Below, piece after piece: positions 1 to 64,000 of a stretch of 64,000 nucleotides of DNA. Within the stretch, counting starts at the first letter, position 1. Every line of letters begins with the position of its first letter. Source of the stretch: Escherichia phage vB_EcoM_LNA2. Below the pieces are notes generated by a model that saw nothing but the letters and a program-made list of their open reading frames with translations, was not told the origin of the DNA and ran no database searches. The DNA lies in the sequence record MZ311865.1; one strand, written 5' to 3'. A program made the position numbers and the translations under genes.

Positions 1-371
1 AGTGCAAAACTACGAGACTTAACTGCGTCAAGTGCACCACTACAGAACTCAAGTAAAATTCCCCAGTATTGTAAAGTAGTCTCTATTTTAAGCACATCTT
101 TATCTGCAGCCAGGACAGTTTTCATTTCAGATTTCTCGTATCGGTCCATACTGAATTCATCACCATCACCTCGTCCCGAGTAGTAGTCTAATCTTGCTTT
201 TAGAGCAGTTTTCTTCTGAGTCTCTATACGCAACATTTCTTTACGAATAAATGAGTGCTTACGTAGCCATTTGCTGTATAACTTAACATTATTCGCCGTC
301 TCATATTGCAACTTTGTCGTATCAATAGCTAAGTCTGCGTCTAACTCTTCCTGTAAATCTTCCAGCTTCAT
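1..371 (-). CDS. uvsY: UvsY recombination mediator, 3' end cut by window edge
   Basis: Minus-strand ORF from ATG at 369-371 (MKLEDLQEELDADLAIDTTKLQYE...YSGRGDGDEFSMDRYEKSEMK...) runs off the window start; matches T4 UvsY as I recall it; absent from ORF track because no in-window stop. Confidence 0.8.
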   Translation of the reverse strand, partial: MKLEDLQEELDADLAIDTTKLQYETANNVKLYSKWLRKHSFIRKEMLRIETQKKTALKARLDYYSGRGDGDEFSMDRYEKSEMKTVLAADKDVLKIETTLQYWGILLEFCSGALDAVKSRSFA

Positions 372-451
372 AATGTTCTCTCTTTTAACTAATAATCTCC
401 CGGCTGTATCGGAAGGACCTAAAACCATTATACATAGGTTGCCTTGAAGCA

Positions 452-850
452 TTACACTCTATTGCTTGATGCTAACTGAAGTTTGATTTGTTCGATATCA
501 TCAGGGTTATCTACGACCGAAAATCTAATCTCTACTATAACTGTATAGTCATCATATACTGGCGTTACACTTACAGAAAGTTTGTCGATGCGCGGCTCAT
601 AGTTACGGACGGCTGCCTGGATATTACGCTCAATCGTATCAGCTGTAAGCGGTGTCATGTTCTCGAAAAGTTCATCAACCAAATCGCATCCAAATTCAGG
701 GTCGAAGGGGCGTGAGCCTTTTCTAGTTGTCACTATGCCAAGAAGACTATTTTTAATAGAACGAAGTCCTACAGAACGAGCAACGTCCTTGTTCCAATCC
801 ATACGCATTTCTGGGTCGATATCTGAATAAAGTTTATTGATATTAGACAT
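452..850 (-). CDS. 25: baseplate wedge protein gp25
   Basis: 132 aa, same length as T4 gp25 and near-identical to it as I recall; synteny with 26/51. Confidence 0.9.
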   Translation of the reverse strand: MSNINKLYSDIDPEMRMDWNKDVARSVGLRSIKNSLLGIVTTRKGSRPFDPEFGCDLVDELFENMTPLTADTIERNIQAAVRNYEPRIDKLSVSVTPVYDDYTVIVEIRFSVVDNPDDIEQIKLQLASSNRV

Positions 851-1476
851 TATAATAACTCAAAGAATTCTTTGAGGCCTCGTATTGTGTGAACGTGTGA
901 CGCCCCACATTTGGGACATTTAATAGGGGTTGCCAGATAAATTGACGGCGATACCAAAAGATTTTTAATATTGATCATGTCATCTTCTGTTATAAGGCCG
1001 TAAAGGTCGTTTATTTCTGCTTCAGTTAAATCTTCAACAGGGATGGACTCTCCATTGACAAAAACGGCCTCAATACATGAAGCAATCATTAATGCGATAT
1101 TTTTATCGTCAAATAATTTAGGTTGTCGGAACTTAATTTTAATACCACTAAACGAATACCAGGGGTCGGCCTGTTCATCCAATTGGGTGTGCAATAAATT
1201 CATATAGACTTGAAATGAATGCCCACAGGAACAATTCCAGGTGTGTTCTTGATTCACTTCACCTAACGAATGTGCCCACAGATTTACCAACAATAACTCG
1301 GCTTCTTGTTTAGTCAAGTTTTTAGCATTAGAGCAATTAGTGATAATATTGTTCACTGCGGATTCAATAGTACCGGTAGCCCGCGCACCTATGAGTCCTA
1401 AATATTCTTTTAAAGTAAAGGCTCTACAATTCACTTCTTTATCGCCTAAACGTACGGTAAACGTATATTTGTACAT
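850..1476 (-). CDS. 26: baseplate hub protein gp26
   Basis: 208 aa, T4 gp26 length; sits between 25 and 51 as in T4. Confidence 0.8.
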   Translation of the reverse strand: MYKYTFTVRLGDKEVNCRAFTLKEYLGLIGARATGTIESAVNNIITNCSNAKNLTKQEAELLLVNLWAHSLGEVNQEHTWNCSCGHSFQVYMNLLHTQLDEQADPWYSFSGIKIKFRQPKLFDDKNIALMIASCIEAVFVNGESIPVEDLTEAEINDLYGLITEDDMINIKNLLVSPSIYLATPIKCPKCGASHVHTIRGLKEFFELL

Positions 1477-1494
1477 GTTAACTCCTTTATTGTG

Positions 1495-1506
1495 TATTTA
1501 TAAATA
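1495..1506. promoter_or_regulatory. divergent late promoters (TATAAATA on both strands)
   Basis: Palindromic TATTTATAAATA gives the T4 late-promoter consensus TATAAATA on both strands, about 20 nt upstream of gene 51 (+) and gene 26 (-). Confidence 0.6.
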
Positions 1507-1523
1507 ATAGAAAAGGAGTAATT

Positions 1524-2276
1524 ATGGCTAATATAATTCGTTGTAAATTACCGGATGGTGTTCATCGTTTCAAGCCGTTCACCGTAGCGGATTATAGAGA
1601 CTTTTTACTAGTTAGAAATGATATCGAACATCGTTCGCCACAAGAACAAAAAGAAATAATTGCCGATCTGATTGATGATTATTTTGGCGAGTACCCTAAA
1701 ACATGGCAACCATTTATATTCCTGCAAGTTTTTGCAGGCTCTATAGGCAAAACAAAAGTTCCCGTTATTTTCACTTGCCCTAAATGCTCTAAAGAAAAAA
1801 CTGCACCATTTGAGATATATCAAAAAGAACTAGTCGAACCTGAACTTGATGTTGCTGGTATAAAAATACGTTTTTCTTTCCCTGAAAAGTTTTATGACAA
1901 CAAGGCATTAATGATAAGTGAAAACATAAAAGAAATATATTATAATGACGAATGGTACCCATGGAATGATTTGACTGAAGAGAACCAAATCCAAGTAATA
2001 GAAGCAATAGACATTGACTCGCTCGAGAAGGTTATTGCTTCTATGAATCCTATTAATTTGACCCTTAGATTAGGATGTTGTGAACGACATGTTAAAACAT
2101 ATACTGATATCTTAGAGGTTTTTAAATTGTTAGTTAACCCTGATGAGATTTTTACATTCTATCAGATAAACCATTCACTGGTAAAGAGTCAATACACATT
2201 GGATTCTATTATGCAAATGATTCCTGTTGAACGTGGTATTGCTTTAACATTAGTAGAAAAGGACCATAAAAAATGA
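1524..2276 (+). CDS. 51: baseplate hub assembly catalyst gp51
   Basis: 250 aa; position and size match T4 gp51; SD AAGGAG upstream. Confidence 0.8.
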
Positions 2277-3445
2277 AAGTATTCCAACGTCCAGGATATC
2301 CTAACTTAAGCGTTAAATTATACCAAGATTATTCGGCTTGGCAAGAAAATAGATACGTTGAACTCGCGGCAACAATAACAACTTTAACCATGCGAGATTC
2401 GCTATATGGAAGAAATGAAGGGATTCTTCAATTTTATGACACTAAAAACATCCACACTAAAATGGACGGTAGACAGATAGTTCAAATCTCTGTTTCAAAT
2501 TCAAACACACCTCTCCAAGTTAGAACTCGAATTTATGGATGTAGACATTATTCTGTGTCTGTGGACTCAAAAGGTGACAATATTATTGCAATTGAGCTTG
2601 GAACAATACATTCTATAGAGAACCTTAAATTTGGGCGACCATTCTTCCCGGACGCAGGCGAATCTATACGTGAAATGTTAGGTGTCATATACAAAGACCG
2701 TGCGTTAATTACTCCGCCAATAAACACTATTAATGCTTATGTTCCTGATATTCCTTGGACAAGCACATTTGATGATTATTTGGCATATGTCAGAGAATTA
2801 GGACTTGCTACAGCGAGTGATAAGTTCGTATTCGTATGGCAAGATATTTTAGGCGTAAACATGATTGACTATGATACTCTTATTGGTCAGGAAGGCATTA
2901 AGATGATTGTAGGCGAGCCAAATACTGTAGGTCAGTATATTCAAGAGCTTGAGTATCCATTAGTATGGGATTTCACCTGGATGACTAAAGCTAACCAATT
3001 TACAAGAGACCCTATTAAAAACGCCACGATATTCGCTCATTCATTTTTAGATACATCTATTCCGGTTATTGTTACAGGCGATGGTGATAACGCTATTCTT
3101 GTGTCAAGATCTGGTGGATATTCCGAAATGACCTATCGTAATGGATTTGAAGAAGCAAGTCGTCTTCAGACAATGGCTCAATATGACGGATATGCTAAAT
3201 GCACTACTACAGGTAATTTTAACATAACGCCTGCTACTAAAATTATATTTGTTGACCAAAAGAACCAATTCAAATCCGAATTTTACGTAGATGAAGTTAT
3301 TCATGAGTTATCAAATAACAACTCACAAACTCATCTGTACATGTTTACCAACTCAATGGTGTTAGAACCTGTTAACCCAGTTAAGGTTAAAAATGAACTT
3401 AAATCTGATTCTACCTCTAAAGAAAATAATTCTACCACAGTCTAA
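2273..3445 (+). CDS. 27: baseplate hub protein gp27
   Basis: 390 aa (T4 gp27 391 aa); ATGA overlap with gene 51; synteny. Confidence 0.85.
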
Positions 3446-3926
3446 TAAAAAGGTAATGATTCCTAAATTAGGGCTCAAACATTATAATCTTTTAAAGGAC
3501 GTTAAAGGCCCTGATGAAAACATGAAAATCTTAGCTGATTCTATTTGTAAAAATATGAGTCCCGCAGATTTTGATTTTGCATGTCTACACATATTGGAAT
3601 TTAATAACAAACTTAAGTCTGAAGTTGAAAAAGATGGATTCACTTATAAACTAGATGACGTCTATGTATGCCAACGAACAGAATTCCAATTTCAAGGTAA
3701 TACTTTTTATTTTAGACCCCCAGGCAAATTTGAACAATTCGCTACAATCAGTGAAATGCTATCAAATTGCTTAATAAAAGTTAATGACGAAGAGAAAGAA
3801 ATTTCTTTCCTTGAGATGCCTGCTTTTGTAATCAAATGGGCAGAAGACCTTTCGACAACTATTGCTATTCCGGGCCCTAATGGTCCTATTAAGGGTATAG
3901 CAGAAATTATTGGATTGCTTGAATGA
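3393..3926 (+). CDS. 28: baseplate hub distal protein gp28
   Basis: 177 aa, T4 gp28 length; overlaps 3' end of gene 27 as in T4. Confidence 0.8.
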
Positions 3927-5695
3927 AACCTGAAGAAATGAAATCCATGCGTAGAAATAAGGTCATTGCCGATAATAAACCACAAAAAGTAGCTGCAACA
4001 GCAGCTACCGATTCATTAGAAGCATTGAATGACATTTCATCAAAACTAGACGATGTCCAAGCCGCGTCTGAACTCACATCACAAAGTGTAGAAGATAAAG
4101 GCAATGGAATTATTGAATCAATTGGAGACTTAAAGAATTCGACAGATAATACTGCTGAAGGCACAGAGCTTATCGCAGAAGTTATTGAAAAACAAACTGA
4201 AGTCACTAAAAGTATAAACGAAGTTTCTAGTGCAATAAGCTCTAAGTTAGACCGATTAGCTACATTATTAGAGCAAAAATTACAAGCATCTACCGCTATT
4301 CAAAATACAGGAGGCACCTCTCTTGAAGTAATTGAGAACGCGATACCTGTTAAAGTGGTTGAGAATGAAACTTCTGATGAGTTGTTTAAAGCATTACCTA
4401 CACCTGAAAAGATTGATAATAAGCCAGACGAAGATTTCTTCCCAACACCGGTTCAAGAAAGTGCTAATTCTACTTCCGATTCTAAAGGCGGAATTAGCTT
4501 TAAATTGAGCGATAAAATTGCAATGCTCACCAAAACAGTTCAAACCGGGTTTAATAAATCAATATCAATTTCAGACAGAATTGCTGGAATGCTTTTCAAA
4601 TACACTATAACAGCTGCTATTGAAGCAGCAAAAATGGCCGCACTTATTCTTGGTATTGTTATCGGTATTGATTTATTGATAGTCCATTTCAAATATTGGA
4701 CAGACAAGTTCACTTCTGCCTGGGATTTATTTGATGAAAACTTTACTAAATTCTCCGATGAAGCTAAAGAGTGGGGTAAATTCTTAAGCGATATATTCAC
4801 CTCTGTTGACTCGATAAAACAATTATGGGAAGCTGGAGACTGGGGTGGTTTAACCGTTGCTATTGTCAAAGGTGTAGGAACAGCATTAATGAACTTAGGT
4901 GAACTAATTCAATTAGGAATGGCTAAACTCTCCGCGTCTATATTGCGTGCTATAGGTTTTGGCGATACGGCGGACGAAATAGAAGGACGTGCTTTAGAAG
5001 GATTCCAAGAAACTACTGGGAACAAATTAAAGAAAGAAGACCAAGAGAAAGTCGCTAAATATCAAATGAAGCGTGACGATGGGGAATTAGGAACCGTTTC
5101 TAAAGGTCTTGATATGTTACAACGCGGCAAAACATTCGTTACTAACTGGGTTCGTGGTAATGACAATAAAGAAGAGTTTAGTACAAGCGATGAGCGTGCT
5201 GCGGAATCAGCAAAATTAAAAGAGCTACCTGAAGAGGAGCGTAAAGAGGCATATATAAAAGCTAATGAAACTCGTGCGGCACTGGTTAGATTTGAGGATT
5301 ATATCGATAAAATCGATATGACTAATCCGGAAAATGCTAAAAACGTCGAGAAGTCTTATGCTGATTTAAGTAAACTTATTAAAGACCCTGAACTTAATAA
5401 AACTCCTGTTGTTAAAAAGGAAATAGACGCTAGATTTGAAAAGCTAAATAATAAAATGGCTGAAGCCAAAAAGGCTCAGACAACAGTTAAGCCTGAATCT
5501 TCGTCTAAATCTCCAGAAGCAAAACAAGTTCAGTCAATAGAGAAAGGACGTGCTTCTGAATCTAAACAACAGCAACCGGTAGCGGCGATTAGTAACACAA
5601 ATAATGTCGTCAAAAAGAATACCGTAGTCCAGAATATGACCCCTGTAACAAGTACAACGGCTCCTGGAATTTTCCATGCCACCGGTGTTAATTAA
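3923..5695 (+). CDS. 29: baseplate hub / tail length determinator gp29
   Basis: 590 aa, T4 gp29 length; extended low-complexity charged regions typical of tape-measure-like gp29. Confidence 0.85.
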   Translation: MKPEEMKSMRRNKVIADNKPQKVAATAATDSLEALNDISSKLDDVQAASELTSQSVEDKGNGIIESIGDLKNSTDNTAEGTELIAEVIEKQTEVTKSINEVSSAISSKLDRLATLLEQKLQASTAIQNTGGTSLEVIENAIPVKVVENETSDELFKALPTPEKIDNKPDEDFFPTPVQESANSTSDSKGGISFKLSDKIAMLTKTVQTGFNKSISISDRIAGMLFKYTITAAIEAAKMAALILGIVIGIDLLIVHFKYWTDKFTSAWDLFDENFTKFSDEAKEWGKFLSDIFTSVDSIKQLWEAGDWGGLTVAIVKGVGTALMNLGELIQLGMAKLSASILRAIGFGDTADEIEGRALEGFQETTGNKLKKEDQEKVAKYQMKRDDGELGTVSKGLDMLQRGKTFVTNWVRGNDNKEEFSTSDERAAESAKLKELPEEERKEAYIKANETRAALVRFEDYIDKIDMTNPENAKNVEKSYADLSKLIKDPELNKTPVVKKEIDARFEKLNNKMAEAKKAQTTVKPESSSKSPEAKQVQSIEKGRASESKQQQPVAAISNTNNVVKKNTVVQNMTPVTSTTAPGIFHATGVN

Positions 5696-5703
5696 GGATT
5701 ATT

Positions 5704-6813
5704 ATGATTAGTGTAAAAGAAATAGTAGTAGATGCAAAGGATTTAAATAAAGCAATCCCAGTCTCAGAAAGTGCTGGGCAAAGCACTAAAACCGAAACAA
5801 CTACTAAAACTTATGTTGCTCAATTTCCTACAGGAAGAGCAGCCGGAAATGACTCCACAGGAGACTTCCAGGTAACAGACCTTTATAAGAATGGATTATT
5901 ATTTACCGCGTACAATATGTCTGCACGCGATTCAGGATCCCTCAGGAATTTACGTCCGGCATACGCCGGGACTTCATCTAATGGTATCATATCAGATTTA
6001 ACCGATAATGTGAAAGATGCAGTGACTAAATTCTCAAACGGATTGCTTCCTGCTGGAGCTAATAAATCTACCATAAATAAAACTCCTGTTGCCAATATCC
6101 TTTTGCCACGTTCCAAATCTGACGTTGATACAACTTCACATCGTTTTAATGATATCGGTGATAGTCTTATTACTAAAGGTGGAGGTACTGCTACGGGTGT
6201 TTTAAGTAACATTGCTTCTACTGCAGTCTTTGGTGCATTAGATTCTATTACCCAAGGGCTTATGGCTGATAATAACGAACAGATTTATACGACTTCTCGT
6301 AGTATGTATGGTGGTGCTGAGAACCGTACTAAAGTCTTTACATGGGATTTAACTCCGCGTTCAACTGAAGACCTTATGGCTATTATAAACATTTACCAGT
6401 ATTTTAACTATTTCTCATATGGTGAGACAGGTAAATCACAATACGCCCAAGAGATTAAAAGTTATTTAGACGAATGGTACCGTTCAACGTTTATTGAGCC
6501 TATGACACCAGATGATGCAGTAAAAAATAAGACATTGTTTGAAAAGATTACTGCGTCATTAACAAATGTATTAGTTGTAAGTAACCCTACAATTTGGATG
6601 GTTAAAAACTTTGGTTATACATCTAAATTTGACGGGTTAACTGATGTATTTGGCCCATGTCAAATTCAAAGCGTACGTTTTGATAAAACTCCAAATGGAC
6701 AATTTAATGGTCTCGCTGTTGCTCCTAACTTACCATCAACATTTACGTTAGAGATAACAATGCGAGAAATTATTACATTAAACCGTTCTTCACTTTATGC
6801 GGGGACTTTCTAA
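5704..6813 (+). CDS. 48: baseplate tail-tube junction protein gp48
   Basis: 369 aa; synteny 29-48-54. Confidence 0.85.
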   Translation: MISVKEIVVDAKDLNKAIPVSESAGQSTKTETTTKTYVAQFPTGRAAGNDSTGDFQVTDLYKNGLLFTAYNMSARDSGSLRNLRPAYAGTSSNGIISDLTDNVKDAVTKFSNGLLPAGANKSTINKTPVANILLPRSKSDVDTTSHRFNDIGDSLITKGGGTATGVLSNIASTAVFGALDSITQGLMADNNEQIYTTSRSMYGGAENRTKVFTWDLTPRSTEDLMAIINIYQYFNYFSYGETGKSQYAQEIKSYLDEWYRSTFIEPMTPDDAVKNKTLFEKITASLTNVLVVSNPTIWMVKNFGYTSKFDGLTDVFGPCQIQSVRFDKTPNGQFNGLAVAPNLPSTFTLEITMREIITLNRSSLYAGTF

Positions 6814-7775
6814 TGTACTCTTTAGAAGAATTTAATAACCAAGCTATAAATGCAGATTTCCAACGAAACAATATGTTTAGTTGTGTATTTGCTACTACAC
6901 CGTCGACCAAATCGTCTTCACTAATTTCGTCAATTGGTAGTTTTGCTTATAATAACTTAGGGTTGGATTCCGATTGGCTAGGATTAACTCAAGGTGATAT
7001 CAATCAGGGCGTAACAACCCTGATTACGGCAGGAACACAGAAATTAATTCGAAAATCAGGTATAAGTAAATATCTGATTGGAGCAATGAGTCAACGTACG
7101 GTACAAAGCTTGTTAGGTGAGTTCACAGTAGGAGCTTATCTGATAGACTTCTTCAATATGGCATATAATAATACAGGTTTAATGATTTATTCTGTAAAAA
7201 TGCCTGAGAACCGATTATCTTATGAAACGGATTTCAACTATAACTCACCGAACATCCGAATTACCGGCCGAGAAATGGACCCATTAGTAATAAGCTTTAG
7301 AATGGATTCCGAAGCATCTAACTTTAGAGCAATGCAAGACTGGGTAAACTCAGTCCAAGACCCTGTAACAGGTCTTCGCGCTTTACCACAAGACGTCGAA
7401 GCAGATATTCAGGTTAATTTACATGCGCGAAATGGTTTACCACATACCGCTGTCATGTTCACTGGTTGTATTCCTGTTAGTGTCTCTTCTCCTGAGTTAA
7501 CGTATGATGGTGATAATCAAATAACAGTTTTTGATGTAACATTTGCTTATCGCGTTATGCAATCAGGTGCTGTAAATAGACAGGCTGCTTTAGAATGGTT
7601 GGAATCAGGACTTATTAGTAGTGTTTCAGGAATGTTTGGAAATAATCAGAATGATTCTGGTCTAGGAAGTGCAGTATCAAGACTTTCTAGATTAGGTGGG
7701 ACTGCTGGAGGTGTGTCTAATATAAACACATTGACAGGTGTGGTGAATTCTGCGTCAAGAGTTTTAGGACTATAA
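6813..7775 (+). CDS. 54: baseplate tail-tube initiator gp54
   Basis: 320 aa, T4 gp54 length; ATGT/TAATG junction with gene 48. Confidence 0.85.
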   Translation: MYSLEEFNNQAINADFQRNNMFSCVFATTPSTKSSSLISSIGSFAYNNLGLDSDWLGLTQGDINQGVTTLITAGTQKLIRKSGISKYLIGAMSQRTVQSLLGEFTVGAYLIDFFNMAYNNTGLMIYSVKMPENRLSYETDFNYNSPNIRITGREMDPLVISFRMDSEASNFRAMQDWVNSVQDPVTGLRALPQDVEADIQVNLHARNGLPHTAVMFTGCIPVSVSSPELTYDGDNQITVFDVTFAYRVMQSGAVNRQAALEWLESGLISSVSGMFGNNQNDSGLGSAVSRLSRLGGTAGGVSNINTLTGVVNSASRVLGL

Positions 7776-7780
7776 GAAAA

Positions 7781-7799
7781 AGGGAGACGTTGTCTCCCT
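7781..7799. terminator. bidirectional hairpin terminator between gene 54 (+) and alt-side genes (-)
   Basis: AGGGAGAC-gtt-GTCTCCCT perfect stem followed by T-run, between convergent genes. Confidence 0.6.
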
Positions 7800-7807
7800 T
7801 TAGGGGT

Positions 7808-8101
7808 TTATTTACGGAATGAAAGGAATGCTGGTGCTCGGAATGGAGTATCATCTTTAGAGTATTTAACTAATACGACCATTGGTACCTCTGTTTCTAA
7901 ATGACCTGTCACTACACCGACAAAAATTTGATCAGTGTGCTCAGGGTCGCGAAAGTTTTTAAGAGGTTCCATAGCAATATGGAATGCACCTGGGAATACT
8001 CGATTCAATTCTTCAATCACAGCTTCGTTAAAAACATCATCTGCCGGGATAACATCTTCAACTACTAGTTCTTGACCATTAAAGCGAAGCATAGATTTCA
8101 T
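7808..8101 (-). CDS. hypothetical protein downstream of alt (alt.-1-like position)
   Basis: Track ORF 7808..8173 overlaps alt 3' end; internal ATG at 8099-8101 preceded by GAGGA gives 97 aa (MKSMLRFNG...). Confidence 0.45.
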   Translation of the reverse strand: MKSMLRFNGQELVVEDVIPADDVFNEAVIEELNRVFPGAFHIAMEPLKNFRDPEHTDQIFVGVVTGHLETEVPMVVLVKYSKDDTPFRAPAFLSFRK

Positions 8102-8130
8102 AACGTTTTCCTCATGTTGTTGATTGGATG

Positions 8131-8160
8131 ATAGTATCACACATCCATGTGTTTGTAAAC
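8131..8160 (-). promoter_or_regulatory. early-type promoter cassette (GTTTAC -35, TACTAT -10, hairpin around -10) inside alt 3' end
   Basis: Minus-strand reading GTTTAC-18nt-TACTAT with inverted repeat GGATG...CATCC flanking the -10, followed by GAGG RBS and ATG. Confidence 0.5.
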
Positions 8161-10247
8161 TATCCTTGGACAAATTTAAACGGAACTGATTCTAAATCCA
8201 TTAAAGATGCTAACAATTTCAAACCTTTAGGTGCACTAGTTTTTTCTACAAATGAGGCAAAAGATACCGGCTCATCTGATTCGATTTCACCAGTCATAGC
8301 AACTACCTCGCCTGTTTCCATGAGAACATCACCATCGTAAATGACAGCTTCGTCCAACTGGTCCGAGGACATGACTTCAGCTTGAATAAATTTAAGGTTG
8401 GATTCTAAACCTGCACCGGTGTCAGATGACGCATCTGTAATTTTATTTATCTGCAAGAGAATGCCTCTAGGCAAAATAATTTCTTGCTCATTAGGGTGAT
8501 TACTCAACTGTCCTGGATAAATCACGTTAACTTTATGGGCACCATCAATAGCCCATCCAACGTTAACACGGATTTGTTCTGGTGCATGCATAGCTGTTCT
8601 TACTTGACTAGGAGAAATAGTAACACCTTCGTCATTATTATCAATGTTAAGCTCTTTGCGAACTTCTTCAGGAGCAAGTCCAAGGGCAACGTTCTCTTTA
8701 AACCCGCCGAAAATAATAGGAGCTAGTGAAGTGGAAACATAGTTTCTGAAGTAGAATACCTTATTTTTAACCATTGCTTCGTAAATAGGCATTCTGATAG
8801 ACTGGGCTCTATACAACGTTAGTCCTTCAGGTAAACGGTCTCCATTTAAAAACGCCGAATCAAGACCATCAATAGCGCGTTTAACTTCATCTTCATCTGC
8901 AACATCATAAAAATCCGGTTTATAACGGCCTAACAACATATTATTGATATCGGTATACGCAGAAGAGGCATATTCGCGAATAGCTCGTTTTTCAGCAACA
9001 GAGTATTGTTTAGGGTCCCGATTCATTGTTATATTAAAGGTGCCTCTAGCCGATTCCCGTGCATAAGTATACATCACATTAGACAAGAACGCTGATTTAC
9101 GTTGTTTCCAAGTTCTTTCAGATACTTCAGCTAAAACGTCGTCGGGCAGTTGGAAATTATCACGTCTAAAATCTTCAAACCATTCGTCTTTAATAGAGTC
9201 TGCAATTTCATTTGCAGCTTCAACAAAAGCAGCTAATGCTTTAACAGATGTTGTTTTTTCAGTTTTAATTTTCTTAGCAAACTTTTCTAAAGTTGGCTTA
9301 ATAACACTACCATAAGAAACTTCATCGGCAAATCTAAAGGATTCATCAATACGATTATAAATCTTATTTTCGATATCAGCAACTAAAGTGCCTTTTGCTG
9401 TGGACGATGCTTGGGCTAGTACGATTTCATATGCTTCAGGAAGTAATTCGGCTGTAGCTGGGCCGCTAACTTCTTTAGCAGAATTTTCGTATTTCTGGAA
9501 TAACTCACCTTCTTGACGGTCAGCTTCTAAAGATTGACTTGCTGCAATAGCACGACGAGAAATTTTAGTACGAGCAATAACAGGCTTATCTTTACGTTTT
9601 TCTTCTACAGCAGCAATAGAACCAGCGATAGCCGTTTCTTTGGTGACCATTTCGCCAGTCTTTTTACTCACATAAACTTCGCCAACATCAGAATCTACTT
9701 TCGTGTACAACTCTGTGTTAATGTTAGGGATGCCTTTAATATCTTCAATGTTAGCATTTTTACGAACCATCATCACATAGGTGTGTTTACCTGTGAATTG
9801 ATACATTGCCGACAATACTTTAAAACGACCACCGGTTTTAGTAGAAACTAAACGAGCAAGAAGAGTTTGAAGTTGTTGTCCGCGTCCTTTCAATTTCTTG
9901 GTAGGGAATCGGAACAGAACTGCATCCATACGAAGAGCTTTAACCTGTTCATATACTGTATTGAAAATGGTGTTGATTGCATCAATAGGAGCAGGACCAA
10001 GGCCATTTTTCAATTCAGCGAGATTACCCTTTTCAGACAGACTCATAATAACAACATGAGCGTATTTGTCGCCAAGTTTAACTTGTTTTACAGCATCGCC
10101 TTCAGAAAGGTAAGAGAATAAGCGAACTACGATGTTTGTATCAACATCACCAATTTTCCAGACTTGTGGAACTTTAGCTTTAGGGTTCAAATTGACGACA
10201 GGAAGACTGCCTTCAGATTCAAACACTTCATTTAATTGTTCAGACAT
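8160..10247 (-). CDS. alt: Alt ADP-ribosyltransferase (head-packaged)
   Basis: 695 aa (T4 Alt 682 aa); position between gene 54 and DNA ligase as in T4. Confidence 0.85.
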   Translation of the reverse strand: MSEQLNEVFESEGSLPVVNLNPKAKVPQVWKIGDVDTNIVVRLFSYLSEGDAVKQVKLGDKYAHVVIMSLSEKGNLAELKNGLGPAPIDAINTIFNTVYEQVKALRMDAVLFRFPTKKLKGRGQQLQTLLARLVSTKTGGRFKVLSAMYQFTGKHTYVMMVRKNANIEDIKGIPNINTELYTKVDSDVGEVYVSKKTGEMVTKETAIAGSIAAVEEKRKDKPVIARTKISRRAIAASQSLEADRQEGELFQKYENSAKEVSGPATAELLPEAYEIVLAQASSTAKGTLVADIENKIYNRIDESFRFADEVSYGSVIKPTLEKFAKKIKTEKTTSVKALAAFVEAANEIADSIKDEWFEDFRRDNFQLPDDVLAEVSERTWKQRKSAFLSNVMYTYARESARGTFNITMNRDPKQYSVAEKRAIREYASSAYTDINNMLLGRYKPDFYDVADEDEVKRAIDGLDSAFLNGDRLPEGLTLYRAQSIRMPIYEAMVKNKVFYFRNYVSTSLAPIIFGGFKENVALGLAPEEVRKELNIDNNDEGVTISPSQVRTAMHAPEQIRVNVGWAIDGAHKVNVIYPGQLSNHPNEQEIILPRGILLQINKITDASSDTGAGLESNLKFIQAEVMSSDQLDEAVIYDGDVLMETGEVVAMTGEIESDEPVSFASFVEKTSAPKGLKLLASLMDLESVPFKFVQG

Positions 10248-10287
10248 AGTGTTTTCCTTTTAGTAATAATTTATATTTATGCCAAAA

Positions 10288-10303
10288 AGAGCCCGAAGGC
10301 TCT
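10288..10303 (-). terminator. UUCG-tetraloop hairpin
   Basis: AGAGCC-cgaa-GGCTCT on plus strand (UUCG loop in minus-strand RNA), just upstream of alt RBS. Confidence 0.5.
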
Positions 10304-10491
10304 TAATCCACAATCGGGAGCAAAGTACGATAAACTTCAAAATTAGGGCCTTTTTCGTACTTATCAAAATTGTCCATAAAAATATTATAGGAATCGTTAT
10401 TAGGAAAATCTAATATAATCTGAGAGCAAGAGGTGGAAACATCTCCACCATCCTTCTTAGCTACAATAACTGTTTCTAAATAAGCTTTCAT
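10303..10491 (-). CDS. hypothetical small protein
   Basis: Track ORF 10303..10512; likely start at internal Met (MKAYLETVIV...) overlapping the ligase stop. Confidence 0.35.
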   Translation of the reverse strand: MKAYLETVIVAKKDGGDVSTSCSQIILDFPNNDSYNIFMDNFDKYEKGPNFEVYRTLLPIVD

Positions 10492-11984
10492 TATAAACCT
10501 GTCTGGGACCACGGTCCAAATACGTCTTCAAATGAATCCGCTTCTGTTTTATCAAAACGGAACCCTTTAATAATTGGAAGGAAAATACCTACAGTGCCTT
10601 CACGGCCTTTAGAATGAACCCAACCATTACATTCACAATCAGCGATACGTCCGATTAATTTACCTTCACGAGCTTCGGTCATTAATCGTTCACGGTCTAA
10701 ATCATGACGCTCGTCTAAAGGAATAAGAACCTTTACACCGTCAACTGTTTTATGAGTTGTATCTTTAAACCCTGAACCACAATCGGTTGTAATACGACGA
10801 CAACGTGATACGAGTTCGACACCACCTAATTTGTTAGGGTCTTTAGAGTGTTCATAGTATCCTACAACTTCTAAAGCGATATCAATAACTTCTTTAAATT
10901 TAATTAGGTTCTTAGAGCGTTTGTTTTCCCAATATGAATCACGGTTTTTAAGGATAATACCTTCAAGACCTTGGTCAACATATTTTTTATAAACCACTTT
11001 AGCTTCGTCAAGATTACGAACTAACTGATTTTCAATTGGCTCAATTCGCTTAAAGCCTTCAGCCATATTTTCAAGAGCAGCAAAACGAACATCGTATTTC
11101 TGACCTTTAATTTTGCCATCAGAATAGACTTCATCTAAAGGAACATAGTCCCAGGCTTGAAGAACCATACCTTCCGCTTCTTTAGGAGAAATAGTCCCTT
11201 GAAGAGATTTATTTGCTAAACCATTTGAAGTGCTACGGTCTGCAACTCGTACTTCTTCGGATTCTTCATTATCACCAAATAAGAACGATAGGTCATTTCC
11301 TGAGCTCACAGCCTTTTTAATATCAAATGAATGATAAACTAATTCACCGTCGATTAAAACCCCATTAGGGTGTCTTTCACGAGCTTCTTTAGTCATTTCC
11401 ATTAGTTCATCCGCTAATAGAGTAAGACCATGGTATTCGTTACCGGCACGAGAAAAGAATTGAACGCCATCATCGCGAACTTCAGCGAAACAACGAGCAC
11501 CATCTGCCTTTAATTGGGCAAATGCAGGCCATTTAATATTTTTAGTAATCAATTTCTCATCATATGCAGATGCTAACATCTGTGGCTGCAATTGAATAAG
11601 TCCAGGCCACACCTTATTCGCGATAGACACTGAAGCACCTACTTCAAGGTCTCGCATCATTACACGACGAAGGACTTCTACATCGTCAGGTTTACCGTCA
11701 GCGATATAACCCATGAGCTCTTTAATTGCAGCATTACCAGTGAGTTTACGAGTGGCTAATGTGAACTCAATAAAATCCAACATGTCATCTAATTCAAGAA
11801 GACCATACGCTTGAGACCTTTCACCTGGTCCTGGCCATTTCTTAATATAATACTGGATACCACGTGCATATGTTAAACGATACACACGTTCAAGTAATTT
11901 GTTGTCCTTATTTTTCTTAAGGATTTCTTGTTTTGTTTTAGTAGAACCGATCGCAGCTATTTGGTTTAAAATATCTAAAATCAT
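10491..11984 (-). CDS. 30: ATP-dependent DNA ligase gp30
   Basis: 497 aa; ligase adenylation motif KADGARC (KxDG); T4 gp30-like; synteny alt-30-30.x. Confidence 0.9.
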   Translation of the reverse strand: MILDILNQIAAIGSTKTKQEILKKNKDNKLLERVYRLTYARGIQYYIKKWPGPGERSQAYGLLELDDMLDFIEFTLATRKLTGNAAIKELMGYIADGKPDDVEVLRRVMMRDLEVGASVSIANKVWPGLIQLQPQMLASAYDEKLITKNIKWPAFAQLKADGARCFAEVRDDGVQFFSRAGNEYHGLTLLADELMEMTKEARERHPNGVLIDGELVYHSFDIKKAVSSGNDLSFLFGDNEESEEVRVADRSTSNGLANKSLQGTISPKEAEGMVLQAWDYVPLDEVYSDGKIKGQKYDVRFAALENMAEGFKRIEPIENQLVRNLDEAKVVYKKYVDQGLEGIILKNRDSYWENKRSKNLIKFKEVIDIALEVVGYYEHSKDPNKLGGVELVSRCRRITTDCGSGFKDTTHKTVDGVKVLIPLDERHDLDRERLMTEAREGKLIGRIADCECNGWVHSKGREGTVGIFLPIIKGFRFDKTEADSFEDVFGPWSQTGL

Positions 11985-12250
11985 TTGATGTCCTCGATTT
12001 TGGTTACGGTTCTATTATAAGCCACTTCATCTAGAAGCGATTTCAGCGTTTTCTGATAAGTGGTAATCCATTTACCGAGCCCTTCAACATAGTATTCTGA
12101 AATGTAGATGAACCCTTGTTCAACACACTCTTTAAATATTTCTGCGTCTTTTACTGAACGAAACAATGGCCAGTCTCGAAAGAACATGTTAACGTGACCG
12201 TAGTCACGTGTGGTGTTTTTGCCATCTGTAATATCATGAACTACAAACAT
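11981..12250 (-). CDS. hypothetical protein (30.1 position)
   Basis: 89-aa ORF with ATGA overlap to ligase. Confidence 0.5.
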   Translation of the reverse strand: MFVVHDITDGKNTTRDYGHVNMFFRDWPLFRSVKDAEIFKECVEQGFIYISEYYVEGLGKWITTYQKTLKSLLDEVAYNRTVTKIEDIK

Positions 12251-12259
12251 AAGTATCCC

Positions 12260-13075
12260 TTAACAATTTATAGACCAAGTCCATTTAGACGAATCTAAAG
12301 GAAAGTTTTGAATCGTCCACCATGGCCGCATATCGGTTGGTCCTGGAGTTCGCCAGGTATACGGATTCGACGGAGCGCCAATTTGATTAGGCCATGCGCC
12401 TGGACTTGTTGCACCAGATTCTTTAAGCAAATCTGCCAATCGTTTTAAAAGGTCTTCATGATCTGAATCTGAATTATGCTTGGGTGGAACCAAACGAGAT
12501 TCAATATCATCCCACGTGTGTACACGTTGTGCAGTACGAGGAATATCATCACGTTCACCACGAGCCAACCAATAAATCGGTACATTAAGAATTTCTGCTG
12601 CATGGTCACAGTGATGAGCTAAATCGTCAACGTAACAAATCACGTTATATTTTGTTTTAGCTAGTTCAAATAATTGTTCCTTTGACGAATCGTGACCACA
12701 CATCATTACTTCAGAAAAAGCGCCTGGGAACAAAGCATTCAAATTAAATTGTCTATTCAATCGAGCATCAATTGAATCACCTAGCGCCGTCACGGCTACA
12801 AAATTATAGTCTTCTTTTAGTTTATTGATAACTCGAAGAGCATCCGAATAAGGCGCTAAGTAACGAATAAAATCAGAGCGATTATATTTTTCTATTAATT
12901 GTTTACCGAGGTTATCATCGGTATTGAATAGTTTACCAGGAGAAATAAATTTTTCGTCCTGAATCATTTTTAAAATATGTTCTAATGGAAGATTATATTT
13001 TTGGGCAAAATAAGGAAGTCCAGATTGCCAGCTTAAACATACACCATCAATATCAGTCAAAATAGTAGGCTTCAT
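12260..13075 (-). CDS. HAD-superfamily hydrolase-like protein (30.2 position)
   Basis: 271 aa; N-terminal DIDGV motif (DxDG[TV] of haloacid dehalogenase-like phosphatases). Confidence 0.6.
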   Translation of the reverse strand: MKPTILTDIDGVCLSWQSGLPYFAQKYNLPLEHILKMIQDEKFISPGKLFNTDDNLGKQLIEKYNRSDFIRYLAPYSDALRVINKLKEDYNFVAVTALGDSIDARLNRQFNLNALFPGAFSEVMMCGHDSSKEQLFELAKTKYNVICYVDDLAHHCDHAAEILNVPIYWLARGERDDIPRTAQRVHTWDDIESRLVPPKHNSDSDHEDLLKRLADLLKESGATSPGAWPNQIGAPSNPYTWRTPGPTDMRPWWTIQNFPLDSSKWTWSINC

Positions 13076-13539
13076 AAAGAGTCTCTTAATAGGTTTAACA
13101 CATCAATAAATTCAGCTTCGGTTAATATTGTATCATCTTTTGTTAGGTGGCTGGCCATGCTGTGCTTCAAAATTTTTCCTTTAGAGGCTTGTAAGGCATC
13201 GCGAAACCCCTTGTTTTGGATCGCTGCTTCAAAATATGCATTTGTATATAATTCTTTCCATGCTTCAGAGTATCTTGAAAATGGAACTCCTAACCAGAAG
13301 AGAGTCCCACTGTCCTGAGCTCTTGCGTAAGACCTTCCAGCTTGCTGTGCAGCCAATCCAGACAACCCAAATATACGTCTTTGTTGTTCAACATTTTTCA
13401 CCTTACATCCTTGGAGAAATCCTTCAAGACCTCCGAATTGAATACCATCCATAACAAAAGGCCATTGAGCAAAGTTACTTAATGCACATGATGGCCATTT
13501 GAAATTACTTCTTATTTCTAATTCAGACATCTTTAACAC
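13072..13539 (-). CDS. YbiA-like NADAR-domain protein (30.3 position)
   Basis: 155 aa; LSNFAQWPFVMDG resembles the E. coli YbiA/NADAR core motif (FSNFAAWP..VDG). Confidence 0.6.
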   Translation of the reverse strand: MLKMSELEIRSNFKWPSCALSNFAQWPFVMDGIQFGGLEGFLQGCKVKNVEQQRRIFGLSGLAAQQAGRSYARAQDSGTLFWLGVPFSRYSEAWKELYTNAYFEAAIQNKGFRDALQASKGKILKHSMASHLTKDDTILTEAEFIDVLNLLRDSL

Positions 13540-13741
13540 TTATAATTTCAACATCAGCCCAATGACCGTATCCAGGTATACGGTCTTCGATAGATAAATT
13601 TCTGTCATTTTTAGGCATTTTAATTGACGTAACGTATGGTTCTAAACGGTTTTCTGCATAATGTGGAAAAACGTCTGTTACACGATAAGTAACTTCAATC
13701 ATTTCCGTACCAAACAATTTCTGGATTAATTTATTCAACAT
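13523..13741 (-). CDS. hypothetical protein
   Basis: 72-aa ORF in compact operon. Confidence 0.4.
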   Translation of the reverse strand: MLNKLIQKLFGTEMIEVTYRVTDVFPHYAENRLEPYVTSIKMPKNDRNLSIEDRIPGYGHWADVEIISVKDV

Positions 13742-13928
13742 GTTTCAACCCTTTAATAGGAGATAACTCTTTACCCATACGTATGTCAGAAGTCCAATCA
13801 ACCCATTGAACAGCATACGCTTCATTGATAATTCCAGCGGCGGTTTTAAATTCAGGGAGAACTTTAAAAATCACCCCAGGAATTCCAACACCTTTTAATT
13901 GGACTGTTTGTGCTATTAAAAATTTCAT
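13731..13928 (-). CDS. hypothetical protein
   Basis: 65-aa ORF immediately downstream of a promoter cassette. Confidence 0.4.
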   Translation of the reverse strand: MKFLIAQTVQLKGVGIPGVIFKVLPEFKTAAGIINEAYAVQWVDWTSDIRMGKELSPIKGLKHVE

Positions 13929-13952
13929 ATTTTTCCACTTACTAAAGAAATC

Positions 13953-13983
13953 ATTATACTCTAATCCGTCCTTGGATGTACAC
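13953..13983 (-). promoter_or_regulatory. early-type promoter cassette (GTGTAC -35, TATAAT -10)
   Basis: Minus-strand GTGTAC-spacer-TATAAT with CCAAGG palindrome in the spacer; -35 overlaps the stop of the 204-aa ORF. Confidence 0.5.
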
Positions 13984-14597
13984 TACTTAATGAAATTAAT
14001 TTCTACCGGATGAACAACAGGTTGAGCAGTGATATATTGAGTAATTGCTTTCATGACTAGAGCTTCAGAACCAGGATTTTTCTCAACGAATTCACGTGCT
14101 AGGTTATGAGCTTCAAGTTCACTTAGTAAACCACTTCGTTGACATCCACGGTCTTGAGTACCCTGTTCAGATAAAAAGGCGACGATGTATTTTTCATCGT
14201 CATACGGTTTAGACGGTTGAGCAAATGTTCCTTTACTTCCAAAAGGAGAGTTATGACGCCACATCACGCCGTTAGGAGTTTCAACCTTCGTATATTCGTG
14301 TGGGCCATTTTTCTTAGTTTCTTGATGTGGAACTTCGTGGACCTTAGGGTTAGGACATTCAATAAAATGCTCATCTAAATCGGTCGAGAATATTAAAGAA
14401 AAACAATTACTAAATTTACCAACACCTGCCTGATAAATTTTACCTTCAGACGTTCTAATTTCACAAACCGAGCCGGCATCAGTAACTTCTAAAACTTCAA
14501 AAGGCTCGATAAGGTCATATGAGAACATGTTTTTAAGGCGTGGAGTAATATCCCCATTTTTAAAATTCATTTTATAAAAAGTATTAACTTTAAACAT
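13983..14597 (-). CDS. hypothetical protein, 204 aa, no recognisable T4 counterpart
   Basis: ORF with GAGGA RBS, preceded by a terminator hairpin and followed by a promoter cassette. Confidence 0.55.
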   Translation of the reverse strand: MFKVNTFYKMNFKNGDITPRLKNMFSYDLIEPFEVLEVTDAGSVCEIRTSEGKIYQAGVGKFSNCFSLIFSTDLDEHFIECPNPKVHEVPHQETKKNGPHEYTKVETPNGVMWRHNSPFGSKGTFAQPSKPYDDEKYIVAFLSEQGTQDRGCQRSGLLSELEAHNLAREFVEKNPGSEALVMKAITQYITAQPVVHPVEINFIK

Positions 14598-14609
14598 AAT
14601 TTCCTCAGT

Positions 14610-14625
14610 GGGAGCCGAAGCTCCC
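14610..14625 (-). terminator. UUCG-tetraloop hairpin
   Basis: GGGAGC-cgaa-GCTCCC on plus strand. Confidence 0.55.
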
Positions 14626-14632
14626 AGTTAAA

Positions 14633-14998
14633 TTAGATATCGAATTCATTAAGAACTACATCAAAGATTGCTTCGAGATGTTCAGGTTTAGCTCGATGAC
14701 TCAGGATATGACGAATCCAAGTTTTAACCAGAAGTTTACGATTAACACCGTTCCAGCAAGGATGGGTACCTAAATCACGTTGACGGAAATCGTCATCTAA
14801 AGCGATTTTAAAAGTAGAACCTTCCATCGTGATTGAAACCGTGATGCCATTTTCAAATCGCATATAAACGTAATTAGGAGTCATGCACTGTTCGATTTCA
14901 CAAACTGTACCGTTTTCATGTTTCCATAAGCAAATAACTTCAGAAGAACCAGCGATACCGTTAGAAACATATCTGCGTTCGAAGTTGATGTAGTTCAT
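14633..14998 (-). CDS. hypothetical protein (30.7-like position)
   Basis: 121-aa ORF. Confidence 0.45.
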   Translation of the reverse strand: MNYINFERRYVSNGIAGSSEVICLWKHENGTVCEIEQCMTPNYVYMRFENGITVSITMEGSTFKIALDDDFRQRDLGTHPCWNGVNRKLLVKTWIRHILSHRAKPEHLEAIFDVVLNEFDI

Positions 14999-15039
14999 TT
15001 TATTCTCCAGATGTTTAAGTTGTTTGTTGGTACAGGTCT

Positions 15040-15068
15040 ATAATAACATAACCTGTACCAAAGTAAAC
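15040..15068 (-). promoter_or_regulatory. early-type promoter cassette with 9-10 bp hairpin around -10
   Basis: Minus-strand GTTTAC-17nt-TATTAT; inverted repeat GGTACAGGT...ACCTGTACC flanks the -10. Confidence 0.5.
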
Positions 15069-15072
15069 TGTT

Positions 15073-15441
15073 TTATGCAACTTTAATCCAATTGTCTAAA
15101 TTTAAAACACCTTTGGCTTTCATTTTTTCGATCAGGCTATCTGCTGTAATGCGTCCATTTTGATACCATGTAACATCTTCAGAGTAACCAGTTTCTTCGT
15201 CAACATATGTTTCTGAACGAATTTTACCGGTAATAATAGTTTTTAATTCGTATGTGTCACCTGTGAAAAAGTTTGCTAACACAATTTTCCAAGAGAAATC
15301 ATCTGAAGGACCTTCAGGGGTCATACAACCTACGAACTCAAATTGCTCTTTGTATAACATCCACCGGAATTCTTTAATTTCGATAGCTTTATAACCGCCG
15401 TGGTCTTTACATTTGATGTATGAGTTCAGATTGATTTTCAT
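15073..15441 (-). CDS. hypothetical protein (30.8-like position)
   Basis: 122-aa ORF. Confidence 0.45.
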   Translation of the reverse strand: MKINLNSYIKCKDHGGYKAIEIKEFRWMLYKEQFEFVGCMTPEGPSDDFSWKIVLANFFTGDTYELKTIITGKIRSETYVDEETGYSEDVTWYQNGRITADSLIEKMKAKGVLNLDNWIKVA

Positions 15442-15483
15442 TTTGTTCTCCGGTTTGTTTTATTGATTAGGTGGTACAAGTCT

Positions 15484-15512
15484 ATAGTAACACATCCTAC
15501 AGGAGAGTAAAC
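15484..15512 (-). promoter_or_regulatory. early-type promoter cassette
   Basis: Minus-strand GTTTAC-17nt-TACTAT upstream of ORF 15073..15441. Confidence 0.45.
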
Positions 15513-15550
15513 ATCTTTTTTTAAACTTTTTCTGCCCTAAACGCACAAAA

Positions 15551-15568
15551 GGGAGACCGAAGTCTCCC
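15551..15568 (-). terminator. UUCG-tetraloop hairpin
   Basis: GGGAGAC-cgaa-GTCTCCC on plus strand, immediately 3' of the small basic ORF. Confidence 0.55.
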
Positions 15569-15573
15569 TAAAT

Positions 15574-15753
15574 TTATGCAACAACCTTTCCAAAACGAGA
15601 AGCATCATCTCGAAGAACTGCACGTGCTCTGCGCATGATCTTCTCAACTGTTTGATTAATACGAGAGTTCGACCCACGCTTGTATCCAGCGCGTTTAGAG
15701 GTACCATCAACTTTCTTTTCAACTGCTTTCTTTGCTTTAGCTTGTTTTGCCAT
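15574..15753 (-). CDS. small basic protein, 59 aa (missed by ORF track)
   Basis: Hand translation: MAKQAKAKKAVEKKVDGTSKRAGYKRGSNSRINQTVEKIMRRARAVLRDDASRFGKVVA; Lys/Arg-rich; stop followed by terminator hairpin. Confidence 0.5.
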   Translation of the reverse strand: MAKQAKAKKAVEKKVDGTSKRAGYKRGSNSRINQTVEKIMRRARAVLRDDASRFGKVVA

Positions 15754-16021
15754 TATAAATTCTCTTTAAATGAAAATGCAGGACTTATTGACATTGCCTG
15801 CGCAAGCCCTCAAGGGGAACATAGGTTTTGGGTATTTAACGACAGGATAACCATAAACCCGTCATCATACTTACCATGACTTACACAGCTAACCTTTTGC
15901 TGACGCATGATAGTACAAAATACATTCAAGAGGTACACCGTAAAATTGTCGGGGCGGTACTTCTAAAACATAGCGATTCGCAAATCGATAATCAGACAAT
16001 TCGACGGCTCCTCGATTTAGC

Positions 16022-16270
16022 TTACTTCAGGGTAATAATAAAATGACGTACTGCTTTACGTGCGGCAGAAGCCAGAGGCTTAGCATATTTCAATTCATCT
16101 TTCTGGACCAGGATATCGCGAAGATCGGCTTGTGCTGGATTCAGATGTTTGAAATACTGTAAGATTTCGAGGGCTTCGGCTTCGACATCAATAGATGCAC
16201 CGTAATTTTCGTGGCCATTATTCCATGCATGGCGTTGCAGTTCAAGAGCGTGTTGTAATTGTTTAATCAT
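16022..16270 (-). CDS. rIII: rIII lysis-inhibition accessory protein
   Basis: 82 aa, T4 rIII length, adjacent to gene 31 as in T4. Confidence 0.75.
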   Translation of the reverse strand: MIKQLQHALELQRHAWNNGHENYGASIDVEAEALEILQYFKHLNPAQADLRDILVQKDELKYAKPLASAARKAVRHFIITLK

Positions 16271-16394
16271 TTTAAATTCTCAATTCGAGACAATATTTAG
16301 TAGCCACGTTCGTCTGAATTTCACCTTCTTTCGACAGGTCTCTCAGTTGTAGGCTACCGCTTAGAAGAGTGTTCTCTTCATATAGTTATTTATA

Positions 16395-16727
16395 TCACTT
16401 ATAAAGACACGGAATAGCTTTATAGTGGCATGTTACGAATTTCTGTTTAATTTCTTTAGGTTGTTTAAGTCCCAAAGCCACAAATGGATGTGGAACATTT
16501 CGAATTTGTCCAACTGGTATTGGAGTCAAATCACCGACTTCAACAAAACCTTCAGGAACATCAGGACCTACAGAATGAACTACACATAGTTCAGGAACTT
16601 CACCTTGAACACGTTTACCAATCACAAGTCCTGATTCTGTAACTTCTTCATCACCTGCTTGAGCTGGTTCAGAAACCAGAATGACATATTCACCAACAGC
16701 ACGAATTGGGAGTTGTACTTCAGACAT
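16395..16727 (-). CDS. 31: co-chaperonin gp31 (GroES-like)
   Basis: 110 aa; sequence matches T4 gp31 as I recall it ([34 protein letters not shown]...). Confidence 0.85.
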
Positions 16728-16784
16728 CTTATTTCCTTGTTGTTTGACTATAGATTAATAATACCATACTATTCGTAAAGCATA

Positions 16785-17093
16785 TTACATAAGAAGCAAA
16801 CGTTCCGCCGGAGTACCATCAACCGAAATTACTTTATCAAGGCGGAAAGAACGCCACTGGCCTAACTTGGTATCGAATGCTCGAACTGATTCACGAGGTT
16901 CATAACGAACTTCTGTTGCTGGATTGTTATTTTCATATTTGACTTCAAGTTCATCGCGCGAAGCAAACATAGTGCGTACCTCGCCGTTAGCCTTTTCAAA
17001 TACAACACAATGAACGCCTACAGACAGAATAGTTTTAATACGTTCACGAAGAACCATAGTTTCTTGTTCAGTTAAAATCATATTATTCACCAC
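16785..17093 (-). CDS. hypothetical protein (31.1-like position)
   Basis: 102-aa ORF between gene 31 and cd. Confidence 0.4.
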   Translation of the reverse strand: MVNNMILTEQETMVLRERIKTILSVGVHCVVFEKANGEVRTMFASRDELEVKYENNNPATEVRYEPRESVRAFDTKLGQWRSFRLDKVISVDGTPAERLLLM

Positions 17094-17664
17094 AAAAGTT
17101 TCGGATTTGTTCCCAATTCAGAGAACGAAGATTATTACGAGAGTACTGAATTACTTCAATACCGGCTTGTTTTAGAATGTCTGCCCAATTTTCAGGAGAT
17201 CGATCGTATAATTCTGCGTATACAACCTTTTTAATACCTGACTGCGTAATAGCTTTAGTGCAATCAGGACATGGAGAAAGCGTCGTATATAACGTAGCGC
17301 CTTCAATAGAATTACCTTTACGAGCTGCAAACAAAATTGCATTCAATTCTGCATGGATTTCATTATTAGCAGACCATGCACTATGAGCGGCCCGATGTTC
17401 TTTAGCCAAAACAAAATTATCTGCCCGTCCAAATGCTGTAGTGCCTTCTTTATGTCCAGCAACGATGACCGGGCTTGGTTTATTCTTCAACCAACCATTT
17501 TCGGATGCATGTTCACAACAGTTAACGCCACCTGCTGGTGAGCCATTATATCCAGTAGAGATAATGCGCCCATCTTTTTCAATGACTGCGCCAACTTTCC
17601 ATGAACAACATTTTGATTCTTGAGAAATCAGATATGCAATCTGAAGGTATGTGCTAGCTTTCAT
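17083..17664 (-). CDS. cd: dCMP deaminase
   Basis: 193 aa; zinc-binding deaminase motifs HAELNAI and SPCPDC; T4 Cd length. Confidence 0.9.
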   Translation of the reverse strand: MKASTYLQIAYLISQESKCCSWKVGAVIEKDGRIISTGYNGSPAGGVNCCEHASENGWLKNKPSPVIVAGHKEGTTAFGRADNFVLAKEHRAAHSAWSANNEIHAELNAILFAARKGNSIEGATLYTTLSPCPDCTKAITQSGIKKVVYAELYDRSPENWADILKQAGIEVIQYSRNNLRSLNWEQIRNFCGE

Positions 17665-18656
17665 TATTGAACCTTATTAATATAAGTTAACAGCTCTTTA
17701 GTTTGTTCCCAACTGATGCACGCATCGGTAACGGAAACGCCATAGGACATATTATCAGAAATTTTTTGATTTCCTTCATGTAGGAATGATTCTATCATAA
17801 TTCCTTTGACCAAATCATTAGCTGCTAAATTTTTACCAATACCAATTTGATTGCTATAATGTCCATCAGCGTTTGCATGGCTACAGTCAACCATTACATA
17901 ATGATTCAGACCTACTGCCCTTGCTTTGTTAGAAGCTTCTTGAATATCAGAAGAATGATAGTTCGGGCCGTTGGTCCCGCCACGCAATACGATATGCGTA
18001 TTCTGATTACCTTCAGCTTCAACAATGCCTACAGTACCATCGACGTCCATACCCATATACCGATGAGGCCAGGCGGCACTATACATCGCGTCTGTAGCTA
18101 CTTTAATAGAACCATTGGTTGCGTTCTTGAAGCCTACGCACATCGGTAGACCTGAAGCAATTTCACGATGTGTCTGACTTTCAGTCGTACGGGCGCCAAT
18201 AGCAACCCATGAGAAAATACCAGAAAGATACTTAATCGTGAATGGGTCTAATACTTCAGTTGCTAATGGAAGTCCCATACGTAGAAGTTTACGACACAAT
18301 GTTCGTGCAACTATAAGACCGTGGTTCATATCAAAACTTCCGTCAAGATATGGATCATTTACAAGACCTTTCCAACCTACGGTAGTTCGAGGCTTTTCAA
18401 AATAAACGCGCATCACTAACAGAACATTAGGAAGACGAGTTTGAAGTTCAGCCAGACGTTTGCCGTATTCAACAGCAGCAATAGGGTCATGAATTGAACA
18501 AGGACCTACAACAATAAGTTTGCGTGGGTCTTCACCATTCATAATCGAATTAACTTGTTCGCGATGAGAAGCCACTTGTGATGCGTAAGCTTCCGACAAA
18601 GGAATAATCTCAGCTAGTTCTTTTGGAGAAATAAGTTTTCCGACGACAGGTAACAT
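17664..18656 (-). CDS. DAHP synthase (phospho-2-dehydro-3-deoxyheptonate aldolase), AroF/AroG-like
   Basis: 330 aa with class I DAHP synthase signatures (VVGPCSIHDP, RVYFEKPRTTVGWKGL, GARTTESQTHRE, VMVDCSHAN, GVSVTDACISWE); locally higher GC than flanks. Confidence 0.85.
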   Translation of the reverse strand: MLPVVGKLISPKELAEIIPLSEAYASQVASHREQVNSIMNGEDPRKLIVVGPCSIHDPIAAVEYGKRLAELQTRLPNVLLVMRVYFEKPRTTVGWKGLVNDPYLDGSFDMNHGLIVARTLCRKLLRMGLPLATEVLDPFTIKYLSGIFSWVAIGARTTESQTHREIASGLPMCVGFKNATNGSIKVATDAMYSAAWPHRYMGMDVDGTVGIVEAEGNQNTHIVLRGGTNGPNYHSSDIQEASNKARAVGLNHYVMVDCSHANADGHYSNQIGIGKNLAANDLVKGIMIESFLHEGNQKISDNMSYGVSVTDACISWEQTKELLTYINKVQ

Positions 18657-18776
18657 AACAATCCTTAGGAGATATAAACAGATTCTGATTCAACAATACC
18701 TTTAACCGGATTAGACAGGCTAAGTTGGTAGTGCTCAGATTTATGACCATTCTCGATAGTAATGAGATAGCTCTCA

Positions 18777-19013
18777 TTATAGTGTTCCATATACTCGAGT
18801 TGCTTCAACAAGACCATCGCTGCCTAATTTAAGATTAGTAATTTGGTCACCATCTTTAGGATTAACGATTATGAGAAAAGAACGTGGAGATTCTTGAATA
18901 ACTCGTAATGTTGCATCTTGGAAACGTTCAGACACTTTATTGATGAGTGCTTGAGCAAATTCTTTTACTTTAATCTGAAATTCGTGTACTGTAATTGGGT
19001 TTTCACTTAGCAT
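18777..19013 (-). CDS. hypothetical protein
   Basis: 78-aa ORF downstream of a promoter cassette. Confidence 0.4.
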   Translation of the reverse strand: MLSENPITVHEFQIKVKEFAQALINKVSERFQDATLRVIQESPRSFLIIVNPKDGDQITNLKLGSDGLVEATRVYGTL

Positions 19014-19040
19014 TTCTATTTCCTCATTTGTTGGTAGAGT

Positions 19041-19070
19041 TATAGTATCACAACTCCACCATGTTGTAAA
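19041..19070 (-). promoter_or_regulatory. early-type promoter cassette with hairpin around -10
   Basis: Minus-strand GTTTAC-18nt-TACTAT; inverted repeat GGTGGAGTT...AACTCTACC flanks the -10. Confidence 0.5.
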
Positions 19071-19073
19071 CCA

Positions 19074-19349
19074 TTAAATTGCTTTGCATTCAATTTTTTG
19101 TGTACCGAAATTGATATCACATTGGATAACTAAATCGCCGTCAAGATCAAATACCACTATGACGTGTGCAGACCCAGGGAGAAGAGTAATAGCAATAGAA
19201 TCTACTTGGTCTGGGAGCAAAGCATTGAGTACATGAGTTAGTTGAGCATGAACTCTGAGTTCGGCTGCATTATCAAGCACTTCAAACATATTATTAGCAA
19301 TAATCTGACTGAAGACTACCTTTACAATTTCAGAATAAGTTGGGAACAT
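19074..19349 (-). CDS. hypothetical protein
   Basis: 91-aa ORF. Confidence 0.4.
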   Translation of the reverse strand: MFPTYSEIVKVVFSQIIANNMFEVLDNAAELRVHAQLTHVLNALLPDQVDSIAITLLPGSAHVIVVFDLDGDLVIQCDINFGTQKIECKAI

Positions 19350-19356
19350 AATTACC

Positions 19357-19581
19357 TCAGTGTACAGTATTTACTTTAACTCGAACAACAAATCGCTCGG
19401 TCGGTTCACCTACAGGAACAAACTCTACATGATATTCACCTTTGTAACGAGTATTCAGATCATTACGAATTCCTGCGAGTTTGTTGATTAATGTAGGACT
19501 CATATTAAGTCCCACTAGTTCACGAAGCATTTTGTATGCTTCATCTTCGATTTCATGATGTTTATCGTACATAGTTTTCAT
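19357..19581 (-). CDS. hypothetical protein
   Basis: 74-aa ORF. Confidence 0.4.
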   Translation of the reverse strand: MKTMYDKHHEIEDEAYKMLRELVGLNMSPTLINKLAGIRNDLNTRYKGEYHVEFVPVGEPTERFVVRVKVNTVH

Positions 19582-19752
19582 TTAACCATTCAATTGCCTG
19601 GTCGACGTTATCAAATATACCGCCGTCCAACCATTCTTCATGTTCATAGTCCAGCACATCAATACCGAACCGTCCATTTACTAAAGGCCATACTACAAAC
19701 AAATATTCTTTATGCTGTTCGATGGCCTCAATCACTTCATATAATCGTTTCA

Positions 19753-19753
<1 letters not shown>
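19562..19753 (-). CDS. hypothetical protein
   Basis: 63-aa ORF directly downstream of pseT. Confidence 0.4.
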
Positions 19754-20839
<1,086 letters not shown>

Positions 20840-20840
<1 letters not shown>

Positions 20841-21139
20841 TATTTTATTCCTAAGAAAATTTCAAGAATACGAATGTTATGCTCGCGCCGGTCTTTATTA
20901 ATTTCAGCAACGTTTTTATTAATTGACGTACTTCTAACGTTTGAAGAAATAAATTTAATCATATGACTTTTGAGTTGTTGCAAATCCAACCCTTTTTCTT
21001 TAGCAGCTTTACGAAGAGCTTTACCTGCTTCATCTAGTGCCTTTGCTGCATCTTTGTCATAATTGCCAAGTGACATTCCACGACAGATATCAATATACTC
21101 ATCAGACCGTTTGATGTAATTCTCTAGTAATGTTTTCAT
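20840..21139 (-). CDS. hypothetical protein
   Basis: 99-aa ORF. Confidence 0.4.
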
Positions 21140-21167
21140 TTAGATTTCCTCAATTATCCATAGGAGC

Positions 21168-21197
21168 ATTATACTCTGCTCCTGAGAGTTTGTAAAC
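21168..21197 (-). promoter_or_regulatory. early-type promoter cassette with hairpin around -10
   Basis: Minus-strand GTTTAC-18nt-TATAAT; stem GGAGCA/TGCTCC encloses the -10. Confidence 0.5.
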
Positions 21198-21421
21198 TAT
21201 TTTACTAAAGATTCAATATACTCGTGAAGAGCTTTAGTCGCTACTGCCCACTTATTCTGATATTCATTTTTCAGATTAGCCCGAGACTGAACTAACAATC
21301 GGTCATTAGTCGGAGGCAAAGATTCTAATCGTTGAATCTGGCGCCCATAAATCATAGCCGCCATTTCAGATTCATAGATAAGCCCTTTAATGTATTCATG
21401 TTGTTCTTTAGTCATTGGCAT
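21197..21421 (-). CDS. hypothetical protein (pseT.1 position)
   Basis: 74-aa ORF. Confidence 0.4.
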   Translation of the reverse strand: MPMTKEQHEYIKGLIYESEMAAMIYGRQIQRLESLPPTNDRLLVQSRANLKNEYQNKWAVATKALHEYIESLVK

Positions 21422-21702
21422 TTTTCCTCTTTTAAACCACTACGATAATAACATATCATAGTCTTCTGGTCATGTACATATCTTTTTACATCGTTTAACC
21501 AGATACGAAATTCTTGAGAGTCTTCAAACGGCATTCCAACCCACGGATTACCATCAATAACCTTTACTTGCCATTTCTGGTTATATTCAACAATAGATTC
21601 AGGCCATGGCGGATGTAAAGTTTCTTTAGGGCTTAAGGGCACATCCTGGGCACATCCAGCCAAAATGCCAATAGATAATACAACTGCGGTTAATTTAATC
21701 AT
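21412..21702 (-). CDS. outer-membrane spanin (o-spanin lipoprotein, PseT.2-like)
   Basis: 96 aa; signal peptide with lipobox ILAGC; immediately follows and overlaps the i-spanin ORF. Confidence 0.7.
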   Translation of the reverse strand: MIKLTAVVLSIGILAGCAQDVPLSPKETLHPPWPESIVEYNQKWQVKVIDGNPWVGMPFEDSQEFRIWLNDVKRYVHDQKTMICYYRSGLKEEKCQ

Positions 21703-22055
21703 TCTGAGAGCTTCCTGAGGTCTTCTGCAAAGGAATCGAAGGACTTGTTGATTTGTTTTTCGACCAATCCTGGTTTACTTGCCACCACGTTCTTCTTCTT
21801 CGAATCCTTACGGAGCTTTTCATTTTCGGCCTTAAGTTGGTCAACTAAAACACGGTTCTTATAAGTCATTTCTTCGATTGACTGATATTGAACCTTGAAG
21901 TCGTCTAATACTTTAGCATTGTTTTTAGCAGTCTCTTTAACAGAAGCTAATTCAGTATTCAACGAATCAACTTTGTTGTTTAAGACAACTATTGTTACCG
22001 TAGAAACTAGAGCAAAAGCTGCTACTATAGCATAAATCGGGTTTACTTTAAGCAT
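21699..22055 (-). CDS. inner-membrane spanin (i-spanin, PseT.3-like)
   Basis: 118 aa; N-terminal transmembrane helix (IYAIVAAFALVSTVTIVVL) then coiled-coil; two-component spanin arrangement. Confidence 0.7.
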   Translation of the reverse strand: MLKVNPIYAIVAAFALVSTVTIVVLNNKVDSLNTELASVKETAKNNAKVLDDFKVQYQSIEEMTYKNRVLVDQLKAENEKLRKDSKKKNVVASKPGLVEKQINKSFDSFAEDLRKLSE

Positions 22056-22543
22056 GTTTTAATAATCTCAATGATTTCATCTCGGGATAATCCATTGATA
22101 AGAACGGTTTTCGGACCATCACACTGGATTTTGTACGATTCAAACAATACACACAACTCTTCTGCTGTATGATATGGACTTGAAATTCCGAGGCGGTTGA
22201 ATTTGTCTGTAAGAGGGTCGCAAATAATGTAGAATTTTATACCTGCGATATGTACGTTTGGTTGACTAATATTAATGAAAACATTGGCGTCATATTTAGT
22301 CAAATTGTTTTGAAGAAATTCTACCATAGCATTAACTGCTTCTGGCATCGCTTCACGTTTCTCTTCGGTGTAACGTGTTGAATATTCCTTTTGCTTTAAC
22401 TTCTTTTTAGCATTTTTGGCCAGTGTAACACGTAGGTCAGTAAGATAACCAACTGGACGTCCTTTCTTAAAGACCCTGATTCCATCTGAAGAATCACCAA
22501 ATGCTGCCACAACCATATCGTTAGTAATCAATTGCATATTCAT
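22043..22543 (-). CDS. alc: Alc (host transcription elongation inhibitor)
   Basis: Track ORF 22043..22606 trimmed to internal ATG at 22541-22543 preceded by GAGGAG (166 aa, MNMQLITNDMVVAAF...); T4 Alc is 167 aa. Confidence 0.7.
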   Translation of the reverse strand: MNMQLITNDMVVAAFGDSSDGIRVFKKGRPVGYLTDLRVTLAKNAKKKLKQKEYSTRYTEEKREAMPEAVNAMVEFLQNNLTKYDANVFINISQPNVHIAGIKFYIICDPLTDKFNRLGISSPYHTAEELCVLFESYKIQCDGPKTVLINGLSRDEIIEIIKTCLK

Positions 22544-22573
22544 AATTTTCTCCTCGTGATGTTGATAAAAGCC

Positions 22574-22603
22574 ATAGTAACACCATCCTTGGTGTTTGTA
22601 AAC
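22574..22603 (-). promoter_or_regulatory. early-type promoter cassette
   Basis: Minus-strand GTTTAC-18nt-TACTAT with stem AACACCA/TGGTGTT; -35 overlaps the rnlA stop codon. Confidence 0.5.
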
Positions 22604-22605
22604 CA

Positions 22606-23739
<1,134 letters not shown>

Positions 23740-23757
23740 TCAGTTAGTTTTTTTTAA

Positions 23758-23787
23758 ATTGTACCACAATCCTTGTGGTGTGTAAAC
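23758..23787 (-). promoter_or_regulatory. early-type promoter cassette
   Basis: Minus-strand GTTTAC-18nt-TACAAT with stem CCACAA/TTGTGG in the spacer; overlaps the denA stop. Confidence 0.5.
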
Positions 23788-24197
23788 TACTTTTTCTTAT
23801 GTTGGATATTCCAAGGCGGGTTGAACTTTTTGATAAAAAGTGGTTCTTCAAGGTCCATTGTTGCGATGGTCATTGAACCAAGTTCGTTGGTGACTGAAAG
23901 ATCAAAACATTGGCGGGCCCAGAATTCAACCTTTTTGCCTTGCATTAAGGCATCCAAAATCATAAGTGATTTTCTTGAATCTGAAGTCTGGTCTTTTCGA
24001 TTTATGGCTGTTCGATAATAGTTAATGCGTTTCTTTAAATTCTTGGTTTTACCAATATACACAAGTTCGTCATCTATAGCAATAGCGTATATGACATTTT
24101 TCTTATTAGGGACATCAACTGTTTTAATTGTTGCATCTTCTAATAGCTCCAATTCTGTATATTTAATAAAGGAATATTCGGCGGCAATATCTTTCAT
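23787..24197 (-). CDS. denA: endonuclease II (GIY-YIG family)
   Basis: 136 aa, T4 EndoII length; GIY-YIG-type motif VIYAIA...VYIGKTKNLKKRINYYR. Confidence 0.85.
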   Translation of the reverse strand: MKDIAAEYSFIKYTELELLEDATIKTVDVPNKKNVIYAIAIDDELVYIGKTKNLKKRINYYRTAINRKDQTSDSRKSLMILDALMQGKKVEFWARQCFDLSVTNELGSMTIATMDLEEPLFIKKFNPPWNIQHKKK

Positions 24198-24205
24198 AAT
24201 AAAGT

Positions 24206-24219
24206 GGGACCGAAGTCCC
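24206..24219 (-). terminator. UUCG-tetraloop hairpin between nrdB and denA
   Basis: GGGAC-cgaa-GTCCC on plus strand. Confidence 0.45.
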
Positions 24220-24223
24220 GTCC

Positions 24224-25414
24224 TTAGAAATATTTTTTGTATGAATTGATTACATTTTGGTCTACATCATTATCAATTTGTGCGACAAGATAAGAACTGA
24301 TTTCAACTTCCTGAGGAGCTGCTTGAACTAAATCGGAGTTCAGATATTCACGAATCCAAGGATATGGATGCTTGGTCGGAGCATCAGTGATTGGGCATGG
24401 CAAACCACACTGTTTCATACGAGACACAGTCAAGTAATCGACAAAAGCACACATACTCTGCGTATTGATACCTGGACATGTACCGTCTTTAAAGAGGTGT
24501 GCAGCCCATTCCTTCTCTTGTCTATTTACTTCCATAAAAATATCAACTGCTTCTTGTTCACATTCTTTAGCAATTTGAACCCACTCATCACCATCAGTAC
24601 CAGATTGAAGTTGACGGATAATGTACTGAGTACCCTTGAGGTGGAGTTGTTCGTCACGAGCAATGAACTTCATAATCTTTGCATTGCCTTCCATAATTTC
24701 CATATTTTTATGGAAGTTAAAGGTACATGCAAATGATACGTAAAAACGAATAGCTTCTAAGGCGTTGATAACATGCAAACAGAGATAAAGAGACTTCATT
24801 AAATCACGCTTAGCAGCGGCTTCTTGCTTAATAGCACGTTCTAATTGAAGGTCTGCACCAATTGACGCTTTGGCTAGTTCCGTGAATTCTTTCTGGTTTT
24901 CCCAATGGCGGGTCTTGACTAGAACATCATCGTAATATTTACCTATTGATTCAGCTCGTTTCATGATTGCTTCGTCTAATACAATCTCATCAAATACCTT
25001 AGATGGGTCTGTATAAAGATTTCGCATGATATGAGTATATGAACGAGAGTGAATAGTTTCACTGAATGTCCATGTTGCAACCCATGTATCTAATGAAGGG
25101 TCAGAAATCAGTGCCATAAGTACCGCAGATGGGGCTCTGCCTTGGATAGAATCTAATAATGATTGATACTTAAGGTTGTTTGTAAAGATGTCCTGTTGGA
25201 ACTGAGGAAGCTTATTGAACTGCGCAGAGTCCAACATCAAGTTTACCTCTTCGGGGCGCCAGAAAAATGACAATTGCTTTTCGGTCAAATCTTCAAAAAC
25301 TTTATGGCGTTGAATATCATAACGCGCAATACCAAGACCCGAACCGAAGAACATAGGTTCGTTCAAAACATCGACTTGTTGTGTGTTAAAAACTGTACTC
25401 ATTATATTTCTCAC
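24224..25414 (-). CDS. nrdB: ribonucleotide reductase small subunit (intron-less)
   Basis: 396-aa uninterrupted ORF; iron-centre/tyrosyl-radical family features; synteny nrdB-nrdA-td-frd. Confidence 0.9.
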   Translation of the reverse strand: MRNIMSTVFNTQQVDVLNEPMFFGSGLGIARYDIQRHKVFEDLTEKQLSFFWRPEEVNLMLDSAQFNKLPQFQQDIFTNNLKYQSLLDSIQGRAPSAVLMALISDPSLDTWVATWTFSETIHSRSYTHIMRNLYTDPSKVFDEIVLDEAIMKRAESIGKYYDDVLVKTRHWENQKEFTELAKASIGADLQLERAIKQEAAAKRDLMKSLYLCLHVINALEAIRFYVSFACTFNFHKNMEIMEGNAKIMKFIARDEQLHLKGTQYIIRQLQSGTDGDEWVQIAKECEQEAVDIFMEVNRQEKEWAAHLFKDGTCPGINTQSMCAFVDYLTVSRMKQCGLPCPITDAPTKHPYPWIREYLNSDLVQAAPQEVEISSYLVAQIDNDVDQNVINSYKKYF

Positions 25415-25455
25415 TTAGTTTTAACTCATCCATGAGTAAATTATAATCAAAAGAC

Positions 25456-27711
25456 TTAAAGCTTACAAGCAGAACAATCTTCAGCTTTAGGTGTTTCTAA
25501 TTCATAGTCATCTGTACCCGACCCATCACGAGTGTTATGATAGTAGAGGTTTTTTCCGCCAAAGTACCAGAAGTAAAGCAAATCGTCAAGCATTACTGAC
25601 ATTGGCACTTTACCTTTCTCAAATACTGCAGGGTCATAGTAAGTATTAGCAGAAGCAGATTGGCACACCCATTTCAACATGATAACAACTTGGGTCAAAT
25701 AAGGTTTATTACCTTTCTTAGCAAGTTTCCACGCATAGTCGTAAAGACTCATGTTATGTTCGATATTAGGAACAACCTGTCGGAAGTTGCCTTCTTTAGA
25801 TTCTTTAATACTTACTGGGCCGCGTGGGGGCTCAATCCCATTTGTAGAGTTCGATACTTGACTGCTTGACTCACAAGGCATGAGTGCAGACAACGTTGAG
25901 TTACGAATTCCATGTTCTTTGAGTTCAGCTCGAAGTTCTTCCCAGTCACAGACGTAGTTCGGGGCTGCGATTTGGTCAATCTTTTTATTGTACCAGTCGA
26001 TAGGTAATTCGCCTCTAGACCATTTAGTGTCTGAATAATACTCGCAACATCCTTTTTCTTTGGCGAGTTTGATTGATGCTTTGATAAGGCCATATTGCAA
26101 TCTCTCAAACAATTCATGAGTCAAATCGTTAGCGTCTTCATATGAAGCAAAGTTAGAAGCTAACCATGCGGCATAGTTCGTCACACCAACACCGAGGTTT
26201 CGACGCTTTTTAGCTTTTAAAGCTTCCGGAACCGGATAATCTTGATAGTCTAGCAGGTTATCAAGTGCACGTACTTGTACTTCGGCAAGTTCATTAATTT
26301 TATCTTGGTCTTGCCAATCAAATTTATCTAATACAAAAGCAGATAATGTGCATAAACCAATTTCAGCATCAGGACCATTCACATCATTAGTTGGAATAGC
26401 GATTTCACAACATAAGTTACTCTGACGAATTGGAGCTTTTTCACGAATAAATGGAGTGTAGTTGTTCGTGTTATCAACGAATTGCGGATAAATTCGAGCG
26501 GTGCCAGAACGTTCAGTCATGAACAATTCAAAGAGTTCTAGTGCTTTGATTCTTTTCTTTCTGATTGTTGGGTCTTTTTCAGCTTTCTCATAAAGCTCAC
26601 GGAATTTATCTTGATCTTCAAAGAACGAGTAGTATAGTTCGCCTGACATTTCGTGAGGGCTAAATAAAGTAATATAATCATTTTTACCAAGGCGTTCCAT
26701 CATAAGGTCATTAATCTGAATTCCGTAGTCCATATGTCGAATACGGTTTTCATCCACGCCTTTGTTATTTTTCAGAACTAATAGGTTCTCTACTTCCAAG
26801 TGCCACATCGGATAATACGCTGTAGCAGCACCACCACGAATACCACCTTGAGAACAAGATTTTACTGCAGTTTGGAAATGTTTCCAGAATGGAATAACAC
26901 CCGTATGTCGAACTTCACCCATACCGATCTTAGAACCTTCTGCACGAAGCATACCAACGTTGATACCAATACCAGCTCGTTTAGAAATATATTCAATAAT
27001 TGATGCTGAAGTTTTGTTAATAGATTTTAACGAATCACCGGCTTCAATAACTACACAACTAGAGAACTGGCGAGTTGGAGTACGAGCACCTGCCATAATT
27101 GGGGTTGGCAATGAAACTTGATGAGTAGAAACGGCATCATAAAAACGAATAATATGTTTCAAACGGTCATGAGTTTCGTCTTGGTGTAAGGCCATGCCAA
27201 TAGCCATGATAGCAAACTGGGGAGTTTCATAAATCTTCCCAGTTGTTTTATCTTTAACTAGATATTTTTCTTTAAGCTGCATAGCACCAGCATAAGTCAG
27301 GTCAAAGTCTCGTTCATGTTTAATCTGTGAATCGAGATAAATGATTTCTTCTGCTGAATATTGAGACAACAGCTCAGGGTCATATTTGCCTTCATTAACA
27401 CAATAAGAAATATGGTCGATAAAAGCAGGCGGTTCAAACTGCCCATATACATCTTTACGAAGTGCAAACATTAGCCCTTTGGCGGCGACATATTGATAAT
27501 CAGGTTCTTCGACAGAAATCGAGTTAGCTGCAACTTTAATACAAATCTTCTGGATATCTTTGGTGCTCATCCCGTCGACAAGATGGGTCTTAATTTCTTC
27601 GTACAATTCATATGGGTCAATTTGTGTTCCTTCACATTGCCAAGTTAAGACTTGAATAATTTTCTGTGCATCAAAATTTTGGGATACACCACTGCTCTTA
27701 GTTACTTGCAT
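25456..27711 (-). CDS. nrdA: ribonucleotide reductase large subunit
   Basis: 751 aa (T4 NrdA 754 aa); class Ia RNR large-subunit features. Confidence 0.9.
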   Translation of the reverse strand: MQVTKSSGVSQNFDAQKIIQVLTWQCEGTQIDPYELYEEIKTHLVDGMSTKDIQKICIKVAANSISVEEPDYQYVAAKGLMFALRKDVYGQFEPPAFIDHISYCVNEGKYDPELLSQYSAEEIIYLDSQIKHERDFDLTYAGAMQLKEKYLVKDKTTGKIYETPQFAIMAIGMALHQDETHDRLKHIIRFYDAVSTHQVSLPTPIMAGARTPTRQFSSCVVIEAGDSLKSINKTSASIIEYISKRAGIGINVGMLRAEGSKIGMGEVRHTGVIPFWKHFQTAVKSCSQGGIRGGAATAYYPMWHLEVENLLVLKNNKGVDENRIRHMDYGIQINDLMMERLGKNDYITLFSPHEMSGELYYSFFEDQDKFRELYEKAEKDPTIRKKRIKALELFELFMTERSGTARIYPQFVDNTNNYTPFIREKAPIRQSNLCCEIAIPTNDVNGPDAEIGLCTLSAFVLDKFDWQDQDKINELAEVQVRALDNLLDYQDYPVPEALKAKKRRNLGVGVTNYAAWLASNFASYEDANDLTHELFERLQYGLIKASIKLAKEKGCCEYYSDTKWSRGELPIDWYNKKIDQIAAPNYVCDWEELRAELKEHGIRNSTLSALMPCESSSQVSNSTNGIEPPRGPVSIKESKEGNFRQVVPNIEHNMSLYDYAWKLAKKGNKPYLTQVVIMLKWVCQSASANTYYDPAVFEKGKVPMSVMLDDLLYFWYFGGKNLYYHNTRDGSGTDDYELETPKAEDCSACKL

Positions 27712-27746
27712 ATATTCCTCAGTATAGGTTGATAGACATTACTCCA

Positions 27747-27769
27747 AACGGGATAGTATTTATCCCGTT
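27747..27769 (-). promoter_or_regulatory. 8-bp stem hairpin upstream of nrdA
   Basis: AACGGGAT-agtattt-ATCCCGTT inverted repeat in the nrdA 5' region. Confidence 0.35.
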
Positions 27770-27798
27770 AATTTATTATACACTTTTAAACTGAAGCA

Positions 27799-28053
27799 TT
27801 AATTATCCTCAGCAATAATTTCTTCATATTCTTTAGGTGTCAAGACTGTGATATTGAAATAAACCAACGGTTCTTTTTCTATACCGAATCCACCACAAAA
27901 TTCACGATATTCATAAATTCGTTCATGTGAATAACAAATGAATCGTTCACCTTTAACTGTGATTTCACTATTCGGTGAAGGGATATCTAGTTCGGTAGGA
28001 TTTTTCATTTCAAAAATTGTGGTGCCATATGAATTAATAAAACGTAAAATCAT
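27799..28053 (-). CDS. hypothetical protein (nrdA.1 position)
   Basis: 84-aa ORF. Confidence 0.4.
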   Translation of the reverse strand: MILRFINSYGTTIFEMKNPTELDIPSPNSEITVKGERFICYSHERIYEYREFCGGFGIEKEPLVYFNITVLTPKEYEEIIAEDN

Positions 28054-28054
28054 T

Positions 28055-29740
<1,686 letters not shown>

Positions 29741-29742
29741 AA

Positions 29743-29991
29743 TTATTTCCTCAGATTTTTCTTAACAACTTTCCAATCGGCTTTGAACATTTCAACATCA
29801 GAGTGGCAAATCCAGAATCCTGCACTTTCACCATCTTCGTAGAGTGGACATCCATCACATTCTTCGTTCCAACCCATTTCGCGTAAAGCTTCTTCAGCTT
29901 GTTCAAGGAGTTCAGCATCTTTACCAACGATGTTGAAGTACCATTTACCTCTAACTTCAGAATCTTTGATGCTCTGACGTTGCAATCTCAT
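29743..29991 (-). CDS. hypothetical protein (frd.2 position)
   Basis: Track ORF 29743..30054 trimmed to internal ATG at 29989-29991 preceded by AAGGAG; the longer version would run through the promoter cassette. Confidence 0.45.
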   Translation of the reverse strand: MRLQRQSIKDSEVRGKWYFNIVGKDAELLEQAEEALREMGWNEECDGCPLYEDGESAGFWICHSDVEMFKADWKVVKKNLRK

Positions 29992-30024
29992 TTTATTCTC
30001 CTTCACTTTTGATTTGATAGGGCT

Positions 30025-30054
30025 ACTATAACATAACCCTATCTGATTGTACAC
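30025..30054 (-). promoter_or_regulatory. early-type promoter cassette with hairpin around -10
   Basis: Minus-strand GTGTAC-18nt-TATAGT; stem GATAGGG/CCCTATC encloses the -10. Confidence 0.5.
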
Positions 30055-30446
30055 TACTTTTTAAAAGTTTTTTGCAAAAGTTCGATGATTTCGTCGACGT
30101 TGGTTTCATCTACGATACAATGGATTTTTGTTACACCTAAAGCTATACCTTCGTTAGTAGGTTGAGGCTTTACTATATCTACCTCAGTAAAGTATTTGAA
30201 CTCGTCAGGATAAATCTCAAAATAAGTTTCAATTTCACCACCGGCAGAACATACAGTACCATCTTCCATAGTTACACTTACTACGTTTGACGTATCGCTA
30301 TCATAATCAGGTTCCATTCCGTTTACAACAAAACTAGGCCCGTGGAGTTCAATCAATTTTAACATCTTAGCGTTATTGTGTGGTGCTTCTTGAACAAAGT
30401 CGTCTTTAAATAAAGGGTTAATGATATAAGATTTTCCGATTTCCAT
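30054..30446 (-). CDS. hypothetical protein (frd.3 position)
   Basis: 130-aa acidic ORF. Confidence 0.45.
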   Translation of the reverse strand: MEIGKSYIINPLFKDDFVQEAPHNNAKMLKLIELHGPSFVVNGMEPDYDSDTSNVVSVTMEDGTVCSAGGEIETYFEIYPDEFKYFTEVDIVKPQPTNEGIALGVTKIHCIVDETNVDEIIELLQKTFKK

Positions 30447-30475
30447 TTTGATTTCCTCATGTTGTTGATAGGTCT

Positions 30476-30504
30476 ATACTAACACATCCAGGGAAGAAGT
30501 AAAC
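30476..30504 (-). promoter_or_regulatory. early-type promoter cassette
   Basis: Minus-strand GTTTAC-17nt-TAGTAT upstream of ORF 30054..30446. Confidence 0.45.
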
Positions 30505-30535
30505 AACTTTTTCAGCAATTTACAGATACTCAAAA

Positions 30536-30553
30536 GGGAGACCGAAGTCTCCC
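30536..30553 (-). terminator. UUCG-tetraloop terminator after gene 32
   Basis: GGGAGAC-cgaa-GTCTCCC on plus strand, a few nt 3' of the gene 32 stop. Confidence 0.6.
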
Positions 30554-30559
30554 AATTTA

Positions 30560-31462
30560 TTATAGACCAGCTAACAGGTCATCGAGGTCGCCATCATCAG
30601 AGGATGAGGTAGAGCTCATGAAGTCATCTTCAGTTTTTGCAGAACTAAAGGCTTCCATGTCTTTATCAAAATCGTCAAGGTCAGAAGCAACTTTATCTGC
30701 AACAGAAGCTGCTGCGGCTGCTGCACCACCAAGAGCGGCAGTACCAAGAACCTTAGCGAAAGATTCATTTAATTTTTCAAAGGATTTGAACTGGTCTTTA
30801 GCCGTCAAAGTAGTAAGGTCTACCATCTGGTCATATAGTTCTTTCTGGAATGCTTCGTCATTAATACGAGGAATTTCAGATTGACCCAAGAATTTAGATT
30901 CGTCATAGTTGCTAAAACCAGAAACCTGCTTAGCTTTAAGAACGAAGTTAGCACCTTCAAACGGGCAAGTAACATCAACTGGAGTTTCACCCATTTCAGT
31001 ATCAACTGCAATCATTGCATTAATTTTGTCCCAAATCTTTTTACCGAAACGATATTTAAATACTTTACCTTCGTTATCTGGAGCTTGAGGGTCTTTAACA
31101 ACCAGAATATTAGCCCAATAAGAAGTTTTACGTTTCAGTTGAGAATATTCATTTTTGTTGGTATTGTACAGGTCATTTTTACTAATGTACTGACATACAG
31201 GACAAGAGTCATAATCACCATGTGTAGAAGAGCAATTTTCAATATACCATTTACCATTTTTCTTGAAACCGTGGTTAACAAGAATTGCAAATGGTAGTGC
31301 ATCATCAGTTTTTGCTGGCAAGAAACGAATTACCGCTTGACCATTACCGGATGCATCTAGCTTCAGCTTCCATTCGCCTTTATCTTCTGAAGAGAAACCT
31401 TTGTTACCATTCAGTTTAGCCATTTGAGCAGCGAGGTCAGCAGTAGATTTACGTTTAAACAT
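30560..31462 (-). CDS. 32: single-stranded DNA-binding protein gp32
   Basis: 300 aa; matches T4 gp32 as I recall it ([36 protein letters not shown]...); acidic Asp/Ser-rich C-terminus. Confidence 0.9.
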
Positions 31463-31588
31463 GGATTATTACCTTTATTTAGATTATTTAGATTATTTAA
31501 TTTATTTACAGTTGGTTGCTACGACACTTATACCTCGTAGCTGGTATGATTTATTTATAAAGTAATTTTAACACACAAGAAATAAAGC
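31463..31588 (-). promoter_or_regulatory. gene 32 5' leader / translational operator
   Basis: AU-rich repeated UAAAUAAUC-type tracts immediately upstream of the AUG, preceded by a 7-bp stem hairpin (GCTACGA...TCGTAGC); resembles the T4 gene 32 autoregulatory operator. Confidence 0.5.
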
Positions 31589-32242
31589 TTAATACCTACA
31601 TGATTTGATTGTTTCTATGAACAATTTCTTAGCAGCATTTCCATCGATTTGAAGTATTTTTCGATATGCCTTTAATTTGGTAGAATAATTTTGCCAGACT
31701 AAGTTATCAGTGAGTTCGTCATGCTTATCTATAATATTCAAAAATGAGTCCAACAATAAGAAAGTCTCAAATGAAATTATATTGCTTTGTAGCAATTTGA
31801 ATATGTAGCTCGACTGAACGTTGTTATTATAATCAAATATCTCTTGAAGCGCGCTAACTTCAACTTTCTTACTGAAATAGTAGATGTTACGTACGTCTTC
31901 AGCAAACGTCTCCTTGGCTTGTTTGAGACGTCCAATATATTCCCTATAGAAAACTAATGCATCAGCGTCTGATATCTCACCAATCCATGCGTCTTGGTTA
32001 GCAACTAAGTTGCTTATGAATATCAAGGTGAGTTCCTTCAATTTATATTTCTCTGCTAGTTTTTCAAAGAAATATTTATCTCGGCGTTTTTGATACGCAT
32101 TATCCGAAACACGCATGCACCAGTTATATTTGATTACGTCATACCGACCATTAAAATGTTGTTTGCACATCAAGTATAGTTTGTATACCGATTTTCCGTT
32201 AATATAACGTTCTCCGTCAGGAGGCATGCGTATTTTAATCAT
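31589..32242 (-). CDS. 59: helicase loader gp59
   Basis: 217 aa, T4 gp59 length; synteny 32-59-33. Confidence 0.85.
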   Translation of the reverse strand: MIKIRMPPDGERYINGKSVYKLYLMCKQHFNGRYDVIKYNWCMRVSDNAYQKRRDKYFFEKLAEKYKLKELTLIFISNLVANQDAWIGEISDADALVFYREYIGRLKQAKETFAEDVRNIYYFSKKVEVSALQEIFDYNNNVQSSYIFKLLQSNIISFETFLLLDSFLNIIDKHDELTDNLVWQNYSTKLKAYRKILQIDGNAAKKLFIETIKSCRY

Positions 32243-32577
32243 AATAAGAAATCTAACGTATTAGTTTTTTCACCACGAGCAACTGATGGGCGAAGCATGT
32301 TTTCGTCAATTGCTTCGCTTGTAATTTTTTCAACAATTCCTGTAGGAATAAATTTAGCAAATTGTGTTTCTGGAATAGAATTTTCTTCCAAGAAAGCAGT
32401 TGTTGCTTCTAAATAAGACATACCAAATTGTTCAACCATGGATTCGATAATGAATCCGTTTTCTTGACGGTCAAGCAATTTAGCGATATCATCTTTATCG
32501 TGTTTTACTGCTAATTCTTGTTCAGATAAACCGGCCTCATCAACCGGTTTAATATCACTTAGTGAAAACTGTGTCAT
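32239..32577 (-). CDS. 33: late transcription co-activator gp33
   Basis: 112 aa, T4 gp33 length; acidic. Confidence 0.8.
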   Translation of the reverse strand: MTQFSLSDIKPVDEAGLSEQELAVKHDKDDIAKLLDRQENGFIIESMVEQFGMSYLEATTAFLEENSIPETQFAKFIPTGIVEKITSEAIDENMLRPSVARGEKTNTLDFLL

Positions 32578-32842
32578 AAAGCTCGACTACCTCTTCATTT
32601 TCAGCTTCAAATTGGTCACGAGCGTCTTTATGATAAAGAGCCAACAAACGATTAAACATTTTTCCATCGACGCCAAGCTCTTCTTTAGCACGAGTACGAA
32701 TGTCTTTAATCAGTTCATTATAACCAGAAATTTTAAGTTTGTTATCGGAAGCTTCCTTGACTAGTTTAGCCAGTTCTTCACCATGCACATCTTGATTAAA
32801 TTCAACTGCTTCTTTCTTAGCCATGTTTACCTCAGAATTCAT
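32555..32842 (-). CDS. dsbA: double-stranded DNA-binding protein DsbA
   Basis: 95-aa ORF between gene 33 and rnh as in T4. Confidence 0.7.
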   Translation of the reverse strand: MNSEVNMAKKEAVEFNQDVHGEELAKLVKEASDNKLKISGYNELIKDIRTRAKEELGVDGKMFNRLLALYHKDARDQFEAENEEVVELYDTVFTK

Positions 32843-33749
32843 TAATTACACTTGTTAATTTAGAAAGACCAGATTTTACAAAGTATGAATAAATCTTGCC
32901 TTTAGGTTGTGGTTTATATGAATTATAATACTCTATAATGGTTGAAGCAATATTATCAGGGATATAATCAAAATCAATGAGAACCAAATTTTCTTGGTAC
33001 CGTTTATATTCTTCTGCACTTAATAATACTTCAGCTTGAGAACGGTCATTGGCAATTGCTTCAATAATTGATGTTTTCATGCTTGGAGTTCGTTCACCAT
33101 CAACTCGAGTAAACCAGAAGTCGCCACGAACTCGAACAGATGCAACGCCATCTTTACGGTCACCTTTAAGAATTTTAGTCATGCAATCAATTTCAGCAGA
33201 ACCGTTCTTAATTTTAACCCATTTTTTCTGTGGTGGCGACCACTGTTTAACGTTAGGGTATTTGTGTAATTGTGTAAAGTCACCGTCTGATGCAACAATA
33301 CATACCTTATGACCGGCTAATGACAAATATTTAGTTAATACACCGATATGGTCATCCGCTTCATACTTATCAATATCCATTACAACGTATGGCATGTATT
33401 TCTTAATCTCATCAACAACTTGGCGGAGTGCAGTAAAATATCCTTCCCAATCCCACTTTGAAGCTTCACGATCGGTTTTACGATTTTTCTTGTAATAGTA
33501 AGCAAAATCACGACGCCAATAACCTGAAGTAGCATTATCCATACACAATACAAATTTTGTATAGCCTTGCTTACGGAACATCACTACGTTTTTACGAATT
33601 GAATTCAAGATTACATGGCGAACCATCGGAACAGTAATTTTATCACCATCTTCAAAGTTGTTTAATGCAGCTGCTAATGCAATGTTACTAAAGTCGGCAA
33701 GTGCAATACCTTCTTTGTAATCTTCATCCAACATCATTTCTAAATCCAT
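32832..33749 (-). CDS. rnh: RNase H (5'-3' exonuclease, FEN family)
   Basis: 305 aa, T4 RNase H length; synteny. Confidence 0.85.
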   Translation of the reverse strand: MDLEMMLDEDYKEGIALADFSNIALAAALNNFEDGDKITVPMVRHVILNSIRKNVVMFRKQGYTKFVLCMDNATSGYWRRDFAYYYKKNRKTDREASKWDWEGYFTALRQVVDEIKKYMPYVVMDIDKYEADDHIGVLTKYLSLAGHKVCIVASDGDFTQLHKYPNVKQWSPPQKKWVKIKNGSAEIDCMTKILKGDRKDGVASVRVRGDFWFTRVDGERTPSMKTSIIEAIANDRSQAEVLLSAEEYKRYQENLVLIDFDYIPDNIASTIIEYYNSYKPQPKGKIYSYFVKSGLSKLTSVINEF

Positions 33750-33814
33750 ATGAACCTCTTGTTCAGTTAGTCAACTTATCTATAGTAACATACTCATTTG
33801 AAAGCGTAAACTGG

Positions 33815-33822
33815 TATAAATA
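33815..33822 (+). promoter_or_regulatory. late promoter TATAAATA for gene 34
   Basis: Exact TATAAATA about 30 nt upstream of the gene 34 start. Confidence 0.65.
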
Positions 33823-33852
33823 AGTATTATTGAAACAATAAAGGAAAAACGA

Positions 33853-36800
33853 ATGGCCGACATCAAACGTAAGTTCAGAGCCGAAGACGGTCTGGACGCC
33901 GGTGGCGACAAGATTGTTAACGTAGCATTAGCCGACCGTACAGTAGGTACTGATGGCGTAAACGTTGACTTCCTGGTACAAGAAAACACCGTTCAAGTAT
34001 ATGATTCTACGCGTGGATATAACAAAGGATTTGTTGTTCTTTATGACAACCGTTTATATCAAGCAATAAATGATATCGTGTCTCCTTCCGGGGCATTTAA
34101 CCTTTTACAATGGCGTGCAGTTCGTACCGATGCACAATGGATAACTGTAGCTTCTGGGTCTTATCAACTTTCTTCAGGTGAATCGATTTCGGTTAACACT
34201 GGTGCCGGCAATGATATGGTTTTCACGTTGCCAAATGCGCCGGTTGATGGTGACACTATTGTTTTGGCTGATATTGGTGGAAGAACCGGGGCAGTTAAAG
34301 TACAGATTAACGCGTCTGTGCAGAGTATTTTAAACTTTAGAGGCGAACAAGTTCGTACAGTTTTAATGACGCGTCCGCGTTCACAACTAGTGTTTGTGTT
34401 TAGTAATCGTTTGTGGCAGATGTATATTACCGATTATGGTAAAGAATCAATCACTGTTACACCTGCTACACCATATCAAGCGCAAGCAAACGATTTTATT
34501 GTTCTTCGTTTTACTAGTGCAGCACCAATCAACATTACACTTCCACGTAATGCTAACAATGGTGATATAATCAGCCTAGTTGATTTAGATAAATTAAACC
34601 CACTGTATCATACGATTATTAAAACATTTGATGATACAACGTCTATTGGCGAAGTCGGGACTCATATCGTCGAAGGTAGAACTTCTTCTGACGCGTTTTT
34701 TGTTTTTGATGCTGCAAATAGTTTATGGCGTATATGGGAAGGCGACCAGAAATCACGTCTTCGTATTATCCGTACAGATTCAAATATTCGCCCAAATGAA
34801 GAAGTTCTTATTTTTGGTACAAATAACGCTACAGCAGAAACTATTAACCTTACGCTTCCTACAGGAATTTTGACCGGTGACACTGTTAAAATTTCAATGA
34901 ACTACATGCGTAAAGGCCAAACAGTAAAAATTAAAGCTGCCGAAGGTGATACAATTGCTTCTTCTGTTGCATTACTTCAGTTCCCTAAACGTTCTGAATA
35001 TCCACCTGATGCTCAATGGGTCTCTGTTACTGAACTAGAATTCAATGGCACTACTTCATATGTTCCTGTATTAGAATTAGCGTATATCGAAGACACCGAT
35101 TCTGACACTCATTATTGGGTTGTGCAACAGAATGTCCCTACGGTAGAACGTGTTGATGCTGGAACTGATGCTACACGAGCTCGTTTAGGTGTTATTGCTC
35201 TTGCTACTCAAGCGCAAGCAAATGTTGATTTAGAGAATACTCCAGCTAAAGAAGTGGCTATTACTCCTGAAACTTTGGCAAATCGTACAGCAACTGAAGC
35301 TCGACGTGGTATCGCTAAAATTGCTACAACAGCACAAGTTAACCAGAATTCCACAGCATCATTTGTGGACGATACTATTGTTACGCCTAAAAAACTAAAT
35401 GAGCGTACAGCAACTGAAACTCGTCGTGGTCTTGCTGAAATTGCTACTCAGGCTGAAACCGATGCTGGTCTTGATGACACAACGATTATTACACCTAAGA
35501 AATTGCAGGCACGTCAGGGCTCTGAAACACTATCTGGTATAGTTAAATATGTATCAACTACTTCTGCTACACCTGCCGCGACTCGTGGAGCTGCAGGCAC
35601 TAATGTTTATAATAAAGACACAACCACGTTAACTATTTCTCCTAAAGCCCTTGACCAATATAAAGCAACTTATGCTCAACAAGGTGCAGTAATTTTAGCT
35701 GTTGATAGTGAAGTAATTGCTGGTCAATCACAAGCAGGTTATTCTCACGCTGTAGTAACTCCTGAAACACTACATAAGAAAACTTCTACTGATGGACGTA
35801 TTGGTTTAATTGAAATTGCTACGCAAGCAGAAACTAATGCTGGGACTGATTATACACGTGCAGTAACGCCTAAGACGTTAAATGATAGGAAAGCTACGGA
35901 AGGATTATCCGGCATAGCCGAACTTGCTACGCAAGTTGAATTTGATACTGGAACTGATGATACTCGTATCTCGACTCCACTGAAAATTAAAACTCATTTT
36001 GATTCTTCTGACCGTACCAGTGTTAATTCTGATTCCGGACTTATTGAAGAAGGAACCTTGTGGAACCATTATACTCTTGATATTTCTAAAGCAAATGAAA
36101 CACAACGTGGTACACTTCGCGTAGCGACCCAGGCAGAATCTAATGCAGGAACTTTAGATGATGTTCTTATTACTCCTAAAAAGCTTTTAGGGACTAAGTC
36201 CACTGAAACGTCTGAAGGCGTAATTAAGGTTGCTACTCAGGCTGAAACTGTAACAGGAACTTCTGCTAATACTGCTGTATCTCCTAAGAATTTAAAATGG
36301 ATTGTCCAGTCTGAACCAACATGGGCTGCTACTACGGCGATTCGTGGATTCGTTAAAACTTCATCCGGTTCTATTACATTCGTTGGTAATGATACAGTTG
36401 GTTCAACACAACCTTTAGAATCATATGAAAAAAATAGCTATGCTATATCTCCATATGAATTAAACCGTGTACTTGCTAACTATTTGCCATTGAAAGCTAA
36501 AGCAGTAGATAGTAATTTATTAGATGGTCTAGATTCATCTCAGTTCATTCGTAGGGATATTGCACAGACGGTTAATGGTTCACTAACCTTAACCCAACAA
36601 ACGAATCTGAGTGCCCCTCTTGTATCATCTAGTACTGCTACGTTTGGTGGTTCAGTTTCGGCAAATAGTACATTGACTATTTCTAACACTGGAACGACTT
36701 CTTCTCGATTTACATTTGAGAAAGGTCCTGCTTCTGGTAGTAATGCTGATTCTGCATTGTATGTTCGTGTATGGGGTAATAAGTACAGCGGCGGTTCTGA

Positions 36801-37731
36801 TGTAACTCGTGCAACGATTATAGAATTCTCTGATGCTACCGGCTCTCATTTCTATTCTCAAAGAGATACGTCAAATAATGTGTTGTTCAACATTTCAGGT
36901 ACGATGCAATCAGTCAACGCTAGCGTTCGTGGTGTTCTGAACGTTACAGGTGTCTCAACGTTTAATAGTTCAGTTACAGCCAATGGTGAATTTATTGGTA
37001 AATCACCAAATGCTTTTAGAGCAATAAATGGAAATTACGGATTCTTTATTCGTAACGCTGGTAATGACACCTATTTTATGCTCACTGCAGCCGGCGACCA
37101 GACAGGTGGATTTAATGGATTACGCCCTTTAGCTATTAATAATCAATCCGGTCAGGTTACAATTGGTGAAAGTTTGATTATTGCTAAAGGTGCTACTATA
37201 AATTCAGGTGGTTTGACTGTTAACTCTAGAATTCGTTCTCAGGGTACTAAAGCATCTGATTTATATACCCGTGCGCCAACATCTGATACTGTAGGATTCT
37301 GGTCAATCGATATTAACGATTCAGCCACTTATAACCAGTTCCCAGGTTATTTTAAAATGGTTGAAAAAACTAATGAAGTGACTGGGCTTCCATACTTAGA
37401 ACGTGGCGAAGAAGTTAAATCTCCTGGTACATTGACTCAGTTTGGTAATACACTTGATTCACTTTACCAAGATTGGATTACTTATCCAACAACTCCGGAA
37501 GCACGTACCACTCGCTGGACACGTACATGGCAGAAAACTAAAAATTCTTGGTCAAGTTTTGTTCAAGTATTTGATGGGGGTAATCCTCCTCAACCTTCTG
37601 ATATCGGTGCTTTACCTTCTGATAATGCAACAATCGGAAACTTGACAATAAGGGATTTCTTAAGGATTGGTAATGTCCGCATTATTCCAGACCCTGTGAA
37701 TAAATCTGTTAAATTCGAGTGGATTGAATAA
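33853..37731 (+). CDS. 34: long tail fibre proximal subunit gp34
   Basis: 1292 aa (T4 gp34 1289 aa); internal repeated ..ATE.RRG.A.IATQAE.. motifs. Confidence 0.9.
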   Translation: MADIKRKFRAEDGLDAGGDKIVNVALADRTVGTDGVNVDFLVQENTVQVYDSTRGYNKGFVVLYDNRLYQAINDIVSPSGAFNLLQWRAVRTDAQWITVASGSYQLSSGESISVNTGAGNDMVFTLPNAPVDGDTIVLADIGGRTGAVKVQINASVQSILNFRGEQVRTVLMTRPRSQLVFVFSNRLWQMYITDYGKESITVTPATPYQAQANDFIVLRFTSAAPINITLPRNANNGDIISLVDLDKLNPLYHTIIKTFDDTTSIGEVGTHIVEGRTSSDAFFVFDAANSLWRIWEGDQKSRLRIIRTDSNIRPNEEVLIFGTNNATAETINLTLPTGILTGDTVKISMNYMRKGQTVKIKAAEGDTIASSVALLQFPKRSEYPPDAQWVSVTELEFNGTTSYVPVLELAYIEDTDSDTHYWVVQQNVPTVERVDAGTDATRARLGVIALATQAQANVDLENTPAKEVAITPETLANRTATEARRGIAKIATTAQVNQNSTASFVDDTIVTPKKLNERTATETRRGLAEIATQAETDAGLDDTTIITPKKLQARQGSETLSGIVKYVSTTSATPAATRGAAGTNVYNKDTTTLTISPKALDQYKATYAQQGAVILAVDSEVIAGQSQAGYSHAVVTPETLHKKTSTDGRIGLIEIATQAETNAGTDYTRAVTPKTLNDRKATEGLSGIAELATQVEFDTGTDDTRISTPLKIKTHFDSSDRTSVNSDSGLIEEGTLWNHYTLDISKANETQRGTLRVATQAESNAGTLDDVLITPKKLLGTKSTETSEGVIKVATQAETVTGTSANTAVSPKNLKWIVQSEPTWAATTAIRGFVKTSSGSITFVGNDTVGSTQPLESYEKNSYAISPYELNRVLANYLPLKAKAVDSNLLDGLDSSQFIRRDIAQTVNGSLTLTQQTNLSAPLVSSSTATFGGSVSANSTLTISNTGTTSSRFTFEKGPASGSNADSALYVRVWGNKYSGGSDVTRATIIEFSDATGSHFYSQRDTSNNVLFNISGTMQSVNASVRGVLNVTGVSTFNSSVTANGEFIGKSPNAFRAINGNYGFFIRNAGNDTYFMLTAAGDQTGGFNGLRPLAINNQSGQVTIGESLIIAKGATINSGGLTVNSRIRSQGTKASDLYTRAPTSDTVGFWSIDINDSATYNQFPGYFKMVEKTNEVTGLPYLERGEEVKSPGTLTQFGNTLDSLYQDWITYPTTPEARTTRWTRTWQKTKNSWSSFVQVFDGGNPPQPSDIGALPSDNATIGNLTIRDFLRIGNVRIIPDPVNKSVKFEWIE

Positions 37732-37739
37732 GAGGTATT

Positions 37740-38867
37740 ATGGAAAAATTTATGGCTAAGTTTGGACAAGGATACGTCCAAACGCCATTTTTATCGGAAA
37801 GCAATTCAGTACGATTTAAATTAAGCATAGCGGGCTCTTGCCCGCTATCAACATCTCCTGCTTATATTAAGTTCCAGGATAATCCACTTGGGTCCCAGGT
37901 TTTTTCCGTTGGATTAAACGTTCGTGTAATAAATCCTACAACAGGTGCAGTAGTTGAATCTAAGACATATAATTTCTCTACTGAAAACGACGCCACGTCA
38001 AGTGCATTTGTTACTTTCATGGACACATATGCTTCAAATTTTATATTTGCTCTTGTTACTAACGCTAAAACAAACTTTCCACCAGAAGTTCTTGCATGGC
38101 TTACTAAATCTGGGAGTTCTGCTATTCCATTAGCTCAACAAGTTTTAAATATAGTGGACATTTCTTATTCTGCATTTTATATTTCTGGTAAGAATGCTAT
38201 AGCACTAGAACATATTAAGTATAGTAATAAGAAAACTTCAACCGACTATAGTACACCACTTGATGTTGTGTACGACACGATCGATGATATTGGTGCTACC
38301 GGCTTCCCTAGTCGTACGTACGAATCGACAGACACATTTTTATCTGCTGTTGGAGGTACTAATAATGAAATTAAAAGGATGCCTACAACGTCCCTTATTA
38401 CACCTCTCGCTGGGTATAAATTGAAGCCTGGAGATTTCCTTTATATGAAATTCCAACTAATGGCCGATGCTGATTTGTTAGCACAAGGGACGACACGACT
38501 TTCTATTCGTTTCTTTAAATCTCCTTCTACTTCACCTATTTCATTTAATGATATAAACTTTGATGGGGCTGCAGGTGAATGGAAGATATATGAAGACTAC
38601 ATAGAAATTCCTGCTGGTGCTGACGGGTTCATGATTTATTGTTATCGTACAGCTCCAGTCGGGCAAGGTGGATTAAGAAACGTTATATTCACTGAAGTGT
38701 CATGTAATGGAAGCGTTTCAAAACCTGCTGAGTTTGGTATAAATGGTATTCGTGTAAATTATGTTTCAGAATCTTTAAGTGCTCCAGACATAATGACATT
38801 ACCTACTCAATCTTCAACTGATACTGGTAAGGTATTTGGACAAGAATTTAAAGAAGCATCAGAATAA
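37740..38867 (+). CDS. 35: long tail fibre hinge protein gp35
   Basis: 375 aa; synteny 34-35-36-37. Confidence 0.85.
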   Translation: MEKFMAKFGQGYVQTPFLSESNSVRFKLSIAGSCPLSTSPAYIKFQDNPLGSQVFSVGLNVRVINPTTGAVVESKTYNFSTENDATSSAFVTFMDTYASNFIFALVTNAKTNFPPEVLAWLTKSGSSAIPLAQQVLNIVDISYSAFYISGKNAIALEHIKYSNKKTSTDYSTPLDVVYDTIDDIGATGFPSRTYESTDTFLSAVGGTNNEIKRMPTTSLITPLAGYKLKPGDFLYMKFQLMADADLLAQGTTRLSIRFFKSPSTSPISFNDINFDGAAGEWKIYEDYIEIPAGADGFMIYCYRTAPVGQGGLRNVIFTEVSCNGSVSKPAEFGINGIRVNYVSESLSAPDIMTLPTQSSTDTGKVFGQEFKEASE

Positions 38868-38872
38868 ATTTA

Positions 38873-38890
38873 GGGAGACTTCGGTCTCCC
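38873..38890 (+). terminator. UUCG-tetraloop hairpin after gene 35
   Basis: GGGAGAC-ttcg-GTCTCCC followed by T-run. Confidence 0.6.
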
Positions 38891-38897
38891 ATTTTTG

Positions 38898-38905
38898 TAT
38901 AAATA
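38898..38905 (+). promoter_or_regulatory. late promoter TATAAATA for genes 36-37-38
   Basis: Exact TATAAATA about 25 nt upstream of the gene 36 start. Confidence 0.65.
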
Positions 38906-38929
38906 TGGTATACATATAAGGAGACAACT

Positions 38930-39595
38930 ATGGCCGATTTAAAAGCTGGTAGTACAACTGGCGGTGCCGTTATATGGCACCAAGGTAATTTCCCTTTAAT
39001 GCCAGCAGGTGATGACGTCCTGTATAAAACGTTTAAACTCTATTCAGAATACAATAAACCACAAGCGGCTGATAACGATTTTGTTTCTAAAGCTAATGGT
39101 GGTACTTTTGCGTCAAAGGTAACATTTAATGCTGGTGTTCAAGTACCATATGCTGTAAACAATACAAACCAAAGCGGTATTTATCCTGGCAATGGCGACG
39201 CAGCTACTTTTGCTACAGCAAATATTGATATTGTTTCATGGTATGGTATTGGTTTTAAATCATCACAGGGTTCAGCAGCCCGAACTGTGGTAATTAACAC
39301 ACGTAATGGTGATATTAGTACAAAAGGTGTTGTGTCGGCAGCTGGTCAAGTAAGAAGTGATGCGACTGCTCCTATAGCAGCGAATGACCTTACTAGAAAA
39401 GATTATGTTGATGGACGAATAAATATTATTACAGATAACGCAAATTCCCGTGTATTGCGTAAAGGCGATACCATGACTGGTACTTTAACAGCACCAAACT
39501 TTTTCTCACAGAATCCGGCGTCTGAGGCTAATCATGTTCCTCGTTTCGACCAGATTGTAATTAAAGATTCTGTTCAAGATTTCGGCTATTATTAA
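38930..39595 (+). CDS. 36: long tail fibre distal connector gp36
   Basis: 221 aa, T4 gp36 length. Confidence 0.85.
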
Positions 39596-39603
39596 GAGGA
39601 CTT

Positions 39604-42600
39604 ATGGCTACATTAAAACAGATACAATTTAAAAGAAGCAAAGTAGCAGGAGTTAATCCTACTGCAGCACAATTAGCCGAAGGCGAATTAGCGATAAACT
39701 TAAAAGATCGAACTCTTTTTACTAAAGATGACCTCGGTAATATTATTAGCCTAGGCTTTGCTAAGGGCGGGGATATTAACGGTAATGTAACTCAAAATGG
39801 AGATTATTTACAGAACGGTACATATAATCTCAATGGAAACCAGTTTGTTTATGCAGGAAAATATATTGAATTTTTACCTAAAACTGCAGGCAATGGTGCT
39901 TGGGCTAACCAACATCTGAATAAAGCTCCTATCTTTACAGATTTGAGTTCAACTACTTCTGTTTCAGAATATCATCCGCTGATTAAACAACGCTATAAAG
40001 ATGGAACTTTTTCTGTTGGTACGTTAGTAAACGAAGGAAGTTTTAAAATTCATTTTATGAATGAATCTGGTGATTCGAAATATTGGACGTTTCGCCGTGA
40101 CGGTGGATTTACTGTTGATGGTGGAGGTTTAGCAGTATCAGGAGGTAGTATAACTACATCTGGAAATATTGCAGCTCTCGGAAATATTACTTCGCCTCAG
40201 ATTAATACTAAAAATATTATTTTAGACACAAAAGCATTTGGACAATACGATTCGCAATCATTAGTTCAATATGTTTATCCTGGAACAGGCGAAGAAAATG
40301 GTGTAAACTATCTTCGTAAAGTTCGCGCTAAATCAGGCGGAACTATTTACCACGAAATCGCTTCAGCTCAAACCGGTAAGAATGATGAAATTTCTTGGTG
40401 GACCGGAAATACACTTACTACTAAATTAATGGGCCTTCGTAATGATGGCGCAATGGTATTACGTCGTTCGCTTGCTATTGGCACAATTACCACTGACGAA
40501 AATACTAATAACTATGGCTCTCCTACTCCAATGGGAGAAAGATATATTGCTTTGGGCGATGCTGCCACTGGTTTAAAATACATTAAGCAGGGTGTTTATG
40601 ATTTAGTAGGTAATTGGAATTCTGTTGCTTCTATTACTCCAGATAGTTTCCGTAGTACTCGTAAAGGTATATTTGGCCGTTCCGAGGACCAAGGTGGAAC
40701 ATGGATAATGCCGGGAACCAATGCTGCTCTCTTGTCTGTTCAAACACAAGCTGATAATAACAATGCTGGAGACGGACAAACTCATATCGGGTACAACGCT
40801 GGCGGTAAAATGAACCACTATTTCCGCGGTACTGGTCAGATGAATATCAATACCCAACAAGGTATGAAAATTAACCCGGGTATTTTGAAACTGGTAACTG
40901 GCGGTGAAAGTATTAGCTTTAATGCCGCAACTGGAAGTATTAATTCTACATTAGCTTTTCGTCTTAATAAAGGCATAATTATTGATGGACCTGATAATCA
41001 GGGATTCCAGTTTAACGCCCCGACGGCTGCAGATGGTACTAGAAGTATATACTGGAACAGTGGTACTCGCGCAGGTCAAAACAAAATCCCTGTTACAGTT
41101 AAAGTGTGGGGTAATTCATTTAACGCATCTGGCGATCGTTCTCGTGAAACGGTTTTTGAAGTAGCTGATGGGCAAGGTTACCATTTTTATTCTCAACGCG
41201 TAGCTCCTGCTCCTGGTTCTACCGTCGGACCTATTCAATTTCGAGTTAATGGTGGTTTATTAACTTCAGGTAGTATTGTTACTTCTGGTTCTATTACAAC
41301 TGAATCTTCTTTAAGTGTTAATAATGGCATGTCAGTAAACGGACAAGCTAAATTCGGTGGAACAGCTGATGCATTAAGAATTTGGAATGCTGAATACGGC
41401 GCAATTTTCCGTCGTTCAGAAGCATCATTATATATTATCCCGACTCCTAAAGATGCTGGAGAATCAGGCGGTATAAGTAATCTTAGACCATTGATAATAG
41501 AACTGAACACTGGCACAGTTAAAATGTCGCATGATGTTCATTTAGGAGATTCTGGATCTGGTACAGGATTATTACAAGTAAGTAATAGTCTTAAAACTAT
41601 TAAAATGATATGTCCAGTAACTATTACTGAACGTAATGCAGCGCTTACTCTAGATTCTCCTTCATCTTCTTCTGCTAATTATTTACAGGGTTCTAAAGCT
41701 GGAACTAGAACGTGGTATGTTGGTCTTGGTGGCTCTGGAAATGATTTATCACTTTATAGTCAATCTTATGGACACGGTCTTGTTATAAGCGATAATTTCG
41801 TGGCAATCAGTAAACCTCTTAAAGTTGGAAATGCTCAATTCGGTACTGATGGTAACATTACTGGTGGTTCTGGTAATTTTGCTAACTTGAATACCACAAT
41901 AAATAACCTTAAGACGGATATTGTGTCGAGTTACCCAATTGGTGCTCCGATTCCTTGGCCTACTGATACACCTCCTGAAGGTTATGCCATAATGGAAGGT
42001 CAAACATTTGATGCTGGCTTGTATCCTAAGTTAGCTGCGGTGTATCCTTCCGGCACTCTGCCTGATATGCGTGGTCAAACTATCAAGGGTAAACCATCTG
42101 GGCGTGCTGTATTAAGTACAGAAGCGGACGGCGTTAAGTCACATAGCCATAGTGCAAGTGCATCAAGCACAGATTTGGGTACTAAAACTACGTCAAGCTT
42201 TGATTATGGTACTAAGACGACAAGTAGCTTCGACTATGGTACTAAGACCAGTAATACCACTGGTAACCATAACCATACCGTGAGTGGTAATACTGGTTCC
42301 GCTGGTGCGCACCAACACGCGCGTTCAGGTCCTCAGGTACAAGGCGGCATACCCACTAGCGTATTCTATGATGGATACAATAGTGCTGGTCCAAACGGCA
42401 ACGCTAAATTCACTGCAACCGTGAGCGGTGCTACTGCATCGTCGAATATGGCCAAAACTTCTTCAGACGGCGCCCACACCCATAGTTGGTCAGGAACTAC
42501 TAGCGCTACTGGTAACCATGCTCATACTGTGGGTATTGGTGCTCATACCCATTCGGTAGGTATTGGTGCCCACTCTCATTCGGTAGCGATTGGTTCTCAT

Positions 42601-42687
42601 GGCCATACTATCACTGTAAATAGTACAGGTAATACAGAAAACACGGTTAAAAACGTTGCTTTTAACTATATCGTTCGTTTAGCATAA
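39604..42687 (+). CDS. 37: long tail fibre distal subunit gp37 (receptor-binding)
   Basis: 1027 aa (T4 gp37 1026 aa); C-terminal His-box repeats (GNHNH, GAHTHS, GAHSHS, GSHGH) typical of the T4-type fibre tip. Confidence 0.9.
42171..42260 (+). repeat. 30-nt tandem repeat x3 inside gene 37 ([10 protein letters not shown] / [10 protein letters not shown] / [10 protein letters not shown])
   Basis: Three consecutive imperfect 30-nt units read directly in the sequence. Confidence 0.7.
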
Positions 42688-42717
42688 GGAGAAGGGACTT
42701 CGGTCCCTTTTTATAAC
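42686..42717 (+). promoter_or_regulatory. gene 38 split ribosome-binding site with intervening UUCG hairpin
   Basis: SD AAGGAG at 42686-42691, hairpin GGGAC-ttcg-GTCCC, then ATG at 42718; the stem-loop shortens the effective SD-AUG spacing. Confidence 0.6.
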
Positions 42718-43269
42718 ATGAAACTCTATCATTATTATTTTGACACTAAAGAATTTTACAAAGAAGAAAATTATAAACCATTAAAAGGCGTAGGATTTCC
42801 GGCTCATTCGACACCAAAAAAACCTTTAGACCCTAAAGAAGGCTATGCTGTTATATTTGATGAACGCGAACAAGAATGGGTATATGTTGAAGACCATCGC
42901 GGAAAAACAGTATGGACTTATGATAAGCAAAAAATTGTTATTGACACCCCAGGTGCTCTTCAAAATGTTACTACAGAAGAACCTGGTGAATTTGACATTT
43001 GGACCGGTGACGGGTGGAAGGAAGATGAAGCATATAAACGCGTAGTTCAACGTGATAAGAAAATTCATGAACTCTATAAATTATTCAGTGTTTTAAGTTC
43101 TCTTATTGACGCAGAGGTTGCTAATAGAGAAGAAAAACGAAAATTTAAAGAGCTCAAAAAATTCTTTGCTCTTTTAGAAAAACATGAACATCTTGGCGGC
43201 GAATTCCCTAAATTCCCTGACCTTGAAAACAAATCTATTATCAAAGCGATTATAAATATCTTTAAGTAA
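42718..43269 (+). CDS. 38: tail fibre assembly chaperone gp38 (T4 type)
   Basis: 183 aa, T4 gp38 length; N-terminus MKLYHYYFDTKEFYKEENYKP matches T4-type gp38 as I recall. Confidence 0.85.
   Translation: MKLYHYYFDTKEFYKEENYKPLKGVGFPAHSTPKKPLDPKEGYAVIFDEREQEWVYVEDHRGKTVWTYDKQKIVIDTPGALQNVTTEEPGEFDIWTGDGWKEDEAYKRVVQRDKKIHELYKLFSVLSSLIDAEVANREEKRKFKELKKFFALLEKHEHLGGEFPKFPDLENKSIIKAIINIFK
43251..43258 (+). promoter_or_regulatory. late promoter TATAAATA for holin t (inside 3' end of gene 38)
   Basis: Exact TATAAATA about 20 nt upstream of the t start. Confidence 0.55.
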
Positions 43270-43278
43270 GGAGGTATT

Positions 43279-43938
43279 ATGGCAACACCAAAAGTGTCAT
43301 TTTCGCCTAGTGATATTCTATTTGGGTTGCTAGATCGTATTTTCAAAGATAACGCTACTGGAAAGGTTTTAATGTCCCGAGTAGCGGTAATTATTCTTTT
43401 GTTCCTAATGGCACTAATATGGTACAAAGGAAGTATTTTGCTGGATTATTATGTAAGAGCTAAGTATGATACTTATACTGAAATAATCCAAAAAGAACGA
43501 GCTTTACGTTTTGAATCTGCGGCTCTAGAACAACTGCAAATAGTTCATATCTCATCTGGTGCAGATTTTAGTGCTGTGTATTCTTTCAGACCTAAAAACT
43601 TAAATTATTTTGTCGACCTTATAGCTTATGAAGGCAAACTACCTAGCACAATTTCTGAAAAGTCCCTTGGTGGATTCCCGGTGGATAAAACGGCCAATGA
43701 ATATATAATTCATTTAAGTGGCCGTCATTTCTCGTCTAAATCAGAATTTGCATTTTTGCCTACAAAATCTAAGACTGCCGAACTTTCTTATATGTATAGT
43801 TGTCCATACTTTAATTTGGATAACATCTATGCTGGAACTGTGACGATGTATTGGTATAAGGGGAATAATATACTTGAGGAAGATCGCTTAGCGGCTATAT
43901 GCAACCAAGCGGTCCGAATACTAGGAAGGGCTAAATAA
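43279..43938 (+). CDS. t: holin T
   Basis: 219 aa (T4 T 218 aa); single N-terminal TM segment; C-terminal conserved block ...SCPYFNLDNIYAGT.TMYWY... Confidence 0.9.
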   Translation: MATPKVSFSPSDILFGLLDRIFKDNATGKVLMSRVAVIILLFLMALIWYKGSILLDYYVRAKYDTYTEIIQKERALRFESAALEQLQIVHISSGADFSAVYSFRPKNLNYFVDLIAYEGKLPSTISEKSLGGFPVDKTANEYIIHLSGRHFSSKSEFAFLPTKSKTAELSYMYSCPYFNLDNIYAGTVTMYWYKGNNILEEDRLAAICNQAVRILGRAK

Positions 43939-44211
43939 TTAGTTGTTAGAATACATCGCTAAATGACGATAAATATTTTCAAAACCTTCATTGAATTCAC
44001 TAATCAGTGTTTTCTTTTCTTCGGCAGTTAAATTTGTAATTAGTTTTCTGAACGAATTCTGATTTAGCTGCCGACCATCTTTTTTAATTCCAATCTCATT
44101 CAAGAATCCGATGAAACTTGCTCGGTCTTCAACAATATCTTCCCTAGAGAATTTAATCAAAATAGAAGCAATAGTAATAATTTCACGTACGATTTCAATG
44201 TCTTTATTCAT
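43939..44211 (-). CDS. asiA: anti-sigma70 factor AsiA
   Basis: 90 aa, T4 AsiA length; conserved REIITIASILIKFSREDIVE region. Confidence 0.9.
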   Translation of the reverse strand: MNKDIEIVREIITIASILIKFSREDIVEDRASFIGFLNEIGIKKDGRQLNQNSFRKLITNLTAEEKKTLISEFNEGFENIYRHLAMYSNN

Positions 44212-44245
44212 AACGTTTTATTCATTCCACTTAATTGATAGGAGT

Positions 44246-44275
44246 ATAGTACCATTATCAGTGTTGATTGTAAAC
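44246..44275 (-). promoter_or_regulatory. early-type promoter cassette for asiA
   Basis: Minus-strand GTTTAC-18nt-TACTAT about 35 nt upstream of the asiA ATG. Confidence 0.5.
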
Positions 44276-44419
44276 GGCTTTTTCTACGCTTTTAACGTAA
44301 TCGGTATAGTCTTCCTGTTCGTACGAGTGTAAGACCAAGAATTGAACTAATAGTTCATTATAGACTAAAGCCTCACGCTCACGTTCGGCCTCTACTACGT
44401 TCTGAAGATTATGACTCAT
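44258..44419 (-). CDS. hypothetical small acidic protein
   Basis: Track ORF 44258..44473 trimmed to internal ATG at 44417-44419 preceded by AAGGAA (53 aa). Confidence 0.35.
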   Translation of the reverse strand: MSHNLQNVVEAEREREALVYNELLVQFLVLHSYEQEDYTDYVKSVEKAVYNQH

Positions 44420-44708
44420 ATTGTTCCTTATAACTATCAATGTAGTCCTGTATGTCAAAGAATGACATTTCATATTCTAGGACATTAAGAGCCCGTTCTT
44501 CAGTATAGTCAGAACCAAAGACGATAGTGATTTCACCAGGATTCATGTGATTGAAATCGACACTAAAAGGAATACGAGAACAGACTTCATCTTCCATATC
44601 TACGATAACACTACGACACACTTCTCGGTTAACCTGATAAAGCTCTGCAAGTTCTTCACAATGAATAACAAGTTCAGTGGCAGGATTTTCTTTGATTTTA
44701 GTAAGCAT
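44409..44708 (-). CDS. acidic protein, possible Arn-like anti-restriction DNA mimic
   Basis: Track ORF 44409..44795 trimmed to internal Met (MLTKIKENPATELVIHCEELAELYQV..., 99 aa); strongly acidic; sits at the T4 arn position between asiA and motA; identity not verified. Confidence 0.4.
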   Translation of the reverse strand: MLTKIKENPATELVIHCEELAELYQVNREVCRSVIVDMEDEVCSRIPFSVDFNHMNPGEITIVFGSDYTEERALNVLEYEMSFFDIQDYIDSYKEQYES

Positions 44709-44791
44709 AGTCTTTACCCTTATGTTTTTGTTTACGTTTAGATTGAAGTTCTGATTTCTTTTTGTCCTTATGGACGGAAGCCTTATTGAAA

Positions 44792-45010
44792 TCATGTTTT
44801 GCTACAAGATTGTTCATAATGATTTATAACCTCGTTTAAACATTTGTCTGTGAAAGAAAACTTTTTAGCCACAGAACATTCTATAATGTGCTCTTTCAAA
44901 TCTTTAGAGTCAGTATATCCCATCTCAGTAATAAAGTGACGAATTAAAGCTTTATTCTTATCATTAACAGAATTAAAATAATCTGCTTTAGAATCAATTA
45001 TTCTCATCAT
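44792..45010 (-). CDS. hypothetical protein
   Basis: 72-aa ORF. Confidence 0.4.
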   Translation of the reverse strand: MMRIIDSKADYFNSVNDKNKALIRHFITEMGYTDSKDLKEHIIECSVAKKFSFTDKCLNEVINHYEQSCSKT

Positions 45011-45275
45011 CTAATTTCCTTAATTGATATTGCAATGAGCTAATAATTTCTTCGTTCATTTTAATATACATGTCGCGCAAGAAAGGTTTTAACCCATCAC
45101 GAATAATTGCTAACGTATCACCTTTACATAAATTAACCAAATAAGGATGGTCTAAAGCCTCCCAACCAGGCTGATTAGCATACATACCATAATTTTCTTC
45201 CATCATAGCATTCAGGCGTTTGATATGATTAATGTGGGCTTCAATAGCATCAATCTGGAGTTGTTTAAGATTCAT
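44994..45275 (-). CDS. hypothetical protein
   Basis: 93-aa ORF. Confidence 0.4.
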   Translation of the reverse strand: MNLKQLQIDAIEAHINHIKRLNAMMEENYGMYANQPGWEALDHPYLVNLCKGDTLAIIRDGLKPFLRDMYIKMNEEIISSLQYQLRKLDDENN

Positions 45276-45736
45276 TAGTAAAGGTCCTCAGAGTAAAGTT
45301 CTTTTTCATTACCACCACGTTCAATACGTACTTGTCCAGCGTAAGTTGCAATAATCATTGCTTCTTCACGTGTCCAATAATTACTATATTGGTCAATAAA
45401 CCCTTGGTCATCATCACAAACTTGTTGAGTAACTAATTGAGGTTTAACTACATCTAAAACTTCTGCCATATCTTTAGAATAATGACGAGCACCTGGAATA
45501 ATAAGAGTTCGTCCATCTTTTAATTTAAAACGGTTGGCTGCACAGACAATTCGTCGTTGATACTTTTGGTTTTCATCCCAATACAAAGTCTGCCAACAGA
45601 TTTCAGGAACTTCATCTAAAACATTTTGTTCTGTATATTCACCACCGTAAGAAGCTAATTTAGCAGCCAAACTTTCCGGAGTCTCACGAGATAAAGCTTT
45701 ATCTAACAGAGCTAAACGTTCTTTAAAAGTTTTCAT
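45275..45736 (-). CDS. hypothetical protein
   Basis: 153-aa ORF. Confidence 0.45.
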
Positions 45737-46083
45737 TTAAACCATCCTTTAATACGTTGCCACAAAGTTTTCTGCTGAGCTTTGTTAACACCAATCGAAC
45801 GAATAACCGGTTGTGACTGCTGATATTCTTTATAATCTTCTTTATAGATTTCGTAAGCTGCATCAACAAATGAACTGATCGCTGCCATGTAGTTTTTACG
45901 AAGGCCAAATGGCGCGTCATTATTTTCACGAATAACCGTATATTGGCCTGCTTTAATCTTTACAATTGTCCCTAAATAAGCCCCGTGGTACCAAATATCC
46001 CATCCTTCCTGAGTAGGTTCTGCACATTTACGAAGTTCGTTAATAATATTCAGCTTATTCATTATGTATTCCTCACAGTACAT
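45733..46083 (-). CDS. hypothetical protein (motA.1 position)
   Basis: 116-aa ORF; a second track ORF 45723..45929 in another frame is embedded and rejected. Confidence 0.4.
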
Positions 46084-46705
46084 TAGTTACAAGGGTAATG
46101 ATTTCTTTGGACACATTAGGGAAGTCAATGTAAGTATATTTACCACCGATCTTAATCTTAACATCATTTTCAAGAGAAGTAAACAGCTTTGATTCAGTTT
46201 CTGACATGTTGTATGCAAAGATTCTAAGAGCGCCATCTCGACGAATTTCAATTTGGCGAATGCCTAGAACTCGTTTAGCGAATCGAACTTCTAAGTTACT
46301 ACGGTTTTCACCAATTTCTTTAACTTCAACTTTATCTTTAATATTTTCAAAAACAAAGTTTGCTAATTCATGCATTTCAGGAGTAACTCCACGTGCTTTT
46401 CTAGTGTTACGTTTCTGAAGAAGTTCTGGAGCATTTTCTTTGGCAAAGAGGTCTGCAGCTTTTTGGATAATATCCATTGCTTCGCCTGTTGCTACAAGTC
46501 CATCACCGGATTTTTCGACTAAACCTTTCTTAATCAATACACCAATGTTAGAGTTAACAACTGATGCATTGTATTCCGCTTCCAGAGCTTCACGGACATT
46601 GGCAGCAGTGGTGAAGTTGTTCTTAATGATATAAACCATTATTGCAGCAGTTTTTTCATTCAGAGCGTTTTCAGAAGCTTTGATGATGTAAGTAACTTTA
46701 GACAT
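46073..46705 (-). CDS. motA: middle-transcription activator MotA
   Basis: 210 aa (T4 MotA 211 aa); N-terminus MSKVTYIIKAS... and conserved NSNIGVLIKKGLVEKSGDGL block. Confidence 0.9.
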   Translation of the reverse strand: MSKVTYIIKASENALNEKTAAIMVYIIKNNFTTAANVREALEAEYNASVVNSNIGVLIKKGLVEKSGDGLVATGEAMDIIQKAADLFAKENAPELLQKRNTRKARGVTPEMHELANFVFENIKDKVEVKEIGENRSNLEVRFAKRVLGIRQIEIRRDGALRIFAYNMSETESKLFTSLENDVKIKIGGKYTYIDFPNVSKEIITLVTNVL

Positions 46706-46742
46706 TTTATTTCTCCAAATTAGTATTTGTTTTGATAGGTCT

Positions 46743-46771
46743 ATAATATCATGTTTGAAGCAAAAGTAAAC
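46743..46771 (-). promoter_or_regulatory. early-type promoter cassette for motA (copy A of duplicated element)
   Basis: Minus-strand GTTTAC-17nt-TATTAT; contains TGCTTCA (MotA-box-like) in the spacer. Confidence 0.5.
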
Positions 46772-46780
46772 TTTATTTTG

Positions 46781-46800
46781 GGCTCTTTTTCCAAAAGCCC
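46781..46800 (-). terminator. hairpin after ORF 46810..47025
   Basis: GGGCTCTTTT...AAAAGCCC imperfect inverted repeat. Confidence 0.35.
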
Positions 46801-46809
46801 TGGTAAAAT

Positions 46810-47025
46810 TTACAAACTCATTTCTTTAATAAGGCCAATAAGTTTTGCCTTTTTAGAACGAAGCTTTTCTAAACGATGTCCATTTGAACCGCGAACCACT
46901 AAAGAATTGATTTCAACTTCTAAGAAATTTAATTCTTCAACAAGTGCTTTACGGGGAGCATTCATACCAGGTTTAACTTTACCAAAACGAGTAGTTGTGT
47001 TTTGGGTTAATTTCATTTTAGACAT
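46810..47025 (-). CDS. hypothetical protein (52.1 position)
   Basis: 71-aa ORF with the same leader and first codons as motA. Confidence 0.45.
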   Translation of the reverse strand: MSKMKLTQNTTTRFGKVKPGMNAPRKALVEELNFLEVEINSLVVRGSNGHRLEKLRSKKAKLIGLIKEMSL

Positions 47026-47064
47026 TTTATTTCTCCAATTTGGTTGTTTTGTTTTGATAGGTCT

Positions 47065-47093
47065 ATAATATCATGTTTGAAGCACATGTAAAC
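47065..47093 (-). promoter_or_regulatory. early-type promoter cassette (copy B of duplicated element)
   Basis: Minus-strand GTTTAC-17nt-TATTAT, duplicate of the motA promoter. Confidence 0.5.
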
Positions 47094-47118
47094 TGTTTTG
47101 TGAGAAAAATGCACAAAA

Positions 47119-47134
47119 GGGAGCCGAAGCTCCC
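47119..47134 (-). terminator. UUCG-tetraloop hairpin after gene 52
   Basis: GGGAGC-cgaa-GCTCCC on plus strand. Confidence 0.55.
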
Positions 47135-47210
47135 TAATCATGTTTGTCCAACCAATACAGCCAAATCACTAGTGCAGCTATTGCACCGAGAAATCCTAAG
47201 GCTAGGGCAC

Positions 47211-48536
47211 TCAAAGTGCCTCCAAGTCTTTAGTGTACTCTGTCACAACATCGGTAGACTTCCAATACTCATTTTCTTCTTTCTTAGCTTTAGCTTCTTC
47301 GGCTAGTTTACGTGCTTCATCGGAAGTGATATGGAAGATGTTAAGACCTACCAGTTTATCGACATGTTCTTTATACATTTCTATTTGTGCTAGCTCTTCA
47401 GTCAAAGCTTTACGAGTCTTGCCCTGAATCACAATTTCACCGTTGATAACTTTTTTGATGAAGTGTGCCTTAGCAAAAGCCAGTTTAAATGCTTTTTCAG
47501 ATTCAAGGATTTTGTTGTCAATACGTTTCTGAACGTAAGTCTTACGGACTTCAACAAAATCTTTGATTAAGTCCACTACGTTATCGTAGACAGCTAATTT
47601 ACCCTTTTCATTAATCACTGTGATGTTTTGTGAACGACGTTCGATGAGACTAAAATCTTTCATGATTTTTTCATGACGTAGCTCTTCATCATCAGGAAGC
47701 GAGTACTCTTTACGGAACTTCACCTTAAACCCAAAGCCGTGTTCACCACAATCATCTTCCCATGAGATTAGACCTTTGTCTTCCAACGGGTCAAGAACCT
47801 TACTCACATACGTTTCACGGTCGAATTTATATGGGATTTCAGTTATCTGCATTTGAGTGCGAGATGTGAACTTATACGTTCCGTGAATCTCATAACGCCC
47901 ATCAACTTCATGTACTTCACCACGGAATTCCGGGAATTCAACTTTTGGCTTAGTGACATTTTTACCTTGAAGAGCTTGTAATACAGCCTTTTTTACCGAT
48001 TTAAAACTATGAGGCAGAATATTTGTTGCGTAACCGGTTGCAATACCAGAGACGCCATTCAAAAGAACTGTCGGAATAATAGGAAGATAGAATTTTGGTG
48101 GAATGTGTTCTTTATCTTCATGAGCTGGAGCATATTCAGTATCTTTATATACGTTATAGAAATTTTTACTTACACGAGCAAAAATATAACGAGATGCTGC
48201 AGCTTTTTGGACTGTTCTAGAACCAAAGTTGCCTTGGCCATCTAACAGTGGATAGTTGTTGTTCCATGTGTTAGCCATCAATGCACCTGCATCTTGTGCA
48301 GAAGATTCACCATGGTGATAACCTAAATCTGCAACACCGCCTGCAATTGACGCAAGTTTATGAAATTTTTCTTTATTACCACGAGCCAAATCTAACGCAC
48401 GATGGACCACAAAACGTTGAACCGGCTTAAATCCATCAATCATGTTTGGGATTGCACGGTTTTCAACGGTGTACATCGCATATGCTAAGGCTTCGTTATC
48501 AATAATACTTTTTAGATTACGAGAATTCAATTGCAT
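47211..48536 (-). CDS. 52: DNA topoisomerase II medium subunit gp52
   Basis: 441 aa (T4 gp52 442 aa); type II topoisomerase A-subunit-like. Confidence 0.9.
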   Translation of the reverse strand: MQLNSRNLKSIIDNEALAYAMYTVENRAIPNMIDGFKPVQRFVVHRALDLARGNKEKFHKLASIAGGVADLGYHHGESSAQDAGALMANTWNNNYPLLDGQGNFGSRTVQKAAASRYIFARVSKNFYNVYKDTEYAPAHEDKEHIPPKFYLPIIPTVLLNGVSGIATGYATNILPHSFKSVKKAVLQALQGKNVTKPKVEFPEFRGEVHEVDGRYEIHGTYKFTSRTQMQITEIPYKFDRETYVSKVLDPLEDKGLISWEDDCGEHGFGFKVKFRKEYSLPDDEELRHEKIMKDFSLIERRSQNITVINEKGKLAVYDNVVDLIKDFVEVRKTYVQKRIDNKILESEKAFKLAFAKAHFIKKVINGEIVIQGKTRKALTEELAQIEMYKEHVDKLVGLNIFHITSDEARKLAEEAKAKKEENEYWKSTDVVTEYTKDLEAL

Positions 48537-48540
48537 ATTT

Positions 48541-48681
48541 TCACCATATTAATGAACGAATATCCATTATAACATCTGAAATGAAAAGCACTACTTGGAT
48601 TAGTCCAAACATCACACCGTAGTACAGAACCGTAAGCAACAACAAGAGCCCGAAGGCTCCTGCTAAAATTTTCTTAATCAT
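48541..48681 (-). CDS. small hydrophobic membrane peptide, 46 aa (missed by ORF track; T4 ac position)
   Basis: Hand translation: MIKKILAGAFGLLLLLTVLYYGVMFGLIQVVLFISDVIMDIRSLIW; TAATG overlap with the upstream peptide ORF. Confidence 0.45.
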   Translation of the reverse strand: MIKKILAGAFGLLLLLTVLYYGVMFGLIQVVLFISDVIMDIRSLIW

Positions 48682-48827
48682 TACTCGCCTTTTAACACGT
48701 TAAGAAGAGCTAAGACCGCTAAGGTACCTTGTGATACGGCCTGTTGAAATACTGTTGTTTCGCCTGTAACTAAAGTGCTAACGAATAAAAATGTCCAACA
48801 CAGCAATGCAATAATCCATGCTATCAT
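48681..48827 (-). CDS. small hydrophobic membrane peptide, 48 aa (missed by ORF track)
   Basis: Hand translation: MIAWIIALLCWTFYSFSTLVTGETTVFQQAVSQGTLAVLALLNVLKGE; RBS GAGGT upstream. Confidence 0.45.
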   Translation of the reverse strand: MIAWIIALLCWTFLFVSTLVTGETTVFQQAVSQGTLAVLALLNVLKGE

Positions 48828-48879
48828 TTTAATTACCTCAAAAATAAATTAAAGGCCCAACTTAATAGGCCTGTATAAA

Positions 48880-49326
48880 TTAGTAACTCTGCAGAATGAA
48901 TTTGAAATTATCTGCCAGAAGACGGTTCATTTCAGTGAGTGTTTGATATTCTGATGTATGGTTGCGAGTGAATGCCAGAGCCAATTGACCTTTACCATAA
49001 CCAGTGGTCAGTGGTTTCATGTTCTTAGCTGCAACAAAGATTACATCATATTCAATATTGTTAGTGCCCATGGTACGGGCTAGTTGTGAACGGCCTTGAC
49101 GAATGTGAGAAAGAATTGCATCCAACCCTTGTTTAGAACGTTGACGTCCTACAAAGAATCGTGCTGCTACTTGTCGCCAATCAGATGAACCTTTAACGAA
49201 GAAGTAAAAACCTTCACGAGAACGAAACTCTTTAGAAACTTCAGAACCGTATTCGCCATTACGAACTACTGCAACAACTTCACCGCCAACTGCCAGAAGG
49301 TCTTTACGAGTTAAATATTTGGACAT
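48880..49326 (-). CDS. ndd: nucleoid disruption protein Ndd
   Basis: 148 aa (T4 Ndd 151 aa); conserved ...RFFVG.QRSKQG..A.LSHIRQ.RSQLART... and [22 protein letters not shown] blocks. Confidence 0.85.
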
Positions 49327-49370
49327 GCTAATTTCCTCAATTGATTAATGTTTTTGTAATCCATGAGAGC

Positions 49371-49400
49371 ATTATACTCTGCTCTCAAGAGTTTGTACAA
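49371..49400 (-). promoter_or_regulatory. early-type promoter cassette for ndd with hairpin around -10
   Basis: Minus-strand TTGTAC-18nt-TATAAT; stem GAGAGC/GCTCTC encloses the -10. Confidence 0.5.
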
Positions 49401-49402
49401 TT

Positions 49403-49603
49403 TTATTCGGCTATATCAGAACGTTCAAAAAGCTCTTCAACAGTTAAACATTCAGTGTCATCTTCAATAAAGAATCGAGTCCAACACGTTGGGGCGATAC
49501 AGTTATGAGTTTGTCCGGCTATAGAAGCTACACGAATAAGCTGCTGGCCATTGTTCAGGACAAATTTTTCACCAATTTCAACATCTTTAAAAAGCTTAGC
49601 CAT
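49403..49603 (-). CDS. hypothetical protein
   Basis: 66-aa ORF. Confidence 0.4.
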   Translation of the reverse strand: MAKLFKDVEIGEKFVLNNGQQLIRVASIAGQTHNCIAPTCWTRFFIEDDTECLTVEELFERSDIAE

Positions 49604-49631
49604 TTTGTGTTCCTCATGTTTCAGTAGGACT

Positions 49632-49661
49632 ACTATACCATAATCCTACCTTGTTGTAAAC
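49632..49661 (-). promoter_or_regulatory. early-type promoter cassette
   Basis: Minus-strand GTTTAC-18nt-TATAGT with GTAGGA/TCCTAC stem. Confidence 0.5.
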
Positions 49662-49853
49662 AATTAAATTACATTAAAATATGTTAAAGCCAACCATGTT
49701 CCAGTGAACGAACATGCAATGTAAAAACCCGTATCACAAATTGTTCTTAGTACAATAAGAAGTGCAATTTTCATAAGTACCTCAACACAATTGAAAATAT
49801 TATACAAATCATTGGGATACTAAGCAACCATATTCCTATCCACATTTTAGAGC

Positions 49854-50117
49854 TCATATCTCAACTTCCGCGAGTTCCATATATCCTTTGTTGATAACCT
49901 CTTTAAGGTCTTTAGAAAGAATAACACTAAAATGGTCGTTCATATGTCCATTAACTAAACGAGTTATTTCTGCTTCAGATGACATATAAGGCACGTCTGA
50001 GTCCCAATGAGATAGACCCAAATGGGTATAAATCATCCCTTCGTCATCTGCAGTGTTGTACATTGAAACAAATTCGCCTGTTACTTTATGTTTTGCGTAG
50101 AAAAATTTAAATTTCAT
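49854..50117 (-). CDS. hypothetical protein
   Basis: 87-aa ORF. Confidence 0.4.
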   Translation of the reverse strand: MKFKFFYAKHKVTGEFVSMYNTADDEGMIYTHLGLSHWDSDVPYMSSEAEITRLVNGHMNDHFSVILSKDLKEVINKGYMELAEVEI

Positions 50118-50143
50118 GATGTTATCCTCTTTTAGATAGGACT

Positions 50144-50173
50144 ACTATATCATAGTCCTACTTAGTTGTAAAC
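50144..50173 (-). promoter_or_regulatory. early-type promoter cassette with hairpin around -10
   Basis: Minus-strand GTTTAC-18nt-TATAGT; stem TAGGACT/AGTCCTA encloses the -10. Confidence 0.5.
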
Positions 50174-50185
50174 ACTTTTATGAAA

Positions 50186-50806
50186 TTAAAGATGAAGATA
50201 CCACCCGTTGTAGTTGCTCTTGCGGACGATTTTCTTTAGGTCTTCATGGTCTCCCACGAACTTTATAGAATAAGAGAAGACGTCAGGTGAGGTTTCTTTG
50301 ACATCTAATATAATAATGCAATCTGCGACTCGATGGTTCAAGAAGGGCCCTATATTGATTCCATTACCACCCGGATAATCACCACTGTATCCTGTGGTAA
50401 CTGAAATCCATTTAGAATCTATCTGGTGTGTCTTGACTTCTACACGAATTCCACAATACTTGGGATGGGCTAACACGTCCCACGCATACGTGTACGGGTC
50501 TTCTACGTCTTCAATACCTTTATTAACATATCCGTCTAGCCAATTTGCTACCACATACTCTGCAAAGACCGCAACCTTACAACGTCGAACTACATCTTCT
50601 TTGTTTTGGTCAGGATTTTGGCTCAGGGAATACCGAGCAGTGTCAGCAATCTTCACCTTCATTTCACTAGTCAAAAACTCATTCGACAGGATAAATGTCG
50701 GAAGATTCTTCAGTCTCAACAGTCCCAAGTTCGTCTTTACCATAGATACCTCTGATGTGTAGTTCGCCAAAATAAATGCGGTCACCTTCTTCAAGATATT
50801 CAGCAT
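50186..50806 (-). CDS. hypothetical protein at the T4 denB position (start uncertain)
   Basis: 206-aa track ORF; internal Met (MVKTNLG) would give 185 aa, the T4 DenB length, but identity is not verified. Confidence 0.4.
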   Translation of the reverse strand: MLNILKKVTAFILANYTSEVSMVKTNLGLLRLKNLPTFILSNEFLTSEMKVKIADTARYSLSQNPDQNKEDVVRRCKVAVFAEYVVANWLDGYVNKGIEDVEDPYTYAWDVLAHPKYCGIRVEVKTHQIDSKWISVTTGYSGDYPGGNGINIGPFLNHRVADCIIILDVKETSPDVFSYSIKFVGDHEDLKKIVRKSNYNGWYLHL

Positions 50807-50966
50807 CTACCGGTGGGATTTCAATAACAACTTCGTCGCATTCTAACCAGCCGTAGTGTGCATCACCAGGATGTTTTACCAATTTAGCACAATAAACTGA
50901 TTTACACTTATGATGACCACGAAGATTAGCAATTTTGGATTCTGATACGTCAAATGGATGAATCAT
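50679..50966 (-). CDS. hypothetical protein, overlaps the next ORF
   Basis: 95-aa ORF directly after the rIIB terminator; its 3' end overlaps the 5' end of ORF 50186..50806 in a different frame. Confidence 0.35.
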   Translation of the reverse strand: MIHPFDVSESKIANLRGHHKCKSVYCAKLVKHPGDAHYGWLECDEVVIEIPPVDAEYLEEGDRIYFGELHIRGIYGKDELGTVETEESSDIYPVE

Positions 50967-50986
50967 AATTACCCCTAAAGAAAAAA

Positions 50987-51002
50987 GGGGACCGAAGTCC
51001 CC
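50987..51002 (-). terminator. UUCG-tetraloop hairpin after rIIB
   Basis: GGGGAC-cgaa-GTCCCC on plus strand. Confidence 0.55.
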
Positions 51003-51007
51003 AATTA

Positions 51008-51955
51008 TTATTCTGCAAATAATTCAGTAACGTCTGAAATTACTTCATAACGACAAGTACGCATCTTAGCATCGCCATAGTCAACTGGGATAGATACAAC
51101 ATCACGTGGATGAACTTTAACCTTCACAACTTTATCTGAGCTTGAACCAAAGTGGCGAATATAAGATTTAGCACAAACGTGGAGACCGCGAGAACAGGTT
51201 TGAGTATCATCGTCGTTAACTCGAGTACGAGGCATTGAAACAACTTTACCTGGGGAGTTATCAAACGTACCACTATAGCAGTCTAAATAGTCCTTACGAA
51301 CTACTTTCCACGCATAGAAATGACCATCTTCAGTGATTTCAATATCGTTTGCAACCAAGAAGTCGAATAAACGTTGTACAGCTTTTTCGCTTGGGTTTTC
51401 TAACAGGTTTTCAAGGAATGGCAGATAGAATTTAAAGTCTTCACCTTTTTCCATGGAATCAATAATACGGTTAACCAGCCCTGAACGAATCTCTATACCT
51501 TGATAAAATAAACTACCACCTTCAATAACAACATTACCGTCAACAAACTTACTAATAGCTTTCTTGATGTTAATAAGTTCGACAGCTTTACTAAGGTTTC
51601 CTGCGACCAAATTAGCTTTAATTTCTTCAAAATTTGCATGACTTGATGGAGTCGCATTGTATGCTACGCGTCCTTCAATAATTGAAATAAATTTAGATGA
51701 CGCGTTCCATATGATTTCAGGACGATGTCCGCCGATAATAGGTTCATCATTTTCTGGAACTTCTTCGATTACATAAGAGGCATCGTTTGCTTCAGGGACA
51801 ACGCCTTCTGCTTTAAAATTCTTAACAATCTTACGAAGAGTATCTGTTGAAATGTCGAAGTAATCGGCAATTTCTTTACGAGTCCATTTGCCTGATTCAA
51901 CCAGGCCATAAGCTTCTAACTGTTCTTCTTGGGACAAGCATTTGATATTGTACAT
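51008..51955 (-). CDS. rIIB: rIIB membrane-associated lysis-inhibition protein
   Basis: 315 aa (T4 rIIB 312 aa); N-terminus MYNIKCL and conserved C-terminal half (FLVANDIEITEDG.FYAWKVVR...CSRGLHVC.KSYIRHFGSS). Confidence 0.9.
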   Translation of the reverse strand: MYNIKCLSQEEQLEAYGLVESGKWTRKEIADYFDISTDTLRKIVKNFKAEGVVPEANDASYVIEEVPENDEPIIGGHRPEIIWNASSKFISIIEGRVAYNATPSSHANFEEIKANLVAGNLSKAVELINIKKAISKFVDGNVVIEGGSLFYQGIEIRSGLVNRIIDSMEKGEDFKFYLPFLENLLENPSEKAVQRLFDFLVANDIEITEDGHFYAWKVVRKDYLDCYSGTFDNSPGKVVSMPRTRVNDDDTQTCSRGLHVCAKSYIRHFGSSSDKVVKVKVHPRDVVSIPVDYGDAKMRTCRYEVISDVTELFAE

Positions 51956-51964
51956 AATGTTTCC

Positions 51965-54178
51965 TTATTTGGCCGCTTCCACGGCCTTCATGAATTTAAC
52001 GATTTGAGCGACCTGTTCTTTAGAAAGAGTACCACGTCGTCCCATGTATTCTGACACAATATGATAATTGGTTTCAAATTCAATAACCATTTTATCATCA
52101 TTATCGTAAGCATTATCTTTAAGCTTATCGAAAATTTTAGCACACAATTCTAACTTCTTATTCAGATCTCTGTTAGTAGCACCCGAGAATCGATTCCAAC
52201 CCCAACGATTATTTACTGTTGAAAGTTTTGCAAAATCTTTACTGATTTCTTTGTTCTTAGAGCTAAAATACTTACTAAGGAAGTTAAGCTCTTCATTACG
52301 AGTAATATGATTCAAATAAGGCTGTGCTCTACGACTTGGTGATACATACTCATCATAATCCACTTTATCAATTAGCGTAATATAGTCGTTAATTGATTTT
52401 TCGAACAAGCATTCTACTTCACCAAGTTTACGAACTTTCTTAGCAATCTGTGGACGAACTACAGTGAACTCTTTAATACCTGACAAATCAGCAATACGGG
52501 TCAAGAAATTGGAGTCATAGTTCAACCAACCTTTATCTGCGTCAAGACATTCAGCATTAGAACGATTACGAACTATAGCATAACCTTGGATTTCATCAGC
52601 TTCACTCGCTGGAATAAAGAGATCTTCTAATACCCAAACATCGTTTTCATTCTTAAAGAACCGATGAGCACTTGGAGATTTAGGACGAGGCTCATTAGTT
52701 CGTTTCCTGACTTCAATCCATGGTTTAACGATTTGTAAAAGCTCTGAAGTCTTGTACATGTTAATGCTATCGCCATCAAAGATAACTTTAAGGCGTTCCA
52801 GAAGTTTCATTGCATCTTCGTCTGTAGGGTCAACGAATAGTACGCTTTTACCAAAACCGCGTGGAACTTTACCGGTTAATTTAACCTCGTCTTTAGACAT
52901 TTCAATTGAATTAAGAGCTCGCATTAATGGAACGCGTCCCTTAACGTCGTCAATAACAATTTCAACGTTTTTAATGTTAATGCCAATCAGACTGTTAATT
53001 GAAATGGTTGCCGTTGAGCTACCGCTTTCACGAATACGACGAAGACGAGGGGATTCAACGATATCGTATACGACACCAAGATTACACCACTCAGGCCCCA
53101 TTTTAAAACGTTTGTACAACTCAGAATAAGTTAGTTGTTCTTTAGAGTATTTCAGTGATTCAATATTAGACCCGGCCTTTTCCATGTATTTACGAGCGGT
53201 ATAGCCAAGAGAATCAATTTCACGGAACACATGACGTGGGTATTTACAATCAATCCATTTCTTAGAATCTTCAGCAAATAATTTTGCATCGATTTCTGCA
53301 ACACGTTTATGGATATTTGCTACTGTACGTTTATCAAATGACAATGCTTCACGAGACGGGGCTACATCTAGTTCACCCATAGGGAATTTAATATAAGCTG
53401 TAGTGCATCGCGTCATCATCCATGTTTGTTCTTTAATAACACTTCCGATTGGATATACAATACCACCATAAACAGCCATGATATTACCACGTTCACCCCA
53501 TGGAGCTTCCTTGGCCAAATATACATCGTCAAATTCTGGGAAGTATTTGATATCTTTAACACCGCGAACTTCTGCAATATCACCTAGAGGACGCATAACA
53601 TATGCAATTTCAGATGCGAACTTTTCAAAATCTTCTGGGTTAACCGGTACAACTACTTCTACACCCGTACGGTCATCAGGGCCCATCTTATCTACAAAGG
53701 TTGGCTTAATCTGTGGACCACTGTCATCTTGGTAGATTACGTAACCACGAACTTCACCATTGTGATAAGACGTAAGGTTAAACGTATCAGTATATGCTAG
53801 CGGAGCTTTAGAGCCGAGTCCGAATCCACCAATGAAATCGTTACTCGATGTTTTAGTTGAAGCAAAATATGAGTTATAGATTCCTGGCTCTTCGTCATTA
53901 CCTCGAATGGTGAAATCACTCATACCAGGACCAAAGTCTCGAACTACAAAACGTGGGTCTAAACGACCTGGAGCCTGAACAATAAACTTATCAGTGCAAC
54001 CGTTAAGAATTTGTCCATCGATACAGTTTGTAATTAATTCACGTACACAAGCCAATTCTTTGTTTGTATAAAGGTCATTAGACAAAATCTTATAAACTTT
54101 GCTATTGCCTTGAATAGTAAATGCTGTGCTCTTACCGCCTGAACCAATAATCGTTTCTTTAGCCGTTTCAATAATCAT
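51965..54178 (-). CDS. rIIA: rIIA protein
   Basis: 737 aa (T4 rIIA 725 aa); adjacent to rIIB. Confidence 0.85.
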   Translation of the reverse strand: MIIETAKETIIGSGGKSTAFTIQGNSKVYKILSNDLYTNKELACVRELITNCIDGQILNGCTDKFIVQAPGRLDPRFVVRDFGPGMSDFTIRGNDEEPGIYNSYFASTKTSSNDFIGGFGLGSKAPLAYTDTFNLTSYHNGEVRGYVIYQDDSGPQIKPTFVDKMGPDDRTGVEVVVPVNPEDFEKFASEIAYVMRPLGDIAEVRGVKDIKYFPEFDDVYLAKEAPWGERGNIMAVYGGIVYPIGSVIKEQTWMMTRCTTAYIKFPMGELDVAPSREALSFDKRTVANIHKRVAEIDAKLFAEDSKKWIDCKYPRHVFREIDSLGYTARKYMEKAGSNIESLKYSKEQLTYSELYKRFKMGPEWCNLGVVYDIVESPRLRRIRESGSSTATISINSLIGINIKNVEIVIDDVKGRVPLMRALNSIEMSKDEVKLTGKVPRGFGKSVLFVDPTDEDAMKLLERLKVIFDGDSINMYKTSELLQIVKPWIEVRKRTNEPRPKSPSAHRFFKNENDVWVLEDLFIPASEADEIQGYAIVRNRSNAECLDADKGWLNYDSNFLTRIADLSGIKEFTVVRPQIAKKVRKLGEVECLFEKSINDYITLIDKVDYDEYVSPSRRAQPYLNHITRNEELNFLSKYFSSKNKEISKDFAKLSTVNNRWGWNRFSGATNRDLNKKLELCAKIFDKLKDNAYDNDDKMVIEFETNYHIVSEYMGRRGTLSKEQVAQIVKFMKAVEAAK

Positions 54179-54190
54179 ATTTTTCTCTCA

Positions 54191-54391
54191 TCACAAGTTA
54201 CGTTTAAAAATTTCTGCCACTTCGAGAAGTTCTTCTTTAGTAGCTGTATCGGTTTGTATTTTATATCGAATTTCTTTAAAGCGTTCTTTAAAGGACTCTG
54301 CTGACTCGATATCAAAAAATCTTTGGATAAGCCGGAATTCCCGGAGCACTGCTTTATCAAAAAGTTCCAAGTCCACGTTATATGTTCTCAT
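54191..54391 (-). CDS. hypothetical protein (rIIA.1 position)
   Basis: 66-aa ORF immediately upstream of rIIA; a second track ORF 54175..54360 in another frame is rejected. Confidence 0.45.
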   Translation of the reverse strand: MRTYNVDLELFDKAVLREFRLIQRFFDIESAESFKERFKEIRYKIQTDTATKEELLEVAEIFKRNL

Positions 54392-54415
54392 AATATTCTC
54401 TTCAGTAGATTCCTA

Positions 54416-54470
54416 GGGCACTATTACTAAAGACCATATAATCTATCATCTTATGTGTAATAGTGCCTCA
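54416..54470 (-). promoter_or_regulatory. long-loop hairpin between glycosyltransferase gene and rIIA.1
   Basis: About 11-bp stem GGCACTATTAC...GTAATAGTGCC with ~29-nt AT-rich loop. Confidence 0.35.
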
Positions 54471-54483
54471 GGCTATTCAGGAT

Positions 54484-55584
54484 TTACGCTGTGAAGATTT
54501 TATCCCACATCGCAACAACTGCATCTCGATTATACTTCTTCCATACTGCTTCAGCACGTTTAACTCGAGCTTCGTATGTGTCAGTGAATTCTAATACAGC
54601 TTTTGTGTAAAGCGCAACTACTTCTTTCTTAGGAGTAGAGGAATCAATTTCTACACGCACAGTATCTGGGTCGTATTCGAATGTCGCATGAGGATAATCC
54701 TTAAAAACTAACTGGATTACAGGGACACCTTTAGAGATGGCTTCAATAGAACTATTCTCTACCGTACCTGTGTCAGGACACGTATTAATAAGTGCTTTAG
54801 CTGTTTTAAGACGTTCCATAATTTCACTGTGTGGAGCATCAATAATAACAGGATATTTAGCCGGTGGCGCCCATTTACTAGGACAGTATCCTACACCATT
54901 TTCGCCTAGTGCTTTAATCGCTTCAAGAGCAACATCAGTACGACGCATTTTAGTGTCATAACGTTGTGCACTAATAATCAGATCCGTCGCCGGAAGAACT
55001 TCTGGCTTTTCAGTCAAACAAATAACCGGATAATCTTCGGCTTCAAACAACGGATTTGCTCGCCAATAATCATAATCAATTTTGTCAGTCAGACCTGAAG
55101 TCATATAACAATATTTGCGTTCAAATTCACGGAAGGCTTTAGTAGGAGCATAGCTCTTCCCACCATTCTTATGAATTTGAATAGTCTGGTCCCAAATTTG
55201 AACAATGCCACGAGATACTGGTTCAAATGGTGTTGCCATAAAATTCTTATGAACTTTAGAGAGACCTGCGTCTTTAATTGCCTGAACGGTTAGTTTAGTC
55301 GGTTCCATAGTAACAACAAAATCGTATTCATGGATGCCGGCTAGTTCAACAATCTTACGAGCCATAGTATAACTCATACCTAGACTGAATTTTGTCAGAT
55401 GACCAACAGGATGATGATTAACTTTCCAATCACCAAATGTGTCATTATCAAAACCGATATAATCAATATCAGCACCGATGGACACAAGATATTTCAACAC
55501 GTTCAAATGAACCGCTTCAAGACCACCTTGTACACGTTCTGGGTTAAATGGGACTGCACGAGATGGGATAAACATAACTTTCAT
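54484..55584 (-). CDS. GT-B fold glycosyltransferase (GT4-like), candidate DNA sugar-modification enzyme
   Basis: 366 aa; N-terminal MKVMFIPS...GG.EAV..NVLKYL and C-terminal TGTVENSSIEAISKGVPVIQ (E-x7-EA-x3-G-x-PVI) typical of retaining GT-B glycosyltransferases; no T4 gene occupies this position. Confidence 0.7.
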   Translation of the reverse strand: MKVMFIPSRAVPFNPERVQGGLEAVHLNVLKYLVSIGADIDYIGFDNDTFGDWKVNHHPVGHLTKFSLGMSYTMARKIVELAGIHEYDFVVTMEPTKLTVQAIKDAGLSKVHKNFMATPFEPVSRGIVQIWDQTIQIHKNGGKSYAPTKAFREFERKYCYMTSGLTDKIDYDYWRANPLFEAEDYPVICLTEKPEVLPATDLIISAQRYDTKMRRTDVALEAIKALGENGVGYCPSKWAPPAKYPVIIDAPHSEIMERLKTAKALINTCPDTGTVENSSIEAISKGVPVIQLVFKDYPHATFEYDPDTVRVEIDSSTPKKEVVALYTKAVLEFTDTYEARVKRAEAVWKKYNRDAVVAMWDKIFTA

Positions 55585-55610
55585 AATTAAGCCTTATTAA
55601 AATTAAAATG

Positions 55611-55628
55611 AAGCTCCCGAAGGAGCTT
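55611..55628 (-). terminator. UUCG-tetraloop hairpin after gene 39
   Basis: AAGCTCC-cgaa-GGAGCTT on plus strand, overlapping the gene 39 stop. Confidence 0.5.
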
Positions 55629-57444
55629 AGGACATCCATTCTTTACGAAGTTCTGAATCATCACCCATCAACATTTCAAAGAGTTCTTTCCAATTTTCAG
55701 GAAGTTTAACTACGTCGTACACAGGGTTCTGAATCATTTCACGATATTCTGACTTTTCAAGGGAGCCTAATCCCTTGATGTATCGAATACTGTGCTTAGG
55801 CAGTGTATCTTTAACTTCTTCGTACTCAGCCACAGTATAAAACCATTTTTGAGTTTTGCCAATTTGTGCAATAATTACAGGCGTTTTAACAAAGCGAATA
55901 CGTCCTTGTTCAAACAATTCAGGCCAATTACTAAAGAAAGCAAGCAAAGCCGGATAGATACTTCCAAGACCGTCATGATCGGCATCGGTCATAATTGCAA
56001 TATTACGATAGTTCGTATTCTCTGCCTTTTCACCAAGAATAAGACCCGTGATAGCACAGATATCAAAGAGCTCTTTGTTCTTCATCATATCAGCATATGA
56101 CATACCCCAGCTATTCATCACCTTACCACGTAATGGGAATCCACCGTGTAGTTCACGGTCACGAACATCAATGAGATAACCAATTGCCGAATCACCTTCT
56201 GTTAAGAACAATGTCGTATCTGCATCTTTACCGCATTGGTTAGCTTTAATATGCTTATGAACCTTAGCTTTAGTTGCCTTTTTAGCTGCTTTAGTTTCTG
56301 CAGCCTTTTCTGCTGCCAATTTACGAGCTAATGCTGCTTCAACAATAGGCATAATCAAGGCTTCGTTTTTAAGAAGTGCCTGAGCAATTTTCTTAGCATC
56401 TAATTGGATATGATTACGAATATCACCATACGTTGACGTTAAACGTTCTTTAGTCTGAGAATCAAAACGCATGTTGCTCATGTCTCTAATAAACATCAAC
56501 ATTGTGAGACATTCTTTAACACGAGCTTTAGTGACTTCAATACCCTTATATTTCTTTTTAATACCAGGCAAAAGATGTTCGCAGATATCATCCATTACAC
56601 ATTCAACATGATGACCACCATTTTTAGTATGGATGTTATTCACGTAAGTTAAATGACGGAAGCCATCTGGTGATGTTGTGAATGCCATAGAGACTCTATC
56701 GTTTTCTTGAATGATGTTATCTTCGCCAAATTGTTTAGCAAATCGTTTAAAATTACCATCAACCTTTTTACCATTAAATGTGAACTTGATATCAGGATAA
56801 ACGACTGCCAATGTTTGAAGTCGGTCTAAAGTAATATCTAAATAAATTTGAGATAAATTATGCTCTTCAAATGAAGAGAAATCAGGAGTGAAGATTACTT
56901 TAGTGCCTTTACCTTTAGATTTCTTAGAAGACCATGATTTGTTTTCCATTCCGTTTGAACAGTTAACAGTGATTTCATTTTCGCCATCTGACGTGATGCC
57001 TGTAAACAACGTAGAGAAGATATTAGTTAAACTACTCCCGACGCCGTTCATACCACCAGTCTTGCGTTCAGAGTCATCACCAAAGTTACCACCAGCCTTT
57101 GGAATAGTCCAGGCTGCTACAGGCCCAGGAATTTGTTCACCTGTTTGGTCGGTAACTAAACCTTGAGGAATACCACGTCCGTTATCTTCCACTGAGACTT
57201 GATTATTTTTAATTTGCACATCGATTTTATTTGCAAACTTAAATGATGTACGAATAGCTTCATCAACCGAGTTGTCAATAATCTCATCGATTAATTTAAC
57301 CAGACCAGGAACATATTCAACTTGTTGATATTTGCCAAACAAAAAACGCTCATGTGCTTCTTTAGCAGAAGAACCAATATACATACCACTACGTTTCTTA
57401 ATATGTTCTACATCTGACAATACCTTAATTTCATTTTTAATCAT
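55627..57444 (-). CDS. 39: DNA topoisomerase II large subunit gp39 (unsplit 39+60 form)
   Basis: 605-aa single ORF with GHKL ATPase/Toprim-type features; no separate gene 60 and no inserted homing endonuclease. Confidence 0.9.
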   Translation of the reverse strand: MIKNEIKVLSDVEHIKKRSGMYIGSSAKEAHERFLFGKYQQVEYVPGLVKLIDEIIDNSVDEAIRTSFKFANKIDVQIKNNQVSVEDNGRGIPQGLVTDQTGEQIPGPVAAWTIPKAGGNFGDDSERKTGGMNGVGSSLTNIFSTLFTGITSDGENEITVNCSNGMENKSWSSKKSKGKGTKVIFTPDFSSFEEHNLSQIYLDITLDRLQTLAVVYPDIKFTFNGKKVDGNFKRFAKQFGEDNIIQENDRVSMAFTTSPDGFRHLTYVNNIHTKNGGHHVECVMDDICEHLLPGIKKKYKGIEVTKARVKECLTMLMFIRDMSNMRFDSQTKERLTSTYGDIRNHIQLDAKKIAQALLKNEALIMPIVEAALARKLAAEKAAETKAAKKATKAKVHKHIKANQCGKDADTTLFLTEGDSAIGYLIDVRDRELHGGFPLRGKVMNSWGMSYADMMKNKELFDICAITGLILGEKAENTNYRNIAIMTDADHDGLGSIYPALLAFFSNWPELFEQGRIRFVKTPVIIAQIGKTQKWFYTVAEYEEVKDTLPKHSIRYIKGLGSLEKSEYREMIQNPVYDVVKLPENWKELFEMLMGDDSELRKEWMS

Positions 57445-57495
57445 GTTGTCTCCTCGTTATGAAGGTATTCTATCATCCGAAATCTAAAGCAAAAA

Positions 57496-57507
57496 GGGCC
57501 GAAGCCC
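57496..57507 (-). terminator. short UUCG-tetraloop hairpin upstream of gene 39
   Basis: GGGC-cgaa-GCCC on plus strand. Confidence 0.4.
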
Positions 57508-57951
57508 TTATTTAAATTTAATTTTCTGAAGTGCATCAATTGCAGCTAAACGCCCTTGTTCACTTTTAACTGTAATGACCACATCGCCTGATACGATCAC
57601 CGAACCATCAACAAATTCTATAGAGCCTTTTTTGAAATCGACAGCTGTATCTGGTTCCGGAACTTCTTCAAAGAATTTAAATTCTGCACCATAAATCAGA
57701 ATATCACCTTGCATACTAATGATTGTACGTCTAGGTCCATCGGTTTCAGCGGCAATCATTGAAACACCATAACCAATCATCTCTTCTACAATAAAATCTC
57801 TTGATAATAAAACTGTATGCAGAGTAGTGTTAAGACGTTTACCAGTTGTATTAAGAATTCTCAAGAAATTATCTTCTTGACCTTTGATAATACGATATTT
57901 CTTACCAACTTCAAAACCTTTAAAACCTTTAAAAGCCGTATTAAAAGCCAT
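57508..57951 (-). CDS. hypothetical protein
   Basis: 147-aa ORF, TAATTATG junction with the upstream zinc-ribbon ORF. Confidence 0.45.
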   Translation of the reverse strand: MAFNTAFKGFKGFEVGKKYRIIKGQEDNFLRILNTTGKRLNTTLHTVLLSRDFIVEEMIGYGVSMIAAETDGPRRTIISMQGDILIYGAEFKFFEEVPEPDTAVDFKKGSIEFVDGSVIVSGDVVITVKSEQGRLAAIDALQKIKFK

Positions 57952-57953
57952 AA

Positions 57954-58133
57954 TTAACCCTTCTTAAGTAAGTCGTAAAAACCACCGTTCACATGTTTAG
58001 GAGCAGAAACCCGACGAGTAGACAGACGATGACATTCAGGGCAAACATCGTTTTCTCGTTCAGAAATCCTTTTAATTTTTTCATATTCATGACCACAATC
58101 TTCAGATTGACATTTATAGTCGTATAACGGCAT
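57954..58133 (-). CDS. small zinc-ribbon protein (FmdB-like CxxC...CxxC), 59 aa (missed by ORF track)
   Basis: Hand translation: [59 protein letters not shown]; two CxxC pairs; TAATG overlap with the upstream ORF. Confidence 0.55.
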   Translation of the reverse strand: MPLYDYKCQSEDCGHEYEKIKRISERENDVCPECHRLSTRRVSAPKHVNGGFYDLLKKG

Positions 58134-58564
58134 TATTGTTCCTTAAAGTGAGCTTTCAACATTTGATACAAAGACCATGCCTGGTCGTTATTTTCGATAG
58201 TAATCGTCATCACCGGAAATTCAGACAATTCATCAAGTTCACCAGAATCTTGCTCTTCAGACTCTTGATACGGATTTCCAACTTCGTCAAAGAACTCTGC
58301 TTCATTCGTGGAGAGCCAGATAAAGTTTTCATCAAGGATGTCACCGCCTGTTGCGTATCCAACCATGCCAGTAGATGTCACAATTTTAGTAGGACGACCA
58401 AGATGGTCAACATCTAATATTTTAAATGGTTCCATGCCAAGACGTCGTGCGTAAATCCCATTATCAGTGTGGTCTTTAATAAACTCTTCTTGGGCACGTT
58501 TATCTTTAAATTGGTACCATGAGTTAACGCGGAATTTATTAGCCATTAGTAAGTTTCCTTCCAA
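58133..58564 (-). CDS. hypothetical acidic protein
   Basis: 143-aa ORF. Confidence 0.45.
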
Positions 58565-58773
58565 TAAGTTGTACCATTTTCAGTGATTTCACGGAAGATA
58601 CCATAGATAGGCATTTCGTCACCGAGTTTTTCGTAAACGTAAACCACTTCAGTGTAGCATAAAAATTCAGTCCAGTTTTTCTGTACAACAACTAAATCAG
58701 GATTAAACAGAACATCTTCAAACTCATCGATGTTTGAATCAGTAGTTACGTTTTTAATGATTTGACGTTTCAT
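58546..58773 (-). CDS. hypothetical protein
   Basis: Track ORF 58546..58818 trimmed to internal ATG at 58771-58773 preceded by GAGGAG (75 aa). Confidence 0.4.
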
Positions 58774-58801
58774 AATATTCTCCTCTTGTTTTGATAGGTC
58801 T

Positions 58802-58830
58802 ATAGTATCATAGACCATAGTTGTTGTACA
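58802..58830 (-). promoter_or_regulatory. early-type promoter cassette with hairpin around -10
   Basis: Minus-strand TGTACA-17nt-TACTAT; palindrome GGTCTAT..ATAGACC around the -10. Confidence 0.45.
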
Positions 58831-59355
58831 TCATTTTAGCAAAATAAAATCAACTTGTTCTGCCAATGAACGTCTGAACATTAATTGACAACTTCCGAGG
58901 ATGAAATCAGGTGCTTCATAGACCGCGATGTAGTATCCTTTAGCTTTCAAGAGTTCAACATCCACCTGGTCATCAAACCATGCATAAACCGCGTCAACAC
59001 TTTCAAATCCAAAATAGAACTCTTGAGCCCAATCTTCGCTCAATTCAAATGTGTGCTCAATTCTATAGTATCTTAAGATATTTTGTTCAAGGAGTTTGTC
59101 TTCATTTACTGTAGGACGATTAGGGACATTATAGTTGTCGCCATGATGGTAGAAGTTACCTGAGAGTATTCCATGCTTATCAAGGAACTCCCATGTTTCT
59201 TCAGAGTTGTCGGTGCCCGACCAACCGTATGGCGAACGAGGTTCTTTATTCCAAGAGGTTTCCCAAATTCTGACGGCTTTACCGTCTTCAATAGCAATTC
59301 CTGGTAATGATTCACGTTGAGTACAAAAACTACGTTCTACGCGGTAAACTAACAT
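58831..59355 (-). CDS. hypothetical protein
   Basis: 174-aa ORF; RBS GAGGAGAA. Confidence 0.45.
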   Translation of the reverse strand: MLVYRVERSFCTQRESLPGIAIEDGKAVRIWETSWNKEPRSPYGWSGTDNSEETWEFLDKHGILSGNFYHHGDNYNVPNRPTVNEDKLLEQNILRYYRIEHTFELSEDWAQEFYFGFESVDAVYAWFDDQVDVELLKAKGYYIAVYEAPDFILGSCQLMFRRSLAEQVDFILLK

Positions 59356-59381
59356 ATTATTCTCCTCTGGTTGATATGGTT

Positions 59382-59410
59382 ATAATATCAAAACCAGAGG
59401 AGAAGTAAAC
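59382..59410 (-). promoter_or_regulatory. early-type promoter cassette with 13-bp hairpin enclosing -10 and pairing with the downstream RBS
   Basis: Minus-strand GTTTAC-17nt-TATTAT; inverted repeat TTCTCCTCTGGTT (59360-59372) / AACCAGAGGAGAA (59391-59403). Confidence 0.5.
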
Positions 59411-59414
59411 AACT

Positions 59415-59834
59415 TTATGCAAAAGATGCTGGACAATATTTTTTGATTTGGAACTCAGGAACTACCATGAACTGTCCAGCAAAAACAATGTTATAAAGCT
59501 TGACTCCATCTTCAACCCATTGGTCACTGATGAACCCAGCGACTTGATTCGTTGTCCACGGTGTTCCATCTGTCGCAGAGGCAATGGTGAACTTGTGGTC
59601 TTTTACAACTAAAACCGATCTGCACAGTTTCCATTTGAACGCTTTTTCTTCCGGTTCAATGAATTGGCTTTTAACGTAACCAATGTTACCATCGGCGTCA
59701 CGAACTTTAACTTCGTTACGTCCAAAAACAGGATCACTCACATAAAGAACTTCAACCAACTTCCCGGCAACTTTAGAGCGAGAAGCATCCGATACGTGTA
59801 CATAATCACCAATAGAGAGATTTGCAATATTCAT
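59415..59834 (-). CDS. hypothetical protein, paralog family member 1
   Basis: 139 aa; C-terminal GFISDQWVEDGVKLYNIVFAGQF block shared with the two upstream ORFs. Confidence 0.5.
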   Translation of the reverse strand: MNIANLSIGDYVHVSDASRSKVAGKLVEVLYVSDPVFGRNEVKVRDADGNIGYVKSQFIEPEEKAFKWKLCRSVLVVKDHKFTIASATDGTPWTTNQVAGFISDQWVEDGVKLYNIVFAGQFMVVPEFQIKKYCPASFA

Positions 59835-59843
59835 AATAATTCC

Positions 59844-60341
59844 TTAAGCTTTACGAGGAGACACATAGCGAGTGATTTCAGATTCTTCAACAACTCGGAA
59901 GTCACCTAAGAATACAATATTGTATAGCTTTTTACCATCTTCAACCCATTGGTCGCTGATGAAGCCGCACATAGTATCAGTTTTGCTTGGATAACCGTAT
60001 TCGTCGATGTAATCAAATTCTTTATCGGTTATAAATTCAACGCCTTTGCAAAGGGCCCATTTGAACTGTGTAGTAGGCTCAACGATATCGCTTGAAGCAA
60101 AGTGTGCAGGTGCAACTTCTTCGCTTGAAGCAAATTGGACTCGTATATGTTTTTCCAGGAATTTAGGACTTACGTAAGCATACTGGGCATCTTGTCCGCC
60201 AAAACTGGGGATGATTCGAACTTTAACTTCTTTAACACGTCCCATGCCGTTAGTACGAAGCCCTGCTACTTCAACCAGACGACCTGCAGCTTTAGAACGA
60301 GAAGCAGGAGATACACGAAGGATTTCACCAATAGTAATCAT
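59844..60341 (-). CDS. hypothetical protein, paralog family member 2
   Basis: Track ORF 59844..60404 trimmed to internal ATG at 60339-60341 (MITIGEILRV..., 165 aa); C-terminal GFISDQWVEDGKKLYNIVFLGDF. Confidence 0.5.
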   Translation of the reverse strand: MITIGEILRVSPASRSKAAGRLVEVAGLRTNGMGRVKEVKVRIIPSFGGQDAQYAYVSPKFLEKHIRVQFASSEEVAPAHFASSDIVEPTTQFKWALCKGVEFITDKEFDYIDEYGYPSKTDTMCGFISDQWVEDGKKLYNIVFLGDFRVVEESEITRYVSPRKA

Positions 60342-60371
60342 ATTTTTTCTCTCTTTGTTTAAGTTGAATTC

Positions 60372-60402
60372 ATTATACTCCATCCATCCTTGGATGTAAA
60401 AC
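60372..60402 (-). promoter_or_regulatory. early-type promoter cassette
   Basis: Minus-strand GTTTTAC-18nt-TATAAT with CATCC..GGATG stem in the spacer. Confidence 0.45.
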
Positions 60403-60403
60403 A

Positions 60404-60898
60404 TTAATTAAGAATATTAACTACTGCACTACGTGGAACAACACTAAAATCACCAGCATGAACAACGTTAATAAGTTCAACACCATCTTCAATCCACTGG
60501 TCAGTTACCCATCCACTCACTGGACCTGCGAACGGACGTCGAATTGAAACGGCTTTACACAACAAATCAGTAGGCTCAATAGGCTTAATCAGAGTACCGT
60601 ACATACAAGCGATGTCCATATCAAAGTGGAGACCATCTTTAACAGGTGCTTCTTCAATCAAGAGTTCAAAGTCGGTGCTCGGAAGGGCAGTAGTAGAAAT
60701 TGTACCGTATGAATTTTTAATTTCTAAGAATAACCAAGGGCCTTCAACTTGTTTGATGAAGTTAACAATAGTGAAACTATTACCTTGAGTGGCACCTAAA
60801 ATTTCACAAAACTTTTCATAAGCTCGCACTGAAGCACCGTACCAATTGATTTGTTTTTCGTCTTTCAGGATGTAAGTAGCCGTAGTATTGATATTCAT
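60404..60898 (-). CDS. hypothetical protein, paralog family member 3
   Basis: 164 aa; C-terminal GWVTDQWIEDGVELINVVHAGDF, divergent copy of the same domain. Confidence 0.5.
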   Translation of the reverse strand: MNINTTATYILKDEKQINWYGASVRAYEKFCEILGATQGNSFTIVNFIKQVEGPWLFLEIKNSYGTISTTALPSTDFELLIEEAPVKDGLHFDMDIACMYGTLIKPIEPTDLLCKAVSIRRPFAGPVSGWVTDQWIEDGVELINVVHAGDFSVVPRSAVVNILN

Positions 60899-60929
60899 AA
60901 TGTTTTTCCTGTTTGGTTAAGATAGAAAG

Positions 60930-60959
60930 ATTATACTCCAACCATCCTTGGTTGTAAAC
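60930..60959 (-). promoter_or_regulatory. early-type promoter cassette
   Basis: Minus-strand GTTTAC-18nt-TATAAT with CCAAGG-centred stem in the spacer. Confidence 0.5.
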
Positions 60960-60964
60960 TGCTT

Positions 60965-61642
60965 TTATCGCTGTTTTACACTTAACGGGTCAGGATTCTC
61001 AGGGACATCTTCAAGGCCAAGCGCATAACGCTGAGCATATTTTAACATCAAAATATCTTTAGCACAATCATGAATACTATCATGGGCAACGAATCCTTTT
61101 AGCGTACCCATCGGTAATGGACACATACTTAATCCTCGTGTCAACGAGTAAGCTTCGATTGCTGTACGAATATCACGTTGAGCCCAGAATTTAACCGGTT
61201 CTAATTTATCAGTATCAATATCTGGTTCAAGAACACCTTCATCACGATAGAGGTCACGAATCAAATCGACCAAGATTGGGAAGTCAAAGCTCATACCACG
61301 GCACCACATCTGTGATTTCCATTGGTCAACTTTATTAGCTCGACAATAATCTAAAAAGATTTTAATGCCTTCAAGCGTAGTGACATCGTCTTCAGACGGA
61401 GCCAAGTTTTTACGCGCTTCAGCAGATTGTTCTTTCCACCATTTCATAGTGGATTTAGCGAAAACTCGCTTCCCTTTCTGAGAAGCTAAATTAAATTTAA
61501 TTCGCTTACCTCGTTGAACAAGGTCTTCAAATGATTCAACAACTTCTGGGTCGGAATTATATGCAATAACCGCAAGGTCAATAACAGCCGCTTTTGATGT
61601 ATTGCCGAATGTTTCAAAATCTATAATAACATCAGTGCTCAT
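60965..61642 (-). CDS. dexA: exonuclease A (DEDD/DnaQ-like 3'-5' exonuclease)
   Basis: 225 aa (T4 DexA 227 aa); N-terminal IIDFETFG Exo I motif; adjacent to dda. Confidence 0.8.
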   Translation of the reverse strand: MSTDVIIDFETFGNTSKAAVIDLAVIAYNSDPEVVESFEDLVQRGKRIKFNLASQKGKRVFAKSTMKWWKEQSAEARKNLAPSEDDVTTLEGIKIFLDYCRANKVDQWKSQMWCRGMSFDFPILVDLIRDLYRDEGVLEPDIDTDKLEPVKFWAQRDIRTAIEAYSLTRGLSMCPLPMGTLKGFVAHDSIHDCAKDILMLKYAQRYALGLEDVPENPDPLSVKQR

Positions 61643-61651
61643 AATTTTCTC

Positions 61652-62965
61652 TCAAATAAAATGGACGTCAAACCGGCCACGAGTTGTGCCGACATACAAT
61701 AACTGTTTAGCTAATTCTGAATCGGCATAATGGATACACGGTGTATAAACAAAGGCCGTGTCAACAGACATACCCTGAGCCTTATGGAAGGTTGATACTG
61801 GTAGTGCCTTCACCTTAGTGAACATACGTTTAGCATCCCAGAATTCGCTCCATGGAGCTTTACCACCTTTATTCCAGAATTTGTATGTTTCTGCTGTCTT
61901 AGCCAAAAACAAATTGAATTTATAAAGCTCTTCTTCAGAAGAAATAACCTTTATATCTTCACGGATGTATTCTTCATCATCCCCATATGTTTCTACTGTA
62001 AGATTCCAGTATCGTATCATATATTCGCCTGAAACACCACGTGCTTTAACGAATGTAGACGTTTCTACAGCATCTCGAATACGAACGAATTGCCCATTAT
62101 TGAAAAGCATTTCGGTCATATTTTTACCGTCTAGCTTATATGTCTTAGTAAATGGCTCTTGTAGAACAATGACTTCGTCTTTAATAAATGGTTTTTCTGT
62201 TTCAAGAAGTTTTCGGCGAATAATTGAATTTAACTTGTCCACCGACTTATTTGTGAATGCCATCATTCGATTTTCGAAAAGGTCTTCAGGAGTTTTAACG
62301 ACGTTAAAATAGTTCATCATATACGATTTAAGGTCTGTATATCCATGAACACCGTGTCCATCAACTACTTTATCGTAAATCCATTTGCCATTACGAATAT
62401 CAGTCGCAACATCAATAATTGGTGCATTACTACGTTTAACTTCTGTAAGGTTGCATTGCACGAAGTCTTTGTGAGTGAAGAAAGGACTTAGATACGCAGT
62501 TGATTCGCCTGGGTCTACCGGTCGAATTTGACATCGGTCGCCGATTCCAATTACTGTGCACCATTTAGGGATACTAGCTAACATTATTTTAAACAGAGAA
62601 CGGTCGCACATTGACGCTTCATCAAATAACAGTACACGACACAAGGCTAAGTCGGGAACCTTTTTCTGTTCAAACAATACGTTTTCTTCGTATGTAGTTG
62701 GGTTGATTTTAAGAATGCTATGAATAGTCGATGCTTCTTGACCTGCAAGTTTGCTTAGAACCTTTTTAGCAGCATGTGTAGGGGCTGCTAAAATAATACC
62801 TGATTCTCCAGAAGAAATAAGGGCTTCAACGATGAATCTAGTAAGGGTTGTTTTACCTGTACCAGCAGGTCCATTAATAGTTACATGATGTTTCTTTTCT
62901 TTAATAGCTTCCATAACAACGTTGAAGGCGTTTTTCTGGCCTTCAGTCAAATCATCAAATGTCAT
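61652..62965 (-). CDS. dda: Dda DNA helicase (SF1B)
   Basis: 437 aa (T4 Dda 439 aa); Walker A GPAGTGKT, Walker B LLFDEASM, C-terminal VGTTRGR. Confidence 0.9.
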   Translation of the reverse strand: MTFDDLTEGQKNAFNVVMEAIKEKKHHVTINGPAGTGKTTLTRFIVEALISSGESGIILAAPTHAAKKVLSKLAGQEASTIHSILKINPTTYEENVLFEQKKVPDLALCRVLLFDEASMCDRSLFKIMLASIPKWCTVIGIGDRCQIRPVDPGESTAYLSPFFTHKDFVQCNLTEVKRSNAPIIDVATDIRNGKWIYDKVVDGHGVHGYTDLKSYMMNYFNVVKTPEDLFENRMMAFTNKSVDKLNSIIRRKLLETEKPFIKDEVIVLQEPFTKTYKLDGKNMTEMLFNNGQFVRIRDAVETSTFVKARGVSGEYMIRYWNLTVETYGDDEEYIREDIKVISSEEELYKFNLFLAKTAETYKFWNKGGKAPWSEFWDAKRMFTKVKALPVSTFHKAQGMSVDTAFVYTPCIHYADSELAKQLLYVGTTRGRFDVHFI

Positions 62966-63273
62966 CGTAAAGTCCCTGCAATTGGAATACTAACAATACG
63001 GCCTGTATCCAGGATTCGTTGATACAATTTTTGCGTCTCCGCATCTAGTTTAATGTGTTTCATTTCAAGCTTATTAAACCAGAATTTACGCGGAGTTTCG
63101 ACCATTCTTAGAACTCCCATTTTTAAATCTGTTTTATACTGTGTTTTCAAAGTATCGAAAACTTTATCTGCAATATCCTTTCTAAAAAATACTGCAGGAC
63201 GATGCTCATCAAGTGGAACCGGGACAGTAAATCCTTCCATATCTCGATAAACTATTGCATATACATAAACCAT
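62962..63273 (-). CDS. hypothetical protein (dda.1 position)
   Basis: 103-aa ORF with ATGA overlap to dda. Confidence 0.45.
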   Translation of the reverse strand: MVYVYAIVYRDMEGFTVPVPLDEHRPAVFFRKDIADKVFDTLKTQYKTDLKMGVLRMVETPRKFWFNKLEMKHIKLDAETQKLYQRILDTGRIVSIPIAGTLR

Positions 63274-63275
63274 AA

Positions 63276-64000
63276 TTAACCTTTAATCAGTTGGAATAAT
63301 GATGCGCTAAGTGGTAAGCCACGTTTCAATTTTAATTTACCAATGAAACCGATCTTTTCAAAACGTTGCAGACCTTGGATAACTTTATCATATGTATCGA
63401 AAAGCGATTCAGCGTCAGTTAATTTAGTTTTAGTTTTCCAGTCAGAGCCTTTAAGAAGAACGTTGAGTTTAGTAAGTTCACGGCCTTCTGCTTGATGTGA
63501 GCCATTAATGCGTGCTTTCAAAGCAACAATTCTAAGTTTAGATTCGTTAGATAAAGGTTGATTTTTCATCATGTTCGCCATATGCTTAACACGATTTTCA
63601 CGTTTTGCTCGGATTTTTAAAATAGTACCATAAACCTTTTTAATTTGGGCCCATTTCTTCTCGTCGAGATTAAGTTTCTCTACTTTACTGGCAGAAGGAT
63701 TAGCGATACGTCTTGCAATGGCATCACGTTTCTCAATAAGCTCTTCTAATGTTAAATCAGAACGAGCCGTGTTATATTTTTTCTTAACTGGGATAACATT
63801 ACCTTTAATGTAGCCTATATCATTATTAAAACGTTCTAAGGATAATTTCTCACCTTCAACAGAGTTATTGAAAGATTCACCTGAGTAAGCGCAGACCTTT
63901 TGATCAAGAATGTTTTTAAGGTAATTAAAGTCTAAGTTAAAATCCTTAGAGCGCCTCTTCGCAGAAGCTCTGGTGTGGTCAAGACGACGATTGATTTTGT
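63276..64000 (-). CDS. hypothetical protein, 5' end beyond window (srd/modA-side region)
   Basis: Hand translation shows the track's 101-aa ORF is in frame and continuous with upstream sequence to the window edge (>240 codons: ...KINRRLDHTRASAKRRSKDF...LERFNNDIGYIKGNVIPV...MANMMKNQ...); product not identified. Confidence 0.5.
   Translation of the reverse strand, partial: KINRRLDHTRASAKRRSKDFNLDFNYLKNILDQKVCAYSGESFNNSVEGEKLSLERFNNDIGYIKGNVIPVKKKYNTARSDLTLEELIEKRDAIARRIANPSASKVEKLNLDEKKWAQIKKVYGTILKIRAKRENRVKHMANMMKNQPLSNESKLRIVALKARINGSHQAEGRELTKLNVLLKGSDWKTKTKLTDAESLFDTYDKVIQGLQRFEKIGFIGKLKLKRGLPLSASLFQLIKG

Follow-up and report, generated by a model that had tools for sequence, protein, structure and literature searches.

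A short open reading frame (ORF) set tightly among the early genes of a T-even phage raises the question of whether it is a gene at all and, if so, what its small zinc-ribbon product acts upon. The ORF lies in a stretch of 64,000 nucleotides from Escherichia phage vB_EcoM_LNA2 (sequence record MZ311865.1), here called the window, which represents an RB69-like T-even phage (Mosigvirus). An earlier note, made from the letters of the window alone, had taken the ORF to encode an unannotated, FmdB-like zinc ribbon and had hinted at a regulatory role. The ORF is an already known and named gene of T4-like phages, 39.2, with a published function for its orthologue. We put at roughly 85% the probability that it is gene 39.2 of an RB69-like T-even phage and that its zinc-ribbon product modulates host GroEL, as judged by orthology with T4 Gp39.2 (NwgI).

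Gene 39.2 and its public annotation

The 59-amino-acid (aa) ORF runs from ATG to TAA with exactly the translation quoted in the earlier note, on the minus strand, which had gone unstated there (Table 1). The two tight junctions to which attention had been drawn, TAATG and TAATTATG, both read on that strand: the first is the overlap of the goF stop with the 39.2 start (58135 to 58131), and the second leads from the 39.2 stop to the next start codon (57956 to 57949). Because the stop and start codons overlap, an arrangement that appears typical of translationally coupled T-even early genes, we infer that 39.2 is co-transcribed and translationally coupled with goF. The cef, goF, 39.2, goF-like, and topoisomerase II large-subunit genes would form an early-region block on the minus strand that is transcribed together, in which translation of 39.2 is probably coupled to that of goF. 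In a promoter scan, sigma-70-like sites numbered 10, with 8.1 to be expected, so that the scan was uninformative.

Table 1. Features of the window that bear on gene 39.2, in order of position
Feature	Position	Strand	Details
Gene 31, phage GroES-like co-chaperonin gp31	16398..16727	(-)	Cpn10 model, 29.7 bits against a cut-off of 21.1
Topoisomerase II large subunit, RB69-type "60plus39"	55627..57444	(-)	Single fused ORF of 605 aa
goF-like gene (RB69ORF005c homologue)	57508..57951	(-)	147 aa; goF paralogue
Start codon of the goF-like gene, downstream neighbour	57949..57951	(-)	2 nt past the 39.2 stop
Gene 39.2 CDS	57954..58133	(-)	ATG to TAA, 59 aa plus stop; orthologue of T4 39.2 (NwgI); read directly and by identity to RB69
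C-terminal tail, residues 44 to 59 (APKHVNGGFYDLLKKG)	57957..58004	(-)	A-P-x-x-V-x-G-G-F-Y-D motif conserved
Zinc-ribbon core, residues 1 to 43	58005..58133	(-)	Candidate zinc ligands C8, C13, C31, and C34; Pfam and TIGR models and AlphaFold2
goF stop codon, upstream neighbour	58133..58135	(-)	Base 58133 shared with the 39.2 start (TAATG)
Shine-Dalgarno-like AAGGA	58140..58144	(-)	6 nt before the 39.2 ATG, within the 3' end of goF; minus-strand text TTTAAGGAACAATAATG

Although the ORF had been supposed to be unannotated, public databases do have entries for it: the RB69 record has carried the same ORF as gene 39.2 since 2003, described as "conserved hypothetical protein, similar to T4" (AAP75908.1). 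Many relatives label it too, as "FmdB-like transcriptional regulator" or "zinc ribbon domain protein," and a few records omit it, T4 GT7 (KJ477686) being one example. The window product agrees with RB69 gp39.2 at every residue (100% identity), and the two genes differ at 2 synonymous nucleotides. The 1.3-kb stretch around the ORF matched 405 T-even phage records, the best of them at 96 to 98% identity and RB69 among these. Gene order on the one strand is the same in the window and in RB69 (cef, goF, 39.2, RB69ORF005c, 60plus39), and in T4 it is cef, goF, 39.2, 39.1, 39. The ORF thus stands where the Gp39.2/NwgI group stands, past goF and, with no change of strand, ahead of the gene for the large subunit of topoisomerase II, and its product shows high full-length identity to the T4 and RB69 proteins (81 to 82% over 57 residues with the 58-aa Gp39.2 of T4 GT7). 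T4 Gp39.2 has the same four Cys positions, the C-terminal APKHVNGGFYDLLK tail, and a locus between goF and the gene or genes preceding the topoisomerase II large subunit. It differs in its length (58 aa against 59 aa here), in 10 substitutions and an extra Lys near the C terminus of the window protein, and in its downstream neighbour, which is 39.1 in T4 and a goF-like gene in the window.

The T4 RefSeq genome (NC_000866, 5702 to 5839) annotates 39.2 as 45 aa only, and UniProt lists this short form as an "uncharacterized 5.1 kDa protein." Compared with T4 GT7 (2501 to 2677 of the extracted stretch), RB69, and the window, the NC_000866 gene (3703 to 3840 of the extracted stretch) carries an additional T behind codon 43, and the resulting frameshift leads to an early stop; it also has a few substitutions (E25G, D29G). 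Since the 58-aa form is the conserved one, the 45-aa RefSeq gene and its UniProt entry look as if they stemmed from an early mistake in sequencing or from a lesion in the strain. The practical point for annotation is that T4 RefSeq still lists a 39.2 truncated by a single base.

The FmdB-family zinc ribbon and the regulator label

The 39.2 product belongs to the FmdB zinc-ribbon family, as the earlier note had proposed. Pfam PF09723 (Zn_ribbon_8) matched residues 1 to 42 at 49.3 bits (curated cut-off, 34.4; E = 5e-13) and NCBIfam TIGR02605 (FmdB family zinc ribbon protein; CxxC_CxxC_SSSS) matched residues 1 to 44 at 48.0 bits (cut-off, 31.3), both above their curated cut-offs. The N terminus, MPLYDYKC, fits the pattern M-P-x-Y-x-Y-x-C from the initiator Met onward, so that the MP-Y-Y-C start remarked on before is indeed there, and it is nearly invariant across 66 homologues; their alignment shows no variation at M1, C8, or C34 and conservation of at least 90% at P2, Y4, Y6, C31, P45, and G51. 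As to the collection of homologues, a word-indexed search gave 8 close relatives only, and a profile of tblastn-derived homologues gave 104.

Two CxxC pairs had been described, of which the second holds (C31-PE-C34) and the first does not, being C-x4-C (C8-QSED-C13), with 17 residues between C13 and C31. The second ligand of this first knuckle takes the form CxxC in 41 members of the 66-sequence set, CxxH in 10, CxC in 10, and CxxxxC in 3; among 217 small family members sampled, the counts were 146 CxxC, 32 CxxxxC, 19 CxC, and 14 CxxH. With 32 of the 217 sampled members sharing it, the form seen here is a recurrent minority variant, within the family range but away from the textbook pattern of two CxxC motifs some 17 residues apart, and because the second ligand varies in both residue and spacing, the metal site is not uniform among homologues. 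A single zinc ion would be bound through the four ligands C8, C13, C31, and C34, to judge from how these residues are conserved and from the AlphaFold2 model (66-sequence alignment; mean pLDDT, 80; pTM, 0.52), in which there are four short strands (residues 3 to 8, 16 to 20, 28 to 30, and 37 to 40; block pLDDT, 85 to 87), as a zinc ribbon leads one to expect. The 59-aa product is pictured as a single four-ligand zinc ribbon that would be followed by a short flexible tail with GGFYD.

A single-sequence search of the PDB with the 39.2 protein returned bL31 alone (E = 0.3 to 0.5, noise). Profile matches from the 66-sequence alignment to the C2H2 arrays Aart and ZNF568 were rejected, since the profile bridges two adjacent fingers, a motif-level artefact and not homology. 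Neither the sequence nor the profile searches of the PDB detected an FmdB-family member with a solved structure, and fold searches returned generic zinc ribbons only, at noise level. Because no solved family member was found and the profile matches are artefactual, the fold says nothing on function beyond "small zinc ribbon." Among the top fold matches was RbpA, the actinobacterial RNA-polymerase-binding protein, which is alike in having a small zinc-ribbon-like barrel and then a partner-binding tail.

Bacterial FmdB-family proteins share with the 39.2 product the M-P-x-Y-x-Y-x-C start, the two Cys knuckles, and the A-P...G-G-aromatic stretch that comes after them, but many have a long, low-complexity, Ser/Gly-rich C-terminal extension that the 39.2 product lacks, and the C-x4-C of its first knuckle is a minority form. 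Most members of TIGR02605 are described as having a degenerate, low-complexity, often Ser-rich C-terminal region that falls outside the model. Such a Ser-rich region, typical of the family and not defining for it, is absent from 39.2, whose tail is 16 residues long and well conserved.

The earlier note had held that small zinc ribbons of phage early regions are often regulators; on the reading that the database label implies, Gp39.2 would bind DNA, or RNA polymerase or a sigma factor, and alter early or middle phage transcription or that of the host. The regulator label goes back to an old, untested suggestion made for the methylotroph FmdB, given in the TIGR02605 description. The Pfam and NCBIfam models gave no match to a DNA-binding family, and the 39.2 product has no recognisable DNA- or RNA-polymerase-binding domain and no significant fold similarity to one, its fold matches being at noise level and equally including the zinc ribbons of ribosomal proteins, MCM, and aRF1. 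Literature searches gave nothing that tests FmdB-like regulation, nor a tested function for any bacterial FmdB-family member, and the sole experimental data on an orthologue (PMC5153855, PMC4396842) point to GroEL. With neither computational nor literature support found for it, we regard a role in transcription as very unlikely. For the 39.2 protein, "FmdB-like transcriptional regulator," a widespread automatic label, probably misleads, and "GroEL modulator Gp39.2/NwgI" would be a better one.

GroEL as the probable target and the C-terminal tail

Modulation of GroEL, the reading that we prefer, draws on what is reported of the orthologues. In the work of Ang and Georgopoulos (2012; Genetics 190:989; "NwgI"), the selection is said to have first recovered RB69 39.2, the same protein as is encoded here, the homologues from T4, RB43, and RB49 reportedly acted alike, and overproduction of 39.2 was reportedly lethal. 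According to PMC5153855, the T4 39.2 peptide shifts GroEL toward the open conformation, to which its co-chaperones bind, and phage T4 deleted for 39.2 is blocked on specific groEL mutant hosts; PMC4396842 summarises the effect of T4 Gp39.2 on GroEL likewise. Suppression of groEL/groES alleles also belongs to the activity reported for the Gp39.2/NwgI group. By orthology, Gp39.2 of the window probably shifts host GroEL to an open conformation that accepts GroES or the phage co-chaperonin gp31, and this shift would safeguard the folding of GroEL-dependent phage proteins, for example the major capsid protein, in hosts with a suboptimal chaperonin.

The window carries gene 31, so the phage encodes a GroES replacement as well as the putative GroEL modulator 39.2. 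Its gp31 is about 95% identical to T4 gp31, and gp31 is the functional partner of the GroEL state reportedly favoured by Gp39.2. GroES and gp31 (Cpn10) would resemble Gp39.2 in having the same host machine, GroEL, as their target; they differ in forming a heptameric beta-barrel lid, whereas Gp39.2 is a monomer-sized zinc ribbon with no sequence or fold relationship to them. For the window this matters little, the gene having been named in RB69 since 2003 and the function of its orthologue published in 2012. The wider interest lies in how a zinc ribbon of 59 residues would bias the conformational cycle of GroEL and whether the bacterial FmdB family does likewise.

The tail of the phage proteins has the consensus A-P-(K/R)-x-V-(N/H)-G-G-F-Y-D, in which P45, G51, and D54 are invariant among 10 diverse phage homologues (P45 and G51 at least 90% conserved in the 66 sequences), and AlphaFold2 models it at lower confidence (pLDDT, 63 to 71). 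A related G-x-G-aromatic motif (FKGSGWY, LKGGGWY) occurs in 114 of 218 sampled family members, bacterial ones included. Because about half of the sampled family has it, bacteria included, the tail motif is ancestral to the family and no phage invention; being common in bacterial members, it is therefore not a phage-specific adaptation to GroEL.

The zinc ribbon might, we suggest tentatively, serve as a rigid scaffold, leaving contact with GroEL to the hydrophobic and conserved tail (GGFYDLL), which perhaps sits in the same groove of the apical domain as the GroES mobile loop; we grade this proposal far below the overall explanation. The GroES mobile loop has the sequence AGGIVL, which the 39.2 tail, NGGFYDLL, loosely resembles, and we take this as a lead only. 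We know of no physical structure of the Gp39.2-GroEL complex. A broader proposal, that the G-G-aromatic tail of the phage Gp39.2 clade and of about half of the bacterial FmdB sample is a GroES-mobile-loop-like peptide docking on the GroEL apical domain, and that FmdB proteins are chaperonin modulators in general, strikes us as unlikely. If it were true, chaperonin modulation would be the function of a very large bacterial family, FmdB, whose members are routinely given the wrong label of "regulatory protein," and Gp39.2 would be the sole member with a known phenotype.

Neighbouring genes and distribution among phages

The goF-like gene and goF (58133 to 58546) both match PHROG 622 (E = 3e-19 and 9.7e-39) and goF PHROGs, and since the former is a goF paralogue, 39.2 has a GoF-type gene on each side; in T4 the place of one of them is taken by 39.1, which is unrelated. 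LSm-like folds have recently been predicted for GoF-type proteins (PMC12152347). The packing of 39.2 between goF and its paralogue, with stop and start codons overlapping or nearly so, would suit a zinc-ribbon adaptor for the product of a neighbour, either the GoF-type proteins to both sides or the large subunit of topoisomerase II, the GroEL phenotype then being secondary; in Moon, ECD7, Miller, RB69, and T4, moreover, the topoisomerase large-subunit gene follows 39.2 within about 0.1 to 1.5 kb. Collinearity is general among T4-like genomes, however, so synteny is weak evidence, and the link to goF and the topoisomerase is not kept beyond the closest T-even relatives because the contexts differ: 39.2 of ECD7 comes directly after dexA with no adjoining goF, the homologue of phage Muldoon adjoins a MazG-like gene, and that of an Ackermannviridae phage is near a gp33-like gene. 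As synteny breaks in this way, the adaptor role was rejected as highly improbable.

Conservation across T4-like phages had been named earlier as a check on the ORF, and tblastn with the 39.2 protein matched 955 phage records, 912 of them at a query coverage of at least 80%. Homologues at 35 to 57% identity occur in Moonvirus, Krischvirus, Pseudotevenvirus, Muldoonvirus, and Nanhuvirus and, as an 81-aa form, in Ackermannviridae. Codon by codon, the gene differs from that of T4 GT7 by 19 synonymous and 10 non-synonymous changes (Nei-Gojobori dN, 0.108; dS, 1.59; ratio, about 0.07), and 39.2 is a real, conserved gene under strong purifying selection. Many ORFs of 30 to 60 aa do arise by chance on both strands of this AT-rich phage DNA, but the chance that 39.2 is one of them is next to nil and is ruled out by the conservation data, given the codon differences and dN/dS just cited, a frame intact in 912 of the 955 matching records, the Pfam match (E = 5e-13), a good ribosome-binding site before the gene, and the published genetic phenotype of the T4 39.2 deletion (PMC5153855).

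The 81-aa zinc-ribbon form is common in Ackermannviridae. In Serratia phage IME250 of that family (1501 to 1704 of the extracted stretch), it lies near a gp33-like gene, and is not annotated as a member of the zinc-ribbon family. A VRGPQSAPD insertion precedes its GF(K)D motif, and its tail is longer.

Several minor points concern the neighbours themselves. The ORF list enters goF as 58133 to 58564 on the minus strand, with a TTG start and 143 aa; an ATG six codons on (58546) gives 137 aa, overlaps the cef stop as TAATG, and agrees with the RB69 annotation. In RB69, goF is one codon shorter because the CAA of the window is TAA there (RB69 TAATAATG against CAATAATG in the window). T4 has a topoisomerase split into genes 39 and 60, with a mobA insertion and a gene-60 translational bypass, and the window is without all three. 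Between the goF-like and topoisomerase genes, at 57494 to 57509, there is a hairpin with a perfect 6-bp GC-rich stem and a UUCG loop (AAGGGCUUCGGCCCUU, minus strand), with a T-rich run after it; it resembles a terminator or a hairpin that stabilises RNA, and related records annotate a "terminator" in its neighbourhood. In T4 GT7, 39.1 (2680 to 2940 of the extracted stretch) encodes 86 aa beginning MKYINRSIAALVLAVSLIGC, an N terminus resembling the signal peptide and lipobox of a lipoprotein, and the RefSeq version of 39.1 in NC_000866 (3399 to 3596 of the extracted stretch) has 65 aa, with its start further in than in GT7.

Follow-up and report, generated by a model that had tools for sequence, protein, structure and literature searches.

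The gene motB.2 of Escherichia phage vB_EcoM_LNA2 is preceded by a predicted hairpin that is built into its own early promoter. The 5' strand of the stem occupies most of the spacer between the -35 and -10 boxes, the 3' strand holds the Shine-Dalgarno (SD) sequence of motB.2, and the -10 box lies inside the hairpin. The arrangement is best explained, and in our judgement probably, by a gate on translation that is embedded in the promoter and works through the RNA, such that an mRNA would be translated or silent depending on where its synthesis began. A transcript-origin mechanism of this kind had been suggested in a first-pass annotation of the 64,000-nt stretch of DNA analysed here (the window), and it is supported in silico by folding calculations and by comparison with related phages. 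The finding as a whole is well supported comparatively and mechanistically unsurprising.

By megablast, the closest relative of the region 58500-60500 is Escherichia phage UGJNEcP1 (Mosigvirus, Straboviridae; 98.8% identity), and the matches are RB69-like phages. Because all surrounding genes lie on the minus strand, the element must be read on this strand. The neighbourhood, in the direction of transcription, is as follows:

61652 to 62965, minus strand: dda, first in transcription order around the element
60965 to 61642, minus strand: dexA, after dda
60930 to 60959, minus strand: second upstream early promoter, GTTTAC N18 TATAAT, 11 of 12 consensus positions, -35 at 60959
60404 to 60898, 59844 to 60341/60404 and 59415 to 59834, minus strand: three MotB-like paralogues between dexA and motB.2
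60372 to 60401, minus strand: upstream early promoter, TTTTAC N18 TATAAT, 11 of 12 consensus positions, -35 at 60401
59415 to 59834, minus strand: the third of these MotB-like ORFs, upstream of the element, with its stop codon TAA (59417-59415) 10 nt ahead of the 5' arm of the hairpin
58831 to 59355, minus strand: motB.2 homologue, 174 aa, no Pfam domain, named motB.2 in the RB69 record; presumably the gated gene
58546 to 58818, minus strand: cef, after motB.2
further downstream of cef, minus strand: the gene for topoisomerase subunit gp39

An Rfam scan of positions 57000-62000 (E <= 1) returned only a sub-threshold Y_RNA hit elsewhere, whose 24.7 bits fall short of the gathering score (38).

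The hairpin stems from a perfect inverted repeat whose 13-nt arms, 59360-59372 (TTCTCCTCTGGTT) and 59392-59404 (AACCAGAGGAGAA), are 100% complementary and spaced by 19 nt. The first-pass annotation had described this 13-bp stem correctly, except that its second arm, placed at 59391-59403, was off by one position. No other perfect inverted repeat of at least 13 bp with a loop of 3-40 nt occurs in the 64-kb window, and the expected count of such repeats in 100 first-order Markov simulations of the window was 0.06 on average. On the minus strand the order is ...TAA AGTT GTTTAC TTCTCCTCTGGTTTTGA TATTAT AACCAT A TC AACCAGAGGAGAA TAAT ATG, a reading that bears out the earlier assignment of one arm to the promoter spacer and of the other to the ribosome binding site (RBS) of the ORF at 58831-59355. 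The element is composed of the following parts:

59405 to 59410, minus strand: -35 hexamer GTTTAC of a T4-type early (sigma-70) promoter, with the A-rich CATAAAGTT before it
59392 to 59404, minus strand: hairpin 5' arm UUCUCCUCUGGUU, the anti-Shine-Dalgarno, covering nt 1-13 of the 17-nt promoter spacer
59382 to 59390, minus strand: extended -10, TGA + TATTAT (TGn at 59390-59388, TATTAT at 59387-59382), inside the hairpin
around 59375, minus strand: predicted +1, an A, the 7th base past the -10 hexamer, as deduced from promoter geometry
59360 to 59372, minus strand: hairpin 3' arm AACCAGAGGAGAA, which holds the Shine-Dalgarno GAGGAG (GGAG core at 59365-59362)

GTTTAC is the characteristic -35 box of T4-type early promoters, and the complete GTTTAC-N17-TGnTATTAT promoter was independently recovered by a consensus scan. 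A homologous cassette of the T4 group carries the annotation 'predicted early promoter' in Yersinia phage fPS-90. The GGAG core ends 6 nt ahead of the motB.2 start codon ATG (59355-59353), and an RNA that begins at the predicted +1 (about 59375) lacks the entire 5' arm.

Folding of the 55-nt core RNA yields 12 outer pairs, a 2-nt bulge, 6 inner pairs and a 7-nt loop, the inner helix being formed by UGAUAU (59390-59385, within the extended -10) and AUAUCA (59377-59372). This hairpin has a free energy of -23.9 kcal/mol (z = -7.3), and none of 200 dinucleotide shuffles folds as well. It is retained in both the minimum free energy and the centroid structure of a 121-nt read-through RNA (-29.9 kcal/mol, z = -4.5). 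The 46-nt RNA starting at 59375 reaches -2.4 kcal/mol (z = +0.9) and leaves the SD free of structure. The two RNA forms can be compared through the cost of opening the SD, defined as the free energy needed to make positions -15 to -4 single-stranded, which for motB.2 is 19.5 kcal/mol in the read-through RNA versus 1.0 in the promoter-proximal RNA. Of the 81 candidate gene starts scored in the window, with a median of 3.4 and a 95th percentile of 9.5, motB.2 in read-through RNA has the highest value.

This side-by-side folding of read-through and local RNA had been proposed in the first-pass annotation, and it finds the SD buried in the long form and unstructured in the short one. The claim that transcripts arriving from upstream hide the RBS is thereby upheld in silico, given an opening cost of 19.5 kcal/mol and a z-score of -4.5. 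The companion claim, that local transcripts start inside the stem and leave the RBS free, is right about the free RBS (1.0 kcal/mol) and needs amendment for the start, which is predicted to fall in the loop/inner helix, 2-3 nt before the SD arm. Translation reportedly decreases about tenfold with each 1.4 kcal/mol of added hairpin stability, a relation that is said to go back to work by de Smit and van Duin in 1990. A terminator scan of the minus strand found no terminator signature at the hairpin, which has no U-tract, arms 19 nt apart and the tail UAAUAUGU. A classical intrinsic (Rho-independent) terminator was rejected on the basis of the empty scan and of this tail.

The same measure of SD opening was run on 141 annotated genes within positions 1-78000 of T4. 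Sites whose sequestration is established by experiment come out near the top of this ranking (49 with 15.1, e with 13.7, I-TevII with 11.1 and segB with 10.7 kcal/mol), so the measure recovers known cases. Similar ranks are held by five T4 genes that have a GTTTAC early promoter just upstream, namely regB (17.6), nrdC.8 (16.8), modB (15.5), motB.2 (12.3) and denV (11.2). In RNA that starts at the respective promoter, the cost is at most 3.3 kcal/mol for all five. As in the window, the 5' strand is situated within the promoter spacer for T4 regB, nrdC.8, motB.2 and denV. An abstract published by Valerie and colleagues in 1986 is said to state that the sequences before ipIII, ipII, denV and orf61.9 can form stable stem-loops.

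Sequestration is the exception among early-promoter cassettes. The first-pass annotation had regarded it as a built-in property of the promoter cassette, a view refuted by the counts: of the 18 cassettes on the minus strand of the window whose early promoter is convincing, one, that of motB.2, has a sequestered SD, and the property is present in about 5 of 30 promoter-proximal T4 genes. The remaining window cassettes have opening costs of 6.7 kcal/mol or less, save one artefact of start-codon choice. The sequestering feature follows particular genes, such as motB.2, regB and others, and not cassettes generally. Since one cassette in 18 has it, the hairpin is dispensable for cassette function. 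In many other cassettes of the window the stem-loop is of another kind, with its arms on either side of the -10 box and the SD unpaired, an anatomy known from the PeSL (promoter-early stem-loop) cassettes discussed below. Weak or degenerate anti-SD spacers are found in the window at 30504 and 15512.

Read-through RNA across the hairpin is to be expected, since two strong early promoters lie upstream (60959 and 60401) and the terminator scan detected no terminator-like site between them and the hairpin. According to the proposed mechanism, transcripts from these promoters, together with any later read-through, would carry both arms. In the long RNA the motB.2 SD would be buried by an interrupted hairpin of about 18 bp, which would keep ribosomes from starting at motB.2. 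The same hairpin would bar the endoribonuclease RegB, which requires a single-stranded GGAG. The embedded early promoter would start RNA past the 5' arm, resulting in a free SD, immediate translation and exposure to RegB. A ribosome that terminates at the upstream ORF would, judging from its footprint, reach about the base of the stem only, and it would melt little of the stem because the upstream stop codon lies 10 nt before the 5' arm. In combination with RegB, the short mRNA would be translated and then inactivated, and the long RNA would be neither translated at the motB.2 cistron nor cut there. On balance, MotB.2 would be produced in a short pulse, and only from mRNA started at its own immediate-early promoter.

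The temporal gain of discriminating between two early RNAs is not obvious from the window alone, because the visible upstream promoters are also of the early class. The scan found no MotA-box middle promoter between 59.4 and 64 kb, the sole MotA-box promoter in it being at 57491, downstream of the element, and no late promoter TATAAATA was found on the minus strand between 55 and 64 kb. Scanning for middle and late promoters upstream of the hairpin thus gave no later-class origin for read-through RNA within the window.

The spacer/SD design is found upstream of motB.2 in Mosigvirus, Tequatrovirus (T4 included) and Dhakavirus, and with altered geometry in two more genera. Most of the sequences compared were GenBank phage records; the yield from IMG/VR was small, with 3 near-identical loci from a protein-based locus search and 13 stretches from a pattern scan. 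Pairing in the motB.2 cassette is kept, with compensatory changes, in every lineage examined, while the part of the stem outside the SD varies:

window phage, four near-identical relatives and RB69: inner stem CTGGTT / AACCAG
Mosigvirus ESCO47: inner stem CTAG / CTAG
Dhakavirus VR5, ESCO10, CUA3 and IMG/VR contigs: inner stem CATG / CATG
T4, AR1, T6 and fPS-90: 17-bp stem UCCUCGGU.AGUUGUGGU / ACCAUAGCUACUGAGGA with three G.U pairs

The inner stem of T4, AR1 and T6 reads CGGTTAG.../...CTACTG and includes G.U pairs. HX01 and RB69 differ from the window hairpin in the loop only, and the sole arm substitution observed within Mosigvirus, a C->U change in AV109, leaves a G.U pair. The 5' strand is displaced in Edwardsiella phage PEi20 and Pectobacterium phage PM2, where it follows directly on the -10 box (GACCTCCT...AGGAGGTC); the predicted start then falls within the 5' strand, and the SD remains the pairing partner. 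T4 MotB.2 shares only about 33-35% of its residues with the window protein, and the upstream neighbour of motB.2 is dexA in T4, Dhakavirus, PEi20 and PM2 and a motB paralogue in the window. Beyond motB.2, the design precedes regB in T4, Mosigvirus CEV1, Av-05 and Gelderlandvirus CGG4-1, cef in phage F2, and two further ORFs in IMG/VR contigs, one of them with the inner stem CTTTTC/GAAAAG.

Co-evolution of the two strands was assessed in two ways. Cognate 5' and 3' halves pair with an average of -20.7 kcal/mol versus -13.8 for non-cognate ones, and the cognate partner ranked first in 11 of 15 cases. In a MAFFT alignment of 14 distinct cassettes, two rows of which are out of register, 82.4% of the cells are pairing compared with 74.7 +/- 1.8% after shuffling, and the covariation score is 0.210 compared with 0.109 +/- 0.023; none of 500 shuffles reached either value. 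Sliding the partners by 1-3 columns reduced the covariation to 0.065 or less.

These data bear on the idea that the helix has no selected function and is a by-product of cassette duplication and recombination, in which purine-rich SDs come to lie opposite pyrimidine-rich spacers. Much sequence is indeed common to the cassettes (GTTTACTTCTCCTC..., ...TATCAAC...GAGGAGAA), which have a mosaic appearance, and the weak or degenerate anti-SD spacers at 30504 and 15512 would fit such an origin. A by-product would hardly account for at least five different inner-stem sequences that are each self-complementary, for covariation above both the shuffle and the slide controls, or for a design that survives protein divergence down to about 33% identity and a changed upstream neighbour; the only arm mutation observed within Mosigvirus, moreover, leaves the position paired as G.U. 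We therefore regard the absence of a function as very unlikely.

Still less credible is an element that acts as DNA, either a palindromic operator for a dimeric shut-off protein or a cruciform. Such an element could be imagined because the -10 box is flanked by the arms of a perfect inverted repeat and because the mechanism by which T4 early promoters are shut off has been described as incompletely understood (PMC3014915; PMC2988021). Against this, the arm sequences vary among lineages with their complementarity kept, which fits RNA pairing and not recognition by a protein, and the arm centres are about 32 bp apart, an unusual distance for an operator. Several homologues also use G.U pairs, which are mismatches in DNA or in the other strand. 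Since these pairs work only in sense-strand RNA, the pairing molecule is indicated to be the coding-sense RNA rather than DNA or the opposite strand.

The anatomy of the element falls within the described PeSL elements and the T4 stem-loops annotated in 1986. PeSL cassettes (Arbiol et al., 2010, PMC2839356; Comeau et al., 2014, PMC4122927) consist of an AT-rich region, an early promoter, a stem-loop, an SD and a start codon, and the window element resembles them in having its 5' arm in the spacer and the -10 box inside the hairpin. Like them, it belongs to a set of dispersed, repeated copies in plastic early regions with signs of recombination, the minus strand of the window alone carrying 18 early-promoter cassettes. 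Depending on the phage, related cassettes are found ahead of motB.2, regB, cef or other ORFs. They have a mosaic make-up, and the order of the genes near motB.2 varies. The window cef cassette has its 3' half in common with the cef cassette of phage F2 and a different 5' half. A similar cassette in Klebsiella phage Roth34 has a PeSL-type stem only.

It could accordingly be argued that the motB.2 hairpin is itself a PeSL-type element, that is, mainly an attenuator or terminator by which the upstream unit is insulated, and at the same time a homology patch for modular gene shuffling, with the pairing of the SD being incidental. By definition a PeSL unites an early promoter with a stem-loop that ends in the SD/start codon, the stem often lying between -35 and -10 or over the -10, and a PeSL of RB49 has shown terminator activity (PMC2839356; PMC4122927). 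Stems around the -10 are seen in many other window cassettes, the equivalent T4 regB repeat is annotated 'pot. transcription terminator' in X04567, and cassette halves have apparently been exchanged, as the shared 3' and different 5' halves of the window and F2 cef cassettes illustrate. A terminator is nevertheless difficult to reconcile with a hairpin that has no U-tract and 19 nt between its arms and that goes undetected in the minus-strand terminator scan. A pure terminator has no need of the SD, and other PeSL-like stems of the window leave it free; here the SD is the constant partner even where the 5' arm has been relocated (PEi20, PM2), and the stem extensions next to it covary. A purely PeSL-type origin of the pairing thus appears unlikely, but a terminator or recombination role of the cassette family is plausible and compatible with the translational gate.

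The second process to be considered is RNA cleavage. The RegB/S1 cleavage consensus is an 11-nt single-stranded GGAGRAYARAA (Durand et al., 2006, PMC1702504), and the motB.2 SD lies within a close match to it:

59355 to 59365, minus strand: GGAGAAUAAUA, in agreement with GGAGRAYARAA at 10 of 11 positions and predicted to be a RegB site if unpaired

The site resembles known RegB/S1 sites in that a GGAG with an A-rich tail is located at the SD of an early gene. It differs from defined RegB sites in being single-stranded solely in the promoter-proximal RNA, according to the predicted fold, and in that cleavage is known from the T4 orthologue alone. RegB needs a single-stranded target and is inhibited by structure, and the SD of T4 motB.2 is one of just two GGAU sites that are cut in vivo (PMC1702504). 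The regB gene, whose SD is a known RegB target, is itself preceded by the same hairpin design. A search for regB in the window was negative; the gene is encoded by Mosigvirus relatives. For motB-GGAC and modB RNA, a structure that blocked RegB in vitro failed to block it in vivo, possibly owing to cleavage of nascent RNA (PMC1702504). By parallel with these RNAs, co-transcriptional events could weaken the gate at motB.2.

From this connection it might be concluded that protection from RegB is the main purpose of the hairpin, which would hide the GGAG in the long RNA or provide the upstream message with a protective hairpin at its 3' end. The polycistronic RNA for cef, goF and 39.x would thereby be kept intact, and silencing of motB.2 would be secondary. 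Such a shield would agree with the 10 of 11 consensus positions matched by the SD, with the in vivo cleavage of the T4 motB.2 SD, with the requirement of RegB for single-stranded RNA and its inhibition by structure (PMC1702504) and with the presence of the same design before regB, a RegB target. It is a variant of the gate rather than exclusive of it, since the same helix blocks 30S subunits and RegB alike. T4 denV, however, has the design despite an SD that has been reported to be RegB-resistant for sequence reasons (PMC1702504), and PEi20 and PM2 use AGGAGGTC followed by ATATG, without the A-rich context of RegB sites. As the primary role of the element, protection from RegB is therefore improbable, to about the same degree as a PeSL-type function, and the transcript-origin gate with RegB as a second reader of the exposed SD is the reading that we prefer.

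A close functional precedent for this gate is the T4 lysozyme gene e, where a hairpin cuts lysozyme synthesis about 100-fold (Uzan and Miller review, PMC3014915). As in e, and also in soc, 49 and I-TevI/I-TevII (McPheeters et al., 1986, PMC3014915), a helix would hide the SD in transcripts from a distal promoter, and a promoter within the hairpin-coding DNA would give rise to an own transcript without the 5' strand, its start being a prediction in the window. By the same metric the helix is of comparable or greater stability than that of e (19.5 versus 13.7 kcal/mol). In contrast to e, the embedded promoter is of the early sigma-70 type (GTTTAC/TATTAT) and not late TATAAATA, and the 5' strand is the -35/-10 spacer itself. 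Translation of e is postponed to the late phase, whereas at motB.2 it is predicted to be restricted to an immediate-early burst. The analogy to gene e drawn in the earlier annotation therefore applies to the sequestering helix with its embedded promoter; the promoter class is different and the temporal logic would be the mirror image.

The same architecture is seen in the repeat D/D' of T4 regB (ORF 61.9; X04567, Valerie et al., 1986), in which D follows the -35 box, the -10 box lies between the arms and the RBS is inside D'. The cassettes of T4 motB.2 (the orthologous locus), nrdC.8 and denV are likewise built, with arm sequences that differ from those of the window. The X04567 record labels D/D' 'put. 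stem-loop structure; pot. transcription terminator' and assigns it no translational role. Unlike the PeSL elements, which have been read as terminators or attenuators and recombination sites, the motB.2 element uses the SD as the 3' strand of the stem and has no terminator signature. The words 'sequester', 'translation' and 'ribosome binding' are absent from PMC2839356, and neither of the PeSL papers (PMC2839356; PMC4122927) contains a discussion of translation. In Aeromonas phage Aeh1 mobE and T4 segB, an SD hairpin limits translation within longer transcripts in a similar way (Gibb and Edgell, 2009, via PMC3014915); as far as they are summarised in that review, these hairpins act on homing endonuclease genes, and no early-promoter spacer forms part of them.

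The T4 reviews of 2010 list RBS sequestration for e, soc, 49, I-TevI and some homing endonuclease genes only, without a regB hairpin, and describe the combination of an RBS-sequestering helix with an embedded promoter, which is textbook T4 biology, for late promoters only (PMC3014915). None of the accessible papers assigns an anti-SD role to an early-promoter spacer; the 2003 T4 genome review (PMC150520) or the older print literature may do so. A literature search did not confirm the T4 model early promoter P8.1 as the motB.2 promoter. What appears to be new, and is supported by the sequence comparisons, is an early-promoter version of the gene e principle with the anti-SD in the spacer. It is conceivable, at somewhat less than even chances, that T4-family phages possess a distinct and conserved class of such dual-coded early promoters, in which the spacer doubles as an anti-SD and both translation and RegB cleavage of regB, motB.2, nrdC.8, denV and modB-like mRNAs depend on the origin of the transcript.

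If the transcript-origin gate holds true, it would constitute an early-phase counterpart of the classic translational switch of T4 late genes, with a promoter spacer doubling as a regulatory RNA strand. Together with RegB, it would help to explain why the synthesis of some early proteins stops abruptly despite continued read-through, and it would be a concrete and testable factor in how quickly certain early proteins are shut off, the RegB nuclease among them; RegB autoregulation might also be better understood. A subset of the PeSL stem-loops, so far seen as terminators or recombination sites, would gain a functional reading. RNA-seq coverage of such genes would be a poor predictor of their protein output, and an element of about 55 nt would represent a compact natural part for promoter-specific translation in synthetic constructs.

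In most of the other early-promoter cassettes on the minus strand of the window, a stem-loop different from the hairpin upstream of motB.2 brackets the -10 box (e.g. AGGACTATgaTATAGTAGTCCT). The Shine-Dalgarno (SD) sequence is free in these minus-strand cassettes, where the opening cost, that is, the free energy needed to make the SD single-stranded, does not exceed 6.7 kcal/mol. Their anatomy resembles that of PeSL, the promoter-early stem-loop cassettes of T4-type phages, and they may serve as attenuators, as recombination patches or as something else. Two further cassettes carry a weak anti-SD-like run that opens the spacer.

Early-promoter cassettes of the window, by position of the -35 hexamer
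60959, 50173, 49661, 30054, 21197, 19071, 15068 and 8160, minus strand: stem-loop bracketing the -10 box
30504, minus strand: weak anti-SD-like run TTCTTCC opening the spacer
15512, minus strand: weak anti-SD-like run TCTCCTG opening the spacer

The spacer runs of the 30504 and 15512 cassettes pair poorly with their own SDs (opening costs of 5.2 and 2.7 kcal/mol, respectively), and the two are possibly related to the gated type, in which the promoter spacer would act as an anti-SD in read-through RNA, and have since decayed or recombined. In its 5' half, the 15512 cassette is similar to that of T4 denV.

Three genes of T4 itself showed a high SD-opening cost in read-through RNA and are absent from the list of sequestered sites in the review (PMC3014915). 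For one of them, modB, formation of a RegB-blocking structure in the RNA has been described in vitro (Durand et al., PMC1702504).

T4 genes (AF158101) with a high SD-opening cost in read-through RNA
Start 13130: modB, 15.5 kcal/mol
Start 40157: gene 55, 12.1 kcal/mol
Start 70623: e.8, 9.4 kcal/mol

In the window, a divergent gene pair has its starts at ~1476 (minus) and ~1524 (plus), 47 nt apart. Between CTCCTT and AAGGAG, it carries TATAAATA late-promoter motifs. In longer RNAs, pairing is possible between each SD and the antisense of the other one (opening costs of 9.0 and 11.2 kcal/mol), a geometry of the T4 gene e type. At ~14600-14640 (minus), a GGGAGC-UUCG-GCUCCC tetraloop hairpin lies directly 5' of the SD of the next gene (start 14597, minus), whose opening cost is 14.3 kcal/mol. 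This hairpin, which also borders on the ribosome site, is probably a terminator or stabiliser between the genes. Apart from the repeat upstream of motB.2, the window has just one perfect, short-looped inverted repeat of at least 12 bp, at 1998-2009/2033-2044 (ATAGAAGCAATA).

Three MotB-like paralogues lie in tandem at 59415-60898 (minus strand) and share the C-terminal motif ...DQW(V/I)EDG...(F/V)(V/L)(A/H)G(D/Q)F...V. The longest ORF at 59844-60404 (minus) contains an early promoter (-10 at 60377-60372), as does the 175-aa version that the annotation of UGJNEcP1 (genus Mosigvirus, the best match) implies. The alignment to the Pfam motB model begins with the first residue encoded from the ATG at 60341, which is probably the real start, and related records are likely over-extended. 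While motB.2 directly follows dexA in T4, it follows the motB paralogues in the window, a different gene order; the promoter-hairpin cassette has remained with motB.2.

A regB gene and a cassette identical to the Mosigvirus one occur in Escherichia phage Av-05 (NC_025830, 109677-110335, segment L016; also L029). This record is assigned to Vequintavirinae (Avunavirus), and its classification or assembly looks odd.

The cef cassettes of the window (58819-58880, minus) and of phage F2 (L010, 301-370) have the 3' half TACTATAGACCTATCAAAACAAGAGGAGAATATTATG in common. Their 5' halves differ, being the anti-SD GTTTACTTCTCCTCTAG in F2 and an unrelated sequence in the window. This difference suggests that recombination has taken place within the loop, by which SD sequestration would be created or destroyed.

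Follow-up and report, generated by a model that had tools for sequence, protein, structure and literature searches.

A probable motB.1, motB and second motB gene set with a common C-terminal domain in a Mosigvirus phage

Three adjacent minus-strand genes in a 64,000-nucleotide stretch of Escherichia phage vB_EcoM_LNA2 (sequence record MZ311865.1; the whole stretch is called the window here) very probably, at roughly 0.88, represent motB.1, motB and a second motB copy from the early-gene cluster of Mosigvirus. The DNA of the window is 95–99% identical to that of the Mosigvirus phages UGJNEcP1, G53, HX01, NBG1 and mar005P1 and is collinear with RB69, and its source is a Mosigvirus, an RB69/HX01-like T-even phage. 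On the minus strand the genes run in the order dda (61652–62965), dexA (60965–61642), ORF3 (MotB.1 homologue, 164 amino acids, 60404..60898), ORF2 (MotB orthologue, 165 amino acids, 59844..60341), ORF1 (second MotB copy with a short linker, 139 amino acids, 59415..59834), a MotB.2 homologue (174 amino acids, 58831..59355) and cef (58546–58818). All three members of the trio were found on this strand at the coordinates first predicted for them, including the ORF2 start at 60341.

The synteny that begins with dda and dexA and ends with cef is common to the window, T4, RB69, HX01 and mar007P3, and the annotations agree. The order of the intervening genes is dexA, motB.2, motB.1, motB, cef in T4, whereas in both RB69 and the window it is dexA, motB.1, motB, motB', motB.2, cef. 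The trio thus lies in the early region between dexA and cef of a T-even genome, downstream of predicted consensus early promoters, and the two-domain architecture of MotB (a KOW-like N-terminal domain plus a conserved C-terminal domain, or CTD) is present. Both the family and this arrangement are already known. The paralogy, the domain sharing and the RB69-like copy number are all in print, and our finding is a rediscovery. The MotB.2 homologue, which is context outside the trio, has 33% identity to T4 MotB.2, belongs to phrog_1106 and is annotated motB.2 in RB69. It has no Pfam match, and despite its name its sequence is unrelated to MotB.

The start of the middle gene needed to be assigned with some care. 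A mechanically called ORF for this gene reaches an ATG at 60404, which would give a 186-amino-acid protein whose coding region overlaps the ORF3 stop codon. This longer form was rejected, and the start was placed at 60341, on three grounds: the extra stretch consists of promoter sequence; neither its length nor its frame is conserved in relatives; and the start of T4 MotB is at the corresponding MI(I/T)NIGE.

A domain common to all three ORFs, and an N-terminal block common to ORF1 and ORF2, had been proposed, and both are borne out by independent comparisons. With E values computed at a nominal database size of 1e8 residues, BLASTP aligns ORF1 and ORF2 over their whole length (E = 2.6e-25, 41.5% identity over 159 columns), ORF1 and ORF3 over 29 amino acids (E = 1e-5, 62% identity), and ORF2 and ORF3 with E = 2.5e-4. 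The similarity of ORF3 to the other two proteins is confined to its final 30–55 residues. Pfam family PF17613 (motB) matches ORF1, ORF2 and ORF3 with 82.2, 127.3 and 36.8 bits, all above the curated gathering score of 25 bits, and ORF3 is covered by the C-terminal half of the model only (amino acids 88–159). An HMM of the CTD, run against all six translated frames of the 64-kb window, matches these three ORFs and no others (E = 1e-28 to 1e-34; the next best match is at about 1), and an N-terminal HMM matches ORF1 and ORF2 alone. The significance of the BLASTP, Pfam and HMM matches also establishes that the similarity is not a product of low complexity.

The shared CTD comprises 55–75 residues, is all-beta, corresponds to the C-terminal half of PF17613 and ends all three proteins. 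Its near-invariant core is G-[FWY]-[IV]-[ST]-D-Q-W-[VI]-E-D-G-x-x-L-x-N-[IV]-V. The GFISDQWVEDG-type motif by which the trio was originally recognized is exact in ORF1 and ORF2, and ORF3 carries the variant GWVTDQWIEDGVELINVVHAGDFSVV. In ORF2 and ORF1 the CTD follows a KOW/SH3-like N-terminal barrel and a flexible linker, whereas its N-terminal neighbour in ORF3 is an alpha/beta domain of another kind, which for T4 MotB.1 has been published as ‘LSm-like’. The description of the trio as three paralogues is therefore correct in that all three carry a homologous domain, but ORF3 is not a plain duplicate. Its N-terminal domain is unrelated to those of the other two, which makes it a domain-swap relative.

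ORF2 matches T4 MotB over its full length with 45% identity and matches phrog_1671 with E = 7.5e-63. Its basic, KOW/SH3-like N-terminal domain (amino acids 1–64, 60150–60341, pI 10.4) is followed by a disordered and variable linker (amino acids 65–91) and by the C-terminal barrel (amino acids 92–165, 59847–60068), all on the minus strand. The two proteins are alike in this two-domain layout, with a KOW-like N-terminal domain bearing the SRSKAAG-LVEV block, a linker and the CTD core DQWVEDGVKLYN, and their genes are alike in genomic neighbourhood and in having an early promoter. They differ in other respects. The whole-protein pI is near neutral for ORF2 (6.2) but basic for T4 MotB (9.2), so the strength of DNA binding by ORF2 may differ from that of its T4 counterpart. 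The ORF2 linker is unlike the T4 MotB linker, and its length varies among close relatives; the MotB protein of the window has 165 amino acids compared with 151 in RB69, with 87% identity across aligned residues. No tandem DNA repeat was detected in the ORF2 linker by TRF at a score of 30, although the encoded peptide reads FASSEEVAPAH/FASSDIVEPTT. In addition, a RegB GGAG site is present in the T4 motB mRNA leader but not in the leader that ORF2 would receive from its own promoter.

ORF1 encodes a further MotB, one that belongs to a separate lineage. It is 39% identical to T4 MotB and matches phrog_1671 with E = 5e-52. Orthologues with at least 80% identity occur in 207 of 778 phage records, and none falls between 60% and 80%. 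This lineage, about 40% identical to MotB, is missing from T4 but is carried by RB69 (where the counterpart is RB69p010), RB68, PP01 and ime09. The layout of ORF1 resembles that of T4 MotB, with a KOW-like N-terminal domain (amino acids 1–62, 59649–59834, minus strand) and a C-terminal barrel (amino acids 66–139, 59418–59639, minus strand). However, its linker is much shorter, and the net positive charge of the N-terminal domain is gone, the value for ORF1 being −2.

ORF3 matches phrog_2333 over amino acids 1–164 with E = 5.3e-81 and T4 MotB.1 by BLASTP with E = 6e-23 (38% identity over amino acids 3–136). It consists of an alpha/beta N-terminal domain (amino acids 1–85, 60644–60898), a disordered linker (amino acids 86–105) and a MotB-type C-terminal barrel (amino acids 108–164, 60407–60577), again on the minus strand. 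The match between ORF3 and T4 MotB.1 runs through the N-terminal domain into the beginning of the CTD, and both genes are located immediately upstream of motB. ORF3 thus combines N-terminal homology to T4 MotB.1 with a MotB-type CTD, the combination that defines the MotB.1 family, and its counterpart in mar007P3 is annotated ‘MotB.1 conserved hypothetical protein’. The CTD of ORF3 is 75–86% identical to those of many MotB.1-type proteins. Unlike T4 MotB.1, ORF3 has an additional segment of about 20 residues, HFDMDIACMYGTLIKP, preceding the CTD. The N-terminal domain of MotB.1 has been predicted to be LSm-like, with a bent beta-sheet of five strands (Kim et al. 2025, PMC12152347).

The motB.1 of the T4 reference sequence (119 amino acids) carries a 1-nucleotide frameshift that removes the last 28 residues, whereas the intact T4 protein (P0110) has 143 amino acids with a complete CTD, and ORF3 aligns with it end to end. 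This frameshift is missing from every resequenced T4 and is therefore a reference error or a clone mutation. The published MotB.1 size of 13.8 kDa is that of the truncated form (PMC12152347). In the RB69 reference, two single-base insertions split motB.1 into pieces of 132 and 29 amino acids, whereas six other close relatives, like the window, have the gene as one intact 164-amino-acid ORF. In other respects RB69p010–p013 present the same genes, order, 9-nucleotide ORF2–ORF1 junction and promoter upstream of motB.1 as the window. The existence of a 143-amino-acid T4 MotB.1 with a full CTD bears on experiments built from the reference annotation, and this point goes beyond the literature cited here.

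The original prediction also assigned each of the three genes its own promoter cassette. This holds for ORF3 and ORF2, each of which is preceded on the minus strand by a strong predicted early promoter (TTTACA-17 nt-TATAAT, matching 11 of 12 consensus positions): a T4-type (sigma-70) early promoter at 60930..60958 for ORF3 and another T4-type early promoter at 60372..60400 for ORF2. There are three perfect matches to TTTACA-N17-TATAAT in the 64-kb window, two of which are these, and when one mismatch is allowed there are eight matches compared with 1.6 expected. The spacers of the two promoters are near-identical (CCAAGGATGG[A/T]TGGAG). The ORF3 promoter is kept in all seven ORF3-bearing Mosigvirus loci, and the annotation of NBG1 also marks it as a promoter. 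The ORF2 promoter, which has an equivalent at T4 motB, is kept in position among relatives, but its hexamers vary (TGTACA, TATAGT, TATAAA) and are weaker in several of them, and the strength of this promoter is uncertain for this reason.

The same claim fails for ORF1. Searches upstream of this gene for early promoters, middle promoters with a MotA box and TATAAATA late promoters returned no match, and the gene begins only 9 nucleotides after the ORF2 stop. This junction (59835..59843, minus strand, TAAGGAATTATTATG) includes the Shine-Dalgarno sequence AAGGA and is identical in G53, NBG1, NHEP11 and RB69, the relatives in which the ORF1 start was located. The short gap and the lack of a promoter match suggest that ORF1 is probably co-transcribed with ORF2.

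AlphaFold2 predictions made with family alignments depict ORF2 and ORF3 each as two domains, all-beta or mostly beta, with a disordered linker between them. The ORF2 model has a mean pLDDT of 77.8, with residues 66–90 below 50, and the ORF3 model has a mean of 80.5, with residues 86–105 below 50 and CTD blocks at about 89–95. Fold searches with the whole-protein models returned SH3-like, KOW and Tudor matches, including the PHF19 Tudor domain, BAH, PWWP, chromo, PsaE and NusG. For example, Foldseek aligned ORF3 with the 120-residue tandem Tudor of 53BP1 over 119–160 columns (probability 1.0, E = 2e-3), which suggests that both halves of the modelled ORF3 may be SH3-like small barrels. EF-P and eIF5A, on which the published HHpred call of a cold-shock-type OB fold for the MotB CTD is based (eIF5A domain 2 being an example of this fold), rank lower in these lists, in which the models were searched uncropped. 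The predicted models thus lean toward an SH3/Tudor-like rather than an OB fold for the shared CTD, a tentative reading that goes beyond the cited literature. The likeness to SH3-like small barrels (KOW of NusG/Spt5, Tudor, chromo, PWWP) and to eIF5A/EF-P (KOW plus OB) is at the level of fold only and concerns predicted models; these proteins have no detected sequence relationship to MotB-type proteins, and shared function is not implied. Sequence searches of the PDB with ORF2 and with a 14-sequence CTD profile gave no match, even at E = 10.

The CTD family is small. When the CTD profile was compared with 1.84 billion representative sequences, only 37 clusters matched at E ≤ 1e-3, and the 23 matches at E ≤ 1e-10 were short proteins of 100–250 amino acids that include MotB and MotB.1 of Tevenvirinae. 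Proteins of 500–900 amino acids with GYATEQWV(x)K(x)YLT repeats, which align over only 15–25 profile positions, were set aside as a short-motif likeness judged to be non-homologous. Three distant members (P0238, P0245 and P0248) have a KOW-like N-terminal domain plus the CTD, suggesting that this is the ancestral architecture. The MotB.1-type CTD (75–86% identical to that of ORF3) sits on at least four N-terminal architectures, one of which is KOW-like, in proteins of 143–145, 164–169, 177–183 and 244–252 amino acids. Natural chimeras also occur: P0036 joins an ORF2-type N-terminal domain to an ORF1-type CTD, and P0098 joins the N-terminal domain of T4 MotB to an ORF1-type CTD.

Although the genes were first described as being of unknown function, the MotB family has been characterized in the literature. 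In E. coli, T4 MotB has been found to be toxic; it is recovered together with H-NS and StpA on purification, doubles burst size and binds DNA, whether modified or not, with no sequence specificity (PMC6070864), and its overexpression raises the expression of H-NS-repressed genes (PMC7827196). The protein has been described as a KOW-like N-terminal domain plus a CTD, with MotB.1 having the CTD and a different N-terminus, and a duplication was suggested (PMC7827196). DNA binding, toxicity and co-purification with H-NS and StpA are known for T4 MotB only (PMC6070864, PMC7827196). The proposal that these are host-interaction genes gains support from this homologue, a toxic early DNA-binding protein that associates with H-NS during purification and is thus a takeover protein.

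By homology to T4 MotB, ORF2 is likely to be an early protein of high abundance that binds DNA non-specifically and remodels both the nucleoid and the binding of H-NS. Judging from this homology, it would be synthesized abundantly during the opening minutes of infection, would bind host and phage DNA non-specifically, probably via its basic N-terminal barrel, and would alter the seating of H-NS and StpA on DNA. Genes silenced by H-NS would then be derepressed, and burst size would increase modestly. More tentatively, ORF1 might be translated from the ORF2 transcript, and ORF1 and ORF3 might reach the same partner as MotB via the shared CTD, each bringing a different N-terminal activity. Candidates for this partner are the nucleoprotein complex, MotB itself or a host protein.

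The distribution of charge is relevant to these proposals. The KOW-like N-terminal domain has a charge of +6 in ORF2 and +5 in T4 MotB, whereas that of ORF1 is acidic, and the CTDs of the trio carry net charges of −4, −2 and +2 (neutral to acidic). Because the positive charge resides in the KOW-like domain, the CTD more probably serves in partner binding or assembly than in electrostatic contact with DNA. Overall, ORF1 is neutral and has an acidic N-terminal domain, and ORF3 is acidic (pI 4.65), and these computed values make it unlikely that either protein acts as a simple electrostatic or redundant DNA coater.

One speculative idea, which we regard as unlikely, is that the CTD, taken as SH3/Tudor-like rather than OB, serves as a common ‘address’ module that delivers varied N-terminal domains to a single target in host or phage nucleoprotein, such that the trio would form a combinatorial set. 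If the CTD is a targeting module, then negative results obtained with MotB.1 may reflect the use of a truncated protein that lacks its targeting domain. The N-terminal domains present on this candidate module are KOW-like in both MotB copies, LSm-like in MotB.1, and of at least two other kinds elsewhere.

An equally doubtful alternative is that the CTD mediates homo- or hetero-oligomerization to form mixed complexes, with DNA binding residing wholly in the KOW-like N-terminal domain. This reading is consistent with a CTD that is neutral to acidic yet is the most conserved part of the proteins (dN/dS 0.05–0.14), with the joining of one CTD to many different N-terminal domains, with the strongly basic N-terminal domains of ORF2 and T4 MotB, and with the report that T4 MotB.1 runs partly as a dimer (PMC12152347). 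However, the published AlphaFold3 models of homomultimers are of low confidence (PMC12152347), and SH3/Tudor/KOW-like barrels can also bind nucleic acids directly.

A further alternative, the one first advanced for this locus, is that the genes arose by recent duplication in place and function in anti-defence or host range while under diversifying selection. We consider this quite improbable, although several observations are in keeping with it. The trio is housed in a dispensable, hyperplastic early region, its copy number varies between phages (JK45 lacks motB.1), and among close relatives it is several-fold more divergent than the flanking dda and dexA, as seen in the amino-acid identity of ORF1 (83–96%) compared with that of dda (at least 99%). 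Moreover, the countering of H-NS, a xenogeneic silencer, can count as anti-defence (PMC7827196).

Selection was evaluated by pairwise Nei-Gojobori estimates of dN/dS against nine related phages, per gene and per domain. Values were 0.08–0.11 for ORF1 (dS 0.39–0.85), 0.06–0.32 for ORF2 and 0.09–0.26 for ORF3, compared with 0.00–0.08 for dda and dexA in Mosigvirus relatives (dS 0.03–0.16). Among the domains, constraint is strongest in the CTDs, and the N-terminal domains range from 0.05 to 0.26. A single ORF2 pair, involving the closest relative, gave 0.87, a value with very few substitutions behind it, and the disordered linker of ORF2 alone is near neutral (0.9–1.3, from few sites). In this pairwise comparison with nine relatives, no dN/dS above 1 was observed either gene-wide or in a folded domain. 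These values, at 0.05–0.26 well below 1 in every folded domain, speak against the claim of diversifying selection.

The excess divergence of the trio is instead mainly synonymous, which points to exchanged old alleles rather than to fast adaptation. The dS values of the trio are 0.4–1.2. They are 3–8 times those of dda and dexA, and within a single gene the N-terminal domain and the CTD can be up to 8-fold apart in dS (0.13 and 1.09 for ORF1 compared with RB69). Divergence that is mostly synonymous and that changes at domain borders suggests recombinational module exchange. Thus, the modules derive from an old duplication or domain shuffle, are under purifying selection and are exchanged between phages by recombination, as N-terminal domains, as CTDs or as entire genes. 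By these gene-wide and domain-wide measures, it is this exchange under purifying selection, not positive selection, that explains the divergence of the cluster, a conclusion that goes beyond the cited literature.

Nor was the duplication recent. ORF1 and ORF2 are about 41% identical in local alignment (50% globally), and third-codon positions within the motif shared by the paralogues are only 42–50% identical, indicating that silent sites are saturated. Gene conversion was considered as a cause of the identical motif in ORF1 and ORF2 and was rejected, since third-codon positions there are only 42% identical. Furthermore, RB68, a Tequatrovirus, carries this trio in an unchanged order, with an ORF1 that is 90% identical even though dexA and cef are only 69% identical. 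The trio is either older than the split between Mosigvirus and Tequatrovirus or has moved between them as a block.

The view that ORF1 and/or ORF3 are decaying duplicates without function is hardly credible: it can draw on the lack of a phenotype upon deletion of T4 motB.1 (PMC12152347), on phages such as JK45 that lack this gene and on its frameshifts in the T4 and RB69 reference genomes, but it is largely refuted by purifying selection on both genes (dN/dS about 0.1), and it is further opposed by the finding that both are intact in the window as well as in its examined close relatives (except for the RB69 reference motB.1), by intact ORF1-type genes in 207 phage records, and by the failure of the T4 frameshift to appear in any resequenced T4.

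Just downstream of ORF1, and outside the trio, is a conserved hairpin (59360..59404, minus strand) with a predicted RNA folding energy of −24 kcal/mol (z = −6.4). [quoted passage not shown] T4 and RB68 form the same structure from different sequence.

The motB.1 gene of the T4 reference genome (NC_000866, 2143-2651, minus strand) has a product of 119 amino acids whose C-terminal end is ...DQWIGRWR*. This gene was compared with positions 60407-60500 of the window, which lie in the MotB.1 homologue ORF3. Sequence comparison identifies one surplus G in the T4 reference (GGATTGGAAGATGG versus GGATTGAAGATGG), and in its +1 frame the conserved end EDGVELLNVVHAGEYSVVPRSAVVAILN is present and intact. 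The surplus base is absent from all 13 other listed records that carry T4's motB.1 allele (11 resequenced T4/T4T genomes, RB55 and RB59), in which the allele is 508 nucleotides long compared with 509 in the T4 reference. A MotB.1 protein of 143 amino acids is annotated in MT984581, and the intact MotB.1 protein P0110 occurs with identical sequence on 256 contigs. The computed mass is 16.18 kDa for the intact form and 13.80 kDa for the truncated form, the latter being the MotB.1 size given in PMC12152347.

The RB69 reference (NC_004928, 3377-3873, minus strand) carries two single-base insertions in motB.1, CGTTTCG and GGTTGTTG, located ~50 nucleotides apart, and in the middle frame FAGPVSGWVTDQWIEDG reads through intact. 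The RB69 'motB.1' (132 amino acids) and the '29 aa peptide' described in PMC7827196 are a single gene broken by both insertions. In contrast, motB.1 in the window and in six close relatives is one unbroken open reading frame of 164 amino acids. The RB69 insertions represent either sequencing error or clone-selected mutation in a toxic gene.

The early promoters upstream of ORF3 (60930-60958) and of the MotB orthologue ORF2 (60372-60400) have almost identical 17-nucleotide spacers (CCAAGGATGG[A/T]TGGAG), which are lacking from the remaining early-promoter matches within the window. Because this near-identical spacer is peculiar to the ORF2 and ORF3 promoters, the promoter cassette itself appears to have been duplicated, or to have moved jointly with the genes. 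JK45 has no motB.1 gene, and its motB lies immediately downstream of an ORF3-type promoter.

A strong hairpin (59360-59404, minus strand; -24 kcal/mol, z -6.4 by RNA folding) resides between ORF1, the second MotB copy, and the 174-amino-acid MotB.2 homologue. Its loop contains the -10 element of a weak predicted promoter (TTTACT-16-TATTAT), and its 3' arm is predicted to pair with the Shine-Dalgarno sequence GAGGAG of the 174-amino-acid gene. A hairpin built on this design also occurs upstream of motB.2 in T4 and RB68, with a stem sequence that differs from that of the window; the GAGGAU paired in these hairpins is a published RegB site. The T4 device blocks translation on read-through transcripts and permits it on transcripts that start within the hairpin. 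The predicted hairpin in the window resembles this device.

The disordered linker of ORF2 (60069-60149, amino acids 65-91) contains an imperfect 11-amino-acid duplication in its peptide (FASSEEVAPAH-FASSDIVEPTT), and TRF called no DNA repeat in this linker. ORF2 orthologues vary by indels here: the annotated proteins are 151, 154 or 165 amino acids long and database relatives 158 amino acids. Linker dN/dS is near 1.

GoF and the MotB.1 N-terminal domain have been reported to have an LSm-like fold in common (PMC12152347). If this is true, the goF homologue (58133-58546) and the ORF3 N-terminal domain (60644-60898) place two LSm-like family members ~2 kb apart in the window.

Outside the window, P0239, P0242 and similar database proteins of 500-900 amino acids contain the unit GYATEQWV(x)K(x)YLT(x)HQSL in 4-7 copies, which look like fibre-type repeats. 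These repeats match the core motif (GYITDQWVEDGVKLYN) of the MotB-type C-terminal domain with E values of 1e-4 to 1e-9, reflecting either convergence on a beta-hairpin motif or a distant relationship.
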